Below are positions 1-64,000 of a stretch of DNA of 64,000 bases, piece after piece (the stretch's first letter is position 1; every line of letters begins with the position of its first letter). The stretch is from an uncultured archaeon (lineage in GTDB: Archaea; Asgardarchaeota; Lokiarchaeia; Sigyniarchaeales; SOKP01). Below the pieces are notes generated by a model. The model worked only from the letters and a program-made list of their open reading frames with translations, was not told where the DNA came from and searched no databases. The DNA lies in NCBI GenBank assembly GCA_964486045.1, contig CAZALK010000001.1, forward strand, positions 360,242 to 424,241, read 5' to 3'. The position numbers were made by a program, and so were the translations under genes.

Positions 1-1290
1 ACTTAGAGACACGTCTCTCATTAATTCCTTTTTCTCTCCATTTTCAATTTTATAAGAAAACTTACATTTAAATTGAAAATTCCCAGTTGAGGGATCGGTA
101 TAACCATACTGAAAATCTTCACATAAAATGCCATTTTTAGTATCTTCAATTATTTCCTCGTTGTTCCAATCTCCTGGTTCTAAAAAGGTAAATCCCATAC
201 GCACTTGAGGTCTTGAAGAAGAAGATGATGCTCTTCCATGACCGTTAGAAAGAGTACCCATTCTTGAGGATGTTTCTAAATTATGTAGGTAATTTTTGAG
301 GATTCCCTTTTCGATTATGGTTGTTTTTTGGGATGGAATTCCTTCATCATCTACGAAATAACACCCAAACAATTCATACGGCATATTAAATTTTTTACCT
401 TGCCCCATAGTCGGATTATCTATAATATTGACTTTTTCTGAAGCAACTTGTTTACCAATCTTTCCTTTTAATAAGCTATCATTGTTCAACACTAAATCTG
501 CTTCAACACCATGGCCGAATGCCTCATGAATTAACGTACCTGTCAACTTTGGATCAGTAATAACTGTTAATTTACCACCAATAGGTGATTTTGCTCTTAA
601 TAAATCAACGGCTTCTTTTGCTGATTTCGTGCTTAAATTTTCTGCTTTTTCTGTTTTCGTAATTTCAAAGCCACCTAGACCCCCAATAGTGTTTGCAGAC
701 CTCTGAATTGAACCATTTTCTTGAGTATAAACTTTGCTAAACAATCTTAAAAACGATAGATCTTGAAATACATAACTATTGAAGGAATTAACTAATAAGT
801 TGTTAACATGACCATCAATATAAAGAGTATGAGTATTTTTTATTTTTGAAGAATAGTCAGAAGCAATTTTCTCATGATATTTAACAAGATTGATTTTCTC
901 CTCGATATCAACTTCTTCTAAATTTCTCTTGCTACTGGTTTTGAACTCTTGAATAAGGGGATCTCTTGGAGCTATTTTGAACTTGTTTTTACATAAGGAT
1001 TCTGATAATCTGGCTAATTTAACTGCTTTTTGAAATCCTTTTATTATCGATTTTTTGTTTAGATCTTTTAGTACACAAAAGCCCCAACCCCCGTTATTAA
1101 AAGCTCTTATTCCACATTCGGTTATATAATGAGAAGATATTTCCTTACTCTTTGAATCTGTAAAATCTAACGTAGTACCACGACTTACTCCTGTTCTGAT
1201 ATCCCAAAACTCGGTTTTGTCCTTAGCAATAGAATTTAATTCTTTTATTAATTTATCATCGATTTCCTTTAAATCATCCACAATATCCAT
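1..1290 (-). CDS. tldD: TldD family metalloprotease (3' end runs off window)
   Basis: Not in ORF track. Manual translation from ATG at 1290 gives MDIVDDLKEIDDK...CGIRAFNNGGWGF and the HExxxH motif GTLIHEAFGHGVEAD (~500-540), plus DDEG and PQVRM motifs. Confidence 0.9.
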   Translation of the reverse strand, partial: MDIVDDLKEIDDKLIKELNSIAKDKTEFWDIRTGVSRGTTLDFTDSKSKEISSHYITECGIRAFNNGGWGFCVLKDLNKKSIIKGFQKAVKLARLSESLCKNKFKIAPRDPLIQEFKTSSKRNLEEVDIEEKINLVKYHEKIASDYSSKIKNTHTLYIDGHVNNLLVNSFNSYVFQDLSFLRLFSKVYTQENGSIQRSANTIGGLGGFEITKTEKAENLSTKSAKEAVDLLRAKSPIGGKLTVITDPKLTGTLIHEAFGHGVEADLVLNNDSLLKGKIGKQVASEKVNIIDNPTMGQGKKFNMPYELFGCYFVDDEGIPSQKTTIIEKGILKNYLHNLETSSRMGTLSNGHGRASSSSSRPQVRMGFTFLEPGDWNNEEIIEDTKNGILCEDFQYGYTDPSTGNFQFKCKFSYKIENGEKKELMRDVSLS

Positions 1291-1436
1291 ATTTGTTTCT
1301 CTGTTTGATTTTTATTTCAAGATATATAAAAAGCATTTAGGTTTACAAAGTTTCATAAAAGATTTGGAGAAAATATTTTAAATACCTTTGTTTTTTAATA
1401 TATCAACATTAATAAAAGCCAAATTCAAAATAAAAT

Positions 1437-1634
1437 TTAGGTTTTTGTTTTCAGCTCTTTAATTATCGCAATAGCTCCTTTAGTTGTGCAAAGTTTAGTA
1501 AACTTTGTTGAATTTTTAAATGAAAAAGAATGGTTACATTTCCAACATTTTTTTTTTTTAATCACACGATGTGTATAGTACCATTCCCCACAATTATAAC
1601 ATCGATAAAAAAAGTATTTTATTTGAGTATACAT
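1437..1634 (-). CDS. Small Zn-ribbon protein (DUF1922-like)
   Basis: CYNC...KKCWKCNH: two CxxC pairs in 65 aa. Confidence 0.7.
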   Translation of the reverse strand: MYTQIKYFFYRCYNCGEWYYTHRVIKKKKCWKCNHSFSFKNSTKFTKLCTTKGAIAIIKELKTKT

Positions 1635-1842
1635 TCATGGGGTTTAATTTAGTAGTAAATTTATTCTACATTAGCTAGAAGATTTACTGATTTTTGCCTT
1701 TTTTGTTATAAGATTGCTATTTAATACTAATTAGATATACTCAATTGTTATTGAAATTATGATATCGTGTAAATAAAATAAGATATATGTTTTGATGAAT
1801 CATTATTTTAAGTATAAGAAACAAAAAAAAAAAGGAGAAAAT

Positions 1843-3201
1843 ATGGATCACAAATTTATCAATCCTATAGAAACTAGGTATCGAACTGATATTGCTAATT
1901 TGTTTACTGAGGAAAAAAAGTTAGAAAATTGGTTAAAAGTGGAAGCCGTTTTAGCACGGGTTCATGCAGAATTTGGAAACATTCCTAAAGAAGCCGCAGA
2001 TGAGATTAGCAGAAAGGCCAGTTTAAAGTATGTGAAATTAGAGAGAGTCAAAGAAATTGATAGAGAGATCCATCACGATTTAATGGCGATGGTAAAGGGT
2101 CTAGCGGAACAATGTGAAAGAGATGCAGGTAAATATATCCATTTAGGAGCAACAAGTTATGACATTGAAGATTGTTCCACTGCTATGCAATTAAAAGAAG
2201 CTTTACATTGTATTAAAAAATCTTTATTGGAATTATTGAATGTTTTGATAAAATTAGCGGAAGAAAAAAAAGATTTAGTTTGTATCGGAAGAACTCATGG
2301 TCAACATGCAGTCCCAACTACATATGGAATGAGGTTTGGTGTATGGGCTTACGAAGTTAGTAGACATCTTGATCGTTTATCTGAAGTATTAGATCGTATA
2401 TCATATGGTAAAATGTCTGGTGCAATTGGCACTATGGCAAGTTTTGGAGAGAAAGCAGTTGAAATACAACGCAGTGTAATGAACAAACTTGAATTAAATC
2501 CTGTTATTATCGCGAACCAGGTGATACAGAGAGATAGACATGCTGAAGTTATATTCTTAACTGCAATTATTGGACAATCCTTAGCTAAAATCGCAAGAGA
2601 AAATAGGATATTACAGAGAAGTGAGATTTCTGAAATGCTTGAACCTTTTAAAAAGGCACAGGTTGGAAGTTCTACTATGCCTCATAAACGAAATCCTCAT
2701 AAATCAGAAAGAATTTGTAGTTTAGCAAGAATTATTAAATCTAATATCATTCCTGCCTTAGATAATATTGTATTAGAAGATGAAAGAGATATTACTAACT
2801 CGGCATCAGAACGAGTGATTTTTGGGGAAAATTTTGTATTTCTTGATTATATGATAAAAGAATTAACAACAAATCTTAAAGGAGTAGAATTTGATGAGAT
2901 TAAAATTGAAGAAAACCTCAATCTCACTAAAGGAGCATGTCTTAGCGAAAAAGTTATGGTTAAACTAGTTAGTAAGGGAATAGGAAGACAGGAAGGACAT
3001 GAACTTTTAAGACAAACAGCAATTAATGCACGAAGAGACAATCGGTTTATGAAGGAGATTTTGTATGAAAATTCTAAAATCAAAAATTTATTCACAAAAG
3101 AAGAGTTAAATGAGTTGTTTGATCCCCATAAATATATTGGTAAAGCGATTGATCAAACAGAGAAGTTAATTAAAATTATGAAAAGTAAATACAATTGGTA
3201 G
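1843..3201 (+). CDS. purB: Adenylosuccinate lyase
   Basis: HLGATS, GRTHGQHA and signature GSSTMPHKRNP. Start moved to ATG 1843, which follows a GGAG SD. Confidence 0.97.
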   Translation: MDHKFINPIETRYRTDIANLFTEEKKLENWLKVEAVLARVHAEFGNIPKEAADEISRKASLKYVKLERVKEIDREIHHDLMAMVKGLAEQCERDAGKYIHLGATSYDIEDCSTAMQLKEALHCIKKSLLELLNVLIKLAEEKKDLVCIGRTHGQHAVPTTYGMRFGVWAYEVSRHLDRLSEVLDRISYGKMSGAIGTMASFGEKAVEIQRSVMNKLELNPVIIANQVIQRDRHAEVIFLTAIIGQSLAKIARENRILQRSEISEMLEPFKKAQVGSSTMPHKRNPHKSERICSLARIIKSNIIPALDNIVLEDERDITNSASERVIFGENFVFLDYMIKELTTNLKGVEFDEIKIEENLNLTKGACLSEKVMVKLVSKGIGRQEGHELLRQTAINARRDNRFMKEILYENSKIKNLFTKEELNELFDPHKYIGKAIDQTEKLIKIMKSKYNW

Positions 3202-3210
3202 CCAAATATA

Positions 3211-4389
3211 ATGGCTGAAGATGAGAATATTTATTCTAAACTGGGAGTTTCATCCAAAAAAGAAGATGTTCATAACGCTATTAAAAAATTAGGAAAAGGG
3301 TTGTTTCCCGGCTCCTTTTGTAAAATTGTTAAAGATGTAAACGACCGAAATGATTATTGTTCCATTTCCCATGCTGACGGTGCAGGCACTAAATCAAGTT
3401 TAGCATATATGTATTATAAGGAAACGGGAGATCTTTCTATTTTCAAAGATGTTGTCAAGGATGCTATAATTATGAATATTGATGACATTTTGTGTGTGGG
3501 TGCGACTGGGAAGATGTTTTTAGTCAACAATCTTGGTCGGAACAGTAATTATATCTCAAGAGATATTATTGCTACAATTATTAAAGAGTATTATGATTAT
3601 AGTAAAAAACTAACTGAACTCGGTTTAGAAGTGATTTTATGTGGAGGTGAAACCGCAGATGTTGGTGATATAGTAAAAACTATCCTTCTCGATGCATCTG
3701 TATTCACTTGCATGAAAAAGGAAAATGTCATAAATGCTGCTAACATTCAAGTAGATGATGTGATAGTGGGACTCGCAAGTTATGGAAAAGCTTCGTATGA
3801 AGAAGAGTTCAATAGTGGCATTGGGAGCAATGGACTCACTTTAGCTAGACATGGTGTACTTTCTCATGAATACCATTCTAAATATCCTGAATGTTATGAC
3901 CGAAATTTAGATGAAAAACTAGTTTTTTTTGGTAATCATAAACTAACAGATCCAATAAAGGGTGTAGACTTAACTGTAGGGGAAGCTTTATTATCCCCAA
4001 CTAGGACTTATGTGCCATTAATAATTGAAGTTTTGAAGCAATTTCGAACGGATATTCATGGAATCATACACAATACAGGGGGTGGTCAAACAAAAAACTT
4101 GAATTATGGTAACGGTATTAATTATATCAAAAATAATCTATTTTCCCTCCCAAAAATTTTTGAAATAATTCAGAACTCTTCTGAAACCAAGTGGAAAGAT
4201 ATGTATAGGGTGTTTAATATGGGGCATAGAATGGAATTATATTGTGAAGAAGCAGTAGCCAAAGAAATTATAAAAATTGCTTCACAATTTAAAATTGAAT
4301 CAAAAATTATTGGAAGATGTGAAAAATCACCATTTAAGGATAATGTTGTCAATATTAATTCAGAATTTGGTTCTTTCAAATATAATTAA
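3211..4389 (+). CDS. purM: Phosphoribosylformylglycinamidine cyclo-ligase (AIR synthase), long variant
   Basis: HADGAGTK, GGETAD, SNGLTLAR and FNMGHRME motifs; directly downstream of purB. Confidence 0.9.
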   Translation: MAEDENIYSKLGVSSKKEDVHNAIKKLGKGLFPGSFCKIVKDVNDRNDYCSISHADGAGTKSSLAYMYYKETGDLSIFKDVVKDAIIMNIDDILCVGATGKMFLVNNLGRNSNYISRDIIATIIKEYYDYSKKLTELGLEVILCGGETADVGDIVKTILLDASVFTCMKKENVINAANIQVDDVIVGLASYGKASYEEEFNSGIGSNGLTLARHGVLSHEYHSKYPECYDRNLDEKLVFFGNHKLTDPIKGVDLTVGEALLSPTRTYVPLIIEVLKQFRTDIHGIIHNTGGGQTKNLNYGNGINYIKNNLFSLPKIFEIIQNSSETKWKDMYRVFNMGHRMELYCEEAVAKEIIKIASQFKIESKIIGRCEKSPFKDNVVNINSEFGSFKYN

Positions 4390-4400
4390 AATTAGTAAAA

Positions 4401-5351
4401 ATGACTAATACCTTCGATGTTATTTGTATAGGAGCCGCCCTTGTTGATATGGTGGCTCAAATCGAGAGACATCCAGAAGAGGATGACGAAGTTTTTGTTT
4501 CTGATTTAAAATTATTTTCTGGGGGAGCTGCTGCAAATACTGCATTTGTATGTGCAAAACTGAATTTAAAAACTGCCTTTATTGGAAAACTAGGTCGAAA
4601 TGATACATTTGGAACTATGATAATTAATGATTTTAATAAAGCAGATTTAAATACGGATTTAATAAAATACTCCAATGAATACACAACTGGATCTGCTTAC
4701 GTAGCCTTAAATAAAGAAGGAGATCGAAGGATTTATGCCCATAGTGGAGCTGCAAATTATCTTTCAAAAAAAGATATTCGAGAGGATGAACTATCTTCGG
4801 CTAAAATCCTCTTTTTAAGCAGTTTAAAAAACTTAGAGCCTTTTGTTATTGCTGCTGAAATTGGGAAGAGAAAAAATATTCCACTAATTCTAAACCCGGG
4901 TATGTTGATAATAGAACAAGGTTTTACAAACATTAAGAATCTTTTAGAAAAAGTTGATATTTTAATTATATCCCAGAGAGAATTCCAAGTTCTCTTTCAT
5001 GTCTCAGAAGAAAGTTTCAATCTTAATATTGCTCAGGAAAAGTCGGAAAATCTATTCTCAATCGGAATAAAGGTTCTAATAATCACAATCGGTAAAAAAG
5101 GAGCTTTATTAGTTACACCAAATAGTGCACAGATTATTCCGCCATTTAAACCTGATAGAGTTGTCGATACTACAGGAGCAGGAGATGCATTTTCAGCCGG
5201 TTTTGTATATGGATTTTTCCAGAATCTTAGTTTTGAATTAGATGATCTTAAAAACGATGCAAAGATAGGGAATTTTGTTGCTAGCAAGTGCATTGAGAAA
5301 TTGGGAGCTAGAAAAGGAATTCCGGACTTGGAGGAAGTAAAATCGGTTTAA
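4401..5351 (+). CDS. PfkB/ribokinase-family carbohydrate or nucleoside kinase
   Basis: GGAAAN and DTTGAGDAF PfkB signatures. Confidence 0.92.
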   Translation: MTNTFDVICIGAALVDMVAQIERHPEEDDEVFVSDLKLFSGGAAANTAFVCAKLNLKTAFIGKLGRNDTFGTMIINDFNKADLNTDLIKYSNEYTTGSAYVALNKEGDRRIYAHSGAANYLSKKDIREDELSSAKILFLSSLKNLEPFVIAAEIGKRKNIPLILNPGMLIIEQGFTNIKNLLEKVDILIISQREFQVLFHVSEESFNLNIAQEKSENLFSIGIKVLIITIGKKGALLVTPNSAQIIPPFKPDRVVDTTGAGDAFSAGFVYGFFQNLSFELDDLKNDAKIGNFVASKCIEKLGARKGIPDLEEVKSV

Positions 5352-5423
5352 TCGGTGCTAGTAATCAAAAAGTTTTTAATTCTTCAATACAATAATTTTT
5401 TATTAAAATAAGAGTGAGGAGAT

Positions 5424-6494
5424 ATGGTTTTTTCAAAACAAAAGAGAAAAATTGCGAAAGTTAGATTTACATTTTTTCTCTATGAAGTAGCACTTGTATT
5501 TGTTTTTTTATTTGTCCTCCTTATTATTCCGGTTTTTTTAATTCCTCTAATTGCAAAAGAAGGGAGTAATCTTTATGGTATCTTATTTTATGTAATAAGA
5601 GCAATAATTATTTTCTTCGGTATACCTCTAATTTTATATTTAACCACTCTATTATTCGATTCCCAAAAAAAAATTATTCTCGATGAAGATATCTCTCCTT
5701 CAACCGGCCATCTAAAATTGTATCGGATGACGAGAAAAAATTATAAATTTCAAATTTTATATGGATTCTTGATTTTCTTTTTAGTTTTTTTACCGATAGA
5801 TTTCTTCACTTACCTTGTAGTCCCAGAAACTATTGGTTATCAAGCATTTGTACTTGCAAGTAAAAATACAAACTTTTATATTGGCCCCATGTCCAACAAT
5901 TACTTTATATTTTTGATTTCTGCAATCATCATCCAGTTTTCAGTAGCTATTACTGAAGAAACGGTTACGAGGGGATTTTTAGCTAAACGAGGTAGTGAGT
6001 ATTTTTTTAAAATGTCTGCTGTGATCATATCGTCTTTATATTTTGGGTTAGGTCATTTAGCTTATCTCATCCAGGCTACTGCGTGGTACCCCTTAATTTG
6101 GTTTGGAGAAGCGTTTATAGTTGGTATAATTTTGGCTTTAATTGTATTACGAAAAAAGTGGATTCTTCCGGCAATAATTGCCCATGCTTTAAACAATATC
6201 GTTTCTGCTCATACTATTTGGAGTTTCTTGCAGGGAATTAGTTTTCAAATTGTCATTTTTTATGTTTATATTCCCCTGTTTATTATTGGTATTTTATTTG
6301 TGTTTGTTTGTTGGCTATTAGTATGGGAATTTTCGAGTTTCAAGCAAGGACTCTCAAATGGATTTTCTACTTTAAAAACATATTTTAAGAGAGATTCTGA
6401 AGAAGATACAAAAGGAGATACTTTATTCCGTATCTTTATTGATATTGTGATTGGGTTTCTGATTTTTATTATGGGTATGTTGATCGCAATTTAA
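5424..6494 (+). CDS. CPBP (CAAX protease/Abi) family intramembrane glutamic protease
   Basis: Multi-TM protein with EExxxRG (TEETVTRG), FxxxH (FGLGH) and HxxxN (AHALNN) motifs. Confidence 0.88.
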   Translation: MVFSKQKRKIAKVRFTFFLYEVALVFVFLFVLLIIPVFLIPLIAKEGSNLYGILFYVIRAIIIFFGIPLILYLTTLLFDSQKKIILDEDISPSTGHLKLYRMTRKNYKFQILYGFLIFFLVFLPIDFFTYLVVPETIGYQAFVLASKNTNFYIGPMSNNYFIFLISAIIIQFSVAITEETVTRGFLAKRGSEYFFKMSAVIISSLYFGLGHLAYLIQATAWYPLIWFGEAFIVGIILALIVLRKKWILPAIIAHALNNIVSAHTIWSFLQGISFQIVIFYVYIPLFIIGILFVFVCWLLVWEFSSFKQGLSNGFSTLKTYFKRDSEEDTKGDTLFRIFIDIVIGFLIFIMGMLIAI

Positions 6495-6509
6495 TGGAGC
6501 ATAGATTTA

Positions 6510-7028
6510 ATGAAGTTTGGTATAATTTCTGATACTCACATAACTTCTGGTACTAAAAAGCCCCAAATAACGGCATTACTTGATCAATTAAAAAGCGTTT
6601 TTAAAGATGTTGATCAAATTATTCATGCAGGAGATGTATGTGAGCTCTTCTTTTTAGACGAGTTAAGAAGTATAGCTCCTCTTATTTGTGTAAAAGGAAA
6701 TATAGATAAAATTGAGAACTTAAATCAATTTGAAAAATTTTCAGAAAGTCGTTATAATATCGGAGTAATTCATATATTGCCTAAGAATCTAGAAGAATTC
6801 ATAAAAGAAAATAATTTACACATTATCATTTTTGGACACACTCATGTTCCACTAATAAAGGGAACAAAATTTAACACTTTACTCGTAAATCCTGGGTCCC
6901 CTACAGCACCAAAACCGCCACCTCAAAAATCAGGATTTCTTAAACCGGTAGCAAGGCCTAGTGTTATAACATTGAATATTGATGAGAATGATGTTATGTC
7001 TACTTTTATTTTAACATTGAGGAGTTAA
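6510..7028 (+). CDS. YfcE/MJ0936/Vps29-family metallophosphoesterase
   Basis: ISDTH, HAGD, GNxD, FGHTH and NPGS motifs. Confidence 0.92.
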   Translation: MKFGIISDTHITSGTKKPQITALLDQLKSVFKDVDQIIHAGDVCELFFLDELRSIAPLICVKGNIDKIENLNQFEKFSESRYNIGVIHILPKNLEEFIKENNLHIIIFGHTHVPLIKGTKFNTLLVNPGSPTAPKPPPQKSGFLKPVARPSVITLNIDENDVMSTFILTLRS

Positions 7029-7265
7029 AAGATGAAGAATTTAATTTTCTAATTATTCATTTTACAAAAGACAATAAAAAAGTTGATTTTTTATAAAGAA
7101 GTCAAAATTTTAAGTGTTCTTCTTTTTTCATTTTCGACATCAAATAATTTTAAATAGAATTTTACTCATATTATTTATACTAAGAAAGTTTGTACCGAAG
7201 TATTACAATTAATACATTCTAACAAAAAATGATTGTACCTAAAAAAATAGTAAGAGAGCGTTAAA

Positions 7266-7661
7266 TTGGTTAGCAGACTCGATCTAGTACTTAAAGAACT
7301 TAATGAAAATGGAAATTTCCGAGCATCATTATTCGCTACTTCAGCAGGTCTCGTTTTAGCTTCCCAAAAAGAAGAAGATATAGATGAACGTGTAGTAGCA
7401 GCAATGAGTTCTTTATTAAGTGATGCTGCTTATAAAGCCTCTGAAGAAATTGGTTTATCAGATGTAATGAGTGTGAAGATTAAGTATAAAGAAGATTTTA
7501 TTATAATGAGAAATATTAGTATGAACAAAACAACCGAATTTCTTTTAGCTATCCTCACAAAATTACCAGAATCAGAGGAAATTGAAAAATACACCGATCA
7601 ACTTCTTGATTGGGCTGAAGAAAATAGTAGAGCAGACCTGGAAAAATTATCTACGCTTTAA
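7266..7661 (+). CDS. Roadblock/LC7 domain protein
   Basis: 131 aa with the roadblock pattern: helix, LFATSAGLVLAS strands, VAAMSSLL helix, strands, terminal helix. Confidence 0.8.
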   Translation: MVSRLDLVLKELNENGNFRASLFATSAGLVLASQKEEDIDERVVAAMSSLLSDAAYKASEEIGLSDVMSVKIKYKEDFIIMRNISMNKTTEFLLAILTKLPESEEIEKYTDQLLDWAEENSRADLEKLSTL

Positions 7662-7663
7662 AA

Positions 7664-8308
7664 TTATTTGGTTAAGTACTCCTGGAGATTTCTTAAAAAC
7701 TCTAAAACAGCATTAGCAACTTGTTCTTCATAATTTCCATAAAAATGATCCGCACCTTCTATTATCTTCTTTTTTTTTGGATCTAAGTAATAATCAAAAT
7801 TTTCCTGAAAATTTCCATAATGAGCAACATTATCTTTGTCTCCTTGAATAAATAGCTTAGGTTTAGATGTTTGAGAAAGCTCCTTGTATTTTGATCCTAT
7901 AAAACCCCATGGAAAAGAGATAGAAATATAACCCCCAATCTGATCTGAATGTCCAACAGCCGAACACCCAATTACTGCTCCATATGAATATCCACATAAG
8001 AAAATCTTCTTATATTTTCTCTCATTTATTAAAAAGTCAATGCATGCATGAACATCACTTAATTCCCCAGTTCCATTTGAATGAGATCCTGTAGATCTCC
8101 CAACACCCCTAAAATTAAACCTGATACAAGAAATATTATGACTTACTAACTTATTAAATACTCCAGAAACGACGTTGTTAAACATGTTACCTCCATATTG
8201 GGGATGAGGATGGCAAATTAAAACAGAAACGTTCTCAGTACCAAATTTTGATAGAAATAATTCGGCTTCCAGTTTAATATCATTATTCGTTATGAATATT
8301 CTCTCCAT
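7664..8308 (-). CDS. Alpha/beta hydrolase
   Basis: HPHPQYGGNM, RFNFRGVGRS, nucleophile GYSYG, GADHF. Confidence 0.92.
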   Translation of the reverse strand: MERIFITNNDIKLEAELFLSKFGTENVSVLICHPHPQYGGNMFNNVVSGVFNKLVSHNISCIRFNFRGVGRSTGSHSNGTGELSDVHACIDFLINERKYKKIFLCGYSYGAVIGCSAVGHSDQIGGYISISFPWGFIGSKYKELSQTSKPKLFIQGDKDNVAHYGNFQENFDYYLDPKKKKIIEGADHFYGNYEEQVANAVLEFLRNLQEYLTK

Positions 8309-8354
8309 AGTTTAAATTAATTTTTTACTTATAATAATTATACTAAAAATCGTT

Positions 8355-9221
8355 GTGCGAAATATGAGTTATTATAATAGATTTATCATTCAAAGAAAAC
8401 TTAAAGGATTTATTGAAGAGGATTGCAATTTTGCAGATATTTCTTCGATTTCAATTCCATCAAATACTGAAATAACTGCCAAAATCTTTGCTAAAAGTGC
8501 AGGTTATGTCTCAGGTTTAGAAGAATTAGAGATCATTTTTGAGTTGTTAGATGTTTCCACAGATTTAAAGAAAATTGATGGTGATGCTTTTCAAAAAGAA
8601 GATATTATTGCCGTATTAAAAGGAGACGCTAAAAGTATATTGTTAGGAGAGAGATTATGCCTTAATCTCATAACACATATGAGCGCGATAACTTCAACAA
8701 CAAGAAAATTTGTCGAATTAATAAAGTATTCCGGAAAAAATGTAAAAATTGCCTGTACTCGCAAAACGACTCCGGGACTAAGAATTTTTGAAAAAAAAGC
8801 TGTGGAATTAGGTCAAGGTGACACACACAGATTTTCTTTAGACGATATGGTTTTGTTAAAAGATACACATCTTCGATACTATAATGGAGATATTGAAAAA
8901 CTTTTAGCCGATGTTAAGAAAAAAGTTAGTTTTTCAAAGAAAATTGAAATAGAAGTAGAAAAAGTTGAAGATGTCCTTATTGCTGCAAAGAACGGGGCTG
9001 ATATCATAATGTTGGATAATTTTAGTCCTGATGGGGTTGAAGACTGTATAAATTTATTAAAAGAGCATAATTTCAGAGATAAAATAATAATTGAGGTTTC
9101 TGGTGGGGTCAATTTAAAGAATATTGTAGACTATTTAATATCTGAACCTGATGTGATAAGTTCAGGTCAATTAACAAAATTTCCAACAGAACAGGTAGAT
9201 TTTTCCCTTAGATTTGATTAA
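8355..9221 (+). CDS. nadC: Nicotinate-nucleotide diphosphorylase (quinolinate phosphoribosyltransferase)
   Basis: TRKTTPGLR, HRFSLDD, IMLDN, EVSGG. True start may be ATG 8364. Confidence 0.95.
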   Translation: MRNMSYYNRFIIQRKLKGFIEEDCNFADISSISIPSNTEITAKIFAKSAGYVSGLEELEIIFELLDVSTDLKKIDGDAFQKEDIIAVLKGDAKSILLGERLCLNLITHMSAITSTTRKFVELIKYSGKNVKIACTRKTTPGLRIFEKKAVELGQGDTHRFSLDDMVLLKDTHLRYYNGDIEKLLADVKKKVSFSKKIEIEVEKVEDVLIAAKNGADIIMLDNFSPDGVEDCINLLKEHNFRDKIIIEVSGGVNLKNIVDYLISEPDVISSGQLTKFPTEQVDFSLRFD

Positions 9222-9228
9222 CATTGAG

Positions 9229-9621
9229 CTAATCTATTACCATCTCACGGATGGAACAGATTACATCTCTAATTTTAGCTAATTCTTTATATAGATCCCT
9301 GATCGTCTCAATTTCTCCAACTACCAAAATAATTTCAATTTTTTTTTCCGCTATTCGCCAATCTGTTATCGTCTTAATGATGCGATGAAATCGTGAGTAG
9401 GAGTCAGAGATCTGATCAATAGTGATATCCTTAAACGGATAGACGAGATTAATGGTCATTATTTTATATCCTTCTAAATTCTCAAATTTCTCATTTTTTT
9501 CAATAAAACTTACAATAGAGTCTCTTAATGCTTCACTTTTTGAGCTGAAACCACTTTTATTCCGAATCCTATCGAATCTTTCTAATAAATCGTCACTTAC
9601 TTGTAGAGATATTATTGGCAT
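9229..9621 (-). CDS. NikR-like ribbon-helix-helix regulator with C-terminal ACT-like domain
   Basis: N-terminal ISLQVSDDLLERFD...GFSSKSEALRD RHH pattern; Ni-binding His/Cys residues absent. Confidence 0.8.
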   Translation of the reverse strand: MPIISLQVSDDLLERFDRIRNKSGFSSKSEALRDSIVSFIEKNEKFENLEGYKIMTINLVYPFKDITIDQISDSYSRFHRIIKTITDWRIAEKKIEIILVVGEIETIRDLYKELAKIRDVICSIREMVID

Positions 9622-9689
9622 TATAAAATCAACTAAGAATTCGTATAAGATAAATTTTTACAACTATCTAATATATGTTAGCTTAATCA

Positions 9690-9960
9690 TTAGAGAAATT
9701 TATTTAAAAATCTGAGACCATTTTCTAAATCCTTAGTGGTTAATAATTCAATTATTTATGATCCTTTATAGTTGTACGACTTAATAAGATCAAAAATTTT
9801 GCGAAAATTGAATTTTCCCTTTCCAAGTGGTTGGTACTTATCCGAAATTTTACTGGAATTATCAACCATGTGTCCAGGATGGATTGTGAGCAGGTCACTA
9901 CCCATTTTCCTACAGAATTATGCTGCTTTCGATCATGATTCTACTGATGTATTAGATAGT
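9690..9960 (-). pseudogene. Remnant of sugar-phosphate isomerase/epimerase (xylose isomerase-like TIM barrel)
   Basis: Manual translation: SVES*SKAA*FCRKMGSDLLTIHPGH...YQPLGKGKFNFRKIFDLIKSYNYKGS*IIEL...RFLNKFL*. IHPG and PLGxG...YxG.iiE motifs are present, with stops and a large internal deletion. Confidence 0.65.
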
Positions 9961-10022
9961 CCTCGTCCTATAATTTATCCAAGAGAACTAATAACTATCT
10001 CCATTTATGTCACCAATTAAAA

Positions 10023-10700
10023 TTATTTACTTTTTTTACTACGTGGATAATTTGCAAATAAACTATCGTGTAATTTTTTAAATCTCTTTAGATGTATCTC
10101 TGATATAATTGTTGGTTCTCCGACTTGAAGGGCACCCCAATATATTTTTGCCAACTTTTCTACTAATTCAGCAAATTTTATTGCGTGATTCATTGACTTT
10201 CCACAAACTATAACCCCATGATTAGTCAATAAAGCCGCGTTTTTTCTATCTAAAGTTTTAAGAGCTACACTTCCTATTTCCTCTGTATGAGCTTTTCCAA
10301 AATCTGAGACTTCAATGGATCCTCCTAAAAAAATATACATCTCTTCCATAATGACAGGAATATTTCTTTGAGCAATCGAGAGCATAGTTGCTTAAGGAGA
10401 ATGTGTGTGAATTACTGCTTGAGCTTTTGGTCGAGAATTATAAATTGCGATATGCATTTTTGTTTCAGTTGAAGGTAATTTTCCAACACTTAATGGGATA
10501 CCATCAAAATTCATAAGAACAATTTCCTCTTTCTTAAGAGTTGAATATTGGTTAAATGAAGGTGTGATAAACAGTTCCTCTTTTTTCCCATTCCGTATAC
10601 TTACATTTCCTTCCCCAACCTCTACTAATCCCTTTGAAAAAATTGCTTTTGCTCCCCCAACTACTTCTATTCGAAGCTTATCTTCTCTAGTTAGAGACAT
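10023..10700 (-). pseudogene. Class II aldolase/adducin (FucA-like), split by an in-frame TAA
   Basis: ORFs 10392-10700 and 10023-10385 share a frame: HTHSP-TAA-ATMLS, where HSPYAT is expected. GNVS, PSTE and NHG motifs are intact. Confidence 0.85.
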
Positions 10701-10867
10701 AAATTAAATAATTGAGACTGGGTTAAAAATATATTTCGAATTTATAAAAAAGAATTAAGTTTTGATAAGATACTATTTAAAAATTCAAAATGGTCTATTT
10801 TTTTAAATAAATTCAAGTAATATTAAATTTGATGATATAGAATAAGTTCTACATCCCCCAAACTATT

Positions 10868-11956
10868 ATGTCCCGGTTAATTTTGCATTGTGATCTAGAT
10901 TGCTTCTTTGCTGCTGTGGAAATAAGAGACAATCCGCAATATCAAGAAAAACCTGTTATTATTGGTGCAGAGCCAAAAGAAGGAAAAGGACGTGGAGTTG
11001 TTTCGACGTGTTCTTATGAAGCACGAGTTTTTGGTCTTCATTCGGGAATGCCGATATCTCAAGCTTTTCAACGCTGTCCCCATGGAATATACCTTAAACC
11101 AAATTTTAACAAATATAACTTGGCTTCCAAACAAGTTATGGAGATAATTGAGAAATTTTCACAGGATTTTCAACAAGTCGGAAGCGACGAGGCTTATCTC
11201 GATCTTTCAGATAATTGCGTTAATTTCAAGGAAGCAAAAGAGATTGCACAAGAAATCCAGAAGTCAATTAGGAAAGAAGTAGGAATTACAATATCAATAG
11301 GTATTGCTCCTACGAAATCACTAGCGAAAATCGCTTCGGATTATAATAAACCAAATGGTATAACGCTTTTTACACCAGAAAATTTCAGGTCGATGCTTAA
11401 AGATAAAGATATTGTTTGCATCCCTGGTATCGGAAAAAAGACCAAAATTCATTATATTAAAAAGGGGATTAAGACAATAGGGGATATTCTGAATACACCT
11501 TTATCTACTATAATGACATTATTTGGAAAACATGGAAAATGGATTTGGGATGTAGTAAATGGAATAGATAATCGAAAAGTCAAAGAATTTCACGAAGAGA
11601 GAAAATCAATTAGTGCAGAGAGAACTTTCTTAGCAGATACGGAAGATTTTAATATAATTTTATCAAAAATTACTGATATAAACAAAAGAATACATCAAAC
11701 CATAATAAAGCATCAGATAAGCTATAAAACTGTAACATTAAAAATACGATTCGAGGGTTTTCAAACCTTTACTCGCTCTAAAACATTACACTACTGCATT
11801 CAAGATGAAAACAAGGTACTAAAAATTATCTTAGAACTATTTAAAGAGTTTTCTAGTAGTGATAAGAAAGTTAGACTGGTAGGGATTAAGTTATCAAATC
11901 TAAAAAAAAATAATAAACTACGACAAAAAAATATTTTAAATTACACTTTTGTTTAA
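10868..11956 (+). CDS. dinB: DNA polymerase IV (Y family)
   Basis: HCDLDCFFAAVE, SYEAR, SDEAYLD, KIASDYNKPNG, VRLVGI. Confidence 0.96.
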   Translation: MSRLILHCDLDCFFAAVEIRDNPQYQEKPVIIGAEPKEGKGRGVVSTCSYEARVFGLHSGMPISQAFQRCPHGIYLKPNFNKYNLASKQVMEIIEKFSQDFQQVGSDEAYLDLSDNCVNFKEAKEIAQEIQKSIRKEVGITISIGIAPTKSLAKIASDYNKPNGITLFTPENFRSMLKDKDIVCIPGIGKKTKIHYIKKGIKTIGDILNTPLSTIMTLFGKHGKWIWDVVNGIDNRKVKEFHEERKSISAERTFLADTEDFNIILSKITDINKRIHQTIIKHQISYKTVTLKIRFEGFQTFTRSKTLHYCIQDENKVLKIILELFKEFSSSDKKVRLVGIKLSNLKKNNKLRQKNILNYTFV

Positions 11957-11974
11957 ATTAAAATCAAAAAATGT

Positions 11975-12736
11975 TTACAATCCGTGTTTTTTCTTAATCC
12001 GTTCGATTAACCATTCTGGCATTATTAATGACATATAGGAAAGTATTATAAATATTGCTCCAAACATCCACGCAATATAAATAAACTCTGAATAACCTGG
12101 ATGATTAAATAGTGTAATTAAGAGAGTATCTGCAATTAACATTATAAAAAGCAATATAAAACTAATCATAGAGTAGAATAATAATGTTAAACCAGTGTAC
12201 ATAACTCTATCTTTAACACCACTTTTCACCTTCTGACATATGATCGCAATATAACTAAATATTAATAATGAAAATATAACAATACTGACGGTTGAGTATA
12301 GTCTAATGTTTAATTCTCCTTCATAATCTGCAGAAGGAACACCCCACCAATTCCAGGGAAGAAAAAGAATTATAATTAATAGTATTCCAATAGTACCGAT
12401 TACTGGATATGCTTTTTTACCTTTATTTGTAATATGACTCGCAAATATAAACAGGAAAACGTCTGCGAGGATTACCATGCAATATGCTAACGGGAGAGAA
12501 ATCCTATATATTTCTCTGTATTCCCCCAAAATTACTGCTTCAGCTAATCCAATTGTTAAAATAATAAGAGCAGAAGTTAAAAAAGAAAAGACTAAAGTTA
12601 GATATAAGGTTGGAGGGGCCTTTCTTTCCCTCCATTTTCTATACATTTTAAGGGTTACTACAGTACCAAATGTGAATACAAAAAAATAATAAATGAATAT
12701 CGGGAATACTCGAAAATCAAAAGAGGTATATGACAT
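11975..12736 (-). CDS. Stand-alone seven-transmembrane protein of unknown function
   Basis: Seven hydrophobic segments by eye; ends in MPEWLIERIKK; no soluble output domain. Confidence 0.75.
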   Translation of the reverse strand: MSYTSFDFRVFPIFIYYFFVFTFGTVVTLKMYRKWRERKAPPTLYLTLVFSFLTSALIILTIGLAEAVILGEYREIYRISLPLAYCMVILADVFLFIFASHITNKGKKAYPVIGTIGILLIIILFLPWNWWGVPSADYEGELNIRLYSTVSIVIFSLLIFSYIAIICQKVKSGVKDRVMYTGLTLLFYSMISFILLFIMLIADTLLITLFNHPGYSEFIYIAWMFGAIFIILSYMSLIMPEWLIERIKKKHGL

Positions 12737-12911
12737 TATTCAAACTAAAAAATTCTTACTTGAAAATTTTATAAGAAAATATGTATATAACATTTTTCAT
12801 TTGGAAAACTAGAAGGTAATATCCTTATTAGTTTGACATATACATTTATAGTTATAATTTATTAAATATTTGTGGTAAAAGTAAAGTTCTACAACATAAA
12901 GCATCCTTGAA

Positions 12912-13325
12912 ATGGTAAAACTCATACAAGATATATGGATTTTAGCGGAAAGTGGAGTAGTTGTATTCCATCGTGTTTATGATGAACATCTGGATGCACA
13001 ACTATTTGGTGGCCTAATGACTGCATTAAACTCATTTGCCGAAAGACTTTCGAAAGGAGGATTAACAAATTTTGAATTAAATTCTAAGCGATTTAGTGTA
13101 ATAAAGAGAAGGAAGTTTCTTTTTGTCGCTAATTCTTCAAAAAGTTTTAAGATAAAAAAAGTAATTCAAGAATTACAATCAATTGCGGATAGATTCTTTG
13201 AAATATATCCTGAGGATGTTTTGTTTAATTTCGATGGAGATATTAAACGATTCCTTGATTTTGAAAATGAAATCGAAAATTCATTAGAAGAGACTATAAG
13301 GAAATTTCAAAAAGCATTTTGGTAG
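12912..13325 (+). CDS. Longin-like domain protein (Asgard type)
   Basis: IWILAESGVVVF...DAQLFGGLMTALNSFA...FLFVA...L..IADRF matches the longin/roadblock-like fold pattern. Confidence 0.72.
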   Translation: MVKLIQDIWILAESGVVVFHRVYDEHLDAQLFGGLMTALNSFAERLSKGGLTNFELNSKRFSVIKRRKFLFVANSSKSFKIKKVIQELQSIADRFFEIYPEDVLFNFDGDIKRFLDFENEIENSLEETIRKFQKAFW

Positions 13326-13350
13326 ACAAACTAAATCTGGCACCAATTTT

Positions 13351-13760
13351 TCAGAGAAGGATATTCCTTATTATTGATTTTATTTCAAATAAATAGTTTT
13401 CTAATGAATTTGATAGACTACTCGAGAACTCAAGTTTGCTAGATTAATTTATTAATATCGACTCAAGATTAAATTCTTTTAAAAACCATATCAACTTGTA
13501 TATTTCAATTTTTTTCTTAAACTCTTTATCAATATTATAATACTTCGAACATGCTCTACAAAAAGCATCATCATATGAGAAACTGTTTAAAGGCTTTAGA
13601 ATTAAATAATCTATTTTGATAAAATCTTGTGCTCTACTTCCAATACACCAGTTATCAAAATCAATTAATCCATTAAGGTTTAAGACACCTCGATCTTCTT
13701 TTACAATAACATTTTGACTATTAAAATCATTCTGTAACAAAACAAATTCATCTTCGTCTT
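13351..13760 (-). pseudogene. C-terminal fragment of an APH/choline-kinase-like phosphotransferase
   Basis: FVLLQNDFNSQNVIV (Brenner-like HxDxxxxN) and GLIDFD motifs; N-lobe missing; frame continues 30 codons past the TAA at 13444. Confidence 0.7.
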
Positions 13761-13862
13761 CTCACCTATTAAATTTAAATAAATTCTTTGGACATTTCAG
13801 AAAATCCATAGAAAAAATTTTCATAAACAATTGGAGGAATAGAAATTAAGAAGTAAAAAGGA

Positions 13863-15545
13863 TTAAATCTTTTTAGATTCTTTAAATATTTCAAAGATCT
13901 CTGTTTCATAATCTATAGTATCATCCGGCAACAGATTTGGATCTTTAACAAGTTTAGTTAAATAATAAATTTTCGCCCCACGCTCAAGGTATTGTAAAAC
14001 TGTATAGGCACCCTCTAAATGGCTTCCACAACATAAATTGCCATGATTTGCTAGTAAAACAGCATTTCTTTCTTCTAAATTTTTGAGAACTGCTCCTGCT
14101 AATTCTTCTGTTCCTGCTTCACCATACTCAGCACATTTTACTTCACCACCTATATATGGGACTAATTCTTCTATTATTGGGGGGAGTGAAAGTTTTAATG
14201 CACTGAGGACACTTGAATAAATACTATGTGCATGAATAATCGCATTTATATCAATTCTTTCTTTATAAACGGCTAGATGCATTTGTTTTTCTACTGAAGG
14301 ATTCCTATTACCTTCGATGACTTTTCCTTCCATATTAATGAGAAGGATATCTTTTGGTTTCATGTTTTCATATTTAATATTACTAGGTGTTATGAGAACG
14401 AACTCTTTTTCATTGGTTTTTACTCTTACACTTACATTTCCAGCAGAACCTATCACATGACCCTCTATTAATAAATTATTGCAAAGATCGACAATATTCC
14501 TTTTCAATTTATTTATTTTAGCGCTCGTGACAACAATTTTTTCAGTAAGTAGCTCTGGATTCATAATATGCTTAGGAATCTTCTTGTCTAACCATAACTT
14601 GATATCTTTTAAAAGCATGTTTGATTGACGTATAATTATTTCAAAAGTATCTCCACCGATATGGGGGGAGACAATCGCATTGTCAAATTTTAAAAATTCA
14701 TTATCCTCATCAATAGGTTCTAGTGGAAAGACATCTAAAGCAGCCCCAGCAATCTTTTTCTCTTCTAAAGCTTTCTTTAAAGATTTATAATCTACTAAAC
14801 TCCCTTTAGCAGTATTTATTAAGAAGGCGTTCTTTTTCATTAAGTTAATGCGGTTTTCATTGATTAGATTATCGTTCTCGTCAGTGGCGGATGCATGAAT
14901 AGTTATAAAATCTGAATTCCTAACGAGAAAATCAATCTCAACAGTATCACCATATTCCTTGGTAATACCATGCGAAACATAGGGATCATAAATAAGATAT
15001 TCTACACCAAATGGTCTTAATCGAGCTGCTACTCTTCTTCCTATTTGCCCAAAACCTATAATTCCAACTTTTTTTCCTCCCAATTCCGTACCTGTGAAGT
15101 TTTCGAAGTACTTTATCCAATCTTCAAAATCTACTACTTCAAAACTTTCAGAATGAAGAATTCTATCTAGTTTATGTATTTTACGAGCAAGCATTAAAAT
15201 ATAGCAAACAGTTAAATCTGCAACTGCATCAACATTTCTTAATGGGGTATTTAAGACAAGAACTCCTTTTTTGGTTGCCGCTTTAAGATTAACATTGAAT
15301 GGATCTCCTCGACATGAAATAAGTAATTTTAGATTAGTAAGCTCAAAAAATTCTTTTTTTTTAACGTCATCTACCTCAGTAATAAAAATATCAACGCCCT
15401 CTAGCTTTTCGGCTAGTTCTATAGCGTCAAAATATATTTCTCCTGTTTTTGTCCATGGCTCATAAACAACATCCATTATATTGTTTAATTCATTTAAAGC
15501 CTCTGGTGTCAATACAGCTGTAATAAGAGCTTTCATAAACCTCAC
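13863..15545 (-). CDS. Fusion: D-2-hydroxyacid (SerA-like) dehydrogenase + class II aldolase
   Basis: GIIGFGQIG, INTAKG, ALDVF and SPHIGG in the N-part; GNVSVR, PSVE, HAHS and LANHG in the C-part. Confidence 0.9.
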   Translation of the reverse strand: MRFMKALITAVLTPEALNELNNIMDVVYEPWTKTGEIYFDAIELAEKLEGVDIFITEVDDVKKKEFFELTNLKLLISCRGDPFNVNLKAATKKGVLVLNTPLRNVDAVADLTVCYILMLARKIHKLDRILHSESFEVVDFEDWIKYFENFTGTELGGKKVGIIGFGQIGRRVAARLRPFGVEYLIYDPYVSHGITKEYGDTVEIDFLVRNSDFITIHASATDENDNLINENRINLMKKNAFLINTAKGSLVDYKSLKKALEEKKIAGAALDVFPLEPIDEDNEFLKFDNAIVSPHIGGDTFEIIIRQSNMLLKDIKLWLDKKIPKHIMNPELLTEKIVVTSAKINKLKRNIVDLCNNLLIEGHVIGSAGNVSVRVKTNEKEFVLITPSNIKYENMKPKDILLINMEGKVIEGNRNPSVEKQMHLAVYKERIDINAIIHAHSIYSSVLSALKLSLPPIIEELVPYIGGEVKCAEYGEAGTEELAGAVLKNLEERNAVLLANHGNLCCGSHLEGAYTVLQYLERGAKIYYLTKLVKDPNLLPDDTIDYETEIFEIFKESKKI

Positions 15546-15581
15546 TTAATATACTAATTTTACTATTAAATTAATTAATGC

Positions 15582-15932
15582 TTAGAATAACAAACTTTTT
15601 AGTCTGACTAAATTACGTATCTTACCTTCTACAACTTTTATTTGACCAGAGCTATATGCTTTTACAGCGCCAATATCTTTATTAAACAAATCTAAAAGAG
15701 TCTTTTCAGATATAAAATCAATTTTAACTGGTGCTGTATCATCCCCAGTATTATCTTTTACTTCAATTCCATGGTCTCCGTTGACTAATATCAATATCTT
15801 CCGTCCAGTATCTAAAAAATATAGTTGAATTGGGTCGTTGTAATTTGCTAGTTTTTTTCTTATTTTTTCGGTGTTATTATATCGTTCTTCAATGTCTTTT
15901 AAACAACTTGAAATATCTTCAAAAATTGACAT
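15582..15932 (-). CDS. SCP2 (sterol carrier protein 2)-like lipid-binding protein
   Basis: 116 aa; C-terminal pattern LLDLFNKDIGAVKAYSSGQIKVVEG is typical of SCP2. Confidence 0.75.
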   Translation of the reverse strand: MSIFEDISSCLKDIEERYNNTEKIRKKLANYNDPIQLYFLDTGRKILILVNGDHGIEVKDNTGDDTAPVKIDFISEKTLLDLFNKDIGAVKAYSSGQIKVVEGKIRNLVRLKSLLF

Positions 15933-15987
15933 TTTTTTTACACTCCTATTTTACTATGGGTATATATGTGATAAAGTTCAACGAGAT

Positions 15988-17493
15988 TTAAAGATCATCA
16001 ATTTTGTTTTTTAGATGCTTCCATTGTTTAAAAATGCCTCTATATTCTTCGGAAGCTGAGGGATCAACATAATATTTCTCAAATTGCATGAGTTCATCAA
16101 TGATTCTTTTGTAATCGGGATATAGTTTTAATCCTAATAATGTATTTATTGCACAACCAGTAAAAGCTGAATCGAGTATATGGGGTACCTTTAAATCTTT
16201 GCCTAATATATTTGTTAAGATTTTACAAAATTCCTTTGATTTTGACATACCCCCAGAACAGAAAGCCACAATTTCTGATTGGGTAAAACCTTGCAATGCT
16301 TGAAAGTTTTCAAGAATTCCAAAACAAATCCCTTCGATTGTAGATCGAGCAAAGTTTTCTAATTTTGGAAACTCCTCCCCAATCATACTAGGGGGTTGAA
16401 AAATGAAGACACCTCTTTTTATTGATGTTTGATCTTTTACAGCCATGAGTTCTGGACCAAGGTAGGCGTAGGTAGAATTTGCTCCAGGTTCAACACGATT
16501 TAATAATTCATCCATAATTTCATTTACATCCTTCTCAGAAGCTGAAATGAAAGTATCCTTGAACCAATCATAAGCTTTTCCCGTCCCTCCAGAATTTGCT
16601 TCAATTAACCATTTGTCATTAACTGCATGACACTCTGTCCAAAAGTTCAGGTTTTGATCAATTATAGGTTTATTCACAACTAAATGAACTGGTGCAGTAG
16701 TTCCTAATGTAATTCCTATATTTCCATTCTCAATTGCACCCATACCTAATAAGTTAGCTTGTGTATCTCCACTTCCTTTTATTACAGGAATTAAGTTTTG
16801 GTTTATGCCGGTTTCTTTCATTAAATCAGGTTTTAATTCTCCTATAACTGTACCAGAGTTAACAATTTTGGGGAGAAGTTCAGGATTTATGTTGAAACTC
16901 TCAATAATTTCAAAACTCCATTTTTTATGCTTAATATCAAAAAGATGAGACTCTCCGATAGAAGAATAATCTGTGTAATACCCTCCAGTAAGTCTGTATC
17001 CAATCCAGTCATCTAACATTAAAATGTGGCTTATGTTCTCATACTGGTTTCTTTTTTCTTCTTTAAACCACAATAAACGTGCTAGTGTAAACATTAAAGA
17101 TGGACTATGGGCGGTTATTCTAAACATTTCGTTTTCAGGAAATCTATCTTCGATAAGATAGGCGGAATCGATACCTCTCATATCTGTGTTAGGGCCACCG
17201 TATATCTCTTTTCCATGTGCATCTAGAAAAACAGAAGCTATTCTTTGTCCACATGAAGAAATTCCTACAATTTCTTTTGGTTTATCTTTGTTTACTACTT
17301 GCTTTATTCCTGTTTTAATTATATCCCAAATTTCATTCATATTCAAATGCTTAGCAAAGCCATCAATATCCTCATTTATTATACTATAGCCTTGAGAAAA
17401 AACAGATCCTAATTTTAATTTAACAGAAATTAAAGCAACTTTAACATTTTTAGAAGAAATATCAATTGAGAGAATTGCATCCGAACTTCCCAT
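15988..17493 (-). CDS. FGGY-family carbohydrate kinase (divergent)
   Basis: ARLLW, DWIGYRLTG, GDTQA, LGTT, SGGMSKS. The N-terminal DxGT motif is altered to DISS. Confidence 0.88.
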   Translation of the reverse strand: MGSSDAILSIDISSKNVKVALISVKLKLGSVFSQGYSIINEDIDGFAKHLNMNEIWDIIKTGIKQVVNKDKPKEIVGISSCGQRIASVFLDAHGKEIYGGPNTDMRGIDSAYLIEDRFPENEMFRITAHSPSLMFTLARLLWFKEEKRNQYENISHILMLDDWIGYRLTGGYYTDYSSIGESHLFDIKHKKWSFEIIESFNINPELLPKIVNSGTVIGELKPDLMKETGINQNLIPVIKGSGDTQANLLGMGAIENGNIGITLGTTAPVHLVVNKPIIDQNLNFWTECHAVNDKWLIEANSGGTGKAYDWFKDTFISASEKDVNEIMDELLNRVEPGANSTYAYLGPELMAVKDQTSIKRGVFIFQPPSMIGEEFPKLENFARSTIEGICFGILENFQALQGFTQSEIVAFCSGGMSKSKEFCKILTNILGKDLKVPHILDSAFTGCAINTLLGLKLYPDYKRIIDELMQFEKYYVDPSASEEYRGIFKQWKHLKNKIDDL

Positions 17494-17565
17494 ATTTAAC
17501 TATTTATATTACTATAATTTATTTTTAAGTTTTAGGAAAAAACCTTGTACTTTTTGAGAAATAGT

Positions 17566-18198
17566 CTATTTAAGATACTTTCTTGTCACTTTCCCTCTTG
17601 GTGTTTCTTCTTCAAATAATATTGCATGGAAAGTATAAATTTTAGTACTTAAATCTCTCCATGAGCTTGGATCTAACCATGCTTTTGAACATGTATGAGA
17701 AAGAAATGTTTTTACATCCCAATTTCTCTCATGATCTATAGGGACTTGGGGAAGAAGTAAGCCTCGCCTCATTCCTTTTTCAGCGATCAATCCGTCTCTT
17801 CCAATTATGATTTTATCAGAATATTCTTCTGGATCGTTAACTTTTATTAATTTAGGTGGAGTCAATATTGATAATTCAATCAGGATTTTCTCCATTTCTT
17901 CAATTTCTACGGATGGAAATCTAGGATCTTCGATAGCAGAACTGATGGAAACTCTGTGGATAATTTCATATAACGAATAAATGGGTTCAATGTAACCAAT
18001 ACACCCTCTTAATGATTTATCCTTTATACCAAGGATATTTAATGTAATAAAGGCACCGTATTTATTACTAAATTTTTCTTTTATTTTTTCCGGCACAGGA
18101 ATTTTTCTGTTGTTTGTAAGGAAAAATTCAATGTTTTTTCTCGCAAACTTTATTAACAATTCTCCATCTTCTTCTGAAAATTTTTCCGTATAAGACAT
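17566..18198 (-). CDS. AMMECR1 domain protein (AmmeMemoRadiSam protein A)
   Basis: GAFITL, LRGCIG, DPRF, GLLLPQV. Confidence 0.93.
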   Translation of the reverse strand: MSYTEKFSEEDGELLIKFARKNIEFFLTNNRKIPVPEKIKEKFSNKYGAFITLNILGIKDKSLRGCIGYIEPIYSLYEIIHRVSISSAIEDPRFPSVEIEEMEKILIELSILTPPKLIKVNDPEEYSDKIIIGRDGLIAEKGMRRGLLLPQVPIDHERNWDVKTFLSHTCSKAWLDPSSWRDLSTKIYTFHAILFEEETPRGKVTRKYLK

Positions 18199-18257
18199 AT
18201 TCTTCGCTTGTTCCTTTTGAGTTAAGTATTATTATGCCCCTTAAACATTTATACTTT

Positions 18258-19649
18258 TTAGCAAGTTTTTATAATCGTTCCTTTTGGGTTACTTTTTTCA
18301 GTATTTATTTCATTTCCTCTCAAAAAAACTCTCCAGATATGAACTGTACTTTTAGAATTTTCAAATGGGGAAAATTTGGCTTTAGTCTTAAAATCCAGAG
18401 CTTTAATAATATATTCTGGAATTTTATTAATTATTATTAAATCAGCATCGTAGCCTTCTTCAATAAATCCCTTGTTTTTCAAATTAAATAATTTTGCAGG
18501 ATTTTCTGAGGATACCTTTACGAAGTTTTCTAATGAGAGGTCATAGCTAAATATTTTATCTAACAACAGTTTTGGATAAGTTTCAAAGCCAGGGAACCCC
18601 GATGGAGCATCCAAGTAATCTTGAGATTTTTCTTCTATTGTATGAGGTGCGTGGTCAGTACCTAATAACAATATATTACCCTCTTTGAGCTCATTAAACA
18701 AAAATTGACTATGTTTAATATTCCTTAATGGTGGTAATACTTTCCCGTAAGTTTCCCGCTCTAATACTAGATCTTTTGAAAGAAGTAAATGATGTGGTGT
18801 GACTTCATAAAATATTTTGAAGCTTTCATTCGATTTTCTCGAACTCTGGATATGTAAATATACCTCCTTGCAACTGACATGGCAAAAATGAATAATTGGG
18901 AATTCTTTTGCTTTTAATTCATTTTCAATTATAAATTTCTCATAATTTTGTAAGATAAAATCTGAATACTGCTCCTCCATTTTTATGGGATGTAATCTAT
19001 TATGTAATTCTAAAATGGGATATTTTAATATATTAAAGTCTTCAACGATTTGATCTTTTTCATTATCAGAGAGAGGAAACGCAGCATGAATAAATATTGG
19101 AACTTGGTATATAGAAGAAACATTTAAGAGTTTTTGAATATTAACTGATTTTTTCCAATCTATTTCACTTAAAGGGCTTTCGGGGTAAATTTTAAAACCG
19201 ATTATACCTAAATCTATAATTTTTTTTATTTCAACTTCATCAATTCCTTTGGGAACACCGGCAATGAATCCAACATCTACGTTAATGTTATTCTGGGCCT
19301 TATTCATCCATTTTTTAATTTGCTTCTCAGTAGTAGCCGGGGGTTTGGTATTTGGCATGTTAAAAACGGTTGTTATTCCAGAAAATGCAGCAGCTTTCGT
19401 ACCTGTAAAAAAGGTTTCTTTCTCACTTTGCCCTATATCACGTAAATGAGAATGAATATCGATTATTCCTGGTAGAATAATTTTTTTTTCACAATCTACT
19501 ACCTTACCATCTTGATTTTTATCAATTAAATTCTGAAATTCTCTCTCGCTTGGTTCATAAACGACTTTAGTAATTATACCGTTGTTGATAAGTATATCCC
19601 CATTATGAATTAATCCTTCTGAAAAGATTTTACCGTTTTTTAAAATCAT
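18258..19649 (-). CDS. pyrC: Dihydroorotase (amidohydrolase superfamily)
   Basis: PGIIDIHSHLRD, MPNTKP, EVTPHHL, GTDHAPH, NPAK. Confidence 0.88.
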   Translation of the reverse strand: MILKNGKIFSEGLIHNGDILINNGIITKVVYEPSEREFQNLIDKNQDGKVVDCEKKIILPGIIDIHSHLRDIGQSEKETFFTGTKAAAFSGITTVFNMPNTKPPATTEKQIKKWMNKAQNNINVDVGFIAGVPKGIDEVEIKKIIDLGIIGFKIYPESPLSEIDWKKSVNIQKLLNVSSIYQVPIFIHAAFPLSDNEKDQIVEDFNILKYPILELHNRLHPIKMEEQYSDFILQNYEKFIIENELKAKEFPIIHFCHVSCKEVYLHIQSSRKSNESFKIFYEVTPHHLLLSKDLVLERETYGKVLPPLRNIKHSQFLFNELKEGNILLLGTDHAPHTIEEKSQDYLDAPSGFPGFETYPKLLLDKIFSYDLSLENFVKVSSENPAKLFNLKNKGFIEEGYDADLIIINKIPEYIIKALDFKTKAKFSPFENSKSTVHIWRVFLRGNEINTEKSNPKGTIIKTC

Positions 19650-20308
19650 AACCTTACAGATTCTTGACGATCTTTTCGATAGTTAATATATAAAATTTTA
19701 TTTTCTACTTGTTTAATTTTAGAAAGAGAAAAGGATTTTATATTTTTCATTTCTTTAAATTGAAAATCGATCTTTGAACCGTTATTAGATTTCTCATAAT
19801 TCGGTAGTATAAACAAAACATCATCTAAAAAAGATTCAACAGTGAGATAATTAGCGTCAAAATCTTTATCATTTTTAATGAATTCCTCATGATTGGTTAT
19901 AAGATAAACATTTTTCATTAATAAAGATTTAAGGTACCGTAGAAAAGAGAGATTATCAAAAAACCTTGAGATATATATTCCCGGTGTTGACTGTTTTCTC
20001 CTATCTATTAGATTAATCCCTATTCTTTTTGATAAATTTAAAGCTTTTTCAAGAAGTAATGCTTGAGATCTCTCATCTGGGCCTAAATATCTCAAATCTT
20101 TCCCAATGAAACTAACTAAAGTGTGCTCTTTTTGAAAATATAAAAATAAATTATTATCCTTCCTTATAGAATATGATATACAAAAAGTTTCCCTTATACA
20201 TGAACATAATTCATAGATTTTTTGGGGTGTTGTTCCCTTATCAATAATATCTTTATTATATTCAATTATTTTTTCTTCAAGTAATAAAAAATTTACCAAT
20301 CTAATCAA
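19646..20308 (-). CDS. TrmY-like SPOUT methyltransferase (degenerate)
   Basis: LRYLGPDERS and STPGIY motifs of TrmY; C-terminal SAM-knot motif poorly conserved. Confidence 0.65.
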   Translation of the reverse strand: MIRLVNFLLLEEKIIEYNKDIIDKGTTPQKIYELCSCIRETFCISYSIRKDNNLFLYFQKEHTLVSFIGKDLRYLGPDERSQALLLEKALNLSKRIGINLIDRRKQSTPGIYISRFFDNLSFLRYLKSLLMKNVYLITNHEEFIKNDKDFDANYLTVESFLDDVLFILPNYEKSNNGSKIDFQFKEMKNIKSFSLSKIKQVENKILYINYRKDRQESVRL

Positions 20309-20333
20309 ACAAACTATTAGTATTCTTTGAATT

Positions 20334-21698
20334 CTAAAATTTACCCAATTTTTTCATAAAATCTCCTGCAACTTTTCCACCGGGCATACCTGGAAATCCC
20401 TTTCCTTTTTTCTGCATTTGGAGGAATCTCTTCATAAATTTTTTCATCTGTCCGTATTGTTCGAGCATCCGATTAATCACGGAGTAATTCGTTCCACTTC
20501 CAACCGCAATTCTTCTTTTTCTCTTCTTCTTGATAATTTTCGGTTCCATCTTCTCTTCATGGGTCATTGAATCTAAGACAACTCTCCATCGTTCGAGATT
20601 TCTTTCAGCGTCATCCTTTAAAGCGTCTGGAATATTCCCTCCACCCATCATAGATAAGATTTGTTGGAATTTTCCTACCTTTTTAATACTCTTTAGCTGT
20701 AGGTAAAGATCCTCAAGCGTAAATTTCCCATGCATCATACGTTTTACCATTTCATCATCTGGTGCAATTTCCGCTTCTTGTACTCTTTGAACTAGTGATT
20801 CTATATCTGGAACTCCAAGAAGAGTCCCAACAAACTTTGAAGGTTCAAATTCTTCAAGATCATCGATTTTTTCTCCCATACCTATAAATCTTATACCAAC
20901 ATTCGTTGCGGCACATGCAGATAGTGCCCCTCCACCTTTAGCAGTTCCGTCTAATTTTGTAACAATAATACTCCCAAGATTAGAGGTTTTAGCAAAAATC
21001 TCTGCCTGAATGAATGCTTGTTGGCCAAGAGTTCCATCAATTACTAAGCAAACTTCGTTAGGTTTAAGTTTTTGTACAAGAATGGCCATTTCTTTCATAA
21101 GTTCTTTTTCTTCTTTATGTCTCCCTGCTGTATCAGCAATTATCAAGTCATTACCGTCATTTATAGCTTTTTTTGTTTCTTGAATCGCAATTTTAATTGC
21201 ATTTTTTTCATTTGGATTCCCATAGCATTTCACCCCTATTTGTTCAGTTAATTGCACTAATTGTTCATATGCGCCAGGTCGCCATGTATCAGTTGTTAAT
21301 GCTGCAACCTTATACCCTTTACTCTTATAATATTTTGCTAGTTTACCAATTGTTGTTGTTTTACCAGAACCTTGAATCCCAACAAGCAAAATAACATTCT
21401 TTTTTCCAGGTTTTATTCGAATTGGGGCTGGTCTGCCTCCTAAAAGATGAATAAGCTTATCATGTACCAACTTTATTATGAAATCTTTCCGTCGTGCTTT
21501 CTGCAACTTCGTGTTCATTGCTTCTTTTCTTATACTTTCTGTCATCTCAAAGACTATTTCTACGCGTACGTCAGCTTGTAGTAAACTACGTTGAAGATCT
21601 TGAAGAAATGCGTTCACGGCACCTTTATCTACAATGGGCAATCGCTTAATTTTTCGAATTGCATTATCCAATGATCTACCAAGTTTTTCTAAAACCAT
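20334..21698 (-). CDS. srp54: Signal recognition particle protein SRP54
   Basis: GIQGSGKTTT, DTAGR, TKLDGTAKGGG and a Met-rich M domain. Confidence 0.98.
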   Translation of the reverse strand: MVLEKLGRSLDNAIRKIKRLPIVDKGAVNAFLQDLQRSLLQADVRVEIVFEMTESIRKEAMNTKLQKARRKDFIIKLVHDKLIHLLGGRPAPIRIKPGKKNVILLVGIQGSGKTTTIGKLAKYYKSKGYKVAALTTDTWRPGAYEQLVQLTEQIGVKCYGNPNEKNAIKIAIQETKKAINDGNDLIIADTAGRHKEEKELMKEMAILVQKLKPNEVCLVIDGTLGQQAFIQAEIFAKTSNLGSIIVTKLDGTAKGGGALSACAATNVGIRFIGMGEKIDDLEEFEPSKFVGTLLGVPDIESLVQRVQEAEIAPDDEMVKRMMHGKFTLEDLYLQLKSIKKVGKFQQILSMMGGGNIPDALKDDAERNLERWRVVLDSMTHEEKMEPKIIKKKRKRRIAVGSGTNYSVINRMLEQYGQMKKFMKRFLQMQKKGKGFPGMPGGKVAGDFMKKLGKF

Positions 21699-21851
21699 TT
21701 AATCCCAACTTGCAAAATTTTATTTGTATTTGAAATAAATCTTAAAAACTAATATTTTTTTTTGTTAAAATATAATATTATCATAAGTTAAAAGAAATGT
21801 CAAAAATAAAAAATTTTGGTAACAATTTAACAAACTGAGGTGTAAAGCTAA

Positions 21852-22292
21852 TTGTCTATTAGAAGAACAGAGATACAGAAATTAAAGACTGGGCAATATA
21901 TCATGGTTGGAGAAGGAGATGAGGCCGAACCTTGTATTATCAAGGCTACGGAAAGAAGTAAAAGTGGTAAACATGGTCACGCAAAAGTTAGGGTAGTATG
22001 TGTCGGTCTCTTTGACAACAATAAACGCTCACTTACCATTCCAAGCGGTCATATGGTTGAGATTCCTGAAATATTTAAGGGAAGTGCTCAAATCAATTTT
22101 ATCGAAGATAATGCAATAAATATTATGGATTTAGAATCTTATGAATCAATTGACGTTGATTGGCCGAAGGATGAGAATTTAATAAAGAAATTAAAAGAAC
22201 TTCAAGCAGATCCAGATAAAATATCAACCGCACAGGTAGATTATTGGAAACTAGCAAATAGGACACTTTTAAATAGAGTTTTCACTAACTAA
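21852..22292 (+). CDS. eif5a: Translation factor aIF5A
   Basis: Hypusination loop SKSGKHGHAK. Confidence 0.96.
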   Translation: MSIRRTEIQKLKTGQYIMVGEGDEAEPCIIKATERSKSGKHGHAKVRVVCVGLFDNNKRSLTIPSGHMVEIPEIFKGSAQINFIEDNAINIMDLESYESIDVDWPKDENLIKKLKELQADPDKISTAQVDYWKLANRTLLNRVFTN

Positions 22293-22417
22293 ACTCGCTC
22301 TGAAAATCAAAAGATTCAAAAGTCAATAACTTTAATTTCCAAATAATCCTTTATTTTTTGGATCAAGATTTAGAATTGATAAATTGGGTAGGAATTCATT
22401 TCAAAAGGCAAGGAATT

Positions 22418-23326
22418 ATGGAAAAAAAACCTGTTGCATTAGCATGTAGATTGGATTCAGAAAGAGCAATTAAGTTAGCGAAGAAAATATTTGAATTCCT
22501 GGTTCAGAAGGGGGAAGTTGTATATTTAGAAACAAGAATCGCTCCTAAAATTTTTCCACATAATGGTATGGATTTGAGTGAGATGACAGATGAAAACATA
22601 AAATTCATAATAATTATCGGTGGAGATGGTTCTATACTACGAGTTGCTGGCAGTTTGTCTCAAAGAGATCCTCCACCTATTTTAGGAGTAAATGTAGGTT
22701 CTGTAGGTTTCTTGGATGAGTCGAACGAGAGGATAATATTTAAAGATTTAACAAAGGCATTAAATGGTGAATTTGAATATGAAACGAGTTCAAAGATTAC
22801 GCCCTATATAGTTAAAAACTCCGATGAAATTAGGTTGAATGATGCGTTAAATGAAGTTTTGATTGTATCTTCAAAGAGTTCTAAAGTTTTACAAATATCA
22901 ATAAGGATTAACAATGTTTTTCTTAACAGAAGTTATTTAGATGGTGTAATTATTTCAACATCAACTGGATCTACAGCATATAATTTAAGTGCGGGAGGGG
23001 CAATTGTTAATCCGAATATAGAAATCATGCAAATTACACCTTTAAATAGTTTTGCTGGATCAGGATTAAAACCAATAATAGTTCCTCTGGATTCTGTTGT
23101 TGAGATTCAGCTTTTAAGACCTCGTTTAGACGCTAAAATAGTCATTGATGGACAGCGGATAATAAAGAGAATTGCTCCTAATACAAAAATTAGGATTCGT
23201 AGATCAAATTCTAAAAATAAGTTTATTCGGTTTAGTAGAAATTATTATTCACGTTTAAGAAAGAAAATTATCGGAACTGTTAGAGTCCCTTTGGATGATA
23301 GTCCAGAAGAATATTACCATGAATGA
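22418..23326 (+). CDS. nadK: NAD(+) kinase
   Basis: GGDGS, GFL, NE and STGSTAYNLSAGG motifs; start moved to ATG 22418. Confidence 0.95.
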   Translation: MEKKPVALACRLDSERAIKLAKKIFEFLVQKGEVVYLETRIAPKIFPHNGMDLSEMTDENIKFIIIIGGDGSILRVAGSLSQRDPPPILGVNVGSVGFLDESNERIIFKDLTKALNGEFEYETSSKITPYIVKNSDEIRLNDALNEVLIVSSKSSKVLQISIRINNVFLNRSYLDGVIISTSTGSTAYNLSAGGAIVNPNIEIMQITPLNSFAGSGLKPIIVPLDSVVEIQLLRPRLDAKIVIDGQRIIKRIAPNTKIRIRRSNSKNKFIRFSRNYYSRLRKKIIGTVRVPLDDSPEEYYHE

Positions 23327-23873
23327 TGACATATCACGTTTAGTTTTTGACACTAATATTTTTTTAAAAGGATTAGAGTTTAATTTAATTCCAGGTACAA
23401 TTTACACCACTCCATGGATTATCGAAGAAATCAAAGTCGATAAGTATAAAGATAAAAATAGAAATATCTTGAACAGGATACATGTCGCAATTGATAGCAA
23501 GAAGTTAATTATAAGATCTCCTTTAGGAAAGTATTTTAAAATTGTAGAAAAATTCGCAAAGAAAACTGGAGATTTTAATGCATTATCAGATGCAGATAAA
23601 CAACTGATAGCTATTGCTATGGAACTTATCGATACTTCGAACCAAAGTGTAATTCTTTTTTCTAATGATTATTCTATTGAGAACGTTTGTTCTGAACTAA
23701 ATATCCCGTATTCTCCTTTATATAAAGAAGGAATTGAAACAAAAATTATATGGGAAATTTATTGCCCATCTTGTCAGAAAACATTTAAAGCTGAGGACCT
23801 GACGAAAAAATGTGAAATATGTGGATCAGAATTAAAAAGGAGACCACAAAATAAGAAATTAGAATCGTGGTAA
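23319..23873 (+). CDS. nob1: Nob1-like PIN-domain rRNA endonuclease with Zn ribbon
   Basis: VFDTN, TGDFNALSDAD, NDYSIENV, CPSC/CEICG; ATG 23319 overlaps the nadK stop. Confidence 0.92.
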   Translation: MNDDISRLVFDTNIFLKGLEFNLIPGTIYTTPWIIEEIKVDKYKDKNRNILNRIHVAIDSKKLIIRSPLGKYFKIVEKFAKKTGDFNALSDADKQLIAIAMELIDTSNQSVILFSNDYSIENVCSELNIPYSPLYKEGIETKIIWEIYCPSCQKTFKAEDLTKKCEICGSELKRRPQNKKLESW

Positions 23874-23932
23874 TTATATAAATTAAATCATAAATTATGA
23901 TTACATAAGCAAAAAATAGGTAAAAGTGCAAA

Positions 23933-24988
23933 ATGGGGCTGAAAATAAATGAATTAGTAAATGAAGTCAAGAGAACGATAACCTTTGATAATCTATTTAA
24001 AAAAATCATAAGTATTGATGCATTTAACACAATTTATCAATTCTTAGCTATAATACGCCAACGAGACGGAACTCCTTTAAAAGATTACCAAGGAAATGTA
24101 ACATCACATTTATCAGGATTGTTCTATAGGAGTATAAACTTTTTAGAGTACAATATCAAACCTGTATATGTTTTTGATGGGATATCATCTGAATTAAAAT
24201 TAGACACGATTAGAGCAAGGAAAAAAATAAAAGAGGAGGCTAGGAAAAAAATGGTTGAAGCTCAAGATGCTGAGGATTTTAAAGAAGCTAAAAAATATGC
24301 TCAATTAACATCGAAACTTAACACAAATATGGTTGAAGAGAGTAAAAAATTAATTGAATCTATGGGTATCCCGTTAATTCAAGCAAGCTCTGAAGGTGAA
24401 GCTCAATCCGCGTATATGGTTGAAGTTGGAGATGCTTGGGCGTGTGCTTCTCAAGATTATGACACATTATTATTTGGAGGGGAACGATTACTTCGCAATT
24501 TCGCTATTAATAGAAGCAGAAAAGTAAAGGATACAACAGTTACCCTAGATATAGAGTACGTTTCATTATCGAAATTTTTAAAAGACTTAGAAATAAATCG
24601 TGAACAGTTAGTTGAGATGGGTATTTTAATTGGTAATGATTTTTTCCCGGGAATTAAAGGAATTGGTCAAAAAACTGCCTTAAATTTAATTAAAAAATTT
24701 GGTTCTATCGAAAACATCTTAAAAAATAAAATTAAAGTTGGAAGTAAAGAGATTCTCTTGGATCTCAACCTTGTGGAACAAGTAAGGAATATTTTCTTAA
24801 TTCCTGATGTTAAAAAGGACTATATTATTCCAAAGTCTAAAAAAATCAACTTCGAAAGAATAGAAGAATTATTAATAGAAGAACACAATTTTTCAAGGCA
24901 GAGGGTAGAAAACGCTTTAGATCGCCTAAGAAAATTAGATTCTTCTAAAGTACAAGTATCGTTAGACGATTTTCTTAAAAATTCTTAA
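23933..24988 (+). CDS. fen: Flap endonuclease 1
   Basis: DAFNTIYQFL, EGEAQ, SQDYD, GIGQKTA and a C-terminal PIP box QVSLDDF. Confidence 0.97.
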   Translation: MGLKINELVNEVKRTITFDNLFKKIISIDAFNTIYQFLAIIRQRDGTPLKDYQGNVTSHLSGLFYRSINFLEYNIKPVYVFDGISSELKLDTIRARKKIKEEARKKMVEAQDAEDFKEAKKYAQLTSKLNTNMVEESKKLIESMGIPLIQASSEGEAQSAYMVEVGDAWACASQDYDTLLFGGERLLRNFAINRSRKVKDTTVTLDIEYVSLSKFLKDLEINREQLVEMGILIGNDFFPGIKGIGQKTALNLIKKFGSIENILKNKIKVGSKEILLDLNLVEQVRNIFLIPDVKKDYIIPKSKKINFERIEELLIEEHNFSRQRVENALDRLRKLDSSKVQVSLDDFLKNS

Positions 24989-25077
24989 GGATCGTTTTTT
25001 AAAAAAAAAGAAAAATTTTTACAGAATTATTATTTTAAAATATTAGTAGAAAAATAAATGTAAACAAATTATTTATC

Positions 25078-27321
25078 ATGTCATCGAAAGACAATAAAGA
25101 AGATGAAGGCAAGGAGAAAGAAGAAAAACATACTCCAGTAGTAGTTTTGAGAGTCCAAAAAGCTAAAAAGAGAGATATTGGGCGCAATATCATCAGAATT
25201 GATCAAAAAACTATGGAAAAATTGAATATCCAAACAGGTGATGTGATAGAAGTTATCGGAAAAAAACAAAGTGCAGGAATAGCGTGGCCAAGTTACCCTC
25301 AAGATAATGGGTTGGGTATTGTCAGAGTTGACTCTAGATTACAGAAGAACACAGCAACAAAAATTGATGATACGTTAGAAATACGTAAAGTAAAAGCAGA
25401 GGTTGCCCAAAATATAGTGTTAGCACCATCTAGTGTAAAATTAAAAAATACCCCTAGATTCGAAAGTTTTGTCAAAAGAAAGTTAAATAACTACCCTATA
25501 ACAATTGATGATTTTGTTTTCATATCTTTAGGAATCAGTAGAGAGATTACTTTTAAAGTAATTAGTATGAGACCAAACGCTGTTTGCCAAATAAAACCAG
25601 ATACAGTGTTAAATATCAGTGAAAAAGTTACTGAAGATGTTGAGACTGGTATTGGTTATATCACGTATGAAGATGTTGGTGGTCTGGATAGAGAAATCCA
25701 ACGTGTAAGAGAAATGGTTGAATTACCTTTAAGACATCCTTCTTTATTTAAAAGATTAGGAATAGATCCTCCAAAAGGGGTATTATTAAGAGGACCACCA
25801 GGTTGTGGGAAGACACTGTTAGCTAAAGCTGTTGCTAATGAGAGTGAGGCACATTTTATTTCGATAAATGGACCAGAGGTTATGAGCAAATTCTATGGTG
25901 AATCTGAGAAAAAATTGCGAAAAATTTTTATTGAAGCAGAAGAAAAAAGCCCATCGATAATCTTTATTGATGAAATAGATGCAATTGCTCCAAAAAGAGA
26001 AACTGTTACCGGAGAAGTAGAACGTCGAGTAGTTGCTCAGCTTTTAGCTTTAATGGATGGTTTACATGGAAGAGGGAAGGTTATTGTTATTGGTGCAACT
26101 AATAGACCAAATAGTTTAGATCCTGCTCTAAGGAGACCTGGAAGGTTTGATCGTGAAATTGAGATAAAAGTGCCCAATGAAAAGGGGAGATTAGAGATTT
26201 TTCAAATCCATACTCGAAATATGCCATTAGATAAAAAAATTTCATTAAAAGAATTTTCACAGATAACTCATGGAATGGTTGGGGCAGATATATCTGCTGT
26301 AGCCCGAGAGGCAGCAATGGCCGCGTTACGAAGATATTTACCAAAAATAGATTTAGACTCAGAAATAATCGATCCAGAGTTATTAGAACAAATTGAGGTA
26401 ACTCAAAATGATTTCGAATCAGCCTTAAAAGAAGTTTTACCTTCCGGAATAAGAGAAGTATTTGTTGAAGTCCCAAATGTACCTTGGGATCAAGTAGGAG
26501 GTTTAGAAGAGTTAAAACAAAGATTAGTTGAGGCTGTAGAATGGCCATTATCACATCCGAATATATTTACTCGTATGGGAATATCTCCTCCGAAAGGGAT
26601 TTTACTATATGGTCCTCCTGGATGTGGAAAAACCTTACTTGCGAGGGCTGTTGCAACTGAAAGTAAAGCGAATTTCATATCAATAAAAGGACCTGAACTT
26701 TTATCCAAATGGGTAGGAGAAAGTGAAAAAGCTATAAGAGAGATATTTCGTAAAGCCAAAATGGCTGCTCCCTGCATTGTCTTTTTTGACGAATTCGATT
26801 CAATAGCACCAAGTCGAGGAAGGCACACATCTGATTCAGGAGTATCAGAAAAAGTTCTATCTCAATTATTAACAGAATTGGATGGATTAGAAGTGATGAA
26901 AGATATCGTTGTGATTGCGGCAACTAACCGACCGGACATTTTAGATCCAGCGTTAATTAGGCCTGGAAGAATCGATCGTATATTATTAGTTCCTGCTCCT
27001 GAGGAAAAAGCAAGGATTGAGATCTTAAACATTTTCACAAAAGGTATGCCCCTTGCTGCAAATACAAACATTGAAAAATTAGGGGAATTAACAAATGGTT
27101 TTTCTGGCGCTGATATAGAAACATGGTGCCGTGAAGCTGCGATGTTAGCTCTAAGAGAAAATATAAGAGCGAGAAAAGTCACAGTAGATCATTTTAAAGA
27201 AGCAATAAAAGAGATGCATCCTTCAATGACTAAAGAGATTATTGATTGGTATGAAAAATTCGGTGAAAAATTAAAAAGTCGAAGAATTGAGGAAACAAAA
27301 GAAGATCAGTTGTTCGTATAA
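25078..27321 (+). CDS. cdc48: CDC48/VCP-family AAA ATPase
   Basis: N-domain plus two AAA modules (GPPGCGKT twice, RPGRFDR/RPGRIDR); C-terminal LFV tail. Confidence 0.97.
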
Positions 27322-27396
27322 AGAACATAACATTATTTAAAAAAAAAATATTAGTAATAGCAATTTAATACAACAATTATTAAATAAAAACATCAG

Positions 27397-27678
27397 GTGG
27401 TTAATATCGAATCTAATCGTTGGAATCAAAAACCAGTAATAAATTCAATTATGGATCTCTTAATCAAAAACAAGGGAGAAATTTTGGATAAGCGCCTTGA
27501 AGATCTCTTAAAGAAAGAATTCCCATATGTTAATTCTATAATGTTGGAAGAATTATTTATGAAAATGGAGAGTATGGGAATAATTAATGTTTTTCGTGTT
27601 TCAAAGAATAAGAAGATGATAGTTTATAACAAACGCAGCAAAGTCATTAGAGAAGCATTAATTACAGATTTAATTTAA
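27397..27678 (+). CDS. Small putative winged-helix protein
   Basis: Three-helix plus beta-wing pattern (LFMKMESMGIINV...MIVY). Confidence 0.6.
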   Translation: MVNIESNRWNQKPVINSIMDLLIKNKGEILDKRLEDLLKKEFPYVNSIMLEELFMKMESMGIINVFRVSKNKKMIVYNKRSKVIREALITDLI

Positions 27679-29196
27679 TTGATCTTTATTCCATTTCAAA
27701 CAAACATGAGATAGTGATATTTTGTCTGTCCCAGATTTATATTTTCTTTCTCTTATGTCAATAAAAACAGGATAGTTTACTGCATTTCCCATTAACAGCA
27801 TTTCACCCACACCTAAGCTTGAGATCATGTTAGCATATTCTTTAGTGATTGCCTCAGAACTATCCATAAGGTGTTTTAAGTCATATGGATTTTTTATATT
27901 TAAAACCATTTTTGAATTACACTGAGAAAGTGCAGTAGTACTTAATCTTTTAGGTCTTTGGCTAATCAGACATAAACATGCCATGAATTTTCTTCCCTCC
28001 CTTGCAATCATTTCAATTATAGGTTTCGAAATCGCTTTAGAATGAGCTGCTTCAGGACAAAACTGATGTGCTTCCTCAATAATTAATAAGAAGGGCGGAA
28101 TTTTATTCATCCTTCTTAATTTAAACAATTGATTGCAAATATAATCTAAAATGATTTGTTTCTTTCTAATACTTATCTCTTTTTGAAGGTTAAAAATAGT
28201 AATTTTTTGTTTTTCAATTACTTTATTTAAAATTGGATTTTCTTGAGAACCGAATAAAGTCAACCTTTCTAAATCAGATAACCACCCTATCAGAGCTTGT
28301 CGCGTGCTTTTATTTCCATCAGAGTCATTTTCAATTTGACTAATAATATCACTTATTGAATAACGCCCTTTAGTTTCACCACTTTTCTTTATTTTTTTAA
28401 GATATTTTGATAATTCTCTCACTTGAACATTAGAAATATCCTCTTGATATTTTTTAAAGGAATAAGCTGACATTTTAGGTACCGCTATTTGAAAATAAGA
28501 GATATCTTGAATACTTACTCTTTCATTTAATTCAGGAATTTCTTTTAGATATAAATACTCCCCATGTACATCAAAAAGGATTATTGCAGGAGTACCACAT
28601 TCCTCATCTCGTGTTAGCAATTCTTCAATGAGAACCGAGGTAAGATAACTTTTTCCACCGCCGGAAATAGAAAGAATAGCAAAATGTTTGTTCAACAATC
28701 GATTCATATTGATCTTTGCGCACATGGAGGAAACTTTAACTTTACCAAGTTCCAGTCCAAACTCCCTAGAAAAACCAATGAATTGATTGAGAAGGATTTC
28801 TTCTACAATATATACACTCCTTCCTGGACTAGCTGGATAAGTCATCCGTAAAATTTTTTTAATTTCCTTTTTAGAGTTGTCTTTGAATTTTATTATTCCT
28901 AAACATTTTACGATGCCGATCGCGAATTCAAATTCTTCGCTAGGGAATAATCCTTTCAATATGTTTGGATTATTATTGTTATTATAAGCTTTGATAGTTA
29001 AAGCATCGGTAAAATATTCATTTAAAAGAACGATTCGTTCAATAATTCCGATAAGAAATCCTTCCTTAGATTGTGTATAAACAAATAATCCTTTTTGGAT
29101 AAATAATTTATCTTTTCTTTTACTAAGAACGAAAGGGAATAGTGATACATCAGGCAATTGAAGATAATTAAATACTGTTCCGACTTTTAATGCCAT
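27670..29196 (-). CDS. herA: HerA/FtsK-family ATPase with N-terminal HAS barrel
   Basis: HFAILSISGGGKS, FDVHGEY, IEEAHQF, AREGRKF, SQRP. Confidence 0.88.
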   Translation of the reverse strand: MALKVGTVFNYLQLPDVSLFPFVLSKRKDKLFIQKGLFVYTQSKEGFLIGIIERIVLLNEYFTDALTIKAYNNNNNPNILKGLFPSEEFEFAIGIVKCLGIIKFKDNSKKEIKKILRMTYPASPGRSVYIVEEILLNQFIGFSREFGLELGKVKVSSMCAKINMNRLLNKHFAILSISGGGKSYLTSVLIEELLTRDEECGTPAIILFDVHGEYLYLKEIPELNERVSIQDISYFQIAVPKMSAYSFKKYQEDISNVQVRELSKYLKKIKKSGETKGRYSISDIISQIENDSDGNKSTRQALIGWLSDLERLTLFGSQENPILNKVIEKQKITIFNLQKEISIRKKQIILDYICNQLFKLRRMNKIPPFLLIIEEAHQFCPEAAHSKAISKPIIEMIAREGRKFMACLCLISQRPKRLSTTALSQCNSKMVLNIKNPYDLKHLMDSSEAITKEYANMISSLGVGEMLLMGNAVNYPVFIDIRERKYKSGTDKISLSHVCLKWNKDQLN

Positions 29197-29346
29197 TTTT
29201 TTAATTTAGCAGATGTAGTTTATCAAAAAAAATAATATAATAATAAAAAAAGATCAAAAGGGAATAAAAAAACGATAAGAGCAAAAGATTATTGATTTAA
29301 ATAGAAAAACAAATTAAAATTCATTTTTTCCTTTATTAAGTTAGTC

Positions 29347-29970
29347 TTATTCTTTCTCGTCCTCTTTCTCTAAGGCACCCATTATTTTCAAAATTAAGTA
29401 ATACCCGTTTTTCCAAAAGTAAATCATAAAAAGAGAGGAACCAACAAGAAGAAATATTCCAAGCCCTATGGCTAAAACCCAAGGTCCTGTGCTAGTTAAA
29501 AAAGTAATATCTGAAAAAGATCCTCCAGGCCCAGCTAACACATCCCAAATGATGGCTAAAATTACGCCAATTATAATTGCAATAATACTTACTAATAATC
29601 CACCGGCTGCAATTTTCACTCCCTTTCGATTTTTATATCTTGCTTCTAGCTCTCTTTTTTTATATATAAAACTCATTAGTGAACGTGAAGATTTTCTGAA
29701 TAATCCTGAAAAGAACACCAATAAGAAAAACAATCCTGCTAAAAGACCACCAATAATTGCAATTTTATATCCCAAATTTAAATCCAAAAATAATTGGGTT
29801 TTCCCTGTTCGCCCAACAAAAATATCAGCAAGAGTCCATATAATCCCTCCTAGAGTAACGAGACTAGCAGTTACAATCATTACATAAAAAATTCCAGCAA
29901 CTATTCTTTGAGTTTTATTAAACTCTATACTTGGGGTAACAGAAGTATTTTCCATTTTTCTCACATCCAT
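29347..29970 (-). CDS. Four-TM membrane protein with internal 2x hairpin repeat
   Basis: Four hydrophobic segments in two similar halves. Confidence 0.7.
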   Translation of the reverse strand: MDVRKMENTSVTPSIEFNKTQRIVAGIFYVMIVTASLVTLGGIIWTLADIFVGRTGKTQLFLDLNLGYKIAIIGGLLAGLFFLLVFFSGLFRKSSRSLMSFIYKKRELEARYKNRKGVKIAAGGLLVSIIAIIIGVILAIIWDVLAGPGGSFSDITFLTSTGPWVLAIGLGIFLLVGSSLFMIYFWKNGYYLILKIMGALEKEDEKE

Positions 29971-30226
29971 ATATTAATATTATTTCAATTTTTGTTAGTA
30001 TCTTATTTATTCGTGATTTTAGACGATTTGTTGTTTCGTTTTTTTTTTATTTTAAACCCGTGCTTCTTACTTTTCTAAAATTTTTAGATTTTAGATTTAA
30101 AGGTTTTTTATAATTTCTTATCAAAACAACACTATGTATTATTGATTATAGAAAAAATAACAATTTATATATATAAAATTGATGTTTAAAGTAAAAGTAC
30201 AAAAAAAAAAGGAGATAACTTACTAT

Positions 30227-31762
30227 TTATTTAAGTTCACTAGGATTTACATCCCTTAACTTTTTATACAAATTGTTATTTGCCAGTAAATTATACATCT
30301 CATTTGAAAAACGATAAATTTTTCCATAGACTTGGTTATTTACCTCGCGAGAATCCCATTTTTTATCCACTTTACACAAGTTTTCAGCAGCTTTTGAGAT
30401 ATCTGTAAATAATCCTGCCCCAGAGGCTGCAAGTATCGCAGCTCCTAGAGAAGTTGCCTCTTCAATCACATTTCTAATACAGGTAATTCCTAGTACATCA
30501 GCAATAATTTGATTCCATAAATCTGAACGAGAACCACCACCAGTTAGCTTCAATTCCTTAGGTTCTATTCCAATCTCTTTGAAAACTTCCATATTTTTAC
30601 GGATTTCAAAAGCTACACCCTCAAGCACAGCTCTATATATATCCTTTCGTTGATGACCCAATGCTAAGCCAAATAATAGTCCCTTAGCATGAGGGTTCCA
30701 ATGGGGTGATCCTGCTCCAACTAAATGTGGTATTAAAACCAAACCGTTTGCTCCCATAGGAGATTCTTCAGCTTGGGCAGTCATTAAGTCATAGGGATCC
30801 TGACCTTTTTCTTTAGCCAAAAGACTTTCAACCTGACCGACTTGATCTCGAACCCACCTAAGTGTTGCTCCAGTTGTAAAAATACTGGCTTCTTGAACCC
30901 ATGTACCAGGAACAGCATGACAACTACATAAGACACGTTTCTGCGGATCAAAGTTAGGTGCTGCTAAAAAAGCAAGTATAAAGCTTCCAGTTCCAGTTGT
31001 GCATTTCATTTCTCCAGGCGAAACAACCCCTACACCCAATGCTGCAGATTGTTGATCTCCAGCTCCTGTGACTACTAAAGTTTTCTTATCAAACATAGTA
31101 TCATTAGTTATCATTTCTCCTATATCTGTACCACTTGCTAATGTTTCGGGCATTTTATCTAAGTCAAGTTCTAAATCAGAAGCAATTTCATCAGAATACC
31201 TCAAATTTTTTATATCAAATAACATCGTTCGTGAAGCGTTTGAGAAATCAGTATAATATTTGCCTGTTAATTTGAAAATTATGAAATCTGAAACAAGAAG
31301 AAATTTATGAGTTTTTTTGTAAATCTCTGGTTTTTTATCTTTAAACCATAAGATTTTTGGAGCTGAAAAGTAAGGATCAATTGTTAGGCCGGTAGTTTCA
31401 TAAACTTTATCGTTTCCAATTACCTTCTCAATAAATTCTACTTGATCTATCGTTCGTCTATCCTGCCAGACTAAAGCATTATGAAGTGGGTTACCTTCTT
31501 TATCAATCGGAACAATGGTTTCACGTTGATTAGTCACAGATAGGCTCACAATGTCAGTTTTATCAATTCCACTTTTTTTTATTGCTCGTTCAATTGTTTT
31601 TTTAATTGAATTCCACCAAATATTGGCATCTTGCTCAACGTATGATGGAGAAGGGAAATAACTTTCCCATTCTTGGTAATCGCTTGCAATAATTGTCCCA
31701 GCTAAATCAAAAATAAATGTTCTACATCCAGTTGTTCCTAAATCTAATGATGCAATAAACAA
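30227..31762 (-). CDS. FGGY-family kinase (glycerol kinase/xylulokinase-like)
   Basis: DLGTTG, TNQRET, WQDRR, DPYFSAPKILW, GDQQSA, GGGSRS. Confidence 0.92.
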   Translation of the reverse strand: MFIASLDLGTTGCRTFIFDLAGTIIASDYQEWESYFPSPSYVEQDANIWWNSIKKTIERAIKKSGIDKTDIVSLSVTNQRETIVPIDKEGNPLHNALVWQDRRTIDQVEFIEKVIGNDKVYETTGLTIDPYFSAPKILWFKDKKPEIYKKTHKFLLVSDFIIFKLTGKYYTDFSNASRTMLFDIKNLRYSDEIASDLELDLDKMPETLASGTDIGEMITNDTMFDKKTLVVTGAGDQQSAALGVGVVSPGEMKCTTGTGSFILAFLAAPNFDPQKRVLCSCHAVPGTWVQEASIFTTGATLRWVRDQVGQVESLLAKEKGQDPYDLMTAQAEESPMGANGLVLIPHLVGAGSPHWNPHAKGLLFGLALGHQRKDIYRAVLEGVAFEIRKNMEVFKEIGIEPKELKLTGGGSRSDLWNQIIADVLGITCIRNVIEEATSLGAAILAASGAGLFTDISKAAENLCKVDKKWDSREVNNQVYGKIYRFSNEMYNLLANNNLYKKLRDVNPSELK

Positions 31763-31965
31763 AATTGAATCAGTCCTTAATATTTTTAGTTCTTTTAATA
31801 AATTATATATCGAACGATTGAATAAAAATCATTATTAAAGATTTGGATAAAAGAGTAGGATGTACTTAAGTTGTTGATACACACACTCTGAACAGACTAA
31901 TTTACCAAACGCTACACAATAATACTCGATTAATGTTGTTAAAATTATAAGTTGGTCATTATATA

Positions 31966-32646
31966 CTAACTTGCTTGATACCCACAATAAGGACATTTTA
32001 ATTTAAGGAACGCCACATTAAATCCTTTTATTTCTACGATAATCCTATTGCAACTGGGACATCGTGGCGAGTACTCGGGAAACCAGTGTCCTTTTATGTT
32101 TGGCATCTGCTTAAGCATGGCATTGAATTTCAATTTCTCTAAATCTTTGTTACCCACTTGAAGTAATTGTTGCTCTTCGGCAATAGATTTTCCTTTTGGT
32201 GCCAAGACCATTAAGAATTTCATTTTTTTTGGTTTATTCAACAAAGATAATGTTCGTAAAATCGCCTCTTCTTTATATTGATTAAATAGCTTTCCTAGCT
32301 CTGGAGGTGCTAATGCAGCTAGAATGGCTTGAGGTTTCTCTTTTTTTTCAGTTTTTTGAAACAGGAACTGATACATTCGATTTTGGTCATCACAAGCCCA
32401 AAGAAAATTAAAACTAGAAATATCATAATCCTCATCATTAGGTCCAACTATTCTTTTAATACATTCTGTCCATGAATAATGTTTGAAATTATACAAGTTT
32501 GAGAGGATATCATCGAAAAACTCAGGTTCAATTACAGGAAAAGTTTGAAATATATTTTTTAATGAAAATAATTTTACTTGAGTTAAATTTTTTGAACTAA
32601 GTTTATCCCAAGGTGTAAATAGTTTAACATTAAAAAAAACATTCAT
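31966..32646 (-). CDS. Hypothetical protein with C-terminal Zn ribbon
   Basis: CPSC...CPYCGY at the C-terminus. Confidence 0.7.
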   Translation of the reverse strand: MNVFFNVKLFTPWDKLSSKNLTQVKLFSLKNIFQTFPVIEPEFFDDILSNLYNFKHYSWTECIKRIVGPNDEDYDISSFNFLWACDDQNRMYQFLFQKTEKKEKPQAILAALAPPELGKLFNQYKEEAILRTLSLLNKPKKMKFLMVLAPKGKSIAEEQQLLQVGNKDLEKLKFNAMLKQMPNIKGHWFPEYSPRCPSCNRIIVEIKGFNVAFLKLKCPYCGYQAS

Positions 32647-32733
32647 ATAATATCAATAAACACTATGTTTAAAAATTGATTTTATATGATAAATTAATAT
32701 TTTTTAAAAATTTCATTCAATAGAATATTATTT

Positions 32734-33903
32734 ATGTCTTTAATTTGGGATACTAAAGCTGATGTCGTACATAAAGGAGACGAATTAAGAGATGTCTCGC
32801 CTTCATATGATAAAACTTATATGGATAAAGAAGGGATTACCCATTATGTATTCAGCAATATTATGTTTAATAATCCCAGATATAGTATACCCTCAAACGA
32901 TATTAAACTTTTCGAAAGATTCATCGATGGTGGTTCAAGGGAATATCCTTCTGATGGAAATATTCCTACAGATTTAGTAGCGGGGGAAGCGAGGATTATT
33001 TTAAAAGAGATCACTAAAATATCTAAAAATCCTAGAGCAACTTACCATAAAGAAGCTTTTGAATCATTGCAGAAAGGTAAGCTTGCAATAATAAGAGGAA
33101 CCGTGAAATTATATTTAGGTAAATTTACGACAAGAGATTGGAGAAGAAAGAGGTTTACGGATGATATAGATTTCTGGATGCACAAGATTGAATTATTAGA
33201 ACATGTGTTAAAGAAAACTGGTTGGGTAAGGAATAAGAAAACACGTGAATGGGAAAAAAAAGTGTATTGGAATAATCCTTTTTCGAATGAAAGAGAAGAG
33301 CATGTACTTGTCGCATCTAACGATATTAATCAAGCTCTTGATTTTGGTGGAGGGAGTTATCTTGATGGTACTTCTTTAAAGGATATTTTTAAAAAGAAAA
33401 TTAAAAGAGGACATGATGTTGATATTAGTGATATTATTAATGTAGCCATGGTTTTCAATAAATCAGAGGGTTTTGCAGTTGATAAATGGTATGAAGGGTG
33501 GGATGCTTTTGAGGAAAGTGCAAATACTCGAAGTACAAGAACTATTTCAAATTTAATAACTCTAATAAGGCATTCTTTTTCAATTGCACATTATCTTGAA
33601 AGAGTAGGGAATGTATTAATTAAACTCCACGATTTGATTTTTGATCAAATTATATTTCCGAACCAAAAAATTGTAAAAATCACTCGAGTTTCAGTTCATT
33701 GGCAAAAATACCTAAAAAGACATGGTCCAGACATTACAAGGGAATTAATTCATAACTATATTTTTGAACAAGGTCATTTCAAGTTATACTATTCAAAAAA
33801 TCTCAAGCACTTTGGAGAAAAAGTGCTAGAGCTATTGAATTCTAGGTTATTGAACGCTAAAGTAGTTTTTGAAATAGAAAAAGAAGATTACCTCATTTAT
33901 TAA
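32734..33903 (+). CDS. Putative nucleotidyltransferase-fold protein (DxD intact)
   Basis: IIRGTVKLY...RFTDDIDF resembles hG[GS]..RxTxDID; KKKIKRGHDVDISD resembles the K...RxxDxxD motif of AbiEii-like NTases. Confidence 0.6.
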   Translation: MSLIWDTKADVVHKGDELRDVSPSYDKTYMDKEGITHYVFSNIMFNNPRYSIPSNDIKLFERFIDGGSREYPSDGNIPTDLVAGEARIILKEITKISKNPRATYHKEAFESLQKGKLAIIRGTVKLYLGKFTTRDWRRKRFTDDIDFWMHKIELLEHVLKKTGWVRNKKTREWEKKVYWNNPFSNEREEHVLVASNDINQALDFGGGSYLDGTSLKDIFKKKIKRGHDVDISDIINVAMVFNKSEGFAVDKWYEGWDAFEESANTRSTRTISNLITLIRHSFSIAHYLERVGNVLIKLHDLIFDQIIFPNQKIVKITRVSVHWQKYLKRHGPDITRELIHNYIFEQGHFKLYYSKNLKHFGEKVLELLNSRLLNAKVVFEIEKEDYLIY

Positions 33904-33996
33904 TGTATTCTTAGCATATAATAATCGAATTGTTTTAAGAGAAATGTAGATTTAATAAAATAGCAATTTTAGCACATCTAATTAGTTGTTGGAAAT

Positions 33997-35145
33997 ATGG
34001 AAGGGATTTGGGACTTAAGGACAGATGCTGTTCAAGAAGGTGACAAGTTAAGAGATGTATCCCCTATTACTCATAAAACTAGAATTGATGAAAATGGTTA
34101 TACGCATTATCTATTTAAAGGACAACTATTTAAAACACCTTCTTACAGAATTCCAGAGGATGATTTTAAATTATTTAGAATGTTTTTAGATGGCGAGGCC
34201 CTAATTTACCCCTCGGATGGAGACATACCCTTAGATATTGTTGCTGTAGAAGCTAAAAAAGTTTTAAACTACATCGTTACATGTTCCTTAAATTTAAACT
34301 CCCCCTATTATAAGGACGCTAATATTTCTTTGAAAAATGGTAAAAAATCTTTAGTGAGAGGTGCTTTAAAGTTATATTTGGGCAAATTTACAACCAATGA
34401 TTGGAGGAGAAAACGTTTAACCGGTTCAATTGATTTTTTTACGTTTCAGGTGAGTTTGTTAGATCATTCATTAACACAGATGGGCTGGTTGAAAAATAAA
34501 GAGACTAATTATTGGGAAAAAAATCTACAATGGTCCGATCCTGACAATCCAAAAGTATTATATGATGTGGTTTGTAAAGCAAATAACCTTAACCAATTAC
34601 TCGATTTTGTTGCTGAAAATTATTTTGAGGGAACGAAACTTAGAGAAATTTTCATTACAAAACTAAAACGTGGACTTAATGTTGATTTAAATGATATAAT
34701 TAATGTAGTTCTATGTATTTATGATTCAAATAGTAAAAATAAAGGAGAGTGGGATGATGTGTGGGAATCTTTTGAAGTGACCACAAATACTCGAGACGCA
34801 AAAATTACTTCAAATATAATTAGCTTATGTTGTTTTTCATTAGGTATTGCTGATCATTTAGAACGAATTAGCTTTGCCTTAGATAAGCATCATATTAAAA
34901 TTTTTGACAAAAAAGAATATCTTGATCAATCAATAAGAAAAGTTAGTAGAAAATTAATGAACTGGAGAAATGATCTCGAGGGAAATGGTCCAGAAGTAAC
35001 AAGAGATATGATTCATGAGTTTTTACTTAAACAAAAAGAGGAAAAGCTAAAACATGTGAGAAATTTAAGAACTTTTTCGCAAGATATTTTAAAATTGCTT
35101 AATTCTAAATATGAATATCTAAAAATTATATTTGAAATTGATTAG
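33997..35145 (+). CDS. Paralog of upstream NTase-fold protein, first catalytic Asp lost
   Basis: Colinear with the upstream ORF (IWD..DKLRDVSP, YPSDGDIP, KLYLGKFTT.DWRRKR) but has RLTGSIDF. Confidence 0.6.
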   Translation: MEGIWDLRTDAVQEGDKLRDVSPITHKTRIDENGYTHYLFKGQLFKTPSYRIPEDDFKLFRMFLDGEALIYPSDGDIPLDIVAVEAKKVLNYIVTCSLNLNSPYYKDANISLKNGKKSLVRGALKLYLGKFTTNDWRRKRLTGSIDFFTFQVSLLDHSLTQMGWLKNKETNYWEKNLQWSDPDNPKVLYDVVCKANNLNQLLDFVAENYFEGTKLREIFITKLKRGLNVDLNDIINVVLCIYDSNSKNKGEWDDVWESFEVTTNTRDAKITSNIISLCCFSLGIADHLERISFALDKHHIKIFDKKEYLDQSIRKVSRKLMNWRNDLEGNGPEVTRDMIHEFLLKQKEEKLKHVRNLRTFSQDILKLLNSKYEYLKIIFEID

Positions 35146-35659
35146 TTAATTGCTCTGCCTCATGCTTAGATTCACCATCTTTTAAAAATCGTTCGCTTGT
35201 TATACCATGAAGTAGTGAAAATCCAACAACTGAAATCAGAGACAATATCCCCGCTAGATACCACACCCAGTTTGGTCCAAGATTTTCCATTACCATTCCA
35301 GCGCCTAAAATCCCAAACAGATTAGGAATCGTCCAATGGAAACCATAAATCGCCATATACCGTCCTCGTTTATCTTCAGGAGCAAAAAAAGCAGCTGTGG
35401 CTTGTCCAATAGGTGCTACAATCATCTCCCCAACGGTAATAATAATCATTGCTATAAAAAACAAATATGTCTCAGAAACAAAGCCGTACATACTAAATCC
35501 AACTAGATAGAAGATGGTTCCAATTGCCATCATTTTCATGGGAGCATATTTTGAAATTTTTCTGGTTATCCAGAATTGAAACAGCACTACCATAAGTGCA
35601 TTCATACTTAATAATAAGCTAAAATTCTGAACGGGAAATTCATGAACATCCCGTAAAAA
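35126..35659 (-). pseudogene. C-terminal half of an MFS transporter
   Basis: IIITVGEMI, APEDKRGRYM; the frame opens only after a TAA at 35660-62, so the N-terminal half is missing. Confidence 0.8.
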
Positions 35660-35961
35660 TTAACGATGTTTATGGTGTTTTACATAATAATTTTTAATAT
35701 TTATAGATAAATTTATTGAACTTTACTTGAACTATGAAACGAGGAATTTTGGTATAAAAAAAGAAATTGCTCCCTCAATTTTAAATCTTTAATTGAATGG
35801 GAGAAATAAATAAATAGGCTAGTCTGATAAGCGAAATAAAGAAGAAAATTAACGATAATAATTTAAAAATTCTTTTAATAACAATTTTTTTATGGGAAAA
35901 ATTTTGCTATGAAATGTACCAATGGAAATAATATAATTATTTTGTTATCTTTATAAAAATA

Positions 35962-37215
35962 GTGAAAAAAATGTATGATTATTTATTAAGTGAAGAAAAT
36001 AAGATATTTAGAGAAGAGGTCCGAGAGGTAGTAAAAAACTCTGTATCACCCACTTTGTTAAAAAAAATGGATAAAGATGAGATACAATACCCAGCAGAGT
36101 GGTTACAAGAATTAGCAAAGCATAACTTAATAGGAATAAGGTTTTCAAAAGCGTATGGAGGACGAGGATTAAATTGGGAGAGCGAAATTATTGCTCTAGA
36201 AGAAATTGGAGTACTTGGGAGTTCACTCGCATGTTTATTTTCATTGCCAAGTATATGTGGAGAAGCACTTAATAAATTTGGAACGAATTTTCAGAAGGAG
36301 AAATACTTAAAACCTATGTGCGAAGGAAAGAAGTTCACGGCAGAAGCTTTAACTGAGCCACGAGGTGGGTCTGATTTCTTTGGTTCTACATGTACAGCTG
36401 TAAAGGAAGGCGATGATTATATATTAAACGGGGAAAAAAGATTTGTAGTTGGTGCAGAAGGTGCGGATTTTTTCTTGGTTTATGCAAAAACAGATTTTAG
36501 TCAAAATGTAGATTCTCGTCAATCACTGAGTTTATTTATTGTAGATAAAAGTGATGATTTAATTGTTGAATATCTTTTTGGGTTGCTAGGAACCCGTGGT
36601 GGGGGAGCAGGACGTATTAAGTTTAAGGATGTAAAAGTACCGAAAAAGAACATAATCCTCGAAGAAGGTGCAGGAGGTCAAATTTTTTATCAAATGATGG
36701 TTCCAGAGAGGTTGACAACTGCGTCTGGCTTTATAGGACTAGCACGAGCAAGTTTAAGAATTGCAACTAAATATAGTACAAAAAGAAAAGCTTTTGGGCA
36801 AACAATTAAAAACTTTCAAGGTGTTAATTTCAAAATTGCAGATAGTATTACTCTTTTAGATGCAGTAAGAGCTATTGTTTTTAATACAGCTAAAGTCATT
36901 GATTCCGGAGCTCCGGCCTCATTGCAGAGACGATTAGTATCAGAATCGAAAAAATTTTCAACAAAGTCATGTTGGAAGATTATCAACAATGCAATGCAAA
37001 TAATGGGTGGAATAGGCTACACTACTATCTACCCGCTTGAAAGATTATTAAGAGATGCCAAAATTGGAGAGATTTGGACGGGAACCACTCAAGTGATGAA
37101 TATGATCATCGCACATGAATATTACAAGGAAATTTTAAGCGATAAGTGGATTGGACGAGATATAGAACAAGACGCTATTGATGCTGATCATGATGAAGAA
37201 AAGCACTATGGTTAA
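35962..37215 (+). CDS. Acyl-CoA dehydrogenase
   Basis: ALTEPRGGSD, LNGEKRF, RKAFG, QIMGGIGY, ERLLRD. Confidence 0.95.
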   Translation: MKKMYDYLLSEENKIFREEVREVVKNSVSPTLLKKMDKDEIQYPAEWLQELAKHNLIGIRFSKAYGGRGLNWESEIIALEEIGVLGSSLACLFSLPSICGEALNKFGTNFQKEKYLKPMCEGKKFTAEALTEPRGGSDFFGSTCTAVKEGDDYILNGEKRFVVGAEGADFFLVYAKTDFSQNVDSRQSLSLFIVDKSDDLIVEYLFGLLGTRGGGAGRIKFKDVKVPKKNIILEEGAGGQIFYQMMVPERLTTASGFIGLARASLRIATKYSTKRKAFGQTIKNFQGVNFKIADSITLLDAVRAIVFNTAKVIDSGAPASLQRRLVSESKKFSTKSCWKIINNAMQIMGGIGYTTIYPLERLLRDAKIGEIWTGTTQVMNMIIAHEYYKEILSDKWIGRDIEQDAIDADHDEEKHYG

Positions 37216-37282
37216 AAATCATCGTGAAAGATGCGTTTCACGATCATTTTAAAAAACAATTTAAATGCTTTAGAAAGAGATT

Positions 37283-38740
37283 TCAGCTTTTCTTGAATTC
37301 TTTGAATAAACTTCTCATTTTTAAGAAAGAATTAATAAAGGCTAAAAGTCTTCTTGGGTTCAAAAGAAATAGCAATCCTCGAGTTTTAAGTAAACGTTTA
37401 CCTGAAGCTTTTAAATTATTAACGTATTTTAATTCTCTATAAGAGTAATATAAGAGATCATATAATTGTTTTGAGCTTAATTGATGAGTTTTAATAACAG
37501 GATAAAATACTGTATAATTAGACCATTCTTTGGAAACAATTAAACTTTGCTGATCTAATTCTTCCATTACAACACTTCCGGGAAATGGGGTTAATATCAC
37601 AAAACTCACTATATCTACATCCACATTCTTCATATATTTTATTTCTTTAACAACATCTTCTTCTGTTTCATATAAATCAAGCCCAATAATTAAATTCCCT
37701 AGGACAATTAGATTATTCTTGTGTAAAATTTTTAGTGCTTCAACCACTTTTTTAAATTCGAATCCTTTTCTCGTTTCTTTAAGAGATTCTTCATTAATAC
37801 TTTCTATCCCTATAAAAACAACCCAGAATCCTGCTTGAGCCATTTTTTTTACCATTTGAGGTGCCTTTACAATAGAATCTACCCTAATTTGTGCAAAAAA
37901 TTTAAAATCATTAATTTCTTTTTTTTGTTTACATTCAATTATTCTTTCACACAAATTTTCAATTCTTTTAGTGTTTGCAGTTAAATTATCGTCTACAAAA
38001 AAGATATCTGTAATTTTTCTATTTTGAGAGATCAATTTTAATTCTGTAATAATTTTCTCAATTGGTCGTGCCCTCCATAATTGATTATTGAAAACATGAG
38101 TTGTACAAAATTTACAACTGTAAGGACAACCCCTAGAAGTTTCCACCGTTTCTAATCTCACTGTAAACATTTTATATTTGTTTTTCTTTGTTAGTTCTCT
38201 TGCTGGATATCTTATATTCTCAAAGTCTTTTATTAATGGTCTATCAGGATTATGAATTATCTTTCCATTAGATTTATAGGACATCCCTTCTACACCTTCA
38301 GGAGTACCTTTAATGACAAATTCTCTAAAAGTTAATTCTCCTTCTCCTCTTACTAATATATCAACCTCATTGATATTTAGTGTTGAATTGGGCTCAAAAG
38401 TGGGATGTCGCCCACCAAATATCACAAAACAATTTGGATTAACCTTTTTTACGATCTTTGCTACATCAATTGAGATTTTTAATGCTGCAGATACAAAAAC
38501 AGAGATTCCAACTATATCGGGATTAAATTTTTCAATTTTTTTTTTGATTTGTTTACTGGATAAGTTTCTTACTTTTGTATCAAGAATTTCAACATCAACA
38601 TCTAAATCAATTAAATAGCTAGCGATATATGATAAATTTATTGGGGGAAAATCCATATTTAAATAATCCCATCCAATTGTTCTATAATTTGGTTTGATAA
38701 GTAAAATTTTTTTTCGGTGAGGATTCTGTTTTTTTGACAT
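37283..38740 (-). CDS. Cobalamin-binding radical SAM protein
   Basis: B12-binding N-domain (GGRHPT, RGEGE) plus ETSRGCPYSCKFC, FVDDN, GIES, TPFPG. Confidence 0.93.
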   Translation of the reverse strand: MSKKQNPHRKKILLIKPNYRTIGWDYLNMDFPPINLSYIASYLIDLDVDVEILDTKVRNLSSKQIKKKIEKFNPDIVGISVFVSAALKISIDVAKIVKKVNPNCFVIFGGRHPTFEPNSTLNINEVDILVRGEGELTFREFVIKGTPEGVEGMSYKSNGKIIHNPDRPLIKDFENIRYPARELTKKNKYKMFTVRLETVETSRGCPYSCKFCTTHVFNNQLWRARPIEKIITELKLISQNRKITDIFFVDDNLTANTKRIENLCERIIECKQKKEINDFKFFAQIRVDSIVKAPQMVKKMAQAGFWVVFIGIESINEESLKETRKGFEFKKVVEALKILHKNNLIVLGNLIIGLDLYETEEDVVKEIKYMKNVDVDIVSFVILTPFPGSVVMEELDQQSLIVSKEWSNYTVFYPVIKTHQLSSKQLYDLLYYSYRELKYVNNLKASGKRLLKTRGLLFLLNPRRLLAFINSFLKMRSLFKEFKKS

Positions 38741-38755
38741 TTCTTACTCCACTAT

Positions 38756-40288
38756 TTAGTCCATAAGTTTGGTGATTTCAGTTTGTAAATCTACCATATG
38801 GTTTAGATTGCCTGATCTTATTTGTTTTATGTTTTTCTTTTTGATTCCTTTTAGGTTATTCAAGACAATTTTTTTCCATTTTAAATAGCTTGTAATTGCA
38901 TTGTAGATTCTTGAGGGTCGGAGTGTATAAGAATATCCTCTTGATCCAACAGTTCGACGAAATAATTTAATCTTATTACTTAAATTTCCCGCATAGAATC
39001 CAACAGCATAAAATCCAAGAAAAAGTAACTTTTTTAGAATTTCAGGCGAGAAGTTATTAGTTTTGATTACTGGGGTTAGCCAGTTAAAATTATCATACTC
39101 TTCTGTGAGGAGCATTTTTTTCTCTTTCATTTCTTTGTAAAAACCGGTTGCAGGAAAGGGTGTTAGTAATGTAAAACTTGGTAAATCTAAAGTTAAATTT
39201 CCAGTTCTATTAATAGTAGTAAGGACATCTTTTAAAGTATCATCAATATCAGCTCCTAAAATGACATTTCCCATAACAATTATTCCATTTTTATGTAAAA
39301 TCTTTATTCCTTTCTCAATATCATCCATTTTGCATCCTTTATCAACAAACTTCAATCGTTTATCATCTGTAGCTTCAACACCAACCAAAACAAGCCAAAA
39401 ACCTGCTTCTGCCATCAATCTAATAATTCGTGGACGTCTTGCAATTGAATCCAGGCGTCCTTGAAAGAAGAAATGTAAATTTTTTTTTATTCTCCCACCC
39501 CTTTTACCTTTAATTATTTCTAGACATAATCTCCCAACACGTTGCATATTAACAAGAATATTATCGTCTACAAAAAATACATCTTTAACTTTTTTGTTTC
39601 TTGACACAACTTCCAATTCTTTAATTATATTTTCGACTGACCTTGCTCTCCAAGTTCGGCCATAAACCACATTAGTACTACAGAACTTACACGCTTGTGG
39701 ACATCCACGGGATGTTTCTATAGCATCACAGTTCATATTAAATATTTTATAATTGTAATCTTTAACCAAATGACGAGCTGGCAACTTTAACTCATTTAAA
39801 TTTTTCAAAAATGGTCTGTCTGGATTGTTGATAATTTTACCATTCTTTTTATATGATAATCCGTCAACATTTTCCGGGGTACCCTTCTCAATCAGTTCAC
39901 GGAAAGTAAATTCGCCTTCTCCTCTAACTAAAATATCAATCCATGGAGATGACAAAGTTTGCTCAACTGCTAAAGTAGGATGCCACCCCCCTATTACTGT
40001 TGTTGCCCCATATAATTTTGCAACTTTTGCATGCATGAGCACAAGTTCAATTGCACTAGTAACTGGTACGGATAAACCAACTAAATCAGGTTTGTACTCT
40101 TCGATTTTTTTTTTAACTTGTTGAAGATTTAAATTAGCAGCTTTAGAATCTATAATTATTACATCTACCAAATCTTCTACATATGCAGCGATATATTCAA
40201 GAGCCAAGGGGGGAAAAGCAGAATCATAAAAATCATAACCAGTAGTACTGAAATTAGCAACTAATAATAAAATTTTTTTCCATTTCAT
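38756..40288 (-). CDS. Cobalamin-binding radical SAM protein (paralog)
   Basis: GGWHPT, RGEGE, ETSRGCPQACKFC, FVDDN, TPFPAT. Confidence 0.93.
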   Translation of the reverse strand: MKWKKILLLVANFSTTGYDFYDSAFPPLALEYIAAYVEDLVDVIIIDSKAANLNLQQVKKKIEEYKPDLVGLSVPVTSAIELVLMHAKVAKLYGATTVIGGWHPTLAVEQTLSSPWIDILVRGEGEFTFRELIEKGTPENVDGLSYKKNGKIINNPDRPFLKNLNELKLPARHLVKDYNYKIFNMNCDAIETSRGCPQACKFCSTNVVYGRTWRARSVENIIKELEVVSRNKKVKDVFFVDDNILVNMQRVGRLCLEIIKGKRGGRIKKNLHFFFQGRLDSIARRPRIIRLMAEAGFWLVLVGVEATDDKRLKFVDKGCKMDDIEKGIKILHKNGIIVMGNVILGADIDDTLKDVLTTINRTGNLTLDLPSFTLLTPFPATGFYKEMKEKKMLLTEEYDNFNWLTPVIKTNNFSPEILKKLLFLGFYAVGFYAGNLSNKIKLFRRTVGSRGYSYTLRPSRIYNAITSYLKWKKIVLNNLKGIKKKNIKQIRSGNLNHMVDLQTEITKLMD

Positions 40289-40442
40289 TTTTTTATATGA
40301 TTTGATTTAATTAAAATAATTAAAAATAATTCTTCTTTTATCTTAGAATAATATAATGAAACCTTTTTAGTTTAAAGATTTGTAGAAAAATAGTTTTTAA
40401 AAAAATTCATTAGATTCTTATTAAATAACTCTCGAACGTTTC

Positions 40443-41600
40443 TTATTTTTGTTTTGATAAATATCTAATTTTGACTAATAAATCGCGTAATTCCATTTTA
40501 TCATTATCAGGGGTAATATATTTTTTTTTAACGCCTTCTGAGAGGGGAACTGTTTCCATTCTATTACCTTGAAGAGAAACCATTTTTCCAAAATTACCCT
40601 TCAAAACAAGCTTCATAGCTGCTAATCCAAATCTTAAGCCCAAAATCCTATCAAATGAATTTGGTGTTCCGGCACGCATAGTGTGACCAAGAACTACACT
40701 TCGACATTCAAAATCTACCCCATTTTTCTGGAATTCTTGTTTTAAGTCATCTCTTAGGTCTAATTCATCGACAATTATTTGAGATATATTTAGCTTTACC
40801 AATAGTGGATTGCCGAATGTATCTTTTGGTAATTTATCTAATGTTTCTTTTGAAATAGTTTTAAAATCTCGATTTAGCGATTCAGGGTTTGGGTAAGCAC
40901 CTTCGGATATAGCTATTATATGATGTTTATAACCCGCATTAACTCTATTTTTTAGAACATTAATCACGTCTTTTTTTAAATCAAAAGGTGTTTCTGGGAT
41001 TAAAATTATATCTGCTCCGGCTGAGATCCCACTATACATGGTTAAAAATCCCGCGTCTCTGCCCATTATTTCTACGACAAATACTCTCTGATGTGAACGA
41101 GCTGTGGTAGTAAGATTATCCATTGCATTAGAAGCTAATTGCGTCGAACTCCAGAAACCAAACGTATAATGTGTTCCTTGCAAGTCATTATCAATGGTTT
41201 TTGGCACCCCTACCACTTTTGCATTAGCATATTTATATAAAGTATCGGCAACTCCAAGGCTATCATCGCCGCCTATTGCTATTAAGGCATCTATTCCCAA
41301 CTCGCCAAACTTGGAGGTTAATTCTTTGGCAATCTGTTCTTTTGATGATCCGCCTTTAAACGGATTTGTCCTGCTAGTAAACAATAATGTACCACCAATA
41401 GTATGTAAATCGTCGTGCTCGGCAATGTTCAGTGGGATCGTAAGATTCTCAATAAAACCTTTCCACCCTTTTAGAATTCCTACACATTCAACATTGGCTT
41501 CATAAGCTTTAAGCATGATCCCGTAAATTACTGAATTTAAACCAGGACAGTCTCCTCCACCGGTTAAGATCCCAATTCTTTTTATTTGAGTTCCCATCAC
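40443..41600 (-). CDS. pfp: PfkA-family 6-phosphofructokinase, probably PPi-dependent
   Basis: GGGDCPG, GGDDS, PKTIDND, MGR. The Asp (GGDD) plus Lys (PKTIDND) combination indicates PPi use. Confidence 0.88.
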   Translation of the reverse strand: MMGTQIKRIGILTGGGDCPGLNSVIYGIMLKAYEANVECVGILKGWKGFIENLTIPLNIAEHDDLHTIGGTLLFTSRTNPFKGGSSKEQIAKELTSKFGELGIDALIAIGGDDSLGVADTLYKYANAKVVGVPKTIDNDLQGTHYTFGFWSSTQLASNAMDNLTTTARSHQRVFVVEIMGRDAGFLTMYSGISAGADIILIPETPFDLKKDVINVLKNRVNAGYKHHIIAISEGAYPNPESLNRDFKTISKETLDKLPKDTFGNPLLVKLNISQIIVDELDLRDDLKQEFQKNGVDFECRSVVLGHTMRAGTPNSFDRILGLRFGLAAMKLVLKGNFGKMVSLQGNRMETVPLSEGVKKKYITPDNDKMELRDLLVKIRYLSKQK

Positions 41601-41672
41601 TTTTCACATATAACGGAATTGATTTTATAAAACATTAGATAAAATCATATTTTATATTTATTCTAATTCATT

Positions 41673-42209
41673 TTACTTAAGTTTTTCAAACTTATATTTT
41701 GATTTATCATGTGGAATTATATAGCTCCCTCCTTGAGTGTCAGTGATTACTAAAGTAAATTTTAATTGTCCTTTCATAGCTTCTTTCATATCATTAAGGA
41801 GTTCCTCAATTTCAAAAATTTGTTGATCATCTTCCTCAAGACTATTCCTATAAATTGAAACTGCATTTTCAAAACGAAGTAATATACCTTCCACATTAGT
41901 ATAGTAGAAATCTGCTCTTGGGCCTGGTTCTACCAACAACTCAAGTTCTGGGATTTCTAATTTCCCCATCGGTGAACGGTATATTTTTGATTTGAGATCT
42001 GTTTCATTTGAAACTTCAAGAGTTATAATTCCAGAATCCCTATTTGTCGTAAGAGGGATGATATCATTTTTAAGAAAACTACATTTATCACATTCAAATT
42101 TCAAAATCAGCATTTTATCTTTATCTGGTAGATCGTACACTGCTTTATTGATTTTAATTATTCCTTTTGTGCAAGCAGGACATTTAATTGAATAATCTTC
42201 TTGTGTCAT
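41673..42209 (-). CDS. zpr1: ZPR1 zinc-finger protein
   Basis: CPAC...CDKC, IPELEL.VEPG, TNVEGIL, DTQGGSYI. Confidence 0.92.
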   Translation of the reverse strand: MTQEDYSIKCPACTKGIIKINKAVYDLPDKDKMLILKFECDKCSFLKNDIIPLTTNRDSGIITLEVSNETDLKSKIYRSPMGKLEIPELELLVEPGPRADFYYTNVEGILLRFENAVSIYRNSLEEDDQQIFEIEELLNDMKEAMKGQLKFTLVITDTQGGSYIIPHDKSKYKFEKLK

Positions 42210-42607
42210 ATTGACGAGATCAGATGTTTCTTTAATTTAAGATATTGATTGATAATTAAATAAAAGTTCCATCCTTTTTTTCCTTTGGCTAATTTGATAT
42301 TTATATTGATTTTATGATTGAGATGCCTTAAAATTATAAAACTATTTCGAAAATTTTTTATTGATCTCATTTTTTTACGTTATTAGTAAAAGAATAGTTT
42401 ACTATTAGATAATAATATAAAGTTGTGTGATTCTAATGATTAAGAATAAAATTCATCCATTAAAAATCATAAGCATTATATTATTAATAGTGCCTTTACT
42501 TATTTTAGTATAGGAAACTACTTGGCAACTAAAAAATCAATCGGTTTCTACGTTTTTAATGGTTGCACTGAGAATATTACGTACAAAAATCATAGAAGTG
42601 GAAAAAA

Positions 42608-43183
42608 TTGTCGAATGAAAAAATAGTGGAAATAACAATGCATTGCAGAGGTGGTCAAACTTGTATAACGGGAAGTCAATTATTGGCTAAGATGGCGTTT
42701 GAAAAAGGTTTTAAAGATACAATAGCTATTCCAATTATAGGAGCTGAGAGGAGAGGAGCTCCAATACAAGCTTTTACAAAGGTCTCAAAGGTTAAAACAA
42801 TTAAAACATACGACAGTGTAGTGAATCCTGATTATATACTATTGTTTGATATATCATTATTAGATATACCAAAAATTAGAGCGTCTATAAAGGAAGGAGT
42901 CACTCTCATTGTAAATAGCCCTGATCCAATAGACCCAGATGGATTCCCAAAAAATGTAAAGTTTTTTATAGTCGATGCTACAGGGATTTGCATTAAAAAA
43001 GAATTCATGCATTCTAGTGGCCCTATTTTAAATATTCCAATGTTAGGTGCTTTTGGTAAAGTCACAGGTTATTATGATTTAAAAATTATGGAAAAAGTTA
43101 TTAAAAAAGAATTTGGTGAAAAGAAAGGAGAAAAGAATATGAGTGTCGCTAAAGATGCCTACGAGAGTGTGAGAGGGAGTTAA
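42608..43183 (+). CDS. porC: Pyruvate/2-ketoisovalerate:ferredoxin oxidoreductase gamma subunit
   Basis: RGGQ, GAERRGAP, VDAT, NIPMLGA. Confidence 0.9.
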   Translation: MSNEKIVEITMHCRGGQTCITGSQLLAKMAFEKGFKDTIAIPIIGAERRGAPIQAFTKVSKVKTIKTYDSVVNPDYILLFDISLLDIPKIRASIKEGVTLIVNSPDPIDPDGFPKNVKFFIVDATGICIKKEFMHSSGPILNIPMLGAFGKVTGYYDLKIMEKVIKKEFGEKKGEKNMSVAKDAYESVRGS

Positions 43184-43185
43184 TC

Positions 43186-43539
43186 GTGTCGAAATCAAAA
43201 TCACAAAAATGGAAAAATATTAATAAATCAAAAAAAGAACGTCCAAAACTTCAAGAATATAAAAATTGGAAAGAATTGCCACCCATTCCCATTTCCTTGC
43301 CTATTGAGGGAAGTATTGGGACCACTGGAGACTGGAGAACTTTTAGACCCGTAATCAAGGAAAGCTGCAATCAATGCGGTCTCTGTTTTATTTTTTGCCC
43401 AGAAGGCGTAATAAGGAGAAAAGAAGATGGATCTTTTGAAATTGAGCTTAAATATTGTAAGGGCTGTGGAATATGTGGTAAGGAATGTCCATCAAATTCA
43501 ATTGAAATGATTAGAGAGAGTAATATACACGATGGCTGA
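43186..43539 (+). CDS. porD: 2-oxoacid:ferredoxin oxidoreductase delta subunit, 2x[4Fe-4S]
   Basis: TGDWRTFRP, CNQCGLCFIFCP, CKGCGICGKECP. Confidence 0.93.
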   Translation: MSKSKSQKWKNINKSKKERPKLQEYKNWKELPPIPISLPIEGSIGTTGDWRTFRPVIKESCNQCGLCFIFCPEGVIRRKEDGSFEIELKYCKGCGICGKECPSNSIEMIRESNIHDG

Positions 43540-44788
43540 AGCACAAAAAGATTTTATCCAAGAAAGAGAAACCAAAATTATTAAAGGAAATGTAGCAGCT
43601 GCTTATGCCGCAAAATCAGCGCGCGTTCAAGTAATCAGTGCATATCCAATAACTCCTCAAACTACTGTTGTAGAAAAATTGTCTGAATTTGCGGACAACG
43701 GAGAAATGCCTGGAACTCAATATATTCGGGTTGAATCCGAGCATAGCGTTTTTGCTTCGGTTGTGGGTGCTAGTAAAGCAGGAACGAGAACTTTCACAGC
43801 TACCTCAGGTCAAGGCATATTTTATGCTCATGAAATGATTCACTGGGCTGCTGGAGCGAGACTCCCTATTGTTGTTGCGATTGCTTCGAGAGCTCCAGCT
43901 CCTCCTTGGAATATTTGGGCAGACTTTACTGATGTGCTAAGTCAAAGGGATACAGGATGGATGAGTTCATTTTGTGCCTCTCATCAAGAAATTTATGACG
44001 AGATTTTAATGTCTTATAAAGTGTGTGAAGATCATGAAATATTACTTCCAAAATTTATAGCGTATGGTGGTTTTATTCTATCTCATACATCAAAACCAGT
44101 TATAATCGAAGACCAAGATCTTGTAGATGAATTTCTACCTTCTTTACCTGGTGAAGAGGGATGGCCTCATATATGGATAGATCCTAAAAGACCTATGATG
44201 TTTGGAAATCTTATTATGCCGTCAAGTTTTTATTATGAATTTAGGATGAAAATTCATGATGCCTTTATAAGAGCAAAAGAAAAAATTAAAGAAGTAGCAA
44301 TTGAGTTTGAAAAGACATTTGGAAGAGAGTATGGAAACGGATTAATTCAAGAATACCATTTGGATGATGCGAAAATTGGTGTTGTAATTTATGGTGATTT
44401 AGCATTGCAGATGGAGCAAGCTATTGATGATTTGAGGGAAGAAGGATATAAAGTAGGTATGGTAAAGTTAAGGCATTTTCGACCGTTTCCCGTAGAAGAT
44501 ATAATAGACTCAGTCAAAAAAGTTGATATTATTGGGATTATTGATAGAGCAACAGCATTCGGATCTCAAACTGGTGGTCCTGTCAGTTGTGAGGTAAAAT
44601 CAGCTTTACATGGTACAGAAGTGAAAACTAAAGTTTTACCAATCATCAATGGATTAGGAGGAAGGGAAGTTTCTCTCGAACAACAAAAAAATCAATTAAA
44701 GATGTTGGTAAAATTAGAAGAAACTGGAGAGTTACCAAATGACATTTTGCATGGAACTCTCTGGGATGGGTTATTGGAGGTTGAATAA
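43532..44788 (+). CDS. porA: 2-oxoacid:ferredoxin oxidoreductase alpha subunit
   Basis: AYPITPQT, VESEHS, FTATSGQG, RPFP. Confidence 0.94.
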   Translation: MAEAQKDFIQERETKIIKGNVAAAYAAKSARVQVISAYPITPQTTVVEKLSEFADNGEMPGTQYIRVESEHSVFASVVGASKAGTRTFTATSGQGIFYAHEMIHWAAGARLPIVVAIASRAPAPPWNIWADFTDVLSQRDTGWMSSFCASHQEIYDEILMSYKVCEDHEILLPKFIAYGGFILSHTSKPVIIEDQDLVDEFLPSLPGEEGWPHIWIDPKRPMMFGNLIMPSSFYYEFRMKIHDAFIRAKEKIKEVAIEFEKTFGREYGNGLIQEYHLDDAKIGVVIYGDLALQMEQAIDDLREEGYKVGMVKLRHFRPFPVEDIIDSVKKVDIIGIIDRATAFGSQTGGPVSCEVKSALHGTEVKTKVLPIINGLGGREVSLEQQKNQLKMLVKLEETGELPNDILHGTLWDGLLEVE

Positions 44789-44791
44789 GAG

Positions 44792-45733
44792 ATGGTAACC
44801 CTAAAAGAAGCGTTAGATTCATGTCAAGAAGAGCTTTTCCTCCCGGGCAACTCTTGCTGTGCTGGTTGTGGTCTTGAGATTGCGCTTAGATGGGCAATGA
44901 AAGCTTTAGGTCCTAATACAGCACTTGTTACCCCCGCTTCATGTTTAAATGTTGTTATTGGGTTATGGCCCAAAACGGCACCAAATTTTCCATTTACGAA
45001 TATGGCATTTGCGGCCGGAGCAGCAGCAGCTACAGGAATGAAAGCTGCCTTCGATGCAAAAGCTTATAAGTTCCCAAATAGAGGATGGGATGAAATAACT
45101 ACGTTAGTGTTTGCGGGAGATGGAGGTACAGCAGACATAGGTATTCAAGGTCTAAGTGGAGCTGCAGAAAGGGATACAGATATAATATATTGTTGTTATG
45201 ATAACGAGGCATATATGAACACTGGAATTCAGCGTTCTTCAAGCACCCCTCACGGAGCAATAACTACCACCACAACTCTTGGAAAAGAAAGGTTTAAGAA
45301 AAACCTTCCTGCTATTTTAGCAGCACATGATATACCTTATGTTGCAACTTGTAGTATAAGCGACCCACTTGATATATATGATAAATTTAAAAAAGCTAAA
45401 TCGATTAAAGGTTGTAAATATATCCACATTTTAGCTCCTTGTCCTCCTGGTTGGGGTTTTATTTCGGAAAACTCAATTGAAGTCGCACGATTGGCTGTAA
45501 AGTCAGGTTCCTGGATATTATTTGAAGTTGAAAATGGTATTATGACTTTATCTAAGCAGAGTAAAGCGTTAATAGATGCTTCTAAGAGAGTTCCATTAGT
45601 TGATTATCTTTCTAAACAAAAAAGGTTCTCAAAAATTTCCGAAAAGGATTTAATAGAACTCCAAGGAAGACTGAATCAGAATTGGGAAAAAATAACCGTA
45701 GAATTGAGTTGTCAAGAGGAATACTCAAAATAA
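44792..45733 (+). CDS. porB: 2-oxoacid:ferredoxin oxidoreductase beta subunit (TPP-binding)
   Basis: CAGCG, GDGGTADIG, DNEAYMNTGIQRS, PCPPGW. Confidence 0.94.
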   Translation: MVTLKEALDSCQEELFLPGNSCCAGCGLEIALRWAMKALGPNTALVTPASCLNVVIGLWPKTAPNFPFTNMAFAAGAAAATGMKAAFDAKAYKFPNRGWDEITTLVFAGDGGTADIGIQGLSGAAERDTDIIYCCYDNEAYMNTGIQRSSSTPHGAITTTTTLGKERFKKNLPAILAAHDIPYVATCSISDPLDIYDKFKKAKSIKGCKYIHILAPCPPGWGFISENSIEVARLAVKSGSWILFEVENGIMTLSKQSKALIDASKRVPLVDYLSKQKRFSKISEKDLIELQGRLNQNWEKITVELSCQEEYSK

Positions 45734-45964
45734 ATTACAAATTTTTTCAATCTACACTTTTCATTGTTAATTTTTTTAGTATGACATTTACAACTTGTTA
45801 ACAATTCTTCACAAAATGAGCTAAAAGAAAAAAATTTCTTTTTCAAATTTGAAATTCTGCACTCAATAATATCATTACCTCTGATCTAATAAAACAAATT
45901 TATAATTAATATTGATTTTTTCAATTTAATGAACTTAAATATAGAACAAACTTAGCTAATATTA

Positions 45965-46624
45965 ATGGGATTTTTAGTAAAGCTTGCTGGGAAAGAATTG
46001 AAGGAAATATCCTTCTATTTAGAGATTGCTGTTGAAAATATTATTGAGGGAAAAATAATTTCTTTTCCCACTAATTCAGTTTATGGTATCGGAGGTAACC
46101 CCTTAAATTTAAATGTAATCAACAGATTATATGATATTAAGTTTCGAGACAGATCTAAAGGGTTTCTGTTATTGGCTTCTGATATTGAAGAAGCTTTAAA
46201 AATTGCTGAATTTAACGACTTAGCTCATAAATTAGCGAACCATTATTGGCCAGGTCAGTTAACACTAATATTAAATAAAAAGGCCCAAAATATAATACCA
46301 CCAGAAGTCACTGCCTTTAAAACCACTATTGGTTTGAGAGTTCCTGAGAATGAAATTATTTTGGAAATATTAAATATTTTGAAATCGAAAGGACATCTTG
46401 GAGTTATTATAGGCACTTCAGCAAATTATTCAGGAGAACCTCCGTGTATTAGTGGGGGAGAAGTTGCAAAAAAAGTATTAAGTCCGATTGATCTAATCAT
46501 TGATGGTGGTAAATCTAAATCCCAACTTTCAACTACGATTGTAGACTGTTCGACATCAGAACCAAATTTCTTAAGAATAGGGAAAATACCTCAGGAAGAG
46601 ATATTAGAGCTTTTATCAAAATAA
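45965..46624 (+). CDS. tsaC: L-threonylcarbamoyladenylate synthase (Sua5/TsaC, YrdC domain only)
   Basis: FPTNSVYG, KFR, WPGQLT, GLRVP, TSANYSG, STTIVD. Confidence 0.93.
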   Translation: MGFLVKLAGKELKEISFYLEIAVENIIEGKIISFPTNSVYGIGGNPLNLNVINRLYDIKFRDRSKGFLLLASDIEEALKIAEFNDLAHKLANHYWPGQLTLILNKKAQNIIPPEVTAFKTTIGLRVPENEIILEILNILKSKGHLGVIIGTSANYSGEPPCISGGEVAKKVLSPIDLIIDGGKSKSQLSTTIVDCSTSEPNFLRIGKIPQEEILELLSK

Positions 46625-46638
46625 TGAAAGTGATATAA

Positions 46639-47154
46639 ATAAAAAATTTTAATTTATTAATTTCAACTTCTAGATATAATGAGACAAATTCCTGTGCAGA
46701 ATTATGGTTTACTCTACTAATATGTGGTGATAAATATCCAATAATATCAAGAATAACGTTTCCTGGGTTAATTACTGCATTAACTGAGATTGATGCCAAA
46801 ACAGTAATCCAAAAAATCCGAAAAATATTGAAAAATGATACCCAATTTTTCCAATATATCCTGAAAATTGTCCCTATAGATTATGTGTGTGAATCTAACA
46901 CTAAAAAATTAGCAAATTTGATACAGGATAATTATAAAACATATATTAAGGATAAAGATTCTTTTAAAGTGGTTTTAAAGCGAAGGAAACATGAGAAAAT
47001 AGAAAGGCATACGTTTATTGAACGAGTCACCAAAGGTATCAATAATAAAGTTGATCTTGAAAACCCAGATAAAGTAATTAGGATTGAAGTATTAGGGAAT
47101 TTTAGTGGTGTGTCCTTTTTAGAGAAAAAAGAAATCATTCAAAGAGATGAGTAA
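46639..47154 (+). CDS. THUMP domain RNA-binding protein (Tan1-like); probable ATA start
   Basis: Frame is open from ATA 46639 (IKNFNLLISTSRYNE...ELW...GD...GLI) through THUMP motifs (KIVPID, VDLENPD, IEVLG). The ORF-track start at 46828 truncates it. Confidence 0.85.
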   Translation: MKNFNLLISTSRYNETNSCAELWFTLLICGDKYPIISRITFPGLITALTEIDAKTVIQKIRKILKNDTQFFQYILKIVPIDYVCESNTKKLANLIQDNYKTYIKDKDSFKVVLKRRKHEKIERHTFIERVTKGINNKVDLENPDKVIRIEVLGNFSGVSFLEKKEIIQRDE

Positions 47155-47161
47155 GGACTGT

Positions 47162-47851
47162 TTAAGTTGATTTTATTTTTTCTAAATTTAGTAAGGCCAT
47201 TTTTTCACTGATTAGATCAAAGATCACCATTGATATATCACTTAGGTTGCTTTTCAGCTTATCCCGATTAATGTTTTTAATTCCATAAGATTTTAATACA
47301 GAGCTAATTTGAGAATCAGAAAATTCATAAATTTGTATAATTTCAGTAATCTTCTTAGGCGTCAAGTCATTTAAAGTAATATCTATCTCGTGTGCGCTTA
47401 GAAACTCTAATAAATCATTAAGAATATTTTTAAGGTTATTAATGGGAGAGATAATGCAGGTTGTAAATTTACCCTTATTTAAATCATCAGAATCAAGGCC
47501 AAATAGTTTAATACCCCTACTTATTTGCCTATGGGTTGACAAATATAATATTAATTCAATAGCTTTCTTATTAGATATAAGAGTTTCATGGAATAGAGCT
47601 TTTTGCAGATAATAACATGCTACAAATATATGTTCCTGGTTTAAAACATATTTATCTTTAATTATTTGTATTGTCGATTCTTTGTTTTTATTTTGAAGTT
47701 CTTCAATCTTTTTAAAAAAATAATTTGATGCTTCTTCTTGGTCAGAAAGTTCCTTAACTTCCATAAATTTTCGTAATTCAAATTCTATCTGACTAATTCC
47801 AATAAAATATTTTAAATCCATTTCTTTAATATAAAATTCTTTTACAATCAC
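47162..47851 (-). CDS. cgi121: KEOPS subunit Cgi121-like protein (extended)
   Basis: HIFVAC..LQKA....ISNKKAIELILYLSTHRQISRGIKLFG; EKMALL tail; GTGA overlap with the ecfT stop. Confidence 0.82.
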   Translation of the reverse strand: MIVKEFYIKEMDLKYFIGISQIEFELRKFMEVKELSDQEEASNYFFKKIEELQNKNKESTIQIIKDKYVLNQEHIFVACYYLQKALFHETLISNKKAIELILYLSTHRQISRGIKLFGLDSDDLNKGKFTTCIISPINNLKNILNDLLEFLSAHEIDITLNDLTPKKITEIIQIYEFSDSQISSVLKSYGIKNINRDKLKSNLSDISMVIFDLISEKMALLNLEKIKST

Positions 47852-48615
47852 ACAGGTAAACTCCATGAAAAGAATTCAGGCATTAGATTAAAAAATATTT
47901 TTAAGATTATAAATGCTGTGAGAAAGAATATCAAATAGAGAGTAAAAATCCAATCCTTTAAGGAGTATTTAATAGTATAATAATATGTACGTTCTTTGTT
48001 ACTCCCAAATGCTCTTGATTCTAGAGCTTCTGCTACATTAAAAGCTCTTTTAATTGAACATATAATCAGTGGAATTAATAAAGGAAATAAATTTTTAATT
48101 TGGTTAATAATCCCTTTTTCTTGCATTTCATACCCTCTACTTTGTTGAGCGTCTATGATATTTTGAGCTTCTTTTGCGATTGTTGGTACAAATCTAAATG
48201 CTAATGAGAAAGCAAATGCAAATTCATACGGTAGTTTCATTGAAATTAAAGATAAAGCTAAATTATTCGGATCCACAGTCAAAAAAAAGATTGAAAATGC
48301 AGAAACCATTATGAAAATCCTCAGTATCATAGCAACTGAAAAAGACAAGGAGATAAATAATGTGTTTAAAACTATTATAAAAATGACCAAGAAAGATAAA
48401 CCGCTTAGACTTTTAATCCATTGCCTAAAAATTTTTCCAATAATTACCAGCGGGATTAGACTTAGAAATATTATCAATAAAGGAACAATTTTTTTGAATA
48501 ATAACCCTATAATCGTATAAATTATAGCCAGAAATAGCTTAGCGCGAGGATCTAAATTATGTAAAAAAGATTCCTTTTTCATAAATTTAAAAGCATTAAG
48601 AAATTCTAAAGACAT
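47848..48615 (-). CDS. ecfT: ECF transporter transmembrane subunit T
   Basis: LHNLDPRAK, RFVP, AQQSRG, ALESRAF; start probably ATG 48615. Confidence 0.93.
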   Translation of the reverse strand: MSLEFLNAFKFMKKESFLHNLDPRAKLFLAIIYTIIGLLFKKIVPLLIIFLSLIPLVIIGKIFRQWIKSLSGLSFLVIFIIVLNTLFISLSFSVAMILRIFIMVSAFSIFFLTVDPNNLALSLISMKLPYEFAFAFSLAFRFVPTIAKEAQNIIDAQQSRGYEMQEKGIINQIKNLFPLLIPLIICSIKRAFNVAEALESRAFGSNKERTYYYTIKYSLKDWIFTLYLIFFLTAFIILKIFFNLMPEFFSWSLPV

Positions 48616-48628
48616 GTAATCTACCTCT

Positions 48629-49495
48629 TTAAACACTCCTTGAGTTGTTTTTAATAAATTGTATTAAATATTCGGTTACATCAGATTTCGAAAATAATGT
48701 ATCAGTGTTTTGAAAACCGTTCATTTGTAAAGCTAACGATAATTGTCGAGATTGTGGTAATACAAGTGATGCCTTTTCAATTAATTCCTCACCATTTAAT
48801 ACTTTTTGTGTAGGTCCATCTGCAATTATCTTCCCATCTGCCATTAAAATTGTTCTTGGTATATGTTCAAAGGCGAATTCGATATTATGGGTAATAATTA
48901 TTATTGTTTTGTCATTTTTTCTTTCTTTTTGGATTAAGCTTAGGAAAAATTCAATCTCTCTCGCATCTTGTCCTAACGTAGGTTCATCGAAGACTAAAAT
49001 ATCTGGATTTCTACAAAATATTGAAGCGATAGCTAATTTTTTTGATTCCCCTCCTGAGAGATTTAGAGGAGAACGGTCTTTATATTTCTCAAGATTGAAT
49101 TGTCTTAAAATTTTATTTGTTCTTGTTTGACTCTCTTCTTTATTTAAATTAAAACTTTTTAAAGAAAATTTAATTTCATCCTCCACTGTGTTAGCAAAGA
49201 GCTGATGAGACGCATTTTGAAATATTAACCCCACTTTTTTTGATAATGTCGCTATTGTAGTGGTTTTTATATTAGTGTTGTTAATATAAATATCACCTTG
49301 TGTTGGTCTGATTAGCCCATTTAAAGTTCGTATTAGCGTTGTCTTACCTGCTCCATTTTTACCCATAATTCCAACGAGTTCTCCCCCATAGAGATTTAAA
49401 TTGATGTCTTTTAAAGCAGCAGTACCATTCGGATATTTATAAATAACATTTTTGATCATTATCAGAGGTAATTCTGTGCTTATATAACTCACCAT
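48629..49495 (-). CDS. ecfA: ECF transporter ATPase (A')
   Basis: GKNGAGKT, FQN, LSGGE, DEPTLGQD, TH. Confidence 0.93.
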   Translation of the reverse strand: MVSYISTELPLIMIKNVIYKYPNGTAALKDINLNLYGGELVGIMGKNGAGKTTLIRTLNGLIRPTQGDIYINNTNIKTTTIATLSKKVGLIFQNASHQLFANTVEDEIKFSLKSFNLNKEESQTRTNKILRQFNLEKYKDRSPLNLSGGESKKLAIASIFCRNPDILVFDEPTLGQDAREIEFFLSLIQKERKNDKTIIIITHNIEFAFEHIPRTILMADGKIIADGPTQKVLNGEELIEKASLVLPQSRQLSLALQMNGFQNTDTLFSKSDVTEYLIQFIKNNSRSV

Positions 49496-49504
49496 TTATT
49501 TTTG

Positions 49505-50344
49505 TTATATTTTTTTCAAGATTTTTATAGCGTCTGGGATTGAATGAGGAATCCGTCCCTCAAATAAGTTTTCTTCTCTTAATTTCATAAATATTGAATA
49601 AATTACTGGTTTGTTTAAATTTAATTTTTGGAAATTGTCCCCATTGATGACTTTTTCTAGTGAATTTATTTCAATAACTCCCCCATCTTTCATCAAGATC
49701 ATTTGGTCCGCGAAAGGGAGCAACAAATCCAATCGATGTTCACTTATCAGAATTGTAATTTTTCTTTCTAATTGAATCTCTTTCAAAAGGTTAATAATCT
49801 TTTTTGCCATTTTGGGATCTAATAATGCAGTTGGTTCATCTAAGATTAAAAGTTTTGGTTCTAATACTAAAATTGAAGCAATTGCAACCCGTTGTTGTTC
49901 ACCTCCACTTAATTCGAAGGGTGCTTTATCGAGAATGTGTTCTATCTCTGTCAATGAAGCGCTTTCTTCGATTTTTTGAGCAATTTTTTTTTGGGGTATA
50001 CCCAGATTTTCTAAACCAAATGCTATTTCGTGTTCTACACTCATAGCAATTAACTGATTTTCCGGGTTTTGAAAGACTATACCTACTTCAGTTGATAAAT
50101 TAGCAACAGATGTTTCAACTGTGTTTATTTCATTTATAAATACTTTACCCTTGTAAAAACCAGAATAAAATTGTGGAATTAAGCCATTCATACACCTAAT
50201 TAAGGTAGTTTTGCCAGAACCAGTTTCTCCACAGAGCAACACGAAATTGTCGTTTTTTTCTATTCTTAAATTAATGTTGTTTAAAGCATACTCTTCATTT
50301 CCTTTATAACGATAAAAAAATTTTTCGAATCTTATTAAATCCAT
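49505..50344 (-). CDS. ecfA: ECF transporter ATPase (A)
   Basis: GETGSGKT, FQNPENQ, AFGLEN, LSGGEQQR, DEPT. Confidence 0.93.
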   Translation of the reverse strand: MDLIRFEKFFYRYKGNEEYALNNINLRIEKNDNFVLLCGETGSGKTTLIRCMNGLIPQFYSGFYKGKVFINEINTVETSVANLSTEVGIVFQNPENQLIAMSVEHEIAFGLENLGIPQKKIAQKIEESASLTEIEHILDKAPFELSGGEQQRVAIASILVLEPKLLILDEPTALLDPKMAKKIINLLKEIQLERKITILISEHRLDLLLPFADQMILMKDGGVIEINSLEKVINGDNFQKLNLNKPVIYSIFMKLREENLFEGRIPHSIPDAIKILKKI

Positions 50345-50394
50345 GCGTAAAGTAAATCAAGTTTCAATTTTGAATTATAATAATCCTTGATTAA

Positions 50395-51417
50395 TTAAAA
50401 TTTAGATCGCAAAATCAGTTTTATTTTATCCACGATTTTAAACAGATAAGTATCTAAACTAGTTTCAAAAGTCAATGCTGCAGCACCATCATGTCCTCCT
50501 CCACTTCCCCCAAGATTATTTGAAAGTTCTTCAAAAATTTTTCCTAAATGCAATCCGGTTTTTAAACAAATACTTTTCTTGGCCCTGCTATGGATCACAT
50601 ATTGATTTTTCTCCTTTGAATGAGTAATGCAAACATCACACCCTATAGATATTATAGCTGTAGCAACTTTAGCACCAAAACTACTAACATTAGTTATCCC
50701 TATTAAATATGATCCTTCACGAATTAGTTCTAATCTTTGCAAGCCTTTAATTTTTGCTATTTTTTCTGAGATATTGACATCTCTATTCAATAACAACTTA
50801 ACTTCTTGAAAATTTAAATCCTTACCTAATAATCCAGCAATATTTTTTATTGTATTATTGGTTCCATATTTAAAAAAGCCAGAATCAGTTAAAATTGCGG
50901 TAATCACGAGATATTTATATGGAAGAGGTAAATCTAGAGAAAAATTCTCAAAAAATGTTAAGATGATTTCAGCTGTAGAGGAAAAATCATCATCTATTAA
51001 ATTTAGATGACCCAAATTTGCATTATCTGATTTCTCTTCATTGTAGTGATGGTGATCAATGATAATATAAGGGATTCCTATTTTTATTGTTTCTTTTTCT
51101 CCGTTAAATCGTATTTGACTAATAGAATTTGCATCAATTATAAGGCACACATCGAAATTCATGAGATGTATATCCTTCCGATAAGAAAAATTAAAATTGG
51201 GGAATTTTTTGTTAAACTTAGACATGTATATCTTGGTAGTTTTTGTTAATTCTGACAAAAAAATGGAGACATTGGGATTTTTTAGATATTCAAATAAAAA
51301 GAATTTGAAAGCAAAACAAGATGCGAGCCCATCAATATCTACTAAATCATGGGTAGCGATAATGATTTTCTTGCCTTTCAAATAGGTTAAAACATCATTA
51401 AACTTTGAGTTTAACAT
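50395..51417 (-). CDS. DHH family phosphoesterase (exosome-operon associated)
   Basis: THDLVDIDG, IDHH, TDSG, GGGH. Confidence 0.92.
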   Translation of the reverse strand: MLNSKFNDVLTYLKGKKIIIATHDLVDIDGLASCFAFKFFLFEYLKNPNVSIFLSELTKTTKIYMSKFNKKFPNFNFSYRKDIHLMNFDVCLIIDANSISQIRFNGEKETIKIGIPYIIIDHHHYNEEKSDNANLGHLNLIDDDFSSTAEIILTFFENFSLDLPLPYKYLVITAILTDSGFFKYGTNNTIKNIAGLLGKDLNFQEVKLLLNRDVNISEKIAKIKGLQRLELIREGSYLIGITNVSSFGAKVATAIISIGCDVCITHSKEKNQYVIHSRAKKSICLKTGLHLGKIFEELSNNLGGSGGGHDGAAALTFETSLDTYLFKIVDKIKLILRSKF

Positions 51418-51425
51418 AAAGTCAT

Positions 51426-51791
51426 TTAAGCGCCTTTATTTTGAAGATCAGACTGAATAGAATTAGTTAATGTTTTAATTTGATTTTCCAATCTTGATTT
51501 TTTCTGATCTAACGTTTTTAATCTCATTTCAAGAGTTACTTTTAGGCTTTTCTTCTCATCAAGCAACTTATTTTTTTCACTTAAAATAAGAATTCCTCCT
51601 AAAGACTTGTAAACCACCGTGTCATCTGAGCTAATCTTTTCCAATTCTTCAACTGCAAATTCAGTTTCTCTAAGATAAGAATCTGTCTGTCTTCTTTGAG
51701 TCTCGATAATTTCAAAAGTTTGTTGTAAGTTAGCTAAATTCTGGATCTTATTTTTTTGTTCTTCATCTAAATCATCAAGATTAATTGTCAT
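51426..51791 (-). CDS. pfdB: Prefoldin beta subunit
   Basis: Coiled coils flanking a VYKSLGGILI hairpin; conserved operon position. Confidence 0.92.
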   Translation of the reverse strand: MTINLDDLDEEQKNKIQNLANLQQTFEIIETQRRQTDSYLRETEFAVEELEKISSDDTVVYKSLGGILILSEKNKLLDEKKSLKVTLEMRLKTLDQKKSRLENQIKTLTNSIQSDLQNKGA

Positions 51792-51846
51792 ATATTCTCT
51801 TCCTTATTCCTGATTTAAATTATTGGTTAATGTAATATTCTTTTTC

Positions 51847-52119
51847 TTAAGTAATTTCTGTTATACCTATAGTATTATCAATTATCTTCCCAAAACTTAT
51901 AATTTCGTTAACCGATGCCCTAAAAGCCGTGATATCATTACTCTCGATTTTAAAAAAAAGGATGTCATGGGTTTTTTTCTCTATTAAAACTTTAGAACGT
52001 TTAGTTTGTAACTTCTCTATCTCAGGGATGAATGAGTTGTAAGATATATCTCGACTCTCAGAATTATTAAATTTTAATTCTATTAGTGATTCAATTGAAA
52101 AAATTTTACTTTGATTCAT
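51847..52119 (-). CDS. pcc1: KEOPS subunit Pcc1
   Basis: PE..KLQTKRSKV...IESNDITAFRASVN; operon position. Confidence 0.88.
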   Translation of the reverse strand: MNQSKIFSIESLIELKFNNSESRDISYNSFIPEIEKLQTKRSKVLIEKKTHDILFFKIESNDITAFRASVNEIISFGKIIDNTIGITEIT

Positions 52120-52403
52120 TATTCTTCAATCGCTTCTAATTCTCTTTGCTTACGTTTACTTATTCGGAAGGACTCAGCCCCACGAGGAGTTTCGATAAAA
52201 TATGCTCCACCAGTAAAACGTGCACCGCATTTTTTACAGTGCCAAATTCCTGTTGATATTCTATGTGTAGTACCTTTAGTTTGGCACTTTGGACAGATTA
52301 AATCTCCTTTCATTTTTTCTAAAATAAGTCTCCAACGTTTTCTGAGTGTAGATCCATATCTAGCTTGGAAACGCCCACTTATGCCAACTTTTTTCGTAGT
52401 CAG
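52119..52403 (-). CDS. rpl37ae: 50S ribosomal protein L37Ae (eL43)
   Basis: TKKVGISGRF.ARYG, CPKC, GIWHCKKC, FTGGAY. Start is CTG 52403 or GTG 52412. Confidence 0.96.
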   Translation of the reverse strand: MTTKKVGISGRFQARYGSTLRKRWRLILEKMKGDLICPKCQTKGTTHRISTGIWHCKKCGARFTGGAYFIETPRGAESFRISKRKQRELEAIEE

Positions 52404-52646
52404 AAAAATCACATCAATATTTTATATGATTTTAATTTTTAACTGTAAATTAATTTTACGATTTTCTTCCAAATCTATCCTTCTTCAATTTTTAGGTGTT
52501 TTTGAAATGGTTAGGATCAAAAATCCCTATGGAACGTTTAAAACTCTAAGAGAAGGTAAATTAATTTAAGACAAAAATATAACTGACAACTAATAACGTT
52601 ATAGGCATTTACTTAAAAAGAATAAAAAAGAATAAAATAATCTATC

Positions 52647-53474
52647 TTAGTTAATTTTAGATTGGTATTGAGTTAAATTTAACTGTTTTCGCAATTTTTG
52701 ACCCATATCTATTGATCTTTTAGCTAGCATTTTAATTTCATCAATTGAAAATGTCGCTACCCCACTTTTTTGGATTGATGTTATCTTATTTTCTGTAACT
52801 GAGATTGAAATTCTCCCTTCACAAACCATTTCTTCAGGTAACTTTGGATCTGAAAAGATAATATCATCAATTTTTCCATAGGTAAACGCAAGTGGTAGCT
52901 CATTTACTAAATCTTTTCCTGTTAAATATTTTCCTGTCCATTCTAGTCCGTTATCTCCAATTTTACCCTCAGGAATGTGAGCGGATAGTAATGTAGTTAG
53001 CGCACCTATAGCTCCGGCATCAATTAAGTTCCCATCGTGATTCAATACATACATATCAACGAAAAGTATATAAACAGCTTCCTTTTCCTTAATACAAAGT
53101 TTTTTAGTCTGAACACAATCTGCGTGCCTAATTCCACGATCAACAACTCGAGCTAATTCTATTGATTGTTCATCTGGGGGGCCTCTTTCAAACAAAGGGG
53201 ATGCTAATGGAAGTAACTCCGCCATAACAGTACAAACACCCTCGTCTGGGAGATCTGGGAAGGGTGTCCCAACATCGTATTTTATACCAGTTATTATCCT
53301 GGTATCTCCTAATAAAACATCTGCAGAACCTTCAGCTGAAGCAATAACATCACTTTTAATTTCAACTTTCCGTAAATCCCAAATCCCTCTTCCATCAATC
53401 CGTTCTTCTTTTCGCAAATTTGATTTAATATAATTCTTTTCAATTCTTGAGACAATACGTTTAATATTCATCAT
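52647..53474 (-). CDS. rrp42: Exosome subunit Rrp42
   Basis: RIDGR, AEGSA, ELARVVDRGIR, DGNLID. Confidence 0.96.
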   Translation of the reverse strand: MMNIKRIVSRIEKNYIKSNLRKEERIDGRGIWDLRKVEIKSDVIASAEGSADVLLGDTRIITGIKYDVGTPFPDLPDEGVCTVMAELLPLASPLFERGPPDEQSIELARVVDRGIRHADCVQTKKLCIKEKEAVYILFVDMYVLNHDGNLIDAGAIGALTTLLSAHIPEGKIGDNGLEWTGKYLTGKDLVNELPLAFTYGKIDDIIFSDPKLPEEMVCEGRISISVTENKITSIQKSGVATFSIDEIKMLAKRSIDMGQKLRKQLNLTQYQSKIN

Positions 53475-53476
53475 TG

Positions 53477-54247
53477 TTATTCTTCACCCTTTCCTTTATT
53501 TTGATTTTCTCCTTGTAAGGGAATATATTTACTTTTTAAAGTTTCTAATTGCATTTTGTGTATTATACTCAGCGCTTCTTTGGATTTATCTAAGAAACCA
53601 GTCAATTCATCTAAATCCATATCTCCATCAAATTGAAGTAGTGAAATTTCATCGTTATACCAAGTAATGGCGATTGGGAGATCTGCTTCTCCTGCTTTAT
53701 CTTCAATTCCAGAAAGATCTATAACACTTTTTCCATCAATCTTACCCACTGCTATAGCTGTGACTAAACTTTTCATAGGAATTCCTGCATCAGCCAAGGC
53801 TAAAGCTGCTACTGTAGTACTCGCGCATCTAGTTCCCCCATCTGCATCCATAACTTCAATGAAAACTTCAAAACTCGTACCCGGATACAATTCGAGAAAT
53901 AAAATTGGCTCTAAGCAGTCTCCTATAACCATAGATATTTCTTTCTCTCGACGTCCTGGAGCTGGTCTCTTCCTATCAAAAACTGAAAATGTAGCCATTC
54001 TGTAGAATACTCTAAGCACTCCTCGATCTGGTTTAGCTAAATGATGAGGATGTACTTCTCTCGGACCGTAAACGGAAGCAAAGACTTTATTATTTCCCCA
54101 TTCTATATAGGCTGAACCATCTGCATTTTTAATTACGCCTACTTCCATCTTGATGGGTCTTAATTCGTCTAGATCTCTCCCATCAAGTCTTTTTCCATCC
54201 TTGCGAAACAATTTTTCAGGATATTCATCTTTAATAATTAGTGGCAT
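53477..54247 (-). CDS. rrp41: Exosome catalytic subunit Rrp41
   Basis: RLDGR, ADGSA, YGPRE, DGGTR, ED..GEAD. Confidence 0.97.
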   Translation of the reverse strand: MPLIIKDEYPEKLFRKDGKRLDGRDLDELRPIKMEVGVIKNADGSAYIEWGNNKVFASVYGPREVHPHHLAKPDRGVLRVFYRMATFSVFDRKRPAPGRREKEISMVIGDCLEPILFLELYPGTSFEVFIEVMDADGGTRCASTTVAALALADAGIPMKSLVTAIAVGKIDGKSVIDLSGIEDKAGEADLPIAITWYNDEISLLQFDGDMDLDELTGFLDKSKEALSIIHKMQLETLKSKYIPLQGENQNKGKGEE

Positions 54248-55093
54248 TTATTCTAGACCTCTTATTTTTTTTTCATTTATTATGAATTCTTGCATCCGGT
54301 CTGTTAAACCTACCGTATGAGCTTCATCTTCTATTTTCCTTATTGATTCAATTAATAATCTCTCATGTGCAATGTCTTCCCCTTTTAACCAAATGCGCCC
54401 ATTTTGAGTGACAAAGATGTTACACTTAGTTAAATTCTTTAACATTTTAATCATTGAACCACTACGACCTATGACTCTAGGAATTTTTGGTGGATCGATT
54501 GAAATTATAATCCCATTATTTCTTATCCCTAGATATTTTCCGACTGTGGTTAGTTCAGGTTTGTTGATTCGATCAGCCGATAAAATTTTTACTATTAAAA
54601 TATCTCCTATATCGAATTTACTGGTATTTGCATCCTCTTGACTATAACCTCCGCCGCCTCTTCCTCTCCCACCTCCACTTCCCCTACCGCCTCCACCTCC
54701 TCTGAAAGATCTTGATTTATCTCTCTTTATTGTATTTCTGGGTTTGAGAGTGCCAAAATCTTTTGCGTTAATATCGCACTTGTACTTCACAGGATTTTTA
54801 TCAACAATAAGAGCTATAACTTTATCGCCAGGTCTTGGTGTATAAAAACCCCTAAGAGGAATCACATTTATATAATTCTTGGATATTCGCTTTAAACCAA
54901 TATTTAATGATATTATTTTATTTCTTTCACTATTATATATCGTCCCTCTCCCAGGTAGAAAACTTTTTGTGTCTTCTGTTAATACTTCTCCCGGTACAAC
55001 TACTTCTCTTGAAAATTCGTCATCCTCGAATTCTTCATATTCTTCCTCGTTTGAATCTTTATCGATGATGTCATCTTCTGTTTCATTTTCCAT
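54248..55093 (-). CDS. rrp4: Exosome RNA-binding subunit Rrp4
   Basis: VVPGE, S1 domain, KH motif IPRVIGRSGSM, NGRIW, AHTVGLTD. Confidence 0.95.
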   Translation of the reverse strand: MENETEDDIIDKDSNEEEYEEFEDDEFSREVVVPGEVLTEDTKSFLPGRGTIYNSERNKIISLNIGLKRISKNYINVIPLRGFYTPRPGDKVIALIVDKNPVKYKCDINAKDFGTLKPRNTIKRDKSRSFRGGGGGRGSGGGRGRGGGGYSQEDANTSKFDIGDILIVKILSADRINKPELTTVGKYLGIRNNGIIISIDPPKIPRVIGRSGSMIKMLKNLTKCNIFVTQNGRIWLKGEDIAHERLLIESIRKIEDEAHTVGLTDRMQEFIINEKKIRGLE

Positions 55094-55177
55094 AATTATT
55101 CACACTCTTTTTTTACTGTCATAAACCTAACTAATGCAAAAAAATAACATAATGAGAAGTATTTACATATTTTCAGG

Positions 55178-55981
55178 TCAGGATTTCAAAACTTTAGTTT
55201 GAACTCTCCCATGTGTGAGTTTATTTAATTTATCAATTAATTCCATCTGCAACCCCGCAGGTAAACTAACTATAGAGGCCCAAGAACCATCAGATTGCCA
55301 TTCTTCTTTCTTAATTTGTGCTAATTGGGCTACAATATTATATCCTTTGGCAGTAAAGGCTGAAGGTAGTTTAATTGCCATCTCCACTTGTTCCATGCGA
55401 ATTGGAATGATAACACGAATACCTTTGACAACATCGTCAACTTGTTCTTCAGCATTTCTCATCAAATCAATTTTCACCTTTGCTTCTTCGATGGCTTTCT
55501 CTATTCTCTGATAAGGATGAGGTTTCTTATTTTGTGGATTAATAGCATTTTTACTAATAATTGTAATTATTTGTTTCAGTTTTTTTTTTCTCTCATCTTC
55601 TCTCTGAGTTTTCGTCCAGTGCATATCCCCGTCGATTAGAATTTGTCCTGCGATTCTCCTTCCTTCAGTTGTATTAAAGACAGCTTCCATATCACCGTCT
55701 GTGGCTTTCTTTCCTCTCCTCAAGTCTTCAAATACGGTAAAGCTTTCAAATATTAGCCCTAGATCGATCTTATTACTATTTAAAATTTCATCAACACTAA
55801 GTCTTGATTTTTTTTTTCCAGACTTTAAACGATTTTCGATTTCTTCCCGAATAAATTTCTTTGCTTCCCAAGCTTGCTCTGGATCCATTAACATTTCGAA
55901 ACGTCTGCCAGACTTCTCAATACGTCCAATGATATACCCACTTAAATCAATCCTTGCTCGGTCAGTTGGTCGATCGATCAT
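55178..55981 (-). CDS. sdo1: Ribosome maturation factor SBDS/Sdo1
   Basis: GRRFE, G.KA, INPQNKKPHP.RIEKA, PAGLQ. Confidence 0.95.
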   Translation of the reverse strand: MIDRPTDRARIDLSGYIIGRIEKSGRRFEMLMDPEQAWEAKKFIREEIENRLKSGKKKSRLSVDEILNSNKIDLGLIFESFTVFEDLRRGKKATDGDMEAVFNTTEGRRIAGQILIDGDMHWTKTQREDERKKKLKQIITIISKNAINPQNKKPHPYQRIEKAIEEAKVKIDLMRNAEEQVDDVVKGIRVIIPIRMEQVEMAIKLPSAFTAKGYNIVAQLAQIKKEEWQSDGSWASIVSLPAGLQMELIDKLNKLTHGRVQTKVLKS

Positions 55982-56099
55982 AATATAACTTCTTTAAAAT
56001 ATAACTTGACTTCCCTTGATTTCTTCCTAAGTATTTCTTTTATCTTTCCGTTAATTGATAAATATAAAGAGCTTAAACCTTGATACATTATATACTATT

Positions 56100-56825
56100 T
56101 TAGGGAGTTGAAATCTTAGTTAACAACTCTTCCTTTTCATCCAAACTTAATAGTTTAAAAGTTTTATCTTCTTTCAATATAAAAGCAATATCACACGTAT
56201 TCTTATTTAAGGCATCTCCCATTGTTTCCTTTAAGGCTCTTAAGGACAATAGTTTTAATTCCTCATCACTCAAATCATCTTTATAATGTTCTTCTAGGTA
56301 ACCTCTTGCTTCAACCGCGTTGGCTCCAATTGCAAACGCGAAATATGCCCAAAATGCTCCGCTTGGGTCTGTTAAATACAAAGAAGGCTTTCCATCGTTA
56401 TCTATTCCAGCAATCAAGAATGAAACTCCAAAAGGACGTACTCCCGCATTTTGGGTAAATACCTGTTTATATTCACATATATTTAGAGTGCTATCCTTTA
56501 TTGATATTGTTTCATCGTAATTTAACAAGTTAACCTGGGCTTGTATTCTGGCGCGGTCTATTAGCACTCTTGCATCACTAGTCAGTCCAGAGATGGCAAC
56601 CCCGATATGGTCATCTATCTTAAAGATTTTTTCTGAACCAATGATTTCCTGAAGTTCAGAACTTTTTTTTTCTACGACAAATACAACCGAACCTTTATTT
56701 TTACATACAATTGCGGTTGTTCCTCTGCGGACAGCTTCAATGGCATACTCTACTTGAAAGAGCCTCCCTTCTGGAGAAAATTGAGTAATTGCCATATCGT
56801 AACCGCGGCCTGCTTGCTGAAACAT
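56100..56825 (-). CDS. psmA: Proteasome alpha subunit
   Basis: GYDMAITQFSPEGRLFQVEYA, RPFGVS, TDPSG. Confidence 0.98.
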   Translation of the reverse strand: MFQQAGRGYDMAITQFSPEGRLFQVEYAIEAVRRGTTAIVCKNKGSVVFVVEKKSSELQEIIGSEKIFKIDDHIGVAISGLTSDARVLIDRARIQAQVNLLNYDETISIKDSTLNICEYKQVFTQNAGVRPFGVSFLIAGIDNDGKPSLYLTDPSGAFWAYFAFAIGANAVEARGYLEEHYKDDLSDEELKLLSLRALKETMGDALNKNTCDIAFILKEDKTFKLLSLDEKEELLTKISTP

Positions 56826-57370
56826 AACTTTTCATAAACCTCCTACATGTATTTATAGATTTGGTTAAATCCTGAAATATTTAATTACTTCTTTTTTATA
56901 TTATTTTTTTTTTTTGTTTCTTTTATTAAAGGATGAAATAATTATTGAAATTTATATTTTGTCTATATACGGTATAAATTTTCACTATACAACCTCTAAA
57001 ATTTTATTATACAAAGACAAACAGTTCATCATATCATGAACTAATAAGAATTTAGTTCAAATCCTTGTGAGGAATTTCAAAGTTAATTTATATATTTTTT
57101 ACTCACAACTATTTATGTATTCGTTTTTAATTATTGATTCTGTATAATTTATAATTACGAAATTAATTGCCTGTTCTAAATCTTTCGTATCTAAAGAAAA
57201 AATTAAAGTTTGAATAAGAAGGAAAATATGGATAATAATGAAAATGAGGGGTAAGAAAACGATAACAAAAATTTTTTTAAAGGAACATTTGTTTTCTTCA
57301 TGTAATTCAAACTGTTATAGTATCGTTATAACCTCTTTGAGACAAAATTAAAATATGAAAGATAATTAGC

Positions 57371-57790
57371 ATGCCGGTTGAATTATCTTTGTCTGTCATC
57401 TTAGCCCTAAAAAAAGTCACTCCTGAGATTGAAAATAGAGAGTTCTTGGAGAATTATGTAGTAGCTCGTTTAGGGTCTTTGTTTGAGAAACTTGGTGTCA
57501 ATGATAGTAATGCAAGTTCGTTCAAAATCCTAGACTATGATGCTGAATACTTAAACGAGTATTGTGGAATAGATGTTAAAGATTTAATTGACGATTATAC
57601 TTTTGTAGAGGGTGATGTGTTGTATTATGATTCAGGAGGTTGGGATGGACAACCACCCCCAACAGAGGAAGAATTGTTAGAAGACTCATTCTATCGATTT
57701 TTTTATCATGAAGTGGGGGAGACTGATAAGCGCATTAAATTAGTAGGGGATGAATTAATTTTACTTAGTTCTGCTATAGTTGGGGGATAA
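57371..57790 (+). CDS. Acidic hypothetical protein
   Basis: 139-aa ORF, D/E-rich, no recognised motif. Confidence 0.6.
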   Translation: MPVELSLSVILALKKVTPEIENREFLENYVVARLGSLFEKLGVNDSNASSFKILDYDAEYLNEYCGIDVKDLIDDYTFVEGDVLYYDSGGWDGQPPPTEEELLEDSFYRFFYHEVGETDKRIKLVGDELILLSSAIVGG

Positions 57791-57901
57791 TAAAGGAAAT
57801 CAATTGTTTTTTTTGTTTTAATAAAAGATTTTTATCTTCTCACCACAAAAAAAGGAAAACTACTTACTATGTCAAATGATTTACAGAAATAATAATTTTA
57901 A

Positions 57902-57931
57902 TAAATAGTTTAAAAAAAGGGGAAAATTTGA
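57902..57931. repeat. 30-bp direct repeat, copy 1 (terminator-like on minus strand)
   Basis: TAAATAGTTTAAAAAAAGGGGAAAATTTGA; 29/30 identical to 59738-59767. Confidence 0.85.
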
Positions 57932-58019
57932 AATGAAATCAAATAATAAGAATAGTAGGCGTAAGAGTGTTTAATGTATTCGTTTTTAATAATTTTTTTA
58001 ATTTTTTTAATCATATGTC

Positions 58020-59498
58020 TTACCTAGAAGATTTAAAAAAGCGTAACTCTTCTATTGTAAAAAGTTCTTTATTTTTAGGAAGATACCACATCAACTTCCT
58101 TCGCGCTTGTCCATCGCTTTCAGAAAATCGACTTTTAAACTCCTCTCGAATAGGTGTTCGAAATTTTTGCCAGTTGGATTCATACAATTTTCTTAAAACT
58201 GGAAAAATTACCGTTGTGGGAAGTAATTTACTGCGATAATTATTAGCCTCCCATTTTTGAATTATTGAGATAGCATCATCAATCCCTTTCTCGGAATAGA
58301 ACTTGGCTACATTTTTTCCCTTCATATAGACATATGAAACTCTGTCATTAAAATATTTTAGGGTTATATCCTCATTTATTTGATATTCTTTTAATTTCTT
58401 AAATTTTAATAAGTCGTAACCCCCCCCAATTGCGAGATTAAATTCTGTTCCAGATACTTTTCCATAACAATATAATAAATTCCCAACTTCAAATGGATTT
58501 TCCTTGAAATAATTTAGAAAAGTAATTACTTCAAGCCTATCCATTTCAAATTCAACATCTTCTTCACTTAATTCATGTGGATTCTTAAATGAAGGAATGA
58601 TGAGAACATCTTTTAATATAAATCTAATTTCTGCGTTTTGGAAAACTATTCCTTTATAATTTCCAGATTTAATCTCTTCTCTGGGAATATTTTTGATTGA
58701 CGCGACTCTTCCTCGATAGACAGTTATCTTCTTTTCTTCTAACGATGAAAGGTTAGTCTTAACAAGAACTTTATCTTGATTTAAATACTTCTTAATGACA
58801 GAATCGATATTTGGAATACTATTTTCTCTTAGTTTCTCTAAAATTGGGATTGCAAGGGATTTATTCAATAACTCTTTCGCAAAACCCCCTTGCACCCATT
58901 TATTTAGTGATATTATTAAATTTCTAAGGGCTAATACCGCTTCACTTTTATAGTAATTGGTTTTATAGAAAGCAGGAAGCTCTTCCAATGAAGTATCACA
59001 GATAAAAATATTGACTTTCCAATAGTCAAATCTGGAATTGAAACCAGAAGGATCTTGGGAATGTTCTAAATTCAGTGAAATATATTCATTTAGATAATAA
59101 TTATGTGAACAACCAAATTTATCAACATAATAATTAAAAAAATCATCAGGAAACTCAGAAAATAAGCGATAAACCCTTAGGATATTAAATGTTTCACTTA
59201 ATGCTTTAAATACAGAATCAAGTGCTCCATATCCAATTTCAGTACGAGAGAATGCTCTTAAGAAATCAATATTATAAAGTAAATATCTTAAAACAGATGG
59301 ATCTTTTTGGGAGAATAATCTACTAACAGATCGCCTAAAAGAGTTAGGTAATCTTTTGTACTCCGCTACTCTAAGATTCTCCACATACCAGTCCTCCTGC
59401 AATTTCTTTAACTCTAAAAGATCTTTCTTTATCACAGGATCCGTGATATCTTTTAGAATTTCTTCTTCATGAAGCATGATATCTGACTCATCATACAT
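58020..59498 (-). CDS. Hypothetical protein with two copies of a Lokiarchaeia-expanded helical domain
   Basis: EYQINEDITLK...KWEANNYRSKLLPTTVIFPVLRKL...REEFKSRF and an internal KWVQGGFAKELLNKSLAIPILEKL copy; family recognised from memory only. Confidence 0.65.
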   Translation of the reverse strand: MYDESDIMLHEEEILKDITDPVIKKDLLELKKLQEDWYVENLRVAEYKRLPNSFRRSVSRLFSQKDPSVLRYLLYNIDFLRAFSRTEIGYGALDSVFKALSETFNILRVYRLFSEFPDDFFNYYVDKFGCSHNYYLNEYISLNLEHSQDPSGFNSRFDYWKVNIFICDTSLEELPAFYKTNYYKSEAVLALRNLIISLNKWVQGGFAKELLNKSLAIPILEKLRENSIPNIDSVIKKYLNQDKVLVKTNLSSLEEKKITVYRGRVASIKNIPREEIKSGNYKGIVFQNAEIRFILKDVLIIPSFKNPHELSEEDVEFEMDRLEVITFLNYFKENPFEVGNLLYCYGKVSGTEFNLAIGGGYDLLKFKKLKEYQINEDITLKYFNDRVSYVYMKGKNVAKFYSEKGIDDAISIIQKWEANNYRSKLLPTTVIFPVLRKLYESNWQKFRTPIREEFKSRFSESDGQARRKLMWYLPKNKELFTIEELRFFKSSR

Positions 59499-59737
59499 TT
59501 AATTATGCACCCTTTCTTTAGAAGAAAATATCTTTCAGTTGTATTATATTTTACACCTTTGGTAATGAATAATAAATTAGTTATTATTTTAAGAGTTATG
59601 ATTCGACTTCGTACGAAAATTTTTTAGTTCTCTACTTGATGAATTAGACAATTCATAAATTGAAGAGAAAATCTTCCATTTGGGTTGATTATTTTTGGAA
59701 TTGATGAGTTTATTAGTTGTTAACTAAATATTTTGTT

Positions 59738-59767
59738 TAAATATTTTAAAAAAAGGGGAAAATTTGA
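59738..59767. repeat. 30-bp direct repeat, copy 2 (terminator-like on minus strand)
   Basis: TAAATATTTTAAAAAAAGGGGAAAATTTGA. Confidence 0.85.
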
Positions 59768-59821
59768 TTGAAAAGAAAGGTTAAACAGCTTTTGTTATCT
59801 TAATCTTTATCTAAAGGGGTT

Positions 59822-60193
59822 TTAAGACCATGCAACTTTATTAATAAAAATTGACCATTCTAAAATAATCAAACCTTCATCTCTAGTATGAGCCAGAAGA
59901 TAATCTCCATCTTTTGTAATTGAGCCAACAATGTTACCTTTTCCACCAACGATATTTTTTGCAGCAAGTTGGATATCATCGTTTTTTAGGATAGCAAATC
60001 GGAGGTTCTGAAACATAACAGCGGGTTCGTTTGTTTTCCATGCAGAAAGAATTGCTTTAGCTTCTTCATTTGTTAATTGAAAATCTCCTGACTTGTGGAT
60101 GATATCTCCTTCGGTATTTAATAGGAAAATTTCTTCAATTCCCTCTTGCTCCCTTAGAGCTTCGACTAATGAACGAAATCTTTGTTCTTCCAT
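59822..60193 (-). CDS. Profilin-like protein (Asgard type)
   Basis: 123 aa; helix, IFLLNTEGDII hairpin, helix, FQNLRFAILK, AAKNIVGGKGNIV, YLLAH, terminal helix: matches the profilin layout. Confidence 0.75.
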   Translation of the reverse strand: MEEQRFRSLVEALREQEGIEEIFLLNTEGDIIHKSGDFQLTNEEAKAILSAWKTNEPAVMFQNLRFAILKNDDIQLAAKNIVGGKGNIVGSITKDGDYLLAHTRDEGLIILEWSIFINKVAWS

Positions 60194-60370
60194 ATTTTTT
60201 TCATCATTTAAAATAATTCTGTTTTAAGTTATATTGAAAAATAAAAATATGGTAATTTAAGTCTTTTTAGAAATAAAAATACTGTATTATGATGAGATGG
60301 GAAAAGTATTTTACTTTCCACATATTAAATTCCTTATATTCCTTTTGTTTCCAACTATTCTGTGTTCATC

Positions 60371-61156
60371 ATGGTAAAAACCCTTGTTTTATTTGACCAA
60401 ATTTATAATATCCCTAAAGCTAGGCAGAAAGAAGACGTGTTTCTGAGATATTTAAAATATATAAAAGAACGTGTTAAAGGATTTCCAGATACATCTTTAA
60501 AAATAAAAAAATTACGGGAATTTGATAAAAGATTTGAGGTGTCTATCAATGGACCTGAAGAAGTTTTCGTGTACAATATATTGAAAAAAGAAATAGGAAA
60601 CATAAAGGAGTTTAAAGACATTAATGAAGGCGCTATTTATAATGGTAATCTAACTGAGGTGGGGAAAGTTGGTTTTGGATTATTTGTAGATTGTGCCTTT
60701 ATGAATCCCAAAGTAGATGTATTAATAAATTTACACACACTTCGAGAGCAACTATGCCAAAGAAGGGAAAAATCTTTAAAACAAATAATTGACGCATATG
60801 ATTTTATTGATCATTTTCCTGTTCATGTAAAGATTCTTAAAATTGATAGAGACAACTTAAAAGTGCAAGGAGAACTCGCTCCAGATTCTCTAAATCTATT
60901 CAAAAAGATTTTAGATGAAAATCTTGAGGCTGTTTTTTTAAGTGGAGAGACAAAAGGACAATTTAAAAAAGCAATAACTAGAAAAGGTCACTTCCGAGAT
61001 ATCATAACTGTTAAAAGATTCGGATTTTTAGAAAATATGATATTATTAAAGGAGGATTCTAATGCTCCTGGTATAATCTCCCATATCGGTCCAGAGTTGG
61101 AAAATTGTAAATTTAGTGCGTTACGGCCTAATAGGATTAGAAAATTATTCAATTAA
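60371..61156 (+). CDS. DUF2110-like archaeal protein with S1/OB-like domain
   Basis: GP.EVF..NIL.KEIG, GNL.EVGKVGFGLFVD, APGIISHIGPEL. Confidence 0.8.
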   Translation: MVKTLVLFDQIYNIPKARQKEDVFLRYLKYIKERVKGFPDTSLKIKKLREFDKRFEVSINGPEEVFVYNILKKEIGNIKEFKDINEGAIYNGNLTEVGKVGFGLFVDCAFMNPKVDVLINLHTLREQLCQRREKSLKQIIDAYDFIDHFPVHVKILKIDRDNLKVQGELAPDSLNLFKKILDENLEAVFLSGETKGQFKKAITRKGHFRDIITVKRFGFLENMILLKEDSNAPGIISHIGPELENCKFSALRPNRIRKLFN

Positions 61157-61169
61157 GTAAATGTATTAG

Positions 61170-61243
61170 TGGGCCAGGAGAGACTTGAACTCTCGACCTT
61201 CTCGGTGTAAGCGAGACGTCATACCAGACTAGACCACTGGCCC
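61170..61243 (-). tRNA. tRNA-Val(TAC), intronless
   Basis: GGGCCAG acceptor pairs with CTGGCCC; anticodon arm TCTCG-CTTACAC-CGAGA; T arm GAGAG-TTCAAGT-CTCTC; CCA not encoded. Confidence 0.96.
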
Positions 61244-61397
61244 AATTTTGTTTTTTACTTATAAATAGGATAAATTCTAAGTAAAATTAAAATTTTTGGG
61301 TGGAACATAAATAGATACTAAAATCACCTAAAAACTGTTAAATAAATTCATTAATTTGGGATTTAATTGGTAATATATTATGTTAAATCAAATAAAA

Positions 61398-61431
61398 GTT
61401 CAGGGTGGGATTTTCAAGAAAATGCTAATTG
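61398..61431 (-). repeat. Degenerate copy of the tRNA-Ser 3' end plus T-loop intron (att-like or tRNA fragment)
   Basis: cagggtgggaTTttcaagaaAatgc (61401-61425) vs cagggtgggaCAttcaagaaTatgc (62659-62683): 22/25 identical. Confidence 0.75.
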
Positions 61432-61627
61432 TAGTTTTCATTTTCTTATTTGGGGGCTTATTTCAAATTTGAGTCGACTAATTCAAATCTATGAAAATTA
61501 CCTTCTGATATTGGGAATTAATTTACTAATCAATCCCAGTGCACATTTTTTTAATTCTGGTATTTTAATTTACATACAAATATTATTATAGGTGACGAAA
61601 ACCCAAGCTCAATTCAACTAATGGAGG

Positions 61628-62383
61628 ATGATATTATTGACTACAAAAACTCAATTACAATTAAGAGAGCGCGTGTTGGACATAATGAAGATTAATGATT
61701 CATTTTTAGACGCGTGTTTGCTAATGTTGTTTGAACAACAAACATTTGATGAACGGCAAATAAAAAATAGTGTGCATCGAAACACAATTGGGTTTAACAG
61801 ACCAGACGCCTACCTGCTTTCCGATTATTCTGTTTGGAAGTTAAACTTCCCGGATAGATCAATAAACGGAGAATTAAAAACTACTTTAATTAACAAGCTT
61901 GAAAAGTATACTTTGCAATTATCATCTTACAGAGAAGTTGTAGCCGCATTAGACGGCTTAAAGGATCCAACATCAATTGTCACGCGTGTCAAGAATGAAA
62001 TAGACGTTGATAAATTAGATCCAACCACTTTGCTTAAAGATTATTTAAATTATAAAAAAGTGGAACGAAAAAAAGAATTAAGAGAACGGACTAAAAAGAA
62101 AAATGAAGAAGAACGACACAAAAAGTTAGGGTTAACTCACGACATTATTATGGGGGCCATTGTTGAAATCGAACCAAAAGCTTTAAAGATCAAAACAACC
62201 TTTGAAGATTTCGAGATGGATCTCTGGTTTCCAAAATTTAGCATCATTAAGGGATATAAAGAAGAACTCAATATTTTCCAAGAATTTATGATCAAGAAAA
62301 GAATGTTTTCTTATAAACTCGAAGATGCCCTTGGTAAAAAGATATATCACGATACGCTCCAAACTAATAGATTTAGAAAGTAA
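61628..62383 (+). CDS. Hypothetical, probably mobile-element/phage-derived protein
   Basis: QQTFDE...N.IGFNRPDA..LS...KY..QL N-domain and E.KAL.I......W.PK.S C-domain resemble phage-type domains (from memory); GGAGG SD; CpG-richer than neighbours. Confidence 0.6.
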   Translation: MILLTTKTQLQLRERVLDIMKINDSFLDACLLMLFEQQTFDERQIKNSVHRNTIGFNRPDAYLLSDYSVWKLNFPDRSINGELKTTLINKLEKYTLQLSSYREVVAALDGLKDPTSIVTRVKNEIDVDKLDPTTLLKDYLNYKKVERKKELRERTKKKNEEERHKKLGLTHDIIMGAIVEIEPKALKIKTTFEDFEMDLWFPKFSIIKGYKEELNIFQEFMIKKRMFSYKLEDALGKKIYHDTLQTNRFRK

Positions 62384-62654
62384 ATGGCCTCATCGTCGTC
62401 ATTCGACAAAAAATATTACTCTTGCGAATGATTTTATGGAATTATGAATTGGAATATCGGTTATCTCGTTATAGCGCTAAAAACAGCGTTGAAGAAGATC
62501 ATGACGTGTTACAAGAATTTATCATTTCAACTTCCATGTTAGAAACTAAGAAACAAGATGTGATAAGACTTAAAGATCAAACTCTTCATGCGTATCAACT
62601 TTAGATGATTCTTTAGATTAATATAGAAGATTTGAATATATTGAAATGTATAAG

Positions 62655-62796
62655 CGCCCAGGGTGGGACATTCAAGAATATGCGAAATGCGTTTCTTTTC
62701 GAACCCACGTATCCGTTGGACACTGGATTAGCAATCCAGCGCTCTACCGAGCTAAGCGACTTTCTTTCAGCAATCTAAGGGATTGATGAACTGAGC
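62655..62796 (-). tRNA. tRNA-Ser(GCT) with a 29-nt BHB intron at 59/60 and a 30-nt insertion at 6/7
   Basis: Exons 62796-62791, 62760-62698 and 62668-62655 join into a full cloverleaf: GCTCAGG/CCTGGGC acceptor, CTGGA-TTGCTAA-TCCAG anticodon arm, long variable arm, GTGGG-TTCGAAT-CCCAC, discriminator G. Confidence 0.88.
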
Positions 62797-62875
62797 TTCG
62801 TTTAATTTCCCGAGCATAAAGTTGTAATTAATTATAACGATTTGAAATTTTAATATTTTATCATAAAATCTGGGT

Positions 62876-63433
62876 TCATGTGGTTCTGTCAAAAATTGAA
62901 TCTTTATTGCTTTTAACTTTATCTAAAAATAATTCGACTTCCTTTAGAGATCTAAGTCTAATAGTTTGTATGTTCGAATAATCACCTGATTCAATTAATG
63001 CTTCATACCTCTTTCTGACCTTTCTATGGGTTTTTATAGTCCAAAGCACAATAGAATCCTTACTAAACAAACTTTTTAACGTCTCTATATTTCCTGTGCC
63101 ATACCAGAGTTCTTCTCTAGTTATGATTCTCTTAATAGCTCTTATGACTGCTTGGTACAATGCACGAATGAAACTTAAATCAAGCCAAATGACCGTATTA
63201 ACACTTTCCCATTTTATGAAAGTGGATCTTGTGTAATTACCATCCAATATCCAATTGTCATCTTTTAAAGCCAAACTCAATTTCGAAAAGAATTCTTCAT
63301 CAGTAGGGTAAGACCAATTCGGTCCCCAAAACAGTGAGTCCATTTCGATATAGGGTATAGATAAAGTACTAGACAATCTCTTGCAAAAGGTTGTCTTACC
63401 GGTTCCACTTGTTCCTACCACATTTATTTTCAC
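62876..63433 (-). CDS. P-loop kinase (adenylate kinase-like/FlaR topology-modulation family)
   Basis: GTSGTGKTT, EMDSLFW, WILDGNY, IWLD. Confidence 0.88.
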   Translation of the reverse strand: MKINVVGTSGTGKTTFCKRLSSTLSIPYIEMDSLFWGPNWSYPTDEEFFSKLSLALKDDNWILDGNYTRSTFIKWESVNTVIWLDLSFIRALYQAVIRAIKRIITREELWYGTGNIETLKSLFSKDSIVLWTIKTHRKVRKRYEALIESGDYSNIQTIRLRSLKEVELFLDKVKSNKDSIFDRTT

Positions 63434-63855
63434 AATTTATTCCCCTCTATACATCTCCCCACAAAGCAATTTTTACATCTATTCATTAATACATAAACTT
63501 TTTTACTTTGAATGATGTCGGAATTAGGTATGAATCTATTACCTAAAATTTCATTTATTAACTCAAGATTCTCTTCCAATTCTCATCACTCCCTTATATT
63601 TATTATATTTAGGATTTAAGATGTTCTATTTTCAATATAACAACTCAAAATTTTAATAATTTATTAGAAAATAAGATTTCGTGCATATGTATAAAAAATT
63701 AGAGAATTAGAAATTGCTGTATTCATAAATCTTTTCAGAAATCATTTTTTCAAATACAAGCTACTATACTGGTTTAAAAAATATTAAGATTACCACAAAT
63801 AATACCTAGTGTTAAGATAAGCACCTTAAATTTAATAAAAAATTAGATAAAAGAT

Positions 63856-64000
63856 TCAAATGTTTTTATATCTAGCAAGAACTTCGTCAAATCCATTGTA
63901 ATCCATGAACCCTACTTTTTTATACGCTAATTTGCCATTTTTAATGATTATAAGCGATGGAATGCTAGTAATCTTGTATTTCCACGAAATCTTTTGATCA
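63856..64000 (-). CDS. Thioredoxin-family protein, C-terminal part (5' end outside window)
   Basis: Manual translation DQKISWKYKITSIPSLIIIKNGKLAYKKVGFMD...YKNI*, including the cis-Pro motif SIP. Confidence 0.75.
   Translation of the reverse strand, partial: DQKISWKYKITSIPSLIIIKNGKLAYKKVGFMDYNGFDEVLARYKNI

Follow-up and report, generated by a model that had tools for sequence, protein, structure and literature searches.

A tRNA-Ser(GCU) gene of a Lokiarchaeia-type archaeon with a predicted intron at position 6/7 of the acceptor stem and a copy of the acceptor strand upstream

Layout of the locus and the spliced product

The window is the whole stretch of 64,000 nucleotides analysed here, which belongs to a Lokiarchaeia-type (Promethearchaeota) assembly of 5.18 Mb with 31% GC and 99% completeness, whose nearest relatives are Promethearchaeota/Promethearchaeia (Lokiarchaeia) MAGs. 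The minus strand of the window carries a tRNA-Ser(GCT) gene with two interruptions between positions 62655 and 62796. An earlier note, made from the letters of the DNA, had described this gene, and its coordinates and sequences were re-derived exactly from the minus strand. The three exons are colinear within 142 nt and stand in their normal order, which rules out a split or permuted gene. Read 5' to 3' on the minus strand, the features are as follows.

62823-62862, minus strand: A/T-rich upstream block, probable promoter region (AAAATATTAAAATTT...CGTTATAAT)
62815-62809, minus strand: upstream copy of the 5' acceptor strand (GCTCGGG)
62808-62797, minus strand: spacer or 5' leader of 12 nt (AAATTAAACGAA), complementary to tRNA nt 8-15
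62796-62791, minus strand: exon 1, GCTCAG, tRNA nt 1-6; the same in all nine orthologues that carry intron 1
62790-62761, minus strand: intron 1, 30 nt, at position 6/7 of the acceptor stem; a hairpin followed by a 6-nt 3' tail (AAGA+AA)
62760-62698, minus strand: exon 2, 63 nt, tRNA nt 7-59; D arm, GCT anticodon arm, long variable arm and 5' part of the T arm
62697-62669, minus strand: intron 2, 29 nt, at position 59/60 in the T loop; strict hBHBh' motif
62668-62655, minus strand: exon 3, tRNA nt 60-73 (TCCCACCCTGGGCG); remainder of the T arm, 3' acceptor strand CCTGGGC and discriminator G

Removing both introns in silico produced an 83-nt tRNA-Ser(GCT) that was recognised by ARAGORN. The spliced product has a 7-bp acceptor stem with a single G-U pair (T3-G70), a standard D arm and a long variable arm, with TTGCTAA in the anticodon loop and TTCGAAT in the T loop, so the earlier claim that excision of 62761-62790 would restore a 7-bp stem with one G-U pair was borne out. 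Likewise, the expectation that standard finders would overlook the gene proved right: it was missed by ARAGORN and by Rfam at the gathering threshold, both in the window and in the whole genome, and the neighbouring tRNA-Val was the sole tRNA that these tools returned from the window. ARAGORN made no tRNA call on the unspliced and singly spliced forms, and a genome-wide Infernal search gave only a partial match of 22 bits at the Ser-GCT locus, covering model positions 10-42. At both intron junctions the bases on the two sides differ, which leaves no room for sliding, and the predicted joined sequences were found exactly in orthologues that lack one or both introns. The borders of exon 2 are moreover the exact ends of BLAST matches in many relatives (query 71-133). 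A 14-nt strict-BHB 'intron' across the border between intron 1 and exon 2, after whose removal ARAGORN calls an 84-nt Ser-GCT, was taken as a chance A/T-rich motif and rejected because its exon borders conflict with the intron-free orthologues.

A strict BHB consists of two 3-nt bulges, each cut after its second nucleotide, with a 4-bp helix between them and the flanking helices h and h'. Intron 2 is an ordinary strict BHB intron with the features of the EndA-spliced class: it has an outer helix GGG(T)/...CCC, a central helix TTCG/TGAA and an inner helix AGAA/TTCT, and its bulges are AAA (cut after AA) and TGT (cut after TG). The motif scorer gave it 4/4 pairs in the central helix, an outer helix of at least 4 bp and an inner helix of 4 bp, which agrees with the earlier description of a textbook hBHBh'. 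Homologous introns at position 59/60 are present in many relatives.

The distance between tRNA-Ser and the tRNA-Val(TAC) gene (61169-61243, minus strand) is ~10-25 nt in most relatives, compared with 1.4 kb here (61244-62654). This interval contains a 251-aa ORF (61628-62383) with a weak phrog_21015 match and no Pfam match, and no integrase was found in it. At 61380-61440, ~1.26 kb downstream of the tRNA-Ser 3' end, the final ~14 nt of intron 2 together with exon 3 recur as a degenerate direct copy (...TTCTTGAAAATCCCACCCTGA...), and this distal copy is closer than the working gene to the version found in relatives (AAAATCCC...CTGA). The interval looks like what is left of an element that had inserted itself into the 3' portion of a tRNA gene in which an intron was already present. 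The tRNA-Val(TAC) gene has no intron in the window, and in some relatives (loci L009, L013 and L042) ~27 nt are inserted into its D-loop region (GGTTATGG[ttcaatttt...]ACGTC), a further case within this tRNA cluster of an intron that is present in some genomes and absent from others.

Orthologues, gene uniqueness and splicing enzymes

A search of 135 family genomes identified an orthologous Ser-GCT gene in 84 of them. The 6/7 insertion was present in nine genomes, seven in the genus of the window and two in another genus, which amount to perhaps two or three independent lineages, so that counts over the nine orthologues overstate independence. In all nine, the insertion lies strictly between GCTCAG and GTCGC. 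Both introns occur in the window genome and in L002, L003 and L005, the 6/7 intron by itself in L004, L025, L028, L029 and L030, and the 59/60 intron by itself in L006, L026, L027, L032, L035 and others, while the orthologues with no intron include L007, L008 and L009. The genes of L006, L009, L026, L027 and L038 have an identical acceptor and a precise absence of the insertion, with GCTCAG running directly into GTCGC (GCTCAGGTCGC). The boundaries of the 6/7 intron are fixed by these orthologues, and its excision restores a canonical tRNA.

Identity across the nine intron-bearing genes was 93% in the exons versus 68% in intron 1, and the anticodon stem changes in a compensatory manner between orthologues (CTGGA/TCCAG vs CCGGT/ACCGG); together, exon conservation and compensatory stem changes argue that the Ser-GCT gene is under selection. 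No further copy of either intron or of the leader occurs in the genome, and intron transposition was discarded as an origin. The intron-1 and spacer variant of L005, a member of the window's genus, is nearer to that of L029 and L030 from another genus than to its own genus, which suggests that the tRNA-Ser allele as a whole was either transferred or already polymorphic in the ancestor. Loci L041-L043, again from another genus and with a GCAATCG acceptor, have a different insertion of ~17 nt in the D arm (...GGTAGA[acggaatagcgtgccgaa]AGCGC...); the same tRNA-Ser is interrupted at no fewer than, that is at least, three different positions within one family.

A second Ser-GCT gene, for which the earlier note had suggested looking, was not found anywhere in this 99% complete genome by any of four methods, namely BLAST, a covariance model of the intron-free orthologues, a scan for the anticodon arm, and BHB splicing combined with ARAGORN; the tRNA census is partial, and a heavily disrupted second gene may have escaped it. 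The other eight intron-bearing genomes contain one matching locus each. AGY codons make up 30% of the Ser codons in the long ORFs of the window.

Only 25 loci in the genome reached the Rfam tRNA threshold, and partial matches together with in silico BHB splicing indicated that most tRNA genes are interrupted, with introns of the T loop, D arm or anticodon region. Whole-genome splicing at strict BHB motifs followed by ARAGORN recovered few hidden tRNAs. Semi-relaxed BHB splicing of 42 loci recovered most isoacceptors, plus many spurious 'introns' in intron-free genes, and relaxed BHB scores alone therefore carry little weight. A GC-island screen for hidden RNAs returned 1672 islands and was too unspecific. 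One candidate 'tRNA-Ser gct, 72 nt' at C2:36312 was rejected on account of its class-I size and U73, and was read as a tRNA-Cys(GCA) with two introns. In this 110-nt gene (G000:C2:36312-36421, minus strand), the ARAGORN label varies between Stop, Ser and Cys with the segment that is removed; one of its introns is short and sits in the variable/T region, and the GCA option comes with U73. The genome also has a tRNA-SeC(TCA) gene (G000:C15:137830-137917), and selenocysteine use is therefore probable in this host.

Two EndA paralogues and an RtcB ligase are encoded in the genome. The alpha paralogue (G000:C7, L023 1168-1773) keeps the Tyr-His-Lys triad, and its N-terminal loop aligns with the Crenarchaea-specific loop (CSL) of the A. 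pernix alpha subunit, which was also the top PDB match (3P1Z_B, E = 1e-33). The beta paralogue (G000:C10, L024 1207-1809) has Ser in place of the catalytic His, which fits a structural beta subunit. The host is hence predicted to possess a two-subunit EndA of the broad-specificity type along with RtcB. Asgard archaea have been described to use an (alpha-beta)2 EndA with an L1 loop, and this loop is linked to relaxed-BHB cleavage (PMC5829648).

The splice motif at 6/7 and the upstream acceptor-strand copy

Intron 1 forms the hairpin TTCA/TGAA plus CAATC/GATTG with -6.3 kcal/mol and z = -3.2 versus shuffles, which corroborates the fold given in the earlier note. That note had also proposed an alignment of orthologues in search of a covarying hairpin at 6/7, and compensatory changes were indeed found at three pairs across the nine genomes with the insertion. 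The BHB rule was applied to the 6/7 junction of all nine orthologues in the same register as for intron 2. Here, the 5' bulge consists of A5, G6 and one intron nucleotide, with the cut after G6, and the 3' bulge of two intron nucleotides and G7, with the cut before G7. In seven of the nine orthologues, the window gene included, the inner helix runs from intron nt 2 to a point 6 nt short of the 3' site. The central helix, in which the intron provides the partner of GCTC, has 4/4 pairs in L003 (GGGT) and L028 (GAGT), 3/4 pairs in four orthologues, and 2/4 pairs in the window genome (GCTC vs AAGA), L002 and L005. With two of four central pairs, a strict BHB does not form at 6/7 of the window genome, and the author of the earlier note had been equally unable to build one.

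The outer pairs A(-1)-T8 and G(-2)-C9 were formed in 7/9 orthologues, and the outer helix of the window gene has 1 bp in the canonical register, or 3+3 bp after a shift by one nt. Over the nine-gene alignment, the proposed 6/7 structure was 84% paired, compared with 31-38% when the partners were slid. The RNAfold MFE structures vary among orthologues and did not reproduce a clean BHB. The 6/7 motif, canonical in some relatives, has decayed in the window gene and is weaker there than the 'relaxed' class of the literature; no enzyme is known to cut so degenerate a motif.

The A/T-rich block is kept upstream of Ser-GCT in most family members, with introns or without. Closer to the gene, ATGCTC(A/G)GG occurs 10-12 nt upstream of G1 in all nine genes with the 6/7 intron and in none of the five genes that share the acceptor and lack this intron (9/9 vs 0/5). 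A leader complementary to nt 8-16 is distributed in the same way, present in the nine and absent from the five. Both features are new here, and the earlier note mentions neither of them. The upstream copy reads GCTCAGG in five orthologues and has G5 in the other four, the window genome among them, where the two copies differ (upstream GCUCGGG vs downstream GCUCAGG); the downstream copy has the ancestral A5 in 9/9. Mean pairwise identity among the nine orthologues was 92% for the upstream copy versus 67% for the spacer. Among 29 other tRNA genes of the genome, there was no case in which the first 7 nt recur, even approximately, in the 60 nt upstream.

The helix between leader and exon 2 was 72.8% paired over the nine orthologues, and the whole structure in the same test reached 78.8% versus 26-43% for slid controls. 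RNAfold paired the leader of the window gene, AAATTAAACGAA, with T8-G15, shifted by one nt. When six full pre-tRNAs were folded, every MFE structure (6/6) paired the 3' acceptor strand with the upstream copy and made the spacer, exon 1 and the intron an inserted domain. RNAalifold returned a leader hairpin for the 5' region, in which the upstream GCTC is paired with GAGC at -2..+2, with zero covariation. The upstream copy could instead pair with the D-loop/D-stem (CCTG...GAGC) or with GAGC at -2..+2, and covariation cannot choose among these partners because they are invariant. Whether the upstream copy is transcribed hinges on which A/T box is the TATA; three A/T-rich boxes lie upstream, the assignment from them is ambiguous, and the copy may not be transcribed. 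It is proposed that the upstream copy is either a surrogate partner of the 3' acceptor strand or the outer portion of the leader/D-arm helix.

Taken as a whole, this is probably the single functional tRNA-Ser(GCU) gene of the genome, with an acceptor-stem intron that is likely to be spliced by EndA and RtcB via a degenerate BHB assisted by the leader. The pre-tRNA would adopt an alternative fold that presents the 6/7 splice sites, in which the hairpin of intron 1 itself would be the inner helix, the 5' leader paired with nt 8-16 would be the outer helix, and exon nt 1-4 (GCUC) would lie opposite intron nt 25-28 as the central helix. In the window gene, the 5' bulge would be A5, G6 and U (cut after G6) and the 3' bulge A, A and G7 (cut before G7), and of the central helix only C2-G and U3-A would be left, between G.A on one side and C.A on the other. 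The upstream GCUC(A/G)GG may hold the 3' acceptor strand while the real 5' strand is engaged. An (alpha-beta)2 EndA with its specific loop would cut after G6 and after intron nt 30, and RtcB would join the exons so that GCUCAG is followed by GUCGCUUAG. After ligation, the D arm and the acceptor stem would refold to the cloverleaf and RNase P would then trim the leader; intron 2 would be excised independently of intron 1. Within this scheme, the analysis shows the anatomy of the gene, its conservation, covariation and geometry, the presence of the enzymes and, as far as the partial census reaches, the uniqueness of the gene; I infer cleavage at a central helix of two out of four pairs, as well as the role and the transcription of the upstream copy. 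That the upstream GCUC(A/G)GG acts as a transcribed surrogate acceptor strand, which keeps the body of the molecule tRNA-like until the real strand displaces it and RNase P removes it, is offered as a tentative and rather doubtful extension of the scheme.

The upstream copy (62815-62809) might itself be the true 5' acceptor strand, in which case a 49-nt intron at 6/7 or 7/8, comprising the spacer, the second GCTCAG and the hairpin, would be removed. Its 92% conservation and its potential for 7 pairs with the 3' strand, a pairing seen in the MFE folds of the six pre-tRNAs, are in favour of such an arrangement, but with the upstream copy as exon 1 (U6/G7 or U7/T8) the outer and inner BHB helices form in 0/9 orthologues. 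Moreover, its G5 would make a G.U pair with T68 in four of the nine genes, whereas the downstream copy retains the ancestral A5 throughout, and the canonical register of the hairpin suits the downstream site only. Since flanking helices are missing with the upstream copy and since it has G5 in four genomes, the downstream copy was kept as exon 1, and removal of 49 nt is considered unlikely.

A route that does not involve EndA, in which another nuclease and RNase P remove the insertion, or in which the hairpin stays in place as an extra arm, appears quite improbable. The central helix of 2/4 pairs in the window genome, L002 and L005 would fit with it, as would a stable, covarying hairpin of the kind expected of a structural arm, yet the splice sites stand 1 nt ahead of the hairpin and 6 nt behind it, as EndA geometry predicts, and L003 and L028 have all four central pairs. 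Close relatives do without the insertion, and a hairpin retained at 6/7 would break the coaxial stack of acceptor and T arm that is used by RNase P, the CCA-adding enzyme, SerRS and elongation factor.

A pseudogene, inactivated by the 30-nt insertion while another tRNA reads the Ser AGY codons, would account for the lack of a strict BHB at 6/7 in the window genome and for the silence of the standard finders, but is very unlikely because no other Ser-GCT was found in the genome (and one locus each in the eight other intron-bearing genomes), because the exons are constrained (93% identity, compensatory stem changes) and because AGY supplies 30% of the Ser codons in the window's long ORFs, and the insertion itself is conserved and covarying. 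The earlier note had left a choice between a new intron position spliced via a relaxed motif and an insertion that inactivates the gene; the former gained from its presence in nine genomes, the covarying hairpin, the BHB-like geometry with a complete central helix in two orthologues, the lone gene and the predicted (alpha-beta)2 EndA with a specific loop, and the latter lost ground.

Known tRNA introns and the place of the 6/7 intron

Already known are tRNA introns that are non-canonical or several to a gene, BHB motifs built with the leader, interruption of the acceptor stem at 3/4 (PMC4090602) and Asgard tRNAs rich in introns. In Thermoproteales, the non-canonical BHB tRNA introns include one at 3/4 in the acceptor stem (Sugahara 2008, as cited in PMC4090602), and 3/4 is the extreme known case named in reviews. 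The 6/7 intron resembles those of Thermoproteales in being short, apparently protein-spliced, at a position other than 37/38, here in the acceptor stem, and in a gene with more than one intron, and the likeness would extend to the leader-built motif and to an (alpha-beta)2 EndA with a specific loop. Unlike the 3/4 case, the present intron lies at 6/7 in an Asgard lineage, its central helix has 2/4 pairs, and it comes with a conserved upstream duplicate of the acceptor strand.

In split and permuted tRNA genes (Nanoarchaeum, Caldivirga, Cyanidioschyzon), leader or trailer sequence outside the mature tRNA builds the BHB that is cut by EndA. The predicted motif at 6/7 is similar in that sequence outside the mature tRNA would pair to build it, but the present gene is in one piece with its exons in the usual order, and the leader would give no more than the outer helix and perhaps a surrogate for the acceptor strand.

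Asgard genomes with an (alpha-beta)2 EndA have been described in which one to several introns occur in most tRNA genes, many of them missed by standard annotators (PMC11291895; bioRxiv 10.64898/2026.10.13.758758). The window genome is likewise intron-rich in its tRNA genes and is predicted to have an (alpha-beta)2 EndA. Those studies are centred on Freyr-, Jordi- and Atabeyarchaeia and start from genes found by tRNAscan-SE, and no leader duplication is described in them (PMC11291895; bioRxiv 10.64898/2026.10.13.758758). The 2026 preprint mentions 'a few' Asgard acceptor-stem insertions under 'other', without details (bioRxiv 10.64898/2026.10.13.758758). A partial literature search returned no report of the 6/7 position, of a strongly degenerate motif in an apparently essential gene, or of an acceptor-strand duplicate.

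No introns are harder for BHB splicing than those of the acceptor stem, since motif and stem need the same exon bases. The nine orthologues offer a natural series in which the central helix ranges from 4/4 down to 2/4 pairs, all with the conserved leader device, and how far the substrate range of Asgard EndA reaches, and what the leader contributes, can therefore be tested directly in vitro. If the proposed mechanism is true, Asgard EndA accepts a central helix of two Watson-Crick pairs, and a surrogate strand, if it exists, would be a cis-acting device, not described before, by which introns in the acceptor stem become viable. That an apparently essential tRNA gene is called neither by ARAGORN nor by the Rfam model matters for accounts of Asgard tRNA complements and codon capacity.
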